From Daphnia carinata (Eukaryota): a stretch of 64,000 nt of DNA. Shown piece by piece: positions 1 to 64,000 of the stretch. Under the pieces are notes generated by a model that was not told the origin of the DNA, searched no databases, and saw only the letters and a program-made list of their open reading frames with translations. The translations under genes and the position numbers were made by a program. The stretch covers positions 11,408,001 to 11,472,000 of the forward strand of contig NC_081331.1 of NCBI RefSeq assembly GCF_022539665.2, read 5' to 3'. The first letter of the stretch is position 1; every line of letters starts with the position of its first letter.

Positions 1-1201
1 GGGATTCTCAGACTTTTGTCTTAATCATCCTCATCTCAAGGCACTGAAATTGAAAGCGCCTCCAGCATATGATGACTGGGGCAACGCCATGTTACAAACG
101 AAGAATAAAGTTGTGGGAGAAGAATGGTATTCTAACTCTTGGGAGAACCTTACTCGGCTCCAAGCTTTCTCCGTTGAGCCTTCCTTATTGGTAGTTGGTA
201 ATACTAAAACATTTACACAATTGTGCGGCTTAAAGAAAAATTTGAGATTTAGATCAAAAACGAGAGAGACCAATCCGAAAGCGTAAATTTGGCGAACCAT
301 TTCATAATGCTGCTGAATCGAACCCAATTAGACCTTTGTCTGTCCTCGGAGTAGTCTTTAAAAGTTGTTTGCAAATAGAAGAACTAGAAATTGGGGTCTT
401 TACAGACTTAAATGAAACGTTCCGCGTTGATGGGGAAGATTTGGCTCAGATAACGCAATGCAAACTGCTTAGGAAACTGACTCTTGTTAGCATTAATATT
501 GTTGAAGGGGTATTTTTGGAAGAGGTAATAGTATTCTTTTAGAAATCTATTCAGTTTAAAATCTAGTTCACTTTTAACGTATATTTTTGTTCTATGGTTT
601 CCAAAGGTATTAAGAGAATGTATTCACCTTGAGAGCCTAAGGTTGAAGAATCTCGGATCGCCCCTTCTGTGTTGCTATACGAAACACTTATGCGTCGCGC
701 TTCCCAATGCTCGGAAACTAAATACGTTAAGGTACGTTAGGAAGTGTTTAAGTTTTAAATAAAACATTTTCTTCAGTCCGCTTTTCAAGTAGCATCTTTC
801 AGCGTAACATGGTACCTCTGGCAAAGTTATTGGATTCTATCGAGCAATGCTCGGCACTTACCCGTTTGGGATTGGTTGCCCCTTCGGATGCGGCCCCTTT
901 CAAATGGCCTGCTGGTGTTCTTACTCAACGCGTCGTCAAATTTTGCATGAAACTACAAAATCTGGTGGCCTTCTTTTGCGTTATGAATATTCCGAAATCT
1001 CACAAAGCTACGGTAACAAAACAGCTTCTGCACGTGATGTCTCCAATAAGGCCTAGTTTTTGTGTTGATATCCAGGCCACGAGTGAAAATAGTCTTGATC
1101 ACGAGTCGTTTTCATTACCTCTTGTACATCGTGAAGTTCTAGTTCATTGTAACAGCCGAATTGGCGTTGTGCCTTCCGATTTTAAGTCTTTCCTATTGTA
1201 A
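1..1201 (+). CDS. 3' part of a leucine-rich-repeat protein, FBXL18-like (5' end lies outside the window)
   Basis: Exons at ~1-283, 332-524, 607-731 and ~793-1201 with GT-AG introns. LRR-like periodicity (LESLRLKNLG, LRKLTLVSI). C-terminal RPSF...LPLVH...SRIG resembles the FBXL18 tail. Confidence 0.6.
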
Positions 1202-1383
1202 TCATTTTTGCAACAATTGTTGATGATGTTACTCCTGAAATCTTCTAAAATCAAATCCCGTAGACGAATTCCATTACTTCGTTTCAGTGGGTATTCCTTA
1301 TGGCTGAATATCGGATTACAATGCATTTGAACTGCTCAAACCCAGTACATTGATAGAGGATTAGCACTGTGTACTGAATGACT

Positions 1384-3654
1384 CTACCAATAGAATGGGG
1401 CTCTTTCTCTTAACAGTCTTACTCCAATTTTTTTCCATTCAGTGGGCCGAATCCACAATTCCTGTGCAGACTCTAGGCAGGACATGATAGCCGCGCCTTT
1501 CCATGCTACCATCGAAGGATCCATTTCTTTGGGTCCAACTATGATTTCGGTTTGCTCAGGGCGAAACAGGAAGGGGATTTGCAATAACAGCCTATTGTGC
1601 AGCCACGTCGATAATCCTTCAAATTTTGCTCCGCCTCCAACGAGAAGAATGCAAGAATACATTCGGCGTTTCATTTCATCCGAAGCTAGCACAAAAGCAA
1701 AAGGTTAAGTTACGCATTTCTTGCCGATTAAAATTTGCCAACTCACAACAGCGCTCAATAGAATGAAGAATGGCTTGGTCCAGACTGTATAACAGTTGCT
1801 GTTGGGGTTGGTCATCGGGCGCTGCATCTGCGGCTAAACTATCAACTACGAGATCATCCTCGCCTTGACCACCAGCATTGGTTGAGTTGTCAATTGGGTC
1901 CATGGAAGCTGTCGAAGTGCTTTGATTTTCCAGGGCTTCTTTGTGAGCCCTCCTCTACAACAAGATATTCTATTAATGATTTTCATCTTGGGATATTTAG
2001 CAATATAAAACGCAGAAACATACGCTTGTTTCTCGCAAGTAATTTGCGTCATGCGGATCCTCGGGATCGCCAGAGGCATTAGCCTGGCCTTGGCCCCGTT
2101 TATCTTGTCCAGTCAGAGCGAACACTTCTGTGTTAAAAAGTCCTAAAGGGCCTAGCAGTAGTTCATCACCGATCTGAAAATAAAAAGCAGGTTCAGTCTG
2201 GCTTTTCTTTTATTAAAGAGACCTTATTACCTTGATGTGGTATCGAAGAGTAGGTACTCCTGGCCTTTCAACCACGAAGTTCACGTCTCTGAGACCACAG
2301 AAGTCCTAGATGAAACTTATGAAGTAAATGCTGCTAACATACAGTAATTACAATTGTTTTTACGAGATTTAAATGACAATATCCTTCTTTAATCCTTGTC
2401 AATAGTGCACCGTCTAGTGGGTGTTGTGGTTGGCATTCTTTATACGGGAAACCTGCGCGCTGTATTAAGTAGTAGAATGCTTGTGTGATGTCAGATCCCC
2501 CATAGTCTAAACGAATCTGAAACGCAAAGCAACGCAAAGATATCATAGAAAAACAACATGAATAAAAACTAGGAAATCAATATTGCTTACTCTTGTTGCT
2601 CTTTGTGAAAGTGCATCTTCGACACACGAAACTGATGTCTTCTGATCGCCCAAGTCAACAACGCAAGCAGCTCCAAGCCCAGCTCCAAAAGTTGCGGCAA
2701 CGTGATCTTGTAAGAGAAAACAGCCTCCAAATCCTAGGTGACTAAGTAATAAGCTGACCAACTCTTTGAGGTAGAGTCGGTTGTAAATATCAGGAATAAC
2801 CAACACAGCCCTGTAGTGCTTTGTAGATACAATTAAGCTTTAATCAACTGGGAATGTATTTATAAAATGTACCTTCAATTCTGTTTTGGGGATTTCTAGC
2901 AAGTTTGTAATACAATGACCCCAAATAGTTTCCAGATCTGCAAGAATAGAACTCAAAGATCCACCCACACCAGAATGAATGTTCAAATCACCATGCCGAA
3001 AAGGAAAGTGAACATTAAATTGATCAGCTGAATGAGCATATAACACCTGGATATTGAACCAATTGAAAATAAATAAAGAAAAGGCACAACAAGTAAATAT
3101 TATACCTGATCTCCAATAATGTAGTCTTCAACATCAGATTTTGTTACAAATTGTAACTTTGACACTGAACCTTGAATGGGAATGCATTGTTTGTTCGCTA
3201 ATGCTACTTGCTGGGCAGAAGTGGCAGGCCGAGGTGTGCCATCTGATCTAAGACAGGATTGCAAAGTTCCTCTCATAGACTGGTATGTTTCGTCTACTTG
3301 CAATTTGTTTTCTTTAGACTAAATACAAAAAATTATGCAAAACTGACCATTTATAGTGGGAGGAATGGAAAAAGTTAATTATACTACCAATACTACTGTT
3401 GGAATAAGCACAGGATCCCTATGCAAAGGTCCTTTTGGTCGCCTTGGCCTGGCAATGGCATGAAGGATGGTATGTGGATTGACGTCCGAAGCCCGACCGA
3501 TCCGGAGATTTTTCGAGCCGGGGTGAATTATAATACAAGTTTGGGCTTGTATTGGCTAGAGTTATGCTTCACATGATTAATGTATGAAACACACAACAAT
3601 CTAATGTAAATATACTTCACTCTGAGACTGTTCTTGCGTAGCTGATGTATTCAT
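1384..3654 (-). CDS. ACTR8: Actin-related protein 8 (INO80 complex subunit), multi-exon
   Basis: Motifs IIIHPGSKNLRIGRASD, ACVVDLGDQKTSVSCVED, LDYGGSDIT and MDPSMVAWKGAAI...LLRERAPFYW. ATG at 3654 splices in phase to exon 2. Confidence 0.93.
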
Positions 3655-3967
3655 CTGGATTTTGGCTATGGTAATATAAAGATTACAAAGGAACAAAAAT
3701 CCAGACTATGAAACTATTTCTGGAGAGCAAGAATTTTCTTTCCTGTACACGAATTTAAAAAAAATAGTAAAACAACGCCATCTGTAAATCTTAATGAAAT
3801 CAGCTGGAAGGAATTACTTTCACTGCTACCACCAGGTTCCTATCCTCTCTAACGAATGACAGTTGTTATTGAGGTCTTATACCACCTTGTCCAGTTACAA
3901 ACAATTTAGCGCCTTCTACAGTTCGTTCATCGCGTAAGCACAGCATCACTATACCGGGTGATCTGAC
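3655..3967. promoter_or_regulatory. Bidirectional promoter between ARP8 and the ERG28-like gene
   Basis: Head-to-head ATGs ~314 nt apart. Contains CGCCATCT (YY1-like) and a CAGCTG E-box. Confidence 0.55.
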
Positions 3968-4777
3968 ATGAAAGTAGATAGAGGAGTTTACACTCTGAGA
4001 GGATGGCTGGCATTTGTGGCCTTTTTAGATTTTGCTCAAGCTCTACGTTCCTGGCTTGATAAGGATGTATTTTTAGGGTCTTATTTCAGCAATCAAAACT
4101 CCTCTATCAGCAATGAAGACAATCAAAGATGTACTTTAACTAACAGGCTTAACTATGTGTGTGGAGTGTTAACATCTTTTGATTGTTTTCAGTGCCTGTA
4201 CCATCCTCAACTGCAAGGCTCTTAATAGCTTATTCTATTCAAAATGGCACTATTCTTTTACTCAGTGCATTTTGCATTCATCACTGGTCGTAAGCAAACA
4301 TTATGATATTACCTCTGAAAGCAACTTCATATTCATTTATTTATTACTCTTTTTTACCATATTTTTTGTGCTTTGTTTGTTTGTTTTGCTTGTTTCAGGA
4401 TGGCAGTAATGGCAATGTTTTCACTCTGTAATCATTTGTACAAAATATTTTTTATGCAACTGTAACTAGATTATTTTTATTACTTAGTGTTGAAAATGAT
4501 ATACCTGACACTTGAAGCCCTGAAATTCAAGAGCTCTGCATTCAACTTTCATATAATCTTCCCAGTTGTGGTAGATGGTAATGTCTCATTTCTTTGCAGT
4601 TTTTAGAAAAAAAAATAAGTTTCTTTGCTTCAAATTACAGGTATCACTTTAGTTGCACTGGCATTTTCTCCAAGATTGCTAAAGAAAGAAATGTTGAATT
4701 ACCAAGAAAATGAAGAGATCTTGAAAATGTGCAATGGGAAACCCATCTACCTACCTCCAAAGAAGAAACGTACCTGA
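3968..4777 (+). CDS. ERG28: Ergosterol biosynthesis protein 28 homolog (small ER membrane protein), 5 exons
   Basis: LRGWLAFVAFLDFAQALRSW and STARLLIAYS resemble ERG28/C14orf1 (LRSWLVMVS...QARTFGIW). Several hydrophobic segments and a basic C-terminus PPKKKRT*. Confidence 0.7.
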
Positions 4778-5727
4778 ACGAGTCCGACGAGAACTGAATA
4801 ATCTAGTCAACATCATGTGATAACCATCAGATGATTATGTAATGGAAGTGTGTTTTTAACTGTGTTTCTTTTATTACAAGATACCGAAAACTCTGTAGCT
4901 TCAAACAATGTATTTTTATTTTTTGGTTTTTGGTTTCCCACCGCGCTGACTGAGTACAACAGAAGTGAAGGGTTTCGGCCGAGCGGAGGGGGGATGTCAA
5001 ACAGAAAAAGTCACAGATCATTTTTTGCGAATGGGAGAGCACCGTTAAGTAAATATGTATAGCTGACACTAAGTCGAAGGAAAAAGGGGGGAGAAAAAAA
5101 AAACCAAAACAAACGATATTCCGAAATCTAATAAGACCACAACACAAATACCAGTTGAAGTACATAAAATGTCTTCTGGGCAATAGGGGGATTGACACGC
5201 ACGCGAACAGTGTTACCAAAACTTATGGAAATGAGAGTCAAATAAAATGCAAAAATAAATAAATCAATAGATGTGTTTTTTAACAGCAGCAAAAGTGATG
5301 TTATTATCACATAGCAGCTGATGTTTTTCTAGTGTACCTCTAAACGCGCGCTTGGCATAAATTCGAGGACAAAGAAAAACAAAACATATTATAAAGTCAT
5401 GAATTAAACAAGAAATGTATAATAAAAGTCCATATTGCGAAGGTTTGGAGGGGGCTACAACCGGCGAATGGAATAGAGTCGGCCCAGTCGAAACAAGCTC
5501 GGTGATTCAAAAAAATGCATCGTTAGATAATAAAATCGTCAATATCGATTTCGAATTTGGGGTAGGGCGGGTAAGGGTATTGACTAGCGTGAATGAAAAA
5601 GAGACTAGAAACTATAAATAAAACCCAGACATCAGTGCTGTGATCTAGAACTTGTAAGTTGCGTGATGAAAAGCTGCCATTTTTGACGATACGGAAAAAA
5701 AAAGAAAATTATCATAAGATGCGGCGT

Positions 5728-12075
<6,348 letters not shown>

Positions 12076-15000
12076 GGTGATGTGTCCGTTGGATTGCTTA
12101 GCAGGGCGGGCTACACATGGAAGTTGGAGTTGGTTCGGTCTCTTGGGTTTGCGCGTTTCCACCAAACTGGCCGCACTTTGGCTTTTTTGGCTATTTCGCC
12201 CGTCACTGCTGTGATCAGCGTCGTCGTCGCTGGTGCTACTGGACGAGCTGCTAGTGCTATGCAAACGTACGGCTGATGTTGTTGTTGCTGCGGCAGCTGG
12301 GCGTCGGCCAGCAAGAACACCACCGCTGCTGCTCGACTGCGAAAAACCGTTGACTAGGAGGGAGAAGGCCGAGATTTTGATGCCGCCCAGCCCTGTTGTG
12401 GAAGCTGCGACCGATCTGACGGATACGGTTGTCTCGTCAACAGCTAGCGCCGCTACGTCTAAGCAGGGACTGGGTTCCGCCGAACTAGAAAACAAAAAAT
12501 AATATATGAAAGGAAACCAATCAAAAGACGGTCATACCCCCACAAACGGGGATGGCAATTCGGGACTACTAGTGACGTGGGGTAAGCGTAACATGAAATA
12601 GACAATGGAGCATTGTCACGCCGGGTGCTGTATGGTAGTATATACTGTACCGGACAACGGTCAAACTAAACAGCTGCAACTGATTTATAACTTCGACCAC
12701 TGCAATAAACAACTGTTTTTACACACGATGTATGGCCGTCGTACTGCTGAAGGGCAAACGAATAGAAGGAATTGCTTGTTATCGCTGCTAAAAAACTAGA
12801 CATAAAATCATGCGAAATACGTAAACCAATAAAACGGTGGGGATGGCGACAAAAAACAAGAAGAATGGAACGGAGACGAGGAAAGGGACGCCCCAGGAGA
12901 TATTTTCAGATCGCGGTCATCAGCTTCAACAAACAATCACGACAAAAGAGAAAACGAGACGTTCATGTTCGGTGCTGCTCCACACCAACGGGCATATAGC
13001 CAACAACACGCACGCATTCTCACGCAAGCAGGCAGGCAAGCAAGCAAACACATAGTTTGAATTAGATACTCGACTGTTGGTATAAATACATCATTTGAAA
13101 GACGACGGGCGCCAATTCCAGCATCGGCCAGAGAGTTCAGTGGCTAACTTTGTCGACTCGACTTCCTACTATATTCAACCTTGAAATACGTACTAGCCCG
13201 TTCCTTTCAACAAAACAGACCGGAGGAAGAAATGGCCCAGGATGGGATGTTTGGATCGATCAGAACAGTGGCGAAAGCCGTCCAGTAGAACAGATTCAAG
13301 GTGTGCTTGCGAACGATCACTCTACGTGTGCAATAGAGTTGGGGGAAATCCGAAGATGTGTATACACATAAAAAGCCACACGACCGGTTCCTATTTTTAG
13401 TCGACGAGATCGCGCCGCTCAGACTCAAACTGTCTCTGCCACTTTTCTGCTCAGCAATGCTCCACCCTCATGTCTGACTCAGGATTCACTAGCTCTTTGA
13501 GACTGATTGAATCCTAGGATCACTCCTCACCCTTTTGTTTTTCTTACTGAACAAGAACAGCTGCACCATACAGAGCAAAATTGCCTACTGGGAGGTTTCG
13601 AAAGGCAAAAATTATTCATCACCCACTTGACTGCTGCTTATTCAGTTATGAAGACCTGAAAATACAAATTCTCTGATCGGAAAAGGGTGGAGTACACCAT
13701 AATGTTCACTTCACAAGTTTTTCTGTTCTGTTCAGAAATCCTGAATAATAACAAGCCTCAAGCCATACACTTTCGAGGGCAGACGTCATACCCTCACCGA
13801 AAAAAAATCAGTCAATGAGAAAACCCCAGCTTGCCCTGCAACAAAGCACGTATACACGAATCTTGAATCATGACGTTTGCTAAATCGATATCTGGCTAAC
13901 AAAGACAAACTATATGGGAGAATACTAGGCCACACTTGAGAATAAAATTTCTTAATAACCAGATAAAATTTATTCAGCTTATTCTTACCAGTAGTTAGGC
14001 AGAAAAGCATACAACAATGCGCCATATTTGTGGCCCGACCGTCTCTCTCTCTCTCTGCGGCTGAGCAGACGAAACAAAATTTCCAAAAGGGGATGGGATC
14101 ACAAAAATCGATGATGCTAAACTATCGATGCTTATATCATTCGCGATTTTTGATCAATTAACGGTCAACGGACCTTTTTCTTCCGCGTTTGTTACATGCA
14201 TAGCGGATAGGAAGGGAATTACCAATCTTGGGAAAGTTAAAAATAATTGTGTTTAGGCGTTACATGTTTAGTGTTTATTTACCACTGCATTATCTCCCAG
14301 CGCATGTCGGCTAGGAGACTAGCCGGTCGACTAGGAGACTGAATGTAATTCGCCAGCGCGCACACTCCGTAAGTTTCCTATCTTGTTCACCTTTCGGAAA
14401 TATATTTATGGTAGTTCGGTTGATATTTCCAATGCGAAAACAATTTTTCACCCCTCCCTCATTGTGTGAACTATAACTGATTCGATGATAATACGTGACC
14501 AAGCTTTATCGCTAGGAGCAAAAGAGTGAGGGAGCTTTAAAAGTGATCGCCAGCTCGGCTGGCCAGATCCTTACAGACTGAACGCTCGCTCTGTTTTAGC
14601 CGGTCTCTTGAATACGGCCTCGCCTGTTCTTTTTGTTTTTTTCTTGGCGCTCAACACTCAGGAGAAAGTCGAATTGCTTGTTTTGTTTTCTCGCTCTTAA
14701 TTCTCTTACTGTAGCATTTTGCGCCACGGTTGCCGTAGTTTGTATTTTTGTGTGGCAATTTAGACTCGAGCGTAATTTCGATAATCGTTTAGAAACCGTC
14801 CATGTGCAGTTTGTCATTCAACGTCCCTTCTGTTTAGTTAACCACCTGCCGCCAGATAATTACGTATACCTACGATTTTGTAAATTCTAGGCTACGATGC
14901 TTTCCATCTAAATGTTAAATACGCGCTGTTATCTCCGTACATTCGCAATCTAATAATAGCATTAGATTGCTTATTTTTTCAAGGATGTTGCGTATTCGCG

Positions 15001-15563
15001 TGCGTGGATGCCACGTAGAAACAAACTATCTTCTTTCGATTTCAAAATCCTGTCCCCATTTTTATCGTTTGGTCTTTTTTGCGTCTAACTGGGCCGATAA
15101 CTATGATGGAACAGGAGTTGACGGAAATGCGCAGCGCTATCGCAAAAAAACTAGTGCAGACCTAAAGACTAGAGTACCATGATGGTTGCCTTACTATTGT
15201 TTACCTTGCTCTACCTTAAAGCTCTACCGTCCACCCCGGTAAAAACTTGGCCAAATCACAACATCTTTTCTTAGAATATAAGATGTTACTAAAAATATAC
15301 TCGGTTTCCGCTCGCTTTGCTTTTGCGTAATGTATTCTTAAAGTCGGTGAGCCAGCACTTAGTCAAATGGCAGAACGACTTGTTTTGTTTGTCGTCGATT
15401 GACATGCTTGACTTGAACTGATATATTTTCAAAGCCGAGGTTTGCAAATGTTTGAAGAACAAGCCACGAAACCTGTTTAAAAGGAACAATAATCCAAGGA
15501 AAAAATAGAACTATCGGGCTCATGAGTTCATTCGACGATCGTGCAACGTCGGTTTCAACATTA

Positions 15564-15572
15564 GGCGGGAAA
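15564..15572 (+). promoter_or_regulatory. E2F-type site (GGCGGGAAA) upstream of GINS4
   Basis: Consensus E2F site ~65 nt upstream of the ATG of a DNA-replication gene. Confidence 0.5.
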
Positions 15573-15636
15573 CGTTGTCTTGTCGGCTGTCAAATATCGG
15601 CTAGTTGTGATTTTAAGTTAAGACTGAGTAACAATA

Positions 15637-16593
15637 ATGGCTTCTTATTCAGGAAATCTAACGCAATTGAGCGACTTCCTAGGAACAGCGGACACTATAT
15701 CAGAGACGGAAGATGCCGAATTCTTGTCTGCTTCTGAAGCTGTCAAGAAACTCGAAGAGGTCTGGAATGGTTTGACGTGCCAAAAAAGTATTGTTTGACG
15801 TTGACATTCTCCATTATTCTCATGTCAAGAGCTGGCTGAATGAAATGCTTGCCCCAGAATTGCTGTTGCCACAGACTGAACTAGTTGACTGCCTTTTAGA
15901 GCAGACAAAGAACATGGAAGAAAATTTAATGGCCATTTCAAAATCAGATTTTCGTTTTGCTCTTCATAGAATGGAAGTATGTAGTATTGGTTTATTAATT
16001 ATGTTATTTCCATTGCTAATTATTTCTTTACTAATATTTCAGGTGGAAAGAATCAGATACATAGTGACATCATACCTTAGAATAAGGCTGGAGAAAATAG
16101 AAAATTTCTTTGCTACCTACTAAACAATGAAAACAAAAGACAACGAAATGAACCAAGTTTGCTAACTGAAGATGAACTAAAATTTGCCCAAGAGTACTAT
16201 TTCTGTTCCTTGTTACCAGCTTTATCTAACATCTTTTTTTCCTCTCACCCACAGGTTGAGTTCTAATACAGAATCGCACCTCAGAACTCTTGGACTAAGG
16301 CATATGCCAACAAACATGCGAGATATCAACACCCAAAAATTCATGATTGCTCCCAACCGAGATAGCTATGTTTTTGCACGTGTTAAAGATGACGCGCCAT
16401 CGGTTCTTGTTAGCGATGGAACTAGCGAGTAAGCTTACTTAAAATTCCAGCTTTTATTGAATATGGATTTTTATATGGTTTTGCATTTTTTAGAGGAGAA
16501 ATGGAAGTGGAGCTGTTGAAAAATTCCCAACATTTGCTTCCTTATAGATCAATTGCTAGCTTAGTGCAAAATAATGTTGTGAATCTAATGTAA
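15637..16593 (+). CDS. GINS4: DNA replication complex GINS protein SLD5; reading frame broken at ~16109
   Basis: SWLNEMLAPELL, ERIRYIVTSYLRIRLEKIE, EPSLLTEDELKFAQE and LRHMP match SLD5. Frame 0 stops at 16121-16123 and homology continues in the -1 frame. Confidence 0.9.
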
Positions 16594-16900
16594 ATTATAG
16601 CATTACTTAACAGTATCTTTTAAAAAAGAAATTCGTAAACAAATACAATGAAATACCGAAATGTTTGAAACAAAAGGTGGCGCTGAAAACCGAGTTGTTA
16701 TTCCAAACCCGTTGGATCCGTCTGCTAACGTAATTTGTCCTGGCTCTTGGGGACTTCAGTTATTAAGATTCGATCACAAAGCTGACATCCTGTTACGGGA
16801 GAACGGTATTGTGGATCTGACAGCCTTTGGTAGAGTTTAGTTTTCCAATACCTTTAATGTACAGTCAGACATAAATTTGCGCTGCAATTTTGTAACAAGC

Positions 16901-18161
<1,261 letters not shown>

Positions 18162-18312
18162 CATCTTAGATACCGCCCAGACATAGGCAAGGAAATTTGT
18201 CATATTCCAGTGTATCATTCGAAAAACGACCATTTATAAATAAGGACATAAAGACGCGGTATTAATATAATGTTCAAATCAATGACGACTAATTATAATA
18301 AAAATTGTAAGT

Positions 18313-20201
18313 TTAACGTTTCTCCTCTACATAATCGATCTCTTCATCTTCAAAGCGACTGTATCCTTTATAACTGTCTGAGAACATTCTCAGAGCAGTT
18401 AGCTCTGATACTTTTGATGGCTTTTCAGGTTTAAGGATTAAGATAAGAGGTGAAAACAGTAAATTGAGGATGCCAATGCAAAGCATAAGACGAGGGAATC
18501 CCAATGACTCTACCAGGACACCGCCTAAAATAGGACCTGTTAAGCGAAAGTTGTTACGAAGCAGCTGGTAGGCTTAACATTTTAAAATCATCAATTTACC
18601 CAGGCAATAAGCCAAGCTGACTGCTGTTTGACCTAGAGCGAAAGTTCTGCCGTACGATGGAGTAGTAGGCAAGTCGTCCGTTATGTCTGTACTTGGATGT
18701 TTATCGGCCAGTGTAGCCAACAGAGGTACGAGCGACGCATCAACTGCACCTATTCCGATTCCGATGCCAAAATGTGGACCAGTCAGATAAATAATGGAAC
18801 TAACTAAAGGTACCTGGACAATTAAAAAAAATTCAGTTGTAAAATAGAATTTTATTTGCATAAATTTCTCGAAAATGCACGTTACCAAAGTGCAAGAAAT
18901 ACCCAAGATTATCACAGACAGCATTGCTACTTTCCACCGGCCAACACGATACGCGAAACCACCCAGGAAATGAGTGGTAAGTAAATAACCGCAACTGTCG
19001 GGAATAAACACGGCCCCAAGTTGCCATCGCTGCAGCCACAAGCATTTTTGTATGAAAACTTTGCAATTTTAGATTAAATTTCTTTTTACTTCAGGTTTCA
19101 TTGTCTTCATGAGCCAAAGAGGCAAGCAAGGTTCCAACAAAGACATAACCGATGTGGTTAAGAATATGGCCCCTATCGCGACGCCCAGAATCAAATTGCG
19201 ATGATTAACATACTGAGAAACGCCAGGCGCAGCAGGTTTTTGGCTAAAATGATCTGAGGAAAAGCAAATGTTTTCTTCGATCAACTCTTCTTCAGCGAAA
19301 CGTAGCGCCAACGAAAAAGCAACTGCATTACATTTTCAAAGGTTAAACAGTTATTAATCTCTCAGCTAAATTATGCCTCACCTAATAACATGACGGCAAG
19401 AAAAGTAATCAACAGGAATGGAACAGTTTTTCCAGTTAGATGGTATAAAAATCCAGCGATTGGATACCCGAGCAGGACTCCGACAGCCCCTCCACCCAAG
19501 GCTCGGCCAATTGCTTCACTCCGTTTAGCCTCTTCCCTGTAAGTGGATGCCACCAATCCTAGTCCTAAACAATTCATTAAAATTTGACATGTGTCCATGA
19601 TATAAAAGAACATTTCAAACGTGTGCAACCAGCAATGGTAAAGCAAGCGGATGTGATGCCCTGCAGAGCCCGTGCCGATGACAAGACCTCGTAAGATCGT
19701 CCGAAAGCAAAAAGCAAAGAGCATAAGATCAAATTGATGGTGCCAAAAACAAGAGGTAAAGAAAATCCTTTTTTCTGAATGACGATGGCGACTAATGGAT
19801 TGGCAACCAACTGTACTATTGCTTTTAGCGAAAGCAAGAACCCAAGTCGACTGTTATCGCCTACTTCGGGCTGATAGCCCCGGCCAATGTGAAAATGCTG
19901 AGCAGAGGACTTTAACAGATTATACAAGCTGGCTTTAGTTAGCGTTTCATTGCTGGACTGGATTTCGGTGGCCGGAAGGACTCCAGTTTCATCTACGGGG
20001 TCGTGGTGTACAAAATGCGGTAGAATAGGAACTGCGATTAAACAGTGGATTGAATTAAATGAAAAATTGAATTCAAGAGCTATCAGTATGTAACCAACCG
20101 ACAGCCGTAAGTAAAAGATTGTCCAGCAGAAGAGCAAAATAAACACTTAACAGAACGCATTTTTCAGTAACGGTGCGTTCTCTAGCGAAAAGCTTCCTCA
20201 T
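18313..20201 (-). CDS. SLC18 vesicular amine transporter family member, portabella-like
   Basis: TM1 LLDNLLLTAVVPILP, LLSLKAIVQLVANP, ARALQG, LEPCLPLW, QLGAVFIP, TM10 GAVDASLVPLL and TM11 YGRTFALGQTAVSLAYCLGP. ATG at 20201. Confidence 0.85.
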
Positions 20202-22608
20202 CTTTAACTATGCCGTTGTCTTCCGTCAAAGCTGATTCGTGCAATGGAAGTGAGGCGCTTCCGACTACGTGTTGCTCATGTATTTATAGCAAGTGGTGGC
20301 ATTATCTTGCACAGCTAGCCCGGACTCACTGGCATAGTCCTCTGATGGGCAATTACTTGATGAGGCGTGTTAAAGGCTTAATCCGGATTTTCGGGACCTG
20401 GTTATCATGAGCGGAGCTTCCAGCAGTCAACCGAGCACGGCTGGGTAAGTGATACGAATCCCCTAATAGCAACAACTTTATTAGTTAAAATTAAGTCTTC
20501 ATACGAGCCCCTCGTCGCAATTAAGACAACTATTCAAGCATAAAATGGAGAGGCTCATTTTTATAGAGGCTTATATAGCCCTCATGTTTCAACGTTTGGC
20601 TTACCGGTTCAAGTTAACGGGTCGTTCGTATGCTGAACAGGCTCTGAAAGAGGAGAGCCTAACACTATTCGTAAATCAAAACTAAGTTAAAACAAAGAAG
20701 ATCATGTTTGCAGCAGACTCTGAAATAGGAGAGACTAACCTTATTAATGTTCCTTAACCAAAAGCAAGCCAAAACAAAGGAAATTGTTGTTCTCGAAGGG
20801 ACCTCATGTGCATTGTGATCAACTGATCGCTGTGGGATAATTCGTTGTCGTATATTTACATTTTAATTTCTGAATGAATATCATACGTTATAAGTAATGA
20901 TGTGGCCTGAATTAGACACAAGATGTCTAGTTTCATAACTTGTCTAGTCGCACTGATATTGTAAAAATTTGGGTTTCGATGTGGGACGGACGCGTTCGTG
21001 CAAGACTATCATTTTTTGTGCAAGCATTTGTCGTTGAAGGATCGTTCAAGGCCTCCGTCGAAAGTAAGCCAATTGTCTTGGATGCCGGTATGAATCGCCA
21101 TTCACACCAAAAATAGCAACCCTGATAGTAATCCAACAGCATGTTTGGTCCAGTTGGCGAACATATCCGCAGTCCAATCAAACCATGCAAAGTAGTTCAG
21201 TTATCTGTACAGAGTATTAACATGCGAAAACTGTATACGCGTTGACATAGTGAAACTTGGCTCTCAAAGATTAGTTTTTAGAATGGATGGTCTCCCGCAA
21301 ACAACTAGTTGAAGCTAAATGGGAAAAATGAACAACTGTGTCAGCTACACTCCCGATACTAGGGGATCGTAAACCGCCATAAAAACGTCTTCGGAGGCAC
21401 TCGTCGGTTTATACGAAACATCGTGTTAGTAGTAGAGAGGGCATAGGCATATTATTGATGACGGCCTCGACGTTTCACAGCCATCTTTAAAGACATGAGA
21501 TGAAGCGGATTCCTGGCATTGACGTAGACATTGCGGAGGCAGCAGTTATTCTGATCCTTGAGCCAAGTCCTTGTTAATATTTTGTAGAAGAATGTTGTAT
21601 GACGAACTAGAGACAGCAGCGCCTAGGTCGCCAAGAATGACACTTATTCAAAACAAAAAGGGAAGAAAACAACAAAAACATAACTTATGAAAGATTGCAT
21701 TAATATCTTTTAGAAATTCGAAAACTAGTTTGTTATAAGGATTTCTTTGAAATAAAGTTAGCTAAGTTGTCCTTCGTGAATAATGGAAAAATGTTTTCCC
21801 CGTTCATAAATGGCTCGACATTGCGCGCTGTGCCAACTCGTTTTGCAATCAATCAGAACATTTCGCGTTATCCAATTTTTCATCTGACGTCTAGGTAGTC
21901 AGCACAATTGAGAAATGATGCATTAGGCGGTTTCAGGTCGCAGACTCTCCGTCATCAGACATCGTCGGGAATTTCCATAAGTCACCCAACAACATATTGT
22001 TATGCAACGTGCCCCCAATTGCCTCAATCATTGGCGTAGCGCTCGTTTGACCGTCATCATTTCCTAAAATACGATCAACACAATCAATTGGTATATACTA
22101 AAATCTAAAGTTTGCTTTGCTATATGTGCGTTTAACACTTTAGCATGACCTATGAGCATCGCATAGCTGGTTCTTGTTTGTGCACGAGTACTCCCGGCAC
22201 GATTGAAAATACAAACAGATTATGCAAAAGGGGGTGGGGAACTGAATCTGAGAGTAAGTCAGTTCCAATTGGAGACGTAGAGACATCACGTTTCATCATT
22301 CACCAATGGTTCACTTCCTCCATGTTTGTTGTTGTTTTTCTCGTCTGTTTGTTATTTGTTGGTGTAGATCACATGGCTGTTTGCGTTTGGGCTTTTCCAG
22401 AAGAAGATGACGCTGGCGAGATTCAATGGGTCCTAACTCGTTATCGGGTATAAAGGACCGAGGATTGAGCTACGATTTTCATTCCATCATAGATTCCCTG
22501 CTAACCAACAAGTCTACTGAAAGAAGAAGAGTGTAAACAGAGTTGTACTTTCTTAATTACGCAGTGCATTTTAAGACAATTACGACGAACAGAACAAAAG
22601 GAAAGACA

Positions 22609-25600
22609 ATGTTGTCGGAGAAATTGATACTCCTTCTGCTGCTTGCAGTCACTGTTATGGCCATTCCACGTAAGTTCAATTTCGATTGGCTTTGCATGTT
22701 AATTTCATTTATCCGAAGATCCTACCACCAGAAATTGACTTGTTAACAATCTTATTAATGGCTTATCGCGATTGTGCATATCGAATTTCTTTATATGTGA
22801 GTTGAACCTTGGCGATAGCCCCCAGAACTTGCTTTTAAGTTCTACTAGACTGATTTAAAACATTTATCTTTGCTTGGTGTTGTAAAAAGGACCCGATGAC
22901 AGTGAAGAGTCCAAGGACGACGACGATGATGACTGCTCTCTGCCGGCCATCATATCAGAAGCAAAGCGCTGTCGAGCATTCTTATCGCGCTGGACTTTCA
23001 AGAATGGCGCCTGTGAACAAATTACTTATGGAGGCTGCGGAGGAACTAAGAACCTCTTCGAAACAGAATATGCTTGCAACGCTAAATGCAATCGCAAAGG
23101 TGAGAGGACATTTAAACATTTCCTGTTCAAACCGGAATTAATATGGTTTCTAACTGATAGCCTTGTTCCGTGGACCGGGTGCTCGAGCTCGGGAATTAGC
23201 GGCATCTTCACCATGCCAGTTGCCCTTGGCAACTGGACATTGTCGTGCTCATATTCCCAGTTTTTACTTTGATTCTGCGACTGCTTCGTGCCAACCGTTT
23301 ACCTACACCGGATGCAAAGGAAATGCTAACAATTTTATTTCCATGGAAGATTGCCAACGGACATGTAAAGTTAGGTTGTCTGCAGCTGTAACTCTTCCGG
23401 CACCTGTTAAAGGTATCATAAATTTGATTGAAATTTTTATTTCGATATAAAAAAATGTTTGCTTTAAATAACTGCATCATTTATAATTTGCTTTGGTTTG
23501 TTATTTGTGTAGGTACTACAAAAAGCGTGAGCGACATTTGCACGCTACCACCTGACAATAGCAAGAGCACTGGACGTGCGTGCTATGCGTTTGTTCCATC
23601 ATGGACCTTTAACGCAACATCTGGCAAGTGCGAAAGCTACATCTATGGCGGTTGCGGCAAAACGGCCAACCTTTTCAAAACGGAAGAAGCCTGTCAAGCA
23701 ACATGTAGTTCTACAGCAAGTAAGCTTTTATTAACTTCAAACAATGGGATATTCATTTCCTATAATTCGTTGTATTCTCAGGGAACATCGTTCAATCGGC
23801 AGTTCGCAATCAGGAGTCGTGCCTTCTTCCGATCGCTAAAGGGCCTTGTTTCGGTTTTATGAAACGCTACGCTTTCAATAAGGTATGGTTGCAAGACATT
23901 ATCCACGAGCTAGTAAAGAACAAATTGTTTGGGTTGTCCAGGATAAGAATAGATGCGAATTGTTCACTTATGGAGGATGCCAAGGTAACGGCAACAACTT
24001 CGCTTCTGCCGATCAATGCTACGAGGCTTGTGGTGGTGCATTGCCCAGTTTAAGTGAGTGGACTCTTAACAAGTATTTTTTATGAGTCACTAATCATGTT
24101 CATTTTTCGATTCAGCTGCTGAATGCGAACAAGTGACGTGCCCAATTTCTAATAAACGCTATTTTGAGAGAGGATGTCTTCCAGAGTACAAAGGAAAAGC
24201 TTGTTGTCCAACAAGCTTCAGCTGCCGTAAGTAACCTTTGAATTTACCTGCGAGATCTAAATTTTACATTGTTCTATTATCATCCTTACAGCTGATGATA
24301 AATCAGCTAAAGATGTGTGCCACTACGGTGGAATCACGTACCAATTGGGCCAGAAAGTTGTGGCAGTTAGCGAAGATCAGCCGTGCAAAACCAATTGCTT
24401 CTGCGTGAGCAGCGCCGAACAGTAAGTATAGCATTAATCTAATTATACTTCAGTCATTTAATTGCGATGATTTCAGTCAAGATGGAGCCACTATTAAATG
24501 CAGTGATGTAGAATGCCCATTAGTCGATCCCCCCGCCAAAGAGAAAGACGGATGTGAACTCGTCACGAAACCCAATACGTGCTGCCCTTCTTATCACTGT
24601 CGTGAGTTGATATTTATACATTTCCATTTTTACATGGCTGATCTGAAAGAAAACCTTTGAAAAATAATGACTGTTGATATTTGAACGGTTACAGACGACC
24701 ATTCATCAGAAGAAAAAGAAGTCGATATCTGCTTACTGAACGGCCAAGAATACACGAAGGGACAAGCTATTCCAACCGGAGATCCATGCAAGACTTGCAC
24801 ATGCGTCGAAGGATTCACTGGTATACATCCACAAATGATTTCACAGCTTTTCTAATGTATAGTGCTGATGGCGTTAATTATCTCAGGTTTGAATGGCCCC
24901 GGTTGTCGTGAAACTCAGTGTCTTATTGATAATCGTGTTGGATGCGTTCCAGTGTACACGGATAACGTTTGCTGTCCGACGAGTTACAAATGCGGTAAAG
25001 TAGATCTACTATTTTCGTTGTGTGCATTTTGATGATTTCGATGTTTCGTTATCAGCCAAAGACGCAACAAGTGCAGGTGAGAACACGCCAAGAATTATTC
25101 GCGTGGAAGGTGGGCCCGGCAAACAAGGCGCCGTAACGTTGCCATTCTTAATTCCGGGAGGGAATGTTCGAAAATGGCAAGTGAAAGCCAATCTTTGTCT
25201 TTTACCCAAAGCAACTGGATGGTGCAGGGCATCTGTACCGTCATTTTACTACGATGCCGATCAACTCAAGTGCTTGCCTTTCATATACGGCGGTTGCAGA
25301 GTGAGTTTTAATGAATCTGATGGCCTTTAAAATTGGTTTATTTCAATTCGTTTTGAGCAGGGAAATGAAAATCGTTTCGCTTCGGAAGCCGAGTGCTTGT
25401 CGACATGCCAACATTCTGACGAAGAAACTGTCGTGACTGAAACTCCAGGGGAGGCTAGAAAAACAACTGAAGAGACTAAAAAAAGCTCATCGCCCTTCAT
25501 TTGTAAGAAAACAATGGCATTATTGCTTGAGGAGTTTGTACTTTAATTATTCTTTTAGCAAGCGGAGCTGCAGTCACATTACCTGCAGTAGTTCCTGATG

Positions 25601-27379
25601 CTTGGGCAAAGCCAAAAGATCCTTCCGCCGTGTCCCTACGTTGTTCCATGCCAATGCGTATTGGACCTTGTCGCATGTCCCTCGAAAAATACTATTACGA
25701 CGCTGAGAAGAACGACTGCCTTTTATTCTTCTACGGTGGCTGCAAGGTACACTTTGCATCATTATATAAAAATGTTTGAAATGTAATCATTGTTTTTATC
25801 AATTCCAGGGTAACTCTAATCAATTCGATACCGCCGAAGAATGTCGACAAACATGTGGTGTTCAACCTAAAACGTCCACTGCCATCGAACAGCCAGATCA
25901 AGATATTGCCAGTAATACTCAATCGTTTCATAGTCTTGTTAAATGAATATTATTAATCAGTGTTTGAATCATAGGGGTGGCCAAGCAAAACGTGTGTGGC
26001 TTACCACAAGAACCTGGCCCGTGCAAAGGGCAAGTACCTGCCTTCTTTTATAACGCGGAGACTGGCGCTTGTGAAAGCTTCTGGTACGGTGGATGCAGAG
26101 GCAACGACAATCGTTTCGAAACTGAAACTGAATGCCAGGCACGATGTATTCCGTCTGCATCTCTTTCACCTCACGTTCCTAAGGCCAGCCCCGTCGCTTC
26201 CATAGCTTCTTCCGGTAAGAAAGAGCAAAAACAAATTACTTGAAAATTTAATTGTATGTCCACATTCTCATTTCAGGAACGATTTCTGAACACTGCAAGC
26301 TACCAGCAGATATCGGTCCGTGCAGGGCTGCCAAACCCCGTTACCATTACAATGCGACGGCCGGTGAGTGTCAGCCGTTCAATTTCGGTGGATGCCGAGG
26401 CAATGACAACAATTTCCACACGATCGAACAATGTCAAAGTGAATGTACTTCTAGTGGTACTGCCGAGCAACCATTACTTGCGTCGTGGAAGGTGGAAGTA
26501 CGAGCTCGAAAGGAAATGAGAGAAGGTATTTATATATTAGAAAATATTGAACGTTCCCATCTGACGCATATTTTCTGCTAAACAGACGAACTCACCAGGT
26601 GTAGATTACCAGCAGATGTAGGGTTTTGCCGTGCTTTCACAGAGCGATTCTATTACGACAGCATCGAAAATCAGTGCAAGACCTTCTCGTGGGGCGGATG
26701 CCGAGGAAACGCTAACAATTTCGCTTCTTCGGAAGAATGTTTAGCCACTTGCGACAAGCTGGGCAAAGCAAGGGCAGCTGTTAACGATCCTAAATCACCT
26801 GCACGAGCCAGAGTCTCTCAGCGATTCAGGGCCAATCCAGTTGAAGAGGTCGCCCTACCGGAAGTGGACACTAAGGAGAACGAACACATAGAAATCGGTA
26901 TGTTTAAAAGTGAAAATATTCGAAATATAGAATTTAAATAACTGTGTTACCCTGCAGTCCCGAAAAGAGAGCAGTTGGTTTGCACGTTTGGCAACGAAAC
27001 GATGAACTTGGGCGATCGACTTCAATCGGAAGATCCATGTGAAGAGTGTGTGTGTTCGACTCCACCGGAAATCACGTGCACTCGACAAACATGCCCTCCT
27101 TTGCCTGGAATGGATGGGGCTTTATGTAGCGAAACCATTATTCCTGGACAATGTTGCCCGAGCATCCAGTGCGTTTCCGCCAACCCACCAGTTATTAACG
27201 TTTGCGAGGTGAGTCCAATATTGAAAAGATCAAATAACAGTATACGACACTGATTGTGATTCTTTGATTAGGGCGTCGGTTGCAAAGCTGGCGAGCAGTG
27301 CAAACCGAAATCACAAGAAAGTGCGGACGGAAGTTGGATGGCTCCTATTGGTGTGTGTGTGCCAAACACTAAAGTGTAA
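22609..27379 (+). CDS. Secreted multidomain protease inhibitor: signal peptide, 9 Kunitz/BPTI domains and ~3 VWC-like Cys-rich modules
   Basis: Signal peptide MLSEKLILLLLLAVTVMA. Nine C..C..F.(Y/F/W)GGC.GN.N.F...C...C units across ~20 exons. VWC-like CxxCxC...CCP modules at ~24310-24600, 24725-24995 and 26975-27175. Confidence 0.88.
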
Positions 27380-27831
27380 TTTTTCAAAGATTCTTTCCAC
27401 GGCAAGTCATCAGACATTAGTTATTCACTTTATCAGACTTCATCTCGCCACACACTTGCCTCGCCACTTCTGAAATTCATTTAAAGATCCGTGTTCTACT
27501 TAAATAAAGTAGTTAAATAAAGTTAAATAAAATATCTATTTACTAGCCATTTATTACCTACAAACATGCTTACTGACATGTCTTACTGGTGTTTGACACA
27601 GTAAGGAAATAAACAAAAACTTACGGGTATCGAAGAGGGTCACATATCCCGATGATTAGCTGCCGGCATCCATGAACCTAGTGGCCATGGGGAGGCTTAC
27701 GAACACGTTCTACGATCACCTCTTCTCTACCTTCAGTTTGTGGGTCGATCTTTAACATGTAGTTAAAGTAGGAACGGTACTACAGATCGATGTGAAACGT
27801 TTGTATTGTCGTGTAGGTGTATGTGTGTAGT

Positions 27832-28152
27832 GTTTTTTTAGTGTGGTGCCATTTAGCCCCTTTATAGTGGGCATGGCTCTTCTTTCTTCTCTTCATTCTT
27901 CTCTTCTTTCTTGAAAGATTTTTCTATCACTTTTGTGTAGAATCTTGCGAATCCGTAGGGTTGAAGATGCTGAATGTTGCGTAATCCGATGCGAATCCGT
28001 TGCGATGAATCTTGGATGATGGGTGGTGGGAGGAGATGGGGGGGAGGGCGGGAAGGGCTTGGAGGGCTTGGAAATTGGCGGTGGCGGGACTTGAACCCGA
28101 GGACTACAGATTACAAAGCGAGGGTGATAACCTCTGTGCCAGGACCGCACAT
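27832..28152 (-). mobile_element. tRNA-derived SINE-like element
   Basis: Minus-strand head has an A-box (TGGCACAGAGG) and B-box (GGTTCAAGTCC), with GCGGT/ACCGC acceptor-like pairing but no anticodon stem. It is followed by a unique body ending in ...CACCACACTAAAAAAA. Confidence 0.55.
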
Positions 28153-28228
28153 CCCAAACAAATTTAGCTTTGGATGTCACCTATTCATATAGGCCGCTAT
28201 GTACACATAGTAATGTCAGATGACGTAT

Positions 28229-28285
28229 GGCGCTGTGGCATAGTTCGCGGTTGCTATGGTGATTTCTCAGGTTCGAGTCCTTGTT
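28229..28285 (+). other. Degenerate tRNA-like Pol III promoter fragment
   Basis: TGGCATAGTTCG (A-box-like) and GGTTCGAGTCC (B-box), followed by a T run. No cloverleaf. Confidence 0.3.
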
Positions 28286-28680
28286 GTTATATTAATAATT
28301 TTTTTTTTGCGCTTAACAGGTGTTTACCTGTGTTGCATGTTTCAAGCAAGCAACCAAATTAAATAATATTCATAATTAACGCACTAAAATAGATACATAA
28401 AAACGTATTTCTGTAGAATTGTGCGCTATTTTCTAAAATTTGGCAACGTTAAAGGAAAAAAAAAGGAGGAGTATGAAACAATAGAAGAGAACAAAATGCG
28501 GGATCTTTTACGTACCCTGCCTTACGGAATACAGTTTGGAGAACCAAATCACTTAGTTTCTTTCCACTAGCCATCAAAAAACGTTGTGTTCTTGTATTTG
28601 TGGTTACGATTTGATCTGTGAAAATTTTACATACTGCATTTCTTGTGGTTATTAAAGTTGTTTTGTTTAATGAACGATGT

Positions 28681-29176
28681 TTAATATCCAAGTGTCGTCG
28701 TCCTAATGTGGTACGTGGAGAACCCTTTGTAAGGGAAATGTTTCAACAACGGCTCGTGTTTTTCGAAATACCATTCGGGGAATCGCCCATGACTGCATCA
28801 TGGGGAACACGTGCTCCAAGACCACTTGATGTCGGCAGCACACCTGCACTCCTTCTTCTTGCTACATCAACAAGTAGGCGTATGCATGATTCATCTATTA
28901 GCCTCACTCTATCGAATTAAAAACTGAAAAGAAGATTTCGAATTCAGGCCTAATCTATCGTGTTCAAAAAGAATAAGAGTAGGAACTTCCTTGTGCTTCA
29001 TTTTTACTCAATGATATATTCACTACTTTGAGAATTATCATTACGTCTTGTGTTAATTCTTTATGCATTCGAAGAGAGGGGCCTTTTGTTTTCCTTTCGT
29101 TAGCCCATGTTGTGCCGGATGAAAAAAATGTACATAAAAGAGCAAGGGAAATAAGCTGTGGAGTGAATATGCGCAT
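28681..29176 (-). pseudogene. Putative small secreted Cys-containing protein with an in-frame TGA (gene, pseudogene or recoded)
   Basis: Signal-peptide-like MRIFTPQLISLALLCTFFSSGTTWA. Three exons (29176-29045, 28954-28908, 28861 onward) join in frame through GT-AG introns. TGA at 28800-28798, then the frame is open to TAA at 28683. Confidence 0.35.
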
Positions 29177-29375
29177 GCGCTTTAGTGAAGGGAAGAACGT
29201 CAAGCAATGCGGAATGATCCGCATACCAAGAGAAGTGTCCGGCTACATTGAATGTTCAATTGCCTTCCGTTGATACAAGACGCTTGCAAATTTTATTACG
29301 GAACATTTGGAAAGAAATAACAAGTGAAACGTTCTGACATTTACTTTTGGGGGTGTTGAATTGATTTCCGAGTTC

Positions 29376-32300
29376 ATGTCAACGTGTACCCGAAACACAC
29401 CGGCTGCTTTGATGGCTTCACATTTTTTCAAATTCAATCCGGCCAACGCCAAACGAAGTAAGTTTAATTTCCATGATAATCAGAACTGTTATCTACTTTT
29501 CTTGCTCCTCATTTTCTGGTTTCTACTTATTTATTTTTTCTTCTATTGATTTCTCGAAAAAGAACTCTGATCTTCAACAGGTTACTTAAACGTTAGACGT
29601 TTTTGTGAATTGGTCTGTTCCACTGTCTCGTGTGACATTTTATTCACTTAGCATTATTTTAGTAGTATTGTTTTTTTTTTTTCCTTTTTTTACATACGAC
29701 ATTCGGGGCCGCGCGTGGTTGCCTGATCATAATAGGGTAAAATTCTGGTTCCATAAATGGATGTTACTGAATTCTTATTACATAAACGAACACGGTTTTA
29801 CCAGACCTCATGCGTTTCTTTTACTGTACCGTAACGCAGTTATTGCTAGCGCGTTAGTTTTTCTTTTCAATTTCCAAAATTGAAATCCGAACGTTGGTGT
29901 TTTGATGACGTCGTTTCATGCAGCAGGCGCCACCGCGCAAACCATTTAAATGATACAGATCGCCGCGTTTCTGCTCTAAACATACACACAGCCGGTCGTG
30001 TGTTTATATGTATAAACCGTTTTTACCAAAAAAAAAAAAATGGATACATTACAAACACACACATACCAGGCGAACGAGACAGCGGGAGGGGAACGATATA
30101 GTGAGGATTATAAAATGACGCATTAAAAATAGTGGCAGGGAGCGTTGACTGCTTTTTTTTATTGAAAAAAAAATGTGACCCCCTTTTTTAAAATTTCAAT
30201 AGTTTTGTCATAACTCCATTGATGGATAGCTGTACAGAGAAGGGGCTTGTTTGCATGCTAAGTATAGACGACAGGATTGAAATCTATATCAATGCGAGCA
30301 CGAGAGAAAGAAAGAGAACATCCTATTTTCTCATCCCTATATGTTTAGTGTTGCACCTATTTACAAGTCCCCCGTATTATCCGTCTACTCCCCCCATTCC
30401 ATTTTTGTAGTCCGTTGTACTCGACTGACAGTAATAGGCAAACTGAAATGTTGACTCTTTTTTATTTCTTTTTTTTTTTAAGTTACGCTTTTGAAAGCAT
30501 TTGCTTAGTGCTAAGCATCTGCTCTTTTCGTTAGTCGTTGTTCGTAGAAGAAAAAAGGTTTTAAAGTGCTTTTAAATCCGCTAGGATCGAGCCATTCCCC
30601 ACAATTTCAACGCCTACCCCAAATACAACGAAATTTTTTACTGTCATAATCAATCTCTCACGTCTCTTTTTGAAAAGCTGTAAGGATGCTACATGAATTT
30701 GTCTTGTAAAGTAATATATATTATACGTGACGCAGCCCAACTGATGGTTTTTTTTTTACGCTTCAGTTGACATGCGGACGGACACCAATGCGGAATACAG
30801 AAAAAGTGCTGGGCTGACTACTCCGCAAGAGTGCGGAGGCTGCGGTAAATTCATCACTGATCGGTAAGTCCCAAATTGTTATTTTATTAAGATTAAATTC
30901 ACTTTCTTTATCACCAATATAAAAATAAAGGTACCTTCTACAAGCATTGGATCTTTACTGGCACGAGGACTGTCTCAAATGCGGATGCTGTGATTGCCGA
31001 TTAAGTGAAAATGGATCGACACTCTACACGAGAGCCAATTTGGTACTCTGCCGACGTGATTATTTAAGGTTAGTACCGCAAGTAAAATTATTTTCCAAGT
31101 ATTTCAAAGTCGCACAAAACTTTGAAGGATCACTTAACATAAAGAGCGTACACTTAGACCCAGAAGCGTACATGGTACGTACATTATTACACGCTACCCG
31201 TATTCGTTCCCACGCGTTTGCATTTGGTTTGTTGTCGTAAGAGATTGGATCGACCATAGCGCATGCAATAAATAATGGGCAGAGGGAGGACAAGCCAGGG
31301 GTCCCTCGATGAGCGAAATCTATTATCAGTTGACGACCTATATGAGAGTCATCATTCATCATGTTCTTATCAACGTCTACTGGTGTACACCCTAGAGCGC
31401 GGAAAGCCAGTGACAAAGGTTTCCATCGCTCCGGTTGGCTGCATTCCGGCATTTATCCAGATTTTTAAAAGGACATAGTAGACCTAGCAGATAAGTCTGT
31501 TTTTTCTTCACACAATGAGCGGCGGTGTTATTATATCCAAAAATCCCTGGCGTCCGCTGATGCTTACCAAAAGTTGAAGGTCTTTCTTTCCGCATATATT
31601 TTCCCCTCCTTGCGGCTGACTTTCTTTATGCGGAGGCGATTGAGCGGAAGAAATGCGAGCGGCGCCAAGGGATCACGAACGATATGGCTGGATGTTGACG
31701 CTCAAGTAATATTTAGTAGCCCAGTTGGAAGAGGGACAAGGTTCGATGAATAGTTTCTGATATTTTTCTTATCGAGGAAACGCTTCCGCACGACCGACTG
31801 TTTTGCTTCATTCAACCTTTTCGGCATCCTTTGGTATAACGGGCTAAAGAGAGTTCACTGCCATGCACTTTATGCGATTTTTATTCTTTGCCTTTGCCGT
31901 CTATCCAATGATTTATTTTAGCTAATTTTTAATACAAATTATATTTTAATTAGGTTGTTTGGTACCACCGGCTACTGCGCGGCTTGTGGCAAAGTCATCC
32001 CGGCTTTCGAAATGGTCATGAAAGCCAAAGGGAACGTCTATCATCTAGAATGTTTTGCCTGCCAAAATTGCAACCACCGGTAAAGAATTAGAACGACTAA
32101 AATTTATAATTTATAAAACAAAATAAAATTTTTCATGATAACTCTTTGCACGGCAGATTCTGTGTCGGTGATAAGTTCTACCTCTGCGACAACAAAATTC
32201 TGTGCGAATATGATTACGAAGAACGATTGCTTATGACCAGCCTCGAGTTCCCTAACAAACGATCGTCTTTACAGCCACAACAGGTACGATGTCCTTAATT

Positions 32301-32407
32301 TTGTCAAATTAAATGAAGCTTAATTAAACCATTTGATTTCCATGTAGAGTTCTAATCAGTCAACATTATTATCTCCTGTGTTATCTGCGGATTGCTTTTC
32401 TAAATGA
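29376..32407 (+). CDS. LMO: LIM-domain-only protein (LMO1/3, Beadex-like)
   Basis: Two LIM domains: [31 protein letters not shown] and [29 protein letters not shown]...[22 protein letters not shown]. Upstream exon 29376-29457 splices in frame; an alternative start is at 30772. Confidence 0.9.
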
Positions 32408-32632
32408 GTTTTCTACGACTTAACTTGAAGTTGTTCGAATGCTTCTAAATTGTACAAATAAAATTTTCCTTAGGACTGAGAAAAGAAGTAAGTTAAGCAA
32501 TTTAACGCACAAGTGGGCGAAGGAAACTAGCATTGTTCAAATAATGAGTTTTTGTTTATTCGCCAAATCTATCGCGTTTTCATAGAACTACATATTTTGA
32601 TTTTGCACAGGACCTGAGATGCATTATCTAAT

Positions 32633-46960: not shown

Positions 46961-47144
46961 CCGTCAAGTTACTATGTTTAACATTTGTTGATGTTTTCGG
47001 TTAATAAGAATTTTATTAAAATTAAACGTCATTATTATTAATTCATTAATAAAATTTACGCATCGTTTTGTATTTGTATTAATTTTAGTAAGAACTTTAA
47101 ATACAATTTCTGGCAACAGTCAGCCGAGGTGAAATCAGCTGATC

Positions 47145-47504
47145 CAGTTTGAATTACCGACATTGAAGAAAAAACATGGCCATGGCCACACTAACCTAAC
47201 GTTAAACTCAGCATTGTAAGGCGGCGTTTTGGTCCAATCACGTCGGTAAACTAATGGACTATTGTTTTCTTCTTCATTCAATGGAATTGCTCATGTTTTC
47301 GTAATGATAACAATGTTTATTACGTATTCATGGGACTGAAAAGTCAGGGGAAAAGCTGACGCGGTGGCTAGCTTTCGTGGCTGATACTGCTCGCTTAGAT
47401 CCAGGCTGATCAGTAGCAAATTTCCTCGAGAAAATGCACCATCCCGTGTTATGGATGCACAGGTTACTATACCTGTGTCGTTCAAGGGAGTACGTGCGAC
47501 ACAC
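47145..47504 (+). ncRNA. TERC: Candidate telomerase RNA (TTAGG template, pseudoknot, CR4/5-like junction, box H/ACA)
   Basis: Template CTAACCTAAC at 47191-47200; boundary hairpin 47177-47188; pseudoknot 47222-47261; P1 47161-47176 with 47263-47283; three-way junction 47355-47414; H box AGAAAA 47429-47434; 3' hairpin 47435-47498; ACA at 47499-47501. The 5' end is approximate. Confidence 0.75.
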
Positions 47505-48080
47505 AACCTTTTGTTGCATTGTGCATGTTTACTATTTGTGATATAACATATCTGTTTCATTTTGCTTGTGTCGAAGTTGTCTAATGAAACTTGACTACCA
47601 TATGGTAAACTTGTAACCATATGAAAATATTTGTACCAACAATGTAAGTTAGATTAAACAAATTGCTTGTATAGTATAATTCATAAATTTGATATTAAAT
47701 TTTCCATTTTTTTTTGTGTGATTGATTTGAAATCAAACCATTCAAGAAAATAGCTCATTGTTTGGTGAGGTTCTAAAGGTCTTAAATTTGTGTATAAACA
47801 CTAGAGAGAGAAGGGGAATTAAATATTTCTCAATGCTGATCAGCTTTACGGTACTTTATGTTGAAATCAAGGAAGTTTATTTACAAGAATCAGGGTTGTT
47901 TTAACCATTGCTGGCCATGGTCTCATTTAAGTTTCTTAAATGTTTAATGTCATTGAGAATGATTACATCAAGCATTTTGCTACTTAGTAATTTTATTTGG
48001 CATATCATTTACAAGACATTTGTTTATTTCTGCGTTCCAGGCATCTCCGAAAATACTTGTAGAATTTGCATAGATTTGGA

Positions 48081-51000
48081 TTAAGCGACAGTAGATAACA
48101 GATTGTCAAATTTAAACAGTTCAACTAGATCTTCCGTGCGTGCAGTATCGGTTAGCATTTTTTCTAATGAAAAATACTTTTGAGAATTTCTTACTTCAAG
48201 CTCACCATGGAATTCTCTGTGGCAGACGAACAATTCCAGCAGAAAATCTAAGTATACAAAACAATTTTCTGAATAAGCAAGCAGTACAAGAAGACAGAAG
48301 TGTCTTTGGCTAATTATACTTTGATATTCTTCGACAGGATACATGTCACCGGATGCCTGCTTCTCTTTAGCCGCTCGAACCATGTCTTGAAACTCGGCGG
48401 TCATCCAGTCGTCAGTCGCGTCTTGCGCAAGCTGGTCTGTTGCTGCTTCTTCCAACGCCAAAGCCAACACATTCGCTCGATGTAGGTGAGTCAAATTCAA
48501 CAGTTGAGAATAGACTTGTTGCAAAAGAATTTTCGTTGCTTCCCAGGTCATGTTAGCGTTCATTGCCAAGGGAACACTTTTTGCTGTGGCTTCTCTTGAA
48601 ATGAAGTCTCGGACATATGACAAGATCACTGCATTATCTGAGAGGAGCATGATTTCACCCCGCCTGTTTGATCCAATGCAAAGGGCCGTTACAATCTATC
48701 TGGAGCCGTGCCCACTACCCAGTTACCTGTAATGAACGGCCAATTTGGATTGCCATTGGTCATTACGGAAATAAAAGTGAATCTCTTCATCGCCTGGGAC
48801 TTTATCCGGAATATTAGGTAAGCAGGATGCAATCCAGTTGTGAGCATCCGCCTGTGAGAACCCTCCTTGCAATGTCAAACTACCATAGGGTGTTGCCGTG
48901 TTCCATTCAAAAAGTTGGCATCGTACGTGGCGACAAAGGCAAACCAGCGGGAATGACTTCAGTATAACCAAACGAGGCTGCTGAATGTTTAACGAGACGT
49001 ATAACTGCACCTGGTCACTAGTACTTCGCTCGTTACAGACAAGTTTCATTTCAAGTCGCGTGGTATTGGATTGGCATCTGAAAGTTGCTGTTAGCTGAGA
49101 GGTGCCATTCTACGTGGAATAATTGAATAAAAATTGTGATTTTCGTTACAGATCGGTAAGTAATAGGTCAGACAAACCCGCTTAGAATCCATTAAGCTCA
49201 GAATGGCTAAATTCCGCTCGATGTCCATAAGTTGAACGTTTGTGTTGCTCTGGACGAGAATAAAGTTCATGGACACTTGACTGTCCACGACAACAAAATA
49301 GGCATTTTGTTGGGCTACGAAATTCATCTTGCATTAGAAGGTAAGTTAGATAAATCTTGGTAACAGAAATGTTATTAATAATTTTGCATTAATACTTTCG
49401 CTGTGACGTCTAATTGCGTAGATGTTTCCATTGCTTGACTCTCTGATACCAGCATAGAAGGCCTGTTATTCTGCGCTTCCTCCACCTGCCTTTCTAGGAA
49501 TTCTACTTCAGATCTAAAAGTATTGAAAACGAAATGTGGAGGACTGTAGGTTGCCGCTAAAGCAAATCACATAAAAGTATGTTATCTTACTTGAGATATT
49601 GTAGGTGCTTCTGGCGTTCTGAGCTGTGAGTGTTTGTTCGGGCCGCTGTTACTTCGTCTGTTTGCTTCCTACGCATCGTTGATTCACAGCTGGTAAGGCC
49701 AAATATCCAACCTTCCTCAAGACATCGAGTTTAAGTATTGACCAAGTAATTGACGTTAATGCTGAAATAACGGCTTGTACAATACGTACCCCGTTGTGTA
49801 GCGACTAATACTTCGGGAAACCCAGCTGCCCCGACAATTCCACCTCGTACAACTGCAATACTATCATTACAATTCTAACATTATGATTAACTAGGTGCGA
49901 TATCAGAATTGCCTTATAAAACATGAGTGACGTCCTCATACCTGTGAGAAGATTAAAATCGGACTGCGCATTGCACCATCTTCGGGTGATACTTGATAGA
50001 CGTCGACAAAACCATCTTCCCTGCCGATGATCAACTGGTTAGCACCCGAATCGCAGAGGTCGTAAAAATCTAACGAAGTCACAGTCGTTTGAGAAGGTAG
50101 TTGCATAACCCATTCAACCGCAGGGCCAGCACGACTCCAGCGGACCAGTCCAATCTGACCAAGTGATGTTCCGTATACTACCCACTCCCCACTGGTCCCA
50201 CCATCGTTTTGAAACAGTTGCATCGCTGTGGGTATACCATCAAGTGGCAGTCGATGTCGAACAGCCGAATCTCTGAGGGAGTAAATGGTTCCATCTTGGC
50301 ATCCTAGCAGCGGAGTCAAACTTGGCACCTGTTAACGGAGCGTTTTCCAGTCTTTATGTAAAACAACATAGCAAGAGAACTAAAAAACGAAGGTATGTAC
50401 CTTGTTCAGAGGGAGGACTGCTACCGCGTTGATACGGTCAGTAGAAAGGAAATAATTAGCCTCCTTCCCGTTTTGATAGTGGTTATAAACGTAGGAGTTG
50501 AAAACAGCCATCTCCTCCTTGCTGGCCATCCACCTGCACGGACATAGTACGAATTTTCTACTGTCACGCCCACCATCGACATAAACATTGCTCACATAGT
50601 ACAAGAGACGGATATAGAAACATGACTCACAAATGCTGAATGGGTTCTACCAGGTTCGTATCCATTTTAAAAATCAGCTTGCCCTTAACTGAAAAGCACT
50701 GCACTGTTTGTGCAGTTGCTGTTACAATCATCTCTAATGCAGGTTCTATGTTCACCAGATGTACCATTAAGTTCAAAAACATTTTAAGGAATCCACTGAT
50801 ACGTAACAACAAAGCAGAAATAATTTGTACTTACCATTGTTATTGACAAGAATTGTGACACAGTTTATAGGAGATTTGAGGTCTATTTTGAAGTCCACGA
50901 AAGGTTCTCCCTTTTTTATGGAAATCAGTTGCAATTTTCCTCTTTGGTCCCCAATAGCTACCTGTGCGACAGGTAACGCATTTACGTGATAAAGAAAATT

Positions 51001-51202
51001 GAGAAGTAGTCAGAGGTTAGTTATGTCGAAGACGTTTTCCAAAAAAAAAAGAAAGAGTTTCTTGGACAAAATTAGATTGCTTTCTTACCTTTTGCTGATG
51101 TTTGACTCCTTTGGCTGGTAGGAGCTGAATGGAATTGCTCTTCAAGGAGGACACCTGCACGTAATCGATTCGTTGGAGCTTCAGTTTGACTAGTGATTGC
51201 AT
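48081..51202 (-). CDS. BBS7: Bardet-Biedl syndrome 7 protein (BBSome subunit)
   Basis: N-terminal LKLQRIDYVQV, KVAIGDQRG, LIIGREDGFVDVY, GWIFGLT, LTLQGGFSQADAHNWI and SDNAVILSYVRDFISREAT. Confidence 0.85.
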
Positions 51203-51301
51203 TTTTGCTAAATTGCAAATCACGAAGAAAATGGAGCGTCAAGTCGTTTGTGGTTTTTCAAACTGGCTAACTGACTGCGATTGATGAAGCAAACAAACGT
51301 G

Positions 51302-51315
51302 GTTACTATGGCAGC
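51302..51315 (-). promoter_or_regulatory. RFX X-box upstream of BBS7
   Basis: GCTGCC-AT-AGTAAC on the BBS7 strand fits GYTRYY-N2-RRHRAC, ~100 nt upstream of the ATG of a ciliary gene. Confidence 0.65.
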
Positions 51316-51674
51316 GTCTAGCGCGCGTTCTTTAAACCTATCTACTATTCTATGTATTGTTATCGATTCTTAGATCTAGAAAAATCCATGGTACTAATCA
51401 TTTATTTGTTGTTTACCTTATTTCTTTAAGGGTACTTGAAACACATGTTTGAATACTTGTGAGAGCAGTACTAAATGCAGTACGCATGGGCTATGGGTAA
51501 CGTGCATTCAAGAATCCAGTACCATGGAACTCACATACAGAACTGGAAAAGAGGAAGTACTCCGAAAACCACGATGCTGTTCTACAGTTACCAACCAAAA
51601 AGAATATATATTGATGCAAGTATGTGTCAAGAATGCAGCAGAAGATATCGGTTTGACGCGGACCCTTTACATGT

Positions 51675-53090
51675 TCATTTACTCCTCAAAATATGAAGAT
51701 CAAACTGTTTTTGTTTTTCAATCCAGTCAACAAAAGACGTGATTCTGGTGTAAACTCCGGGAAGATGAGATTCTGCGCATCCTGACGGTAACGTTGTAAA
51801 TAAGTTAAAATGCAAAAAACTTTCTCTCATTATTTACCTATTCCCCAGCTAACTATGCCAATTTGAGTCCATTTGTTACCGGGCATGTCTTGAACTAGCA
51901 ATGGGCCTCCACTATCACCCTGCGTTACATGTCCATGAAAAACGAAAGCATAATTTGGTAAGTCATCTATTGTTTGTAGTCTTATGAATACGTTTTTCCT
52001 ACATCGCAAGCGTCTTTTCTTGGAGAAAAGGCACAGATCATATGAGCGGCAATTCCGCTCGTTACCACGCCATCGAATCTGCTCCTGCACTCGGCATTAG
52101 TTATTGTTTGAATAGTTATCTGTTGCAAAACATTTGGCCGAGTTCCATCTGAAAAAAGATTTCTCGTTTGAATTCTTTTTGTGCTAATTATGACATGTTG
52201 AATTTAATTAGATTATCACTAACTTTTTGACGTTACTCCCCATCCAATGACCACTGTTTGTCGATACTCGTATTGATTGGTGGAGCCATTTGGCGGTAGG
52301 CAAATAGGAGAAATGGTTTCCGTAAACACAACAGGTGAATCCAGTGTTAGAAGAGCGATGTCGTTGTACTAAAGCATTGCAAGGTTCATGAGAAACAGTT
52401 TAACAAAAAGGACAATGCATCATTTCCAAGTACAAGAAAACGAAATAAAGTGTTATTTAAATTTAACGTCTAAAAATTCCTATATACTTTTGGCTAAATT
52501 TTTAATATGTAAGTCAAAGTTTGTTTACATAGGTTTTTGCATCGAAATCATTGTGGCGCTCCACCCGTAACACCGTCTTCGTAACTTGTGGATCTTTCAC
52601 GGGCATTAAGCTGTGCATACCCAAAGCCACTCTCAGTGCGGAAATCTGCCTCTCCGAAAAGCTGAAAGGAAAGTTTTATGTCATTTGATTTTTTTTATGC
52701 AGGTCAAGCCGCTGGTAATATGGTTTTTATACTTAGCCACACAGTGAGCCGCGGTGATTACGTGTATCGAGTCAATCAGAGATCCACCACAGAATGTCTC
52801 ATTATACATCACTAGGGCCACCTTTGTTTTTGATGGAACCCGAGAAGACGTAGGTAAAATTCAAATCAATTACTGATTGTGGCTTATAGCTAAATGGATC
52901 TTTTTTTTACCATACTAGGCCAAGAGTTTTTCACCGCATTAGTTTCTTCATGAATAAGCATTTCATAGGGCCCAACACCACATCGACGGTCGCCATTCTT
53001 TAAGGCATACTTGCCATTTACACCAAAACAATAAAAAGTATTCAAAAGTAGTAAGCAAACTAGCAACACGCCTGTATAGGAGCACTTCAT
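51675..53090 (-). CDS. Secreted trypsin-like serine protease (S1A)
   Basis: Signal peptide; FCGGSLI, TAAHC, NDIALL, CLP, IGWG, KDACDGDSGGP, GIVSWG and PGVYTRI. Confidence 0.9.
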
Positions 53091-53787
53091 TTTGTCAACT
53101 GTAACGGTAACGCACTATCCAGAATCCCGTGATTTGAAACCGCAATAATGTATGTCGATTTCGAACGATGTCAATTTCTGACTCAATTGGCGTTCAATAT
53201 CGCGATCTACCATTTGAGTGAACTATCACGTACCGGCATATCATGTTGCTGTCAACGCAATGGTAATTGCAAACAGCTTAATATTCCATCTTGACCCATT
53301 TCATTTTATTTTTAGATTTTATATATCCAAACATGTAGGATTTTCTCAAGGTCAGTAATTGTTAATGAAAATATTTTCTAATTTGTAGGAGCATAGGATT
53401 ACATGGTGGCAAAATGTTGGCAAACATTGTAAGTATGTGCATTTACTTTGTATTTTCAAAAATCAATTAAATCGAAGTAGCTTAGTTCATTTAGTACACT
53501 AGTAAATTCAAGGTAGCTTGTTTATTCTGCGGTGGAGCATTCCTGACCGACGTGTCAAACCGACCACACAACGAGACAACGAAGTAACTAGCGTTCATTA
53601 CAATGACATGTAACTGTCAAGAAGTTTCGCCTAAAGGTCACAAAAAAAAATCACCTTGTAAGGCAGTGGACACAGACCTGTACACTGGTGTAAGATGTAG
53701 TCTCTCTGTAGAAAGTATGTCAAACGTCCGTCACGTCGTGTAAATAACGGCGGTTGTTATAGCGTATTCAGATTTGTTTGTCATCCC

Positions 53788-56281
53788 CTAATGACAAATG
53801 TACATCACTGTGTCTTGGTCCAATTCCGCCTCATCAACCAGAATCACGTGTTCAATGGTTAGCGAATCGGTGCCGCCCTAAACATTAGCGAAGTAAGTAC
53901 ACCAAGTCTTATTTAAGCTACAAAACCGAATGCCTCATTACCTCTTGCACCGCTTCTGCTTCCAGGATACATATTTCCTGCATGCTAGTGTCATTTTGTT
54001 TGGATTCATACCTTCTGGCATTGTTTGGCGTGATTGGGGCGCTATTCCTTTTCCCTAGCTGGACTCAATTCGATTTGCAAACAACTGAATGGTAAAAACT
54101 TTAATTATTTTTTACCTTAGCTATCGATTCAGCTCGTGATAATCTGATGTCGCTCATTAATTCTTCGACCGTAATCGAATCCGGGAAGTCCGTATCATTC
54201 TCATCGTAGAAATCATTCAGGTTTGCTTTGAGTGTATACGCGTGATTAGCAAGTCGGTACCGACTTCTTGCTACTCTGACGTTAAAGAAGTCAGTGATCT
54301 TCATTAAAGATGCAACCAATCCATCGACTGACGACTTGCTCCATGTAAGACCCGATTCACTCAATCGTCTCATGACCCCACTAAATGATTCAGGCTGGTG
54401 GGCAGTCTGAAGAGATAATCCAAATGGGCGAAGAGCCCATGCACCCATTCTGTTCATGTCAGGATCGATTGCCACGTCAAAATAATCAGAAAACTCCTAC
54501 GAAATAATAAATTCTAAGCTATTATTAATCCAACACGGCGCATTTGCTTTGCTTACCTGCTTCCATTTCTTCAGGTAAAACTGAGCAAGGAGCGACTTGT
54601 ATTTACCAGCCGAGTCTTGATTCAGTAGACGAATGAAGTCACTTTCATATTGCTGAACTTCTTGTTTTTCGGTTATGTTTAATGATTGTAGATTGCTTTT
54701 GATGCTTTGAAGTGCATGTTGCCAGCAACGGAGTCTCGTAACGCCAGGACAATTTTTCTCGATGGCACTGGTGATTGCGACGTCTTCATCGCTGATGATG
54801 ATGATTCGCTCGGGTGTCTCAAACTCTGGGACTGCCGTAGCAAAGCGCATGAAGAAGGTATCATGTACTAGGGGCGTATCCTTTTCGTATATCACGTACA
54901 TCAGCGGGATTACGGGCGTGTCTTCAAACTCTGTTTGTCGAAATGTTAAGACTGAAAGACAAAACTCGCCGAAGATAAATGTGCTGCCGTACGTAAGACA
55001 CTGTACAGTAAGATCCTCTCTTTTGATGAATTGCCTGAATTCCGCCACAGTACCTTCATTCAAGAAAACAACATTTAAACGCTCTTACTAAAGCTTTTTA
55101 GTATACGCAAGACACGAAAACTTACTTTCATCGAAGCAAATGATAAGAATATTTGGTGCCACATGTAGATCACTCACAAAACCAGCGCCACTGGCATACA
55201 AATTGTATATAGCATCTACCGTTTCATGGCTAGAACGTTCAGTCTTGTTAAGGGATTTACGCTGCATCTTTGGCGTATTCCGAATCTGCTTCGTGCCATT
55301 TGGTGTTTCATTGAGTGAACGTTCGGCTCTGCGGATAAACTTTCGAGCATTTTGAATTTGCTTTACGTCTCTGGGTGCATCAATCATGTGACGAGCTCTG
55401 TTAGAACAGTCTGTTAACAGATCTGAATAGACTTGCAGTGGTAACTTCTCTGTCACCGTCTCCATCTGAATTTTTTTCAACACAGACGGCGCGGTACGAT
55501 GATATTCCTTTTCTGGATCTTTAGAGTTTCCATGCGCGAAATCTCGGACCACGGACTCGTCTCCCTGGTACCACACTAATACTTGATTTTCATGCAACGG
55601 GCATTCGATTGCATTTTTTGTAAATTCCGTGCTGAATTCCTCTCCAGGACCCACTTGCAATTTGAAATAATAGCGCTTGGATTCCAAATCATTATAGGTG
55701 AATCTTGTCACTGAATTTTGTCTCCAGCGGTAACCGTCGACCCGCCAATCTTGGCGCTTTAAAGGAATTTCCCACTTAAAAATGTATCTGAAACCACCTT
55801 TCGGGCGAAGAGGAACTTCACTAAGTATTGGTAAACCGGCTTCCGGTAGAAAAAGCTTCATTTGATTTTCAAATCTCTGTGGTGCTTTGCCGTGCTTATC
55901 CAGGTCTGTGGCATCCTTTAGAGCAGCATTAATGGCAAGAGTATCATCACCTTGATACCAGATTAAGATCTTATTCTCATACAATGGACTTTCAATTGCA
56001 TGTCTGGTGAAATCTGTTGTATATTCATTTCCTGGCCCCACTTGCACCTTGAAGTAATAGCGTTTGCAATCAACATCTCCATACTTGAATGTAACAGTTG
56101 AGTACTGCCTCCAACGAAATCCATCTGAACGCCATTCTTGGCGTTTGAGCTTATCCTCCCATTTGAATATATACTGAAAGCCAGTTTTGGGGCGGATTGG
56201 AACTTCAGTTAAAACAGGCAAGTTTGACTTTGGCTCAAAGAGCTGCATCTGAATTTCATATCTTTGCGCTTTCTTCGCCAT
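53788..56281 (-). CDS. MULE (Mutator-like) transposase-derived gene with two tandem CG-1-like domains, probably domesticated
   Basis: Two RPKxGFxYIF...WRxDG(F/Y)RWRQ...WYQGD repeats; HGNSK...YHRTAPS; PRDVKQI; MULE core YGSTF.FGEF...PVIP...IISDEDVAI...LRCWQH. Five coding exons with intact splice sites. Confidence 0.75.
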
Positions 56282-57069
56282 CCTACTGTTTGTTGGAAAA
56301 AAGATGAGGAGCAGGCAAATCAACTTCTAGATGCTACTTTCAGCTTTACTGTGTGGGTAATCAATGTAGCAAGACCTTCTGAAGCAGAACCTCCTGATGC
56401 ATTTTATGTAAGTATCAACCAGTATCACTAGATCGAAGAAACACAATCACTGATGGTGAAAGGCGGAATAGTATAATGGAGATGTTTCGGACGACCTCAC
56501 AAGAAGTGTTTTTTCTCGATCTAAAATAAGAATCTCATAAGTTGGTGCAAACAGCATACCATTATCCACGTTAAATGAATTAGGATTTTCACCTCTTCGT
56601 TGCTCCTCTTTTTTAATTTGGATGTTTTGTTCTTGAAATTTTGGGTAACTTGTCGAGAAGATAACTTTTAACGAACCAAACAGCTTCAAAACGTCATGAG
56701 CTTGGGAAATGTGTTGTTGTTGCGCGGAATTCCGCGTAAGCTATTGTAGTCGCAGCGTCGCAGATTCAGAATCGCAAGTTCGCAACTAGGACAAAAAGTG
56801 GTAAAAAAACAATAGAATCAATTTTGAAACGCTAGTTTGATTTCCTTTATTTTAATTCAACGTTTACTTTGCCTTAAATAAAAAGAACAAAATATTTTCA
56901 TTGACTTATTGTATAATAGATCTACGTGGCAACGTAGAGTAATTTAATTATGTTTGTCCAAATCGTCTGCATGAATTTTTGTTTTTATTCAATATAACAC
57001 ACATGTGCGAGGTTCAAACACTGAGTTCTAAGAGAATTTTGTTAATCAACAGAAGTCATCGATATCTAA

Positions 57070-58312
57070 ATGGAATTCGGTATTTTTTCTGACGATTTTT
57101 TTGAAACAAAAGAATCTGACCAAAAGGAACAAACTGCACCACAGTCAACGTGGACGGCTCATCGATCGGAACCAGGGGTAAGTCCTAAGATTTCATATCT
57201 TTTACGTATGTGAAACGTAGTTATCTCTTTGTATTTTCATTTGAAATAGTGGTTTCACGAAGTATGTGAAAGAGCGTGTGAAAATGATGTTTCATTCAAC
57301 ATGAAGCATTTGCGTGCAAATCACTTGTACTTTACCGGTAGCTATACTGAAGCAGCGTGTGCTTTTACAGAATTAGTTAAGCTGATGAGAACTGGAAACC
57401 ATCAAAGGGAAGTGGCTGAGGGTCTTGCTCGCAGTTTATTGAAAATTGGAGATACAAAGTTGAGCCTTGAGGCAGCCAGCCAATTAGTATGAATATTTTA
57501 AATATTAGGAGAATCATCTACTAATTATTCAGAATTGATCTCAGAAACTCAGTTGCAAGAGTGAAGCCCATTTCGCCTCATATCACATGTTATGTGCAGA
57601 AATACATAAAAAAAACCATGACCATAGCAAGGAGCTCGTTCATCTGCAACAGGCAACCCACTTTTTCCTGATATTTGATAAGCCAGACCTGTTAATTAGA
57701 TATGAGTTTTCAATCAGGCAATCAAGATCCATTCAATGAATACCGACATGTGGCTTAAAATAGCTGAGTGCTATAGCCAAATGAGCCGGATTGACCCCTA
57801 TGCTGTTCCGTTCACGTTGTCAAAAACCAAAGACGTAACATGGTTTGCTGCGGCAAGCTTATTACGAGTGGAAATCATTTTGAAGAGTTTAGTCGGCAGA
57901 GAATCTGGCGGTGCTTTGAAAAAGAAACGCAATCAAAAGTTACAGAACCGTGTTCATCCCGTGGTTGCCAGTCTTCCGCCGATTTTCATTTCGAAAGCTC
58001 ATGAAGTATAATCCGACGTTTTCTTTTTCCCCATCACGTATTTTAAAGCACTAGCATTTTAACTTGGATCTTGTCTGCTCATTTTAGGCTTTGTGTCGGG
58101 ATGTATTCAACCTAGAATTTCAAACACAAGACGAATCTGAATTTGTCGATTTGGGAAGTTCCAAATTGAACAAAACTGGAGAAAACGAGGAGTCTGTCGT
58201 TACGATGGCAAGTGAACGTCCGGGAGATTGGTTTGAAAAGCAGTGGTTCTCTTTTGCTGATTCCATTCAAGACGTGTATTATGTACCCCAAGTTAACATG
58301 TGTGATGCTTAA
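57070..58312 (+). CDS. TPR-like protein, C8orf76 homolog
   Basis: FSDDFFE...WTAHRSEPGWF, REVAEGLARSL, IHSMNTDMWLKIAECY and C-terminal FEKQWF resemble C8orf76. Confidence 0.65.
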
Positions 58313-58840
58313 TGCACGGTAAACGATTGTTTATTATTCGCTTGGCCTCGTCGGGCAATGTAAGAAAATTTAAAATTTTCCTTTTTTTTTAAGCAATTGA
58401 AAAGCGGAAGAAGAAAGGGTGGATACCGTCTTCTAAAAAGTCTTTAAAAGCAAAAGCACGACCAGCAAAACTTGTGTTAAATGGATTAAAATATGACTGC
58501 GTTCATATAATTTTTAAAAATCAAGTGGAGGCAAAAACCACGTCTTTTCTCATTTGCGGAAGGACGCATTACTGGAGGTTGTACGTTAGTATTTGTATCT
58601 GGTTAACATTGAACTGTTCTGTCCTGTCTACCGAATTGAACTTTTGACTTCTACTTGGAGGATAGGAATAACAATTTAAATTATAGTGAGGTCTTGGTAG
58701 CATATAGCAATTTGAAACTTAATAAGTTCATTAATAAAAAAAAAAGAATGGGGCAAACACCAAAAATACGCGCTTATGGAAATGGAAAGGAATCAAAGAA
58801 AAGTGAAAAATCTGGCGGATTGATGACACACCATATTTCT

Positions 58841-60013
58841 TTAATGACTCTTATCGTTCGAGCTTTTATTGTTAAAACCTTGGACGTAACCGGAGCCGTC
58901 GGGTTTATCCTGCCTTCCGTCTATACCGCGCCCGCGTCCACTGTCATCAAATCTCATTTTCTGCCGGAACGTTTAAAATAAGATTAGAAATAGAGTAAAT
59001 TTTTTAAAAATGCCATCTACGTACGCTAGATCCAGTATATTTAGCCGAATCGGTCAGCCTATCTACTGCAGCTGTCTTGACAGCGACCTAAAATGTTTAG
59101 AGGGAAAAACATTAGTTGCTTATTTTAAATAATGGCAACCGTCGTCGCCTAGCGTTTTCAAAATTATACCGTAGTTCCGCTTGTTCCGGGTATGCCGCAT
59201 TGAATCATTTTATCTCGAATTTCGGACAACTCAACTTTTTTCGCTTTGGCCAAATCCTCCAAAAACTTTTGGTAGTCGGCGAGTCCTAGTCTGAGAGACC
59301 TATTGAATGCGCAAATGTCAATAAAAGAAAAACGTTGCATCGTAAACATAGAGTTGACATTGACAAACGATAAGTTTACATGCTACTGACAAATATAGGC
59401 TTCCGGAAAAGAAGAGAACAAACTCGAGTCGAACACCCATGCGCCGTCTTACGCATAAATAATCGAATCAGATTTCTTCTTTATTTATTGTTTGTTTTTA
59501 GAGACATGGTATTGTACATGCTCTTAAAAAAAGGACGGCTTTTGCCAGTCATCCTTTTTTTTTCTCTCTCTTTGAGTCGCCCATTCTCATTTAGGAACAA
59601 AATCATTTATAGTAAATTTAAAACTGAACTTACTTGTATTTTTTGAAGTAGATTCCAGTGTCGGTGGCTGTAATTTTTTTCCCATCGATGACCTTAGCTT
59701 GTTTCATCCTGCATGACACACACAAATCATTTTTACCGTCGTCATTCGAAAAAGAAAGCGCCATTCGAGAGTCAAAATGTGTCAAATAAAAATGACGTTA
59801 CCACTTGTCACTCTGTGACAAGGAGATTGCTTTGCCATCGGCTTTGCTGTCACCGAATTTTGCGAAGGCGCGGAACAGTTCCGCCAATGGATTTTTTGCT
59901 CCCGAACTGGGACGAGGAGATGCTGGAACGTCGGGCAATTCATCTTTGAGCGATTGAAGGGGTTGTTCTCCATTCAAGCCCTCTTGCGACGAATTAGAGT
60001 GGACATCAGCCAT
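58841..60013 (-). CDS. TPPP: Tubulin polymerization-promoting protein (TPPP/p25alpha, ringer-like)
   Basis: [57 protein letters not shown] and [14 protein letters not shown]...GYVQGF. Confidence 0.93.
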
Positions 60014-63000
60014 ATTTTTCTAGGTATTAGTGGAGACAGGTCCCGCCATTAAAACGAGGAAGTCGTAAAGAAACAAATAGATAAAAGAGCAAAAGAAAAA
60101 GCCATAGTTGTGCGCGTAGAACAAAAAAGAGGGGAGAACATGGTACGGTCGAACGAACAAGCATTCGAATATGGTCAGGCGTCACGTAACGAATATTCTT
60201 GTGGGTAATCAAGTGGCGGCTGAGTAAACAGTGACTAAGCGAGAGCTTGTTGTTTTTTACCACGTCCCTATATACTTTTTCCCCGTAAGCCTCCGTTTAC
60301 TGGCTTTTCTTCATTCTTAACACTTTTTTCAGTTTCTCACATGCTTCTTTACATTTTTGTTTTGTACATAGGGTTTTCTTTTTATTGTAACCACATATTG
60401 GAAAAACAGTATCCGAAAGCAATAGTCCGTGCTCTGATAATTATCCGTGTCGACGTGCTCGTCCGTCCGGAAATCAAGTACTAACTGACTGTATGTACAT
60501 TTGAAAAGTCCCATTCACTTCGACCTCCCTCTCTATACATCGTTTATACCTCGCCTATTTGCGATACTTAAGCCATATTTGCGTGCGCTTAAACATACAA
60601 CAAACACACAGACTCGGCGGTAACGTTTCGTTCATTTGCATCGGTGAGCTCATTGCTGTTCTCACCTTTTTTCGCATCTTCATCCTAGCGGCTAAAAATG
60701 CATAGTTCGAGCATAAAACATAAAAAGAAAGGCTGGTAAAAGTCTCATTTGGCCTCGTCCATCTGTTGCTTGTAAATTACCTTTCTTTTTTTGTGTGTGC
60801 CTATTGCTCAGCTTTTCAGCTGTGCAAATCTATTTATGTTTCAGAGCAACATCCTTGTGATGTGCGCGTCTTCCCGCTTCGGACCCTGATAATTTCCTCT
60901 GTTTTATCTGATCACGTCATCTTTATCGCTTGCCATGTTACATGAGGCAATCTTTTCCGTTTTCCTTTCTGCAATTTCTTTAAAAATGTCGCGTTTTTCT
61001 GATGACATCATCGGCTGTAGCCAATGCATCCTCTGCCAAACGACAAGCGAATCTACAATAAAGCCACGGCGAATTGTGTCATCATTTTACAGAGAACTAT
61101 CCGGTCAAAAATCAATACGACGAGAGAGCATGCGCTTCAAAGACAGGCGTTACCCGTTCGCATTTCCCGCCATTCTTTCCCCCCTTTCCATCGTTTCCGC
61201 CGCTCTTTATTTATTATTATTATTTTTTGTTAATACCTCTTAGAAATAAAGTGGGCAATTGTCATTCAAAATGTCCGAATAGTCGAAACAATGTTGAAAA
61301 ATAACTTACGTTTTCAGCCGACGTTCTCGCCTTTTTTGTTGTTGTTTTAGTTTCCGGGTAATTGAACAACAAAAGAACAAAGAAATTTTAGTTGCGTGGA
61401 GGATGGCTAAAATGAATCACAATCTATTCGATTTGCAACTGCCAGTCGGTGCGGAAGATGGATGGAGATGGTGGGTCGTCGAAACAAGCGATGACGTGCA
61501 ACACGCGGCGTTGGTAATTTGTTGTTGTTGTTGTTCTCACAGTCTGGGTCGAATTGAGCGCGTGCCTTGCTCCGGACGAGTCTATAGCGTATAACAGGCA
61601 CAAAACACTCCTCTCCTGCTCAGCTGGATGTAGAGGCCTGGTAAATGTGTGTGGAGTCAATTGTTGAAGCGGAGCGACGCGGCGGGAGAATGTAACGCAG
61701 CACGTACGTTAGTGAACAGAGAGCTTGAAGCGTGGGTTGTCTTTCGTTGTTTCATTCCTTCGTTCGGGATATCGTGACTAGCTCAACCCATCCACCAACG
61801 CTGTAATTTTTCTCCGAATCTCCTGACCTCCAAACTCGCTAGATGGCGTAGCCTACTGCCTCATCCATAATTCCTCCTCGATTTTATTTTTTAGAAAGGC
61901 AATGAATTGAAAATTCCAAAATAGCTGGATGGCCAACCAAAATGCGAATACATTAAATCAGTCAGAAATGATTGATTATTCTAGGTAGGTGTTTCGTAGT
62001 AGTATGGTGTGGGAGGAGCAACACCAAAAGCGAATGTCAATGAGTAGAAAAATAGGCTGATGTGTCTGCAAAATCTGTTGCCCTTTGCGTAGTACGAGAT
62101 CCACCGATTGATTCGATGACTATTATTGCACTTCTTTCAAAACAGACCCAGAGCGTGAATACTCGTGTACGAAAAGCCTGTCTACAGATAGCGACAGAAC
62201 GTATCAACATTTTGACGGCGTCAAACATTGCGTTTTTTTTTTCAACAAAATATTGTAAAGACTTTACATATTTCGTGATTCCTTTTAAAATCAAATGCCG
62301 GTTTTTGTTGAACTGAACAATCAGAAAGAGAACCACTTTTGTGCGATCAATCTCGTGTGGTTTGCTCTTTGTATTTCCATCTCTTGCGGGGGCTACAAAA
62401 TCGTTGTTTTTCGATAAAAAGAAAGCAACCGACCTCCAAAAAGACGGCTTCTTTTTCTTCCTTTTACCTATCATATATTTTTACTAGATTTTTCTTTCGG
62501 TCCCCTTTTTTTGTACCGTCCCCCAGCGGCTTAGTCGTGATCGATGAACAGGATAGCAAAAGTATCGAAAGACTTCGGGTGGGTGTTGGGTAAAAGCAAA
62601 AAAAAAAAAGAAATGTTTGTTCCGTACAGAAAGTTGGGAGAAACATATCACGGGAAAAGATTTCTTGTTGTCACCTGCAGTAGTTACACATTTTAGTCCC
62701 GCTTCGTTTTTTTTTTTTGCTGGTAGTTGACGATGTATTCTTTATGTATTCCTTGTTATACACTCGTACCAAACGCGGTATCTACAATAATCATTCTGTT
62801 GAGGGGGAAAAAAAATGTTTGCAATGTCAAAATCTTTTCCGTTTCCTCTGGTCAATAAGAATCACTGACGGACGAGGGTAAATCAATCGTATTAACCTGT
62901 CAAGCGCATTACGATCGGATGTGTAACGTACAACGTTGTAAGGATTGGTCCTTATTTTGTTAGTTTAGATTTCTCTTGGTACTATTTGTTATGCAAGGAG

Positions 63001-64000
63001 AATAGAAACTAACGCATTGGAAGCCAAATAACTTAAAGATAAGGGCCTGTGTTCAGTTCACTAGATGGTGCTGCTGTCCACAAGTTGGACGCGGTAGTTC
63101 CATTGATTTTTTGAAAAATTTAGTTGCAATCAAATTTTATTGCGTACAGTTTCAAATTTCTGTTTGTCTCTCATTTCAAAGGGGTAAGAATTGTCGAATG
63201 GGACGTCGAAAGATATCAGATTTGTCAAAACTAACGTTTTGTCTGTTTTAAAGTGCAAATATGCCAATCGATCTCTTGGAAAATTGAATGGACGCACGGG
63301 CGCGCGCAGTCCCGTGAATTTGGCCGGCCTCTTTTGTTCCGCCTTTCCCTTTTTGGTGGCCATCGCTTTATGGCATTTTGCACGCGACCACTCCATACAA
63401 TGCCCAGGTTCTTCCCTCTGCCTTCACAGTCTCGTCATCGATAGATAATCCCATCAAGAATAAGGATACGACTGAGCTCTTTATGAAGCTTTTTCTTCCC
63501 CTTTTTGTTCACGTAACATTTGAGTTGTATTTATAGTCGAACGAAGCAGGTCGAATGAAAAGCCCAGGTACTTTATCAACAAATGGTTACTGTTTTCTGA
63601 GGATGAAATCCCACCGTTTCCTCTTTGCGCAGCTGCCCAATTCCTTTATGAGTATTGATGTTATCAAACAGGATATCGTCGATACTTTTGTAAAAAAATA
63701 ACAGACCCCTAACTCTGTGTAAAATAATCCAATAACTCACGCTATAGGAGGTTATTGCTGAATCGATAATTCCCCCGTTCATTTTTTTCTTGAAGTGGAT
63801 TCGCTGTGTTTAATGATGAACGATCCCGTCCTTCTCCTGCTGTGCATATCGGACGATAAAATTCTAATTGATTTCCATACGGCGTGTAGCGATTTTTCCG
63901 CGCGGGTAATAACGAAGGGAAGCCAATCGTAGGTGGACTGTTACTATGCCTGACTAAGAACTCCATGGAGAGAAACGAGAGGGGGGAAAAAAGGTCAATC

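What the first reader, a model, noticed from the sequence alone, without database searches (positions are those of the whole stretch)
47145..47504. Candidate crustacean telomerase RNA hidden between NHE and BBS7
Seen in the sequence, in the 5'-to-3' order expected for an animal telomerase RNA. (1) CUAACCUAAC (47191-47200) is two copies of the complement of TTAGG. (2) A UGGC-CAUG-GCCA hairpin ends 2 nt before it, where invertebrate TRs have the P1.1 template-boundary element. (3) An H-type pseudoknot: CGGCGU 47222-47227 with ACGUCG 47240-47245, a U-run loop, UGGUCCA 47230-47236 with UGGACUA 47255-47261, and an A-rich loop. (4) P1 closes the domain: CAUUGAA 47161-47167 with UUCAAUG 47277-47283, plus the adjacent A-run with UGUUUU. 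(5) A long hairpin 47290-47334 and a GACU-GAAA-AGUC GNRA hairpin. (6) Stem GGGGAAA/UUUCCUC encloses a three-way junction: GCUGA/UCAGU, a P6-like arm 47361-47390 and a small P6.1-like hairpin 47393-47406. (7) H box AGAAAA, a well-paired 3' hairpin (UGCAC/GUGCG, UCCC/GGGA, CACAGGU/ACCUGUG), then ACA plus 3 nt. Established knowledge: TTAGG is the common arthropod telomere repeat, and vertebrate and most invertebrate TRs use this template/pseudoknot, CR4/5, H/ACA layout. Inference: this is the organism's TR, transcribed by Pol II (TGGCAAC, CAGCTG and a CAGT initiator lie upstream). Caveats: the P6.1-like loop lacks the vertebrate UUG motif and no CAB box (UGAG) is evident.
Basis: partly seen in the sequence, partly recalled or inferred. 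Interest (0 to 1): 0.96.

Follow-up and report, generated by a model that had tools for sequence, protein, structure and literature searches.

The report
Likely water-flea telomerase RNA gene
A single-copy, non-coding, strongly folding stretch between two Daphnia-like genes is conserved in related water fleas and present in their RNA libraries, and it is likely the still-unknown telomerase RNA of crustaceans, probably keeping the classical animal layout that the insects studied so far have lost.

Summary
Taken alone, the 10-mer and the pseudoknot are no more than chance. New evidence makes the locus a real gene. Contigs from RNA libraries of related species cover it. In two studies a contig stops at 47162 or 47164, where a DNA contig of the same relative runs on.

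Two relatives differ from the window at 25 displayed sites within 47162-47504. Of these, 23 leave the proposed helices intact (permutation P = 5e-5). Indels are 2 events inside 47162-47502 against 8 in the next 138 nt (P = 0.001). Only the + strand folds better than shuffles (z -2.75 against -0.90). The template, boundary hairpin and pseudoknot are unchanged or wobble-compatible, and the linker after the template is the most variable stretch.

My reading is a telomerase RNA of about 343 nt (47162-47504), with probability about 0.7. Given that, an H/ACA-type 3' half has probability about 0.65.

Open points:
- The 3' end and the promoter are unmapped.
- The H box is broken in one relative.
- No double-sided compensatory change was seen.
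- No link to TERT has been shown.

No crustacean telomerase RNA turned up in the searched library.

The parts
47162..47504 (+). Proposed non-coding RNA gene (about 343 nt). The 5' end is hinted at by contigs. The 3' end is inferred.
   Evidence: RNA-library contigs of relatives stop at 47164 (X18) and 47162 (X20), where the DNA contig X12 runs on to 47062. Indel-poor zone 47162-47502. z = -2.75 on the + strand.
47164..47176 (+). P1, 5' strand (UGAAGAAAAAACA). It closes the template/pseudoknot core.
   Evidence: 13 pairs with 47263-68 and 47270-76. Such helices occur in 1.2% of shuffles. No change in relatives B or C. The fold-back junction in X18 joins 47277 to 47164, as this register predicts.
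47263..47276 (+). P1, 3' strand (UGUUUU-C-UUCUUCA, C47269 bulged).
47177..47188 (+). P1.1-like template-boundary hairpin (UGGC CAUG GCCA).
   Evidence: C47186>U in B and C turns G-C into G-U.
47191..47200 (+). Candidate template CUAACCUAAC. This is two repeats complementary to TTAGG: 5 nt for alignment and 5 nt for templating.
   Evidence: No difference listed in any contig that covers it (X12, X6, X20, X22, X18, X8).
47201..47221 (+). Linker between template and pseudoknot. It is the most variable part of the RNA.
   Evidence: 3 substitutions within the 9 nt 47209-47217.
47222..47261 (+). H-type pseudoknot: P2 47222-27/47240-45 and P3 47230-36/47255-61.
   Evidence: Pairs verified. The only change is A47261>G, which turns U-A into U-G. 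Not significant by pair count alone.
47290..47345 (+). Long hairpin (47290-47334) and small GAAA-loop hairpin (47334-45).
   Evidence: Changes 47311, 47312 and 47315 fall in the loop. 47319 gives U-G.
47347..47427 (+). Three-way-junction domain: P4-like stem, GCUGA/UCAGU, long arm 47361-90 and a 4-bp hairpin 47393-406. This is the candidate TERT-binding CR4/5-like element.
Evidence: 47364-47439 has 1 substitution in 76 nt against relative C.
47429..47434 (+). H-box-like hinge AGAAAA.
   Evidence: Relative B has AUAAAA, which still fits ANANNA. Relative C has a C inserted behind 47429, and no ANANNA remains.
47435..47498 (+). 3' hairpin (22 pairs).
   Evidence: 8 of 9 substitution sites in 47435-47504 are unpaired or pair-compatible, P = 0.004.
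47499..47501 (+). ACA directly after the 3' hairpin. The predicted 3' end is 3 nt later, at 47504.
   Evidence: ACA is unchanged in C. The first downstream indel lies behind 47503.
47505..47640 (+). 3' flank. It can still be aligned in relatives but tolerates indels. Possibly a processing or termination region.
   Evidence: 15 substitutions in 136 nt. 47503-47640 holds 8 indel events over B and C together, one of them behind 47503.
47062..47161 (+). Upstream region that must hold the promoter. It is unresolved.
   Evidence: The DNA contig of relative C aligns here, with insertions of 5 and 4 nt at 47088 and 47090. There is no TATA box near -30 (read).

Best explanation
This is a single-copy non-coding RNA gene on the + strand (about 47162-47504) that is likely the telomerase RNA of this Daphnia-like water flea.

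Inferred mechanism:
- The unpaired CUAACCUAAC would align a TTAGG chromosome end on its 3' half. Its 5' half would template the next repeat.
- The UGGC/GCCA hairpin 2 nt upstream would stop copying.
- The 13-bp P1 helix and the compact pseudoknot would form the catalytic core.
- The very conserved three-way junction (47347-47427) would bind TERT, as a CR4/5-like element does.
- The hinge, 3' hairpin and ACA would recruit the H/ACA proteins. These would define the 3' end at about 47504 and stabilise the RNA.

What is shown and what is not:
- Shown here: presence in RNA libraries of relatives, conservation, structure-preserving substitutions, and strand.
- Inferred: template use, TERT and dyskerin binding, the exact ends, and Pol II transcription.

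I put about 0.7 on 'telomerase RNA' and about 0.65 on 'H/ACA-type 3' half' given that. The confidence figure below is for the whole statement.
For: (1) Relatives and RNA libraries.
- I laid 8 of the 24 listed runs. 7 gave contigs and X2 gave none.
- Contigs in RNA libraries from five studies cover the locus at about 92% identity: X8, X18, X23 and X20, X22.
- X18 has a 159-nt contig with word depth 1299.5 that starts at 47164.
- X20 has a 232-nt contig with word depth 1191.8 that starts at 47162.
- The adjoining contigs have depths 170.9 and 73.9.
- DNA contig X12 of the same relative runs collinearly from 47062 to 47640.

(2) Junctions at the contig starts.
- Both look like reverse-transcriptase events at an RNA 5' end.
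- In X18 the 23 loose letters are the reverse complement of 47277-47299, joined to 47164. That is what snap-back through the 13-bp P1 predicts.
- In X20, 47363 is joined to 47162.

(3) Constraint.
- Against relative C there are 12 substitutions in 278 nt (47162-47439) and 23 in 201 nt (47440-47640). Fisher P = 0.004.
- Indel events over B and C together: 2 in 341 nt against 8 in 138 nt, P = 0.001.

(4) Structure.
- 23 of 25 displayed substitution sites are unpaired or keep a standard pair. Permutation P = 5e-5.
- For relative C alone the figure is 18 of 20, P = 0.003.
- Slid-partner controls give 4-7 breaks against 2.
- For the 47435-47504 stretch (3' hairpin plus ACA tail) the figure is 8 of 9, P = 0.004.

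(5) Strand.
- z = -2.75 on the + strand against -0.90 on the - strand.
- 12 G-U pairs exist only on the + strand.

(6) Telomerase logic.
- The two-repeat template is unchanged.
- The boundary hairpin and pseudoknot change only to wobble pairs.
- The linker behind the template is the most variable stretch.
- Daphnia has TTAGG telomeres and active telomerase (PMC4427308, passages).

(7) The locus is single copy in the window.

(8) H/ACA telomerase RNAs are ancestral in animals (PMC8480181). They are also reported for Caenorhabditis (PMC12921731). An arthropod that keeps one is therefore plausible.
Against: - Nothing links the RNA to TERT or dyskerin.
- Among the 25 sites there is no double-sided compensatory change. 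Divergence is only about 5-8%, and only two relatives are available.
- The list for relative B is incomplete: 21 of its 36 differences were displayed.
- The pseudoknot is not beyond chance (13% of shuffles).
- Telomere-like 10-mers occur by chance. A second one lies at 33461, and 7 of 100 shuffles contain the exact 10-mer.
- The H box is broken in relative C by an inserted C.
- G47349>A breaks a pair of the P4-like stem in both relatives. G47477>U breaks a pair of the 3' hairpin.
- No Rfam family matches, including the telomerase models.
- All arthropod telomerase RNAs described so far are short and lack H/ACA (PMC9841428, PMC11892584, PMC13023368).
- The RNA evidence is from assembled contigs of relatives. 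These cannot show strand, ends or level, and no RNA run of the window's own organism was found.
- The X20 junction at 47363 and the X22 contig ending near 47433 leave the 3' end open.
- The promoter is unidentified.
Confidence: 0.47

Rival explanations
1. It is the telomerase RNA, but of the short, insect-like kind. The mature RNA would end between about 47363 and 47440 (200-280 nt) and carry only P1, P1.1, the template, the pseudoknot and some 3' stems. The downstream hairpin and ACA would be a processing or termination element, not an H/ACA protein-binding domain.
For: - All known arthropod telomerase RNAs are short and lack H/ACA. They are 135 nt in Spodoptera, and the median across the insect TRs reported so far (at least Hymenoptera and Lepidoptera) is 187 nt (PMC11892584; PMC12921731; PMC13023368).
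- The X20 contig closes on itself at 47363>47162, a 202-nt cycle.
- The substitution rate rises from 4.3% to 12.3% after 47439.
- The H box is lost in relative C.
- By contig-depth arithmetic, X20 cannot hold full depth out to 47504.
Against: - The indel-poor zone runs to 47502, not to 47363 or 47439.
- Substitutions in 47435-47504 avoid the stems: 8 of 9 are neutral, P = 0.004.
- 47364-47439 is the most conserved part (1 change in 76 nt).
- The X22 contig runs past 47363 to about 47433.
- The 47363 junction can be template switching onto an internal G.
- The inner P2.1 stem of insect cores is absent.
Confidence: 0.23
2. It is a real structured non-coding RNA that has nothing to do with telomerase. 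One example would be an orphan H/ACA-type sca/snoRNA with a long 5' extension. The CUAACCUAAC would then be a chance match.
For: - The 3' 158 nt (47347-47504) have the size and two-hairpin layout of an ordinary H/ACA RNA.
- Telomere-like 10-mers arise by chance.
- In Spodoptera, 3,065 transcripts carried a putative template (PMC11892584).
- The pseudoknot is not significant.
- Contig word depths of about 1200-1300 would be high for a telomerase RNA. Depth of contigs is, however, a poor measure.
Against: - The motif sits unpaired, 2 nt behind a hairpin, inside a P1-closed domain, followed by a pseudoknot. It is unchanged in relatives while the adjacent linker varies.
- My rough estimate, not a computation: a random 10-mer hit would fall on the sense strand of an unannotated conserved small RNA in far fewer than 1 case in 1000.
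- No Rfam snoRNA or scaRNA family matches, even at E up to 10.
Confidence: 0.22
3. It is not an independent gene. The conservation and RNA cover would come from read-through of the NHE gene, from an extended antisense 3' UTR of BBS7, or from DNA carried over into RNA libraries.
For: - The stretch lies between two convergent genes.
- Long contigs in X18 (1907 nt) and X20 (1778 nt) run from inside it on towards BBS7.
- Contigs carry no strand.
Against: - RNA-library contigs stop at 47162 or 47164, while the DNA contig goes on.
- The contig over the core has 7-16 times the word depth of the adjoining one.
- The NHE AATAAA lies at 47048, and the BBS7 signals (- strand) at 47876-48023.
- Substitutions preserve + strand pairs, including G-U.
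- The 120-codon open frame on the - strand has no Pfam match and is hit by 1-nt indels in relatives.
Confidence: 0.05

Closest known systems
Protostome box H/ACA telomerase RNAs of molluscs, annelids, a brachiopod and a phoronid, such as the apple snail RNA tested in vitro (Logeswaran et al. 2020, PMC8480181; passages read)
   Same: - Order of parts: P1.1 boundary hairpin next to the template, then the pseudoknot core, then one or two long stems, then a P4-connected domain in place of the canonical CR4/5, then H box, 3' hairpin and ACA.
- Size is a few hundred nt.
   Different: - The template is for TTAGG, not TTAGGG.
- There is no detectable sequence or covariance-model similarity.
- That study searched arthropods and found no convincing candidate.
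- The H box is not kept in one relative.
- TERT-dependent activity is untested here.
Insect telomerase RNAs: Spodoptera sfTR of 135 nt (PMC11892584), Tribolium TcTR1/2 (PMC13023368) and the Hymenoptera RNAs (PMC9841428)
   Same: - TTAGG-type template.
- P1.1 hairpin a few nt upstream: 4 nt in sfTR, 2 nt here.
- Compact pseudoknot core of about 115-135 nt (47162-47276 here).
- Hymenoptera also have a core-closing stem (P1c).
   Different: - Insect RNAs stop after the core, lack CR4/5 and H/ACA, and have snRNA-type PSEA promoters.
- sfTR has no P1 and has an inner P2.1 stem.
- Here constraint continues for a further 230 nt or so, with two more domains.
- No P2.1 is present.
- The promoter type could not be tested.
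Caenorhabditis intron-encoded telomerase RNA with H/ACA boxes (PMC12921731; passages read)
   Same: It is an ecdysozoan telomerase RNA reported to keep H/ACA motifs, with a template of about 1.5-2 repeats.
   Different: The nematode RNA sits in an intron of nmy-2 and would be made by splicing and trimming. This one lies between two convergent genes and needs its own promoter.
Vertebrate telomerase RNA (Rfam RF00024)
   Same: Three-domain layout: template/pseudoknot closed by P1, a three-way junction with a 4-bp P6.1-like hairpin, and an H/ACA tail.
   Different: - No match to the Rfam model.
- The boundary is set by P1.1, not P1.
- The pseudoknot is much smaller.

Membership tests
Animal box H/ACA telomerase RNA | Unpaired template of at least 1.5 repeats, complementary to the species' telomere repeat | tested here: met
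   CUAACCUAAC at 47191-47200 equals 2 repeats. It is unpaired in the centroid fold. It is unchanged in all contigs that cover it. TTAGG is the Daphnia repeat (PMC4427308). The telomeres of this very genome could not be checked because no genome is held.
Animal box H/ACA telomerase RNA | Template-boundary helix (P1.1) just 5' of the template | tested here: met
   A 4-bp hairpin at 47177-88 ends 2 nt before the template. C47186>U in both relatives keeps the pair as G-U. Its boundary function is untested.
Animal box H/ACA telomerase RNA | Pseudoknot 3' of the template, with the core closed by a long-range helix | tested here: inconclusive
   The 6 + 7 bp pseudoknot is present, with only one wobble-compatible change. 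Equally large ones occur in 13% of shuffles. There is no covariation. The 13-bp P1 is significant (1.2% of shuffles).
Animal box H/ACA telomerase RNA | CR4/5 or equivalent TERT-binding stem-junction domain | tested here: inconclusive
   The three-way junction at 47347-47427 is near-optimal in energy (-22.3 against -24.4) and is the most conserved part. G47349>A breaks a P4 pair in both relatives. There is no vertebrate P6.1 loop motif. Binding is not testable here.
Animal box H/ACA telomerase RNA | H box (ANANNA) in the hinge between two hairpin domains | tested here: inconclusive
   The window has AGAAAA at 47429-34. Relative B has AUAAAA. In relative C a C is inserted behind 47429 and no ANANNA remains in the hinge.
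Animal box H/ACA telomerase RNA | ACA exactly 3 nt from the mature 3' end, after a 3' hairpin | tested here: inconclusive
   ACA at 47499-501 directly follows a 22-bp hairpin whose substitutions avoid the stems (8 of 9 neutral). Indels begin behind 47503. The 3' end itself was not mapped, because contigs cannot show ends.
Animal box H/ACA telomerase RNA | Association with TERT and dyskerin, and template-directed repeat synthesis | not testable with these tools
   This needs immunoprecipitation, reconstitution or mutagenesis.
Animal box H/ACA telomerase RNA | Match to a curated covariance model (Rfam telomerase families) | tested here: not met
   There are 0 matches at gathering score over the window. 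In 46900-47750 at E up to 10 the only hit is a chance-level one to Ocean-V. This is expected for a divergent telomerase RNA, so it weighs little.
Insect-type short telomerase RNA (snRNA-type promoter, no H/ACA) | Mature RNA of about 130-220 nt ending soon after the pseudoknot core | tested here: inconclusive
   The X20 junction 47363>47162 would fit 202 nt. However, constraint on indels and on structure runs to about 47502, and X22 covers up to about 47433.
Insect-type short telomerase RNA (snRNA-type promoter, no H/ACA) | PSEA-type snRNA promoter about 40-60 bp upstream | not testable with these tools
   No snRNA gene lies in the window and no genome is held. The supplement with arthropod snRNA promoters could not be read. 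By eye, the insect T5-C6-N-C8 core (PMC1761439) is not matched at 47101-47121.
Insect-type short telomerase RNA (snRNA-type promoter, no H/ACA) | Inner P2.1 stem-loop within the pseudoknot (Lepidoptera, Coleoptera) | tested here: not met
   Only 3 nt (47237-39) lie between the P3 5' strand and the P2 3' strand.
Ordinary box H/ACA sno/scaRNA | Two hairpins with H and ACA boxes, about 120-160 nt, matching a known family or guiding a known target | tested here: inconclusive
   47347-47504 has the layout and the size. No Rfam family matches. Guide pockets could not be tested without the organism's rRNA. A 185-nt 5' extension carrying a template is not a feature of ordinary members.

The most novel reading that the evidence does not exclude
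This is the first telomerase RNA of a crustacean. It is also the first arthropod telomerase RNA that keeps the full ancestral animal design: a template/pseudoknot core closed by P1, a CR4/5-like three-way junction and a box H/ACA tail. If so, the shrinking to a bare core and the switch to snRNA-type biogenesis seen in Hymenoptera, Lepidoptera and Coleoptera happened inside the hexapod or insect lineage. They would not date from the origin of arthropods or ecdysozoans.
Probability: 0.45. Interest if true: 0.9.

Novelty: new member of a known kind. Interest (0 to 1): 0.8.

Why it matters
Telomerase RNA is the fastest-evolving essential part of telomerase. A structure-guided search across animals reported no convincing arthropod candidate (PMC8480181).

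[quoted passage not shown] A 2025 review asks explicitly for telomerase RNAs from other arthropod lineages (PMC12133305).

A branchiopod RNA with the classical layout would date that switch and give an outgroup for the insect forms. It would also supply the missing subunit for Daphnia, an ageing model with lifelong telomerase activity (PMC4427308).

My searches of the held library found no crustacean telomerase RNA. Subscription journals are not covered.

Tried and rejected
- **Rfam.** Nothing at gathering score over the whole window. At E up to 10 over 46900-47750 there was only a chance-level Ocean-V hit.
- **Own genome.** None is held. I could not count other template-bearing loci or check the telomeres.
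- **Relatives' DNA as loci.**
  - The exact 24-mer of the pseudoknot gave 0 hits in metagenome contigs, genome contigs and viral contigs.
  - A BBS7 protein scan of metagenomes aimed at the syntenic flank gave only two short contigs of the N-terminal half (L001, L002). An alignment that included the window's exon fragments was unusable.
  - So no alignment, R-scape-type covariation test or covariance model could be made.
- **Runs.**
  - X2 (organism B) gave no contig. This is no evidence of absence.
- **3' end from depth.**
  - Mean contig depths allow an end anywhere from 47363 to about 47500 in X20 and up to about 47546 in X18. The two runs cannot be reconciled under one read-through ratio.
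  - I therefore draw no 3' end from depth.
  - The parts of RNA contigs without cover upstream of 47162 are only a hint.
- **Pseudoknot significance.** Not significant by pair count.
- **Coding potential.**
  - The open frame 47291-47653 on the - strand has no Pfam match.
  - 1-nt indels in relatives fall inside it.
  - Only 6 of 29 substitutions fall on its third codon positions (hand count).
- **Promoter.**
  - The bacterial-type promoter and terminator scan is irrelevant here.
  - The supplement with arthropod snRNA promoters (PMC9841428 Table S3) was unreadable and may bear on this point.
- **Earlier scan notes.** There are none for this genome and no look-alike by sequence.
Full report
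**What is in the sequence.**
- CTAACCTAAC at 47191-47200.
- A UGGC-CAUG-GCCA hairpin that ends 2 nt before it.
- A compact H-type pseudoknot: 47222-27/47240-45 and 47230-36/47255-61.
- A long hairpin (47290-47334) and a GAAA-loop hairpin.
- A GGGGAAA/UUUCCUC stem that encloses GCUGA/UCAGU (47355-59/47410-14) and two arms.
- AGAAAA at 47429-34.
- A 22-bp 3' hairpin (47435-98).
- ACA at 47499-501.

Taken singly, several of these are no more than chance.
- The exact 10-mer appears in 7 of 100 shuffles.
- A second permutation of the repeat lies at 33461.
- A pseudoknot of 13 or more pairs is found in 13% of 2000 shuffles and in 16% of 1500 random windows.

No Rfam family matches.

**Setting.**
Pfam places a Na+/H+ exchanger on the + strand to the left (exons up to about 46477) and BBS7 on the - strand to the right (last coding exon 48081-48695). 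The stretch therefore lies between two convergent 3' ends. The nearest poly(A) signals are at 47048 (+ strand) and at 47876-48023 (- strand).

The last BBS7 exon is 74% identical to Daphnia sinensis and 54% to D. pulex, so the organism is a daphniid water flea. Daphnia telomeres are TTAGG, and telomerase is active throughout life (PMC4427308, passages). No genome is held for the window. The stretch is single copy within the window.

**Relatives and RNA libraries.**
One index search listed 24 runs.
- One run holds 85% of the sampled words (organism A, DNA).
- Five runs hold 15-17% (organism B).
- Seventeen runs hold 7%. These are organism C and several metatranscriptomes.
- One further run of organism A, listed because it shares X1's sample, holds next to none of the words.

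I laid 8 of the 24. All are assembled contigs. By the tool's own warning they cannot prove strand, ends or level.

Seven of the eight gave contigs, at about 92% identity, and X2 gave none. Every contig aligns only within about 47155-47640, with two exceptions:
- The DNA contig X12 of organism C runs collinearly from 47062.
- Some contigs pick up again after an unalignable 66-176 nt beyond 47640.

In two independent metatranscriptome studies a high-depth contig begins at the same place.
- X18: 159 nt, word depth 1299.5, starting at 47164.
- X20: 232 nt, word depth 1191.8, starting at 47162.
- The adjoining contigs have depths of 170.9 and 73.9.
- Three low-depth RNA-library contigs from three further studies begin at 47185-47191 (X22, X8, X23).

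The two high-depth contigs carry odd junctions at their start.
- In X18 the 23 loose letters are the exact reverse complement of 47277-47299 in relative C's version, joined to 47164.
- In X20 the first 30 letters repeat 47334-47363, so 47363 is joined to 47162.

I read both as reverse-transcriptase artefacts at an RNA 5' end: snap-back of the cDNA in X18 and template switching in X20. This is inference. The snap-back joins 47277 to 47164. A 13-bp helix between 47164-76 and 47263-76 predicts exactly that junction.

**Conservation.**
For relative C the displayed list is nearly complete. All 11 of X20's differences in 47162-47363 were shown, and 26 of 28 in 47334-47640.

| Region | Substitutions against C |
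|---|---|
| 47162-47439 | 12 in 278 nt (4.3%) |
| 47440-47504 | 8 in 65 nt (12.3%) |
| 47505-47640 | 15 in 136 nt (11.0%) |

- The first region against the rest gives Fisher P = 0.004.
- Indel events over B and C together are 2 in 47162-47502 against 8 in 47503-47640 (P = 0.001). The first downstream indel lies behind 47503, one base before the 3' end that the ACA rule predicts.
- Within the RNA, the template, the boundary hairpin and the pseudoknot show only two changes. Both give G-U pairs (47186, 47261).
- The 9-nt stretch 47209-17 behind the template has three changes.
- 47364-47439 has one change in 76 nt.
- For relative B only 21 of 36 differences were displayed, so its list is partial.

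**Structure.**
- With this model, 23 of the 25 displayed substitution sites are unpaired (17) or keep a standard pair (6). Two break a pair (47349, 47477).
- Re-dealing the same base changes over the RNA reaches this in 5e-5 of 20,000 trials.
- With relative C alone the count is 18 of 20 (P = 0.003).
- Sliding the 3' partners by 1-3 nt gives 4-7 breaks.
- With the minimum-energy version of the junction domain the count is 22 of 25 (P = 0.00035).
- By region: the core with its hairpins scores 11 of 11 (P = 0.019), the 47435-47504 stretch (3' hairpin plus tail) 8 of 9 (P = 0.004), and the junction domain 3 of 5 (not significant).
- None of the 25 sites is a double-sided compensatory change, so this is selection against disruption, not covariation.
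- The + strand folds better than shuffles (z = -2.75, 0 of 100 shuffles as good). The - strand does not (z = -0.90, 19 of 100).
- Twelve pairs are G-U and exist only on the + strand.

**Why telomerase RNA.**
The data above show a conserved, structured, + strand RNA gene that no curated family explains.
- It is unpaired.
- It lies 2 nt behind a hairpin.
- It sits inside a helix-closed domain.
- It is followed by a pseudoknot.
- It is unchanged in relatives, while the neighbouring linker varies.

Read as a template, 47196-47200 would align a ...GTTAG end and 47191-47195 would direct the next GTTAG. A47190 would give a non-telomeric base, which fits a boundary at the hairpin.

A chance 10-mer would very rarely fall on the sense strand of such a gene. 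This is my rough estimate, not a computation. I put about 0.7 on telomerase RNA.

**H/ACA or short.**
For an H/ACA tail:
- The indel-poor zone ends at the predicted 3' end.
- The 3' hairpin keeps its stems while its loops change.
- ACA directly follows the hairpin and is kept in relative C.
- The hinge reads ANANNA in the window and in relative B.
- H/ACA is ancestral in animals and is reported for Caenorhabditis (PMC8480181; PMC12921731).

Against it:
- Relative C has a C inserted in the hinge, which removes any ANANNA.
- The X20 junction at 47363 and contig-depth arithmetic leave room for a shorter RNA.
- All arthropod telomerase RNAs described so far are short and lack H/ACA (PMC9841428; PMC11892584; PMC13023368).

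I put about 0.65 on the H/ACA form, given that this is a telomerase RNA.

Three internal T4 runs (47227-30, 47265-68, 47296-99; read) argue against Pol III. The promoter could not be tested. There is no TATA box near -30. The insect PSEA core (PMC1761439) is not obviously matched. The supplement that lists arthropod snRNA promoters could not be read.

**Literature.**
Searches for 'telomerase RNA' with Daphnia, with arthropod/TTAGG/template, with crustacean and with Pancrustacea found no crustacean telomerase RNA. A mixed-term search with other arthropod groups listed none either.
- The 2020 animal-wide study states that its arthropod searches failed.
- The 2025 review and the 2026 beetle and nematode papers still describe arthropod telomerase RNAs as short and lacking H/ACA.
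- Subscription journals are not in the library.
- Two earlier notes of this scan describe H/ACA-type candidates in other arthropod-like genomes. They are unchecked, share no words with this sequence, and count here only as context.

**Limits.**
- No RNA run of the window's own organism was found.
- The evidence comes from contigs only.
- Only two relatives are available, and they are close.
- There is no covariation.
- No ends are mapped.
- There is no promoter and no protein link.

The claim is a well-supported candidate, not a demonstrated telomerase RNA.

Noticed in passing
window 33461-33470 (+): A second telomere-complement 10-mer (CCTAACCTAA) lies in an AT-rich stretch, followed by an A-run. 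It looks like a chance match and serves as a reminder that such motifs are not rare.
   Followed up: partly
window 47162/47363 and 47164/47277 (contigs of runs X20 and X18): RNA-library contigs of a relative carry two different odd junctions at the RNA's start. One is a head-to-tail join, 47363>47162, giving a 202-nt cycle. The other is a fold-back that joins the reverse complement of 47277-47299 to 47164. I read both as reverse-transcriptase artefacts. A real circular or processed 202-nt form is not excluded.
   Followed up: partly
window 47505-47640 and 47641-47707: The 136 nt after the proposed RNA still align in both relatives at about 89%, with many indels. The next 66 nt or so are replaced by unalignable sequence of similar length. 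This may be a 3' processing or termination region.
   Followed up: no
window 47291-47653 (-): A 120-codon stop-free frame runs antisense to the RNA. It has no Pfam match, and 1-nt indels in relatives fall inside it. It is most likely not coding.
   Followed up: yes
window 54497-55084 (-) and 55088-56326 (-): These open frames carry a weak MULE transposase domain match and a CG-1 (CAMTA-type) DNA-binding domain match.
   Followed up: no
window 46868-46912 (+): An (ATTT)n microsatellite runs into a T-run of about 15 nt, downstream of the NHE coding exons. Read laying skipped it as a repeat.
   Followed up: no
window 39662-40138 (-): An exon-like frame matches GDP-mannose 4,6-dehydratase and NAD-dependent epimerase families (E = 9e-26).
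   Followed up: no
L001, L002 (metagenome contigs): Two short environmental contigs encode the N-terminal half of a BBS7 that is 74-76% identical to Daphnia BBS7. Daphniid DNA is therefore present, sparsely, in the metagenome collection.
   Followed up: no
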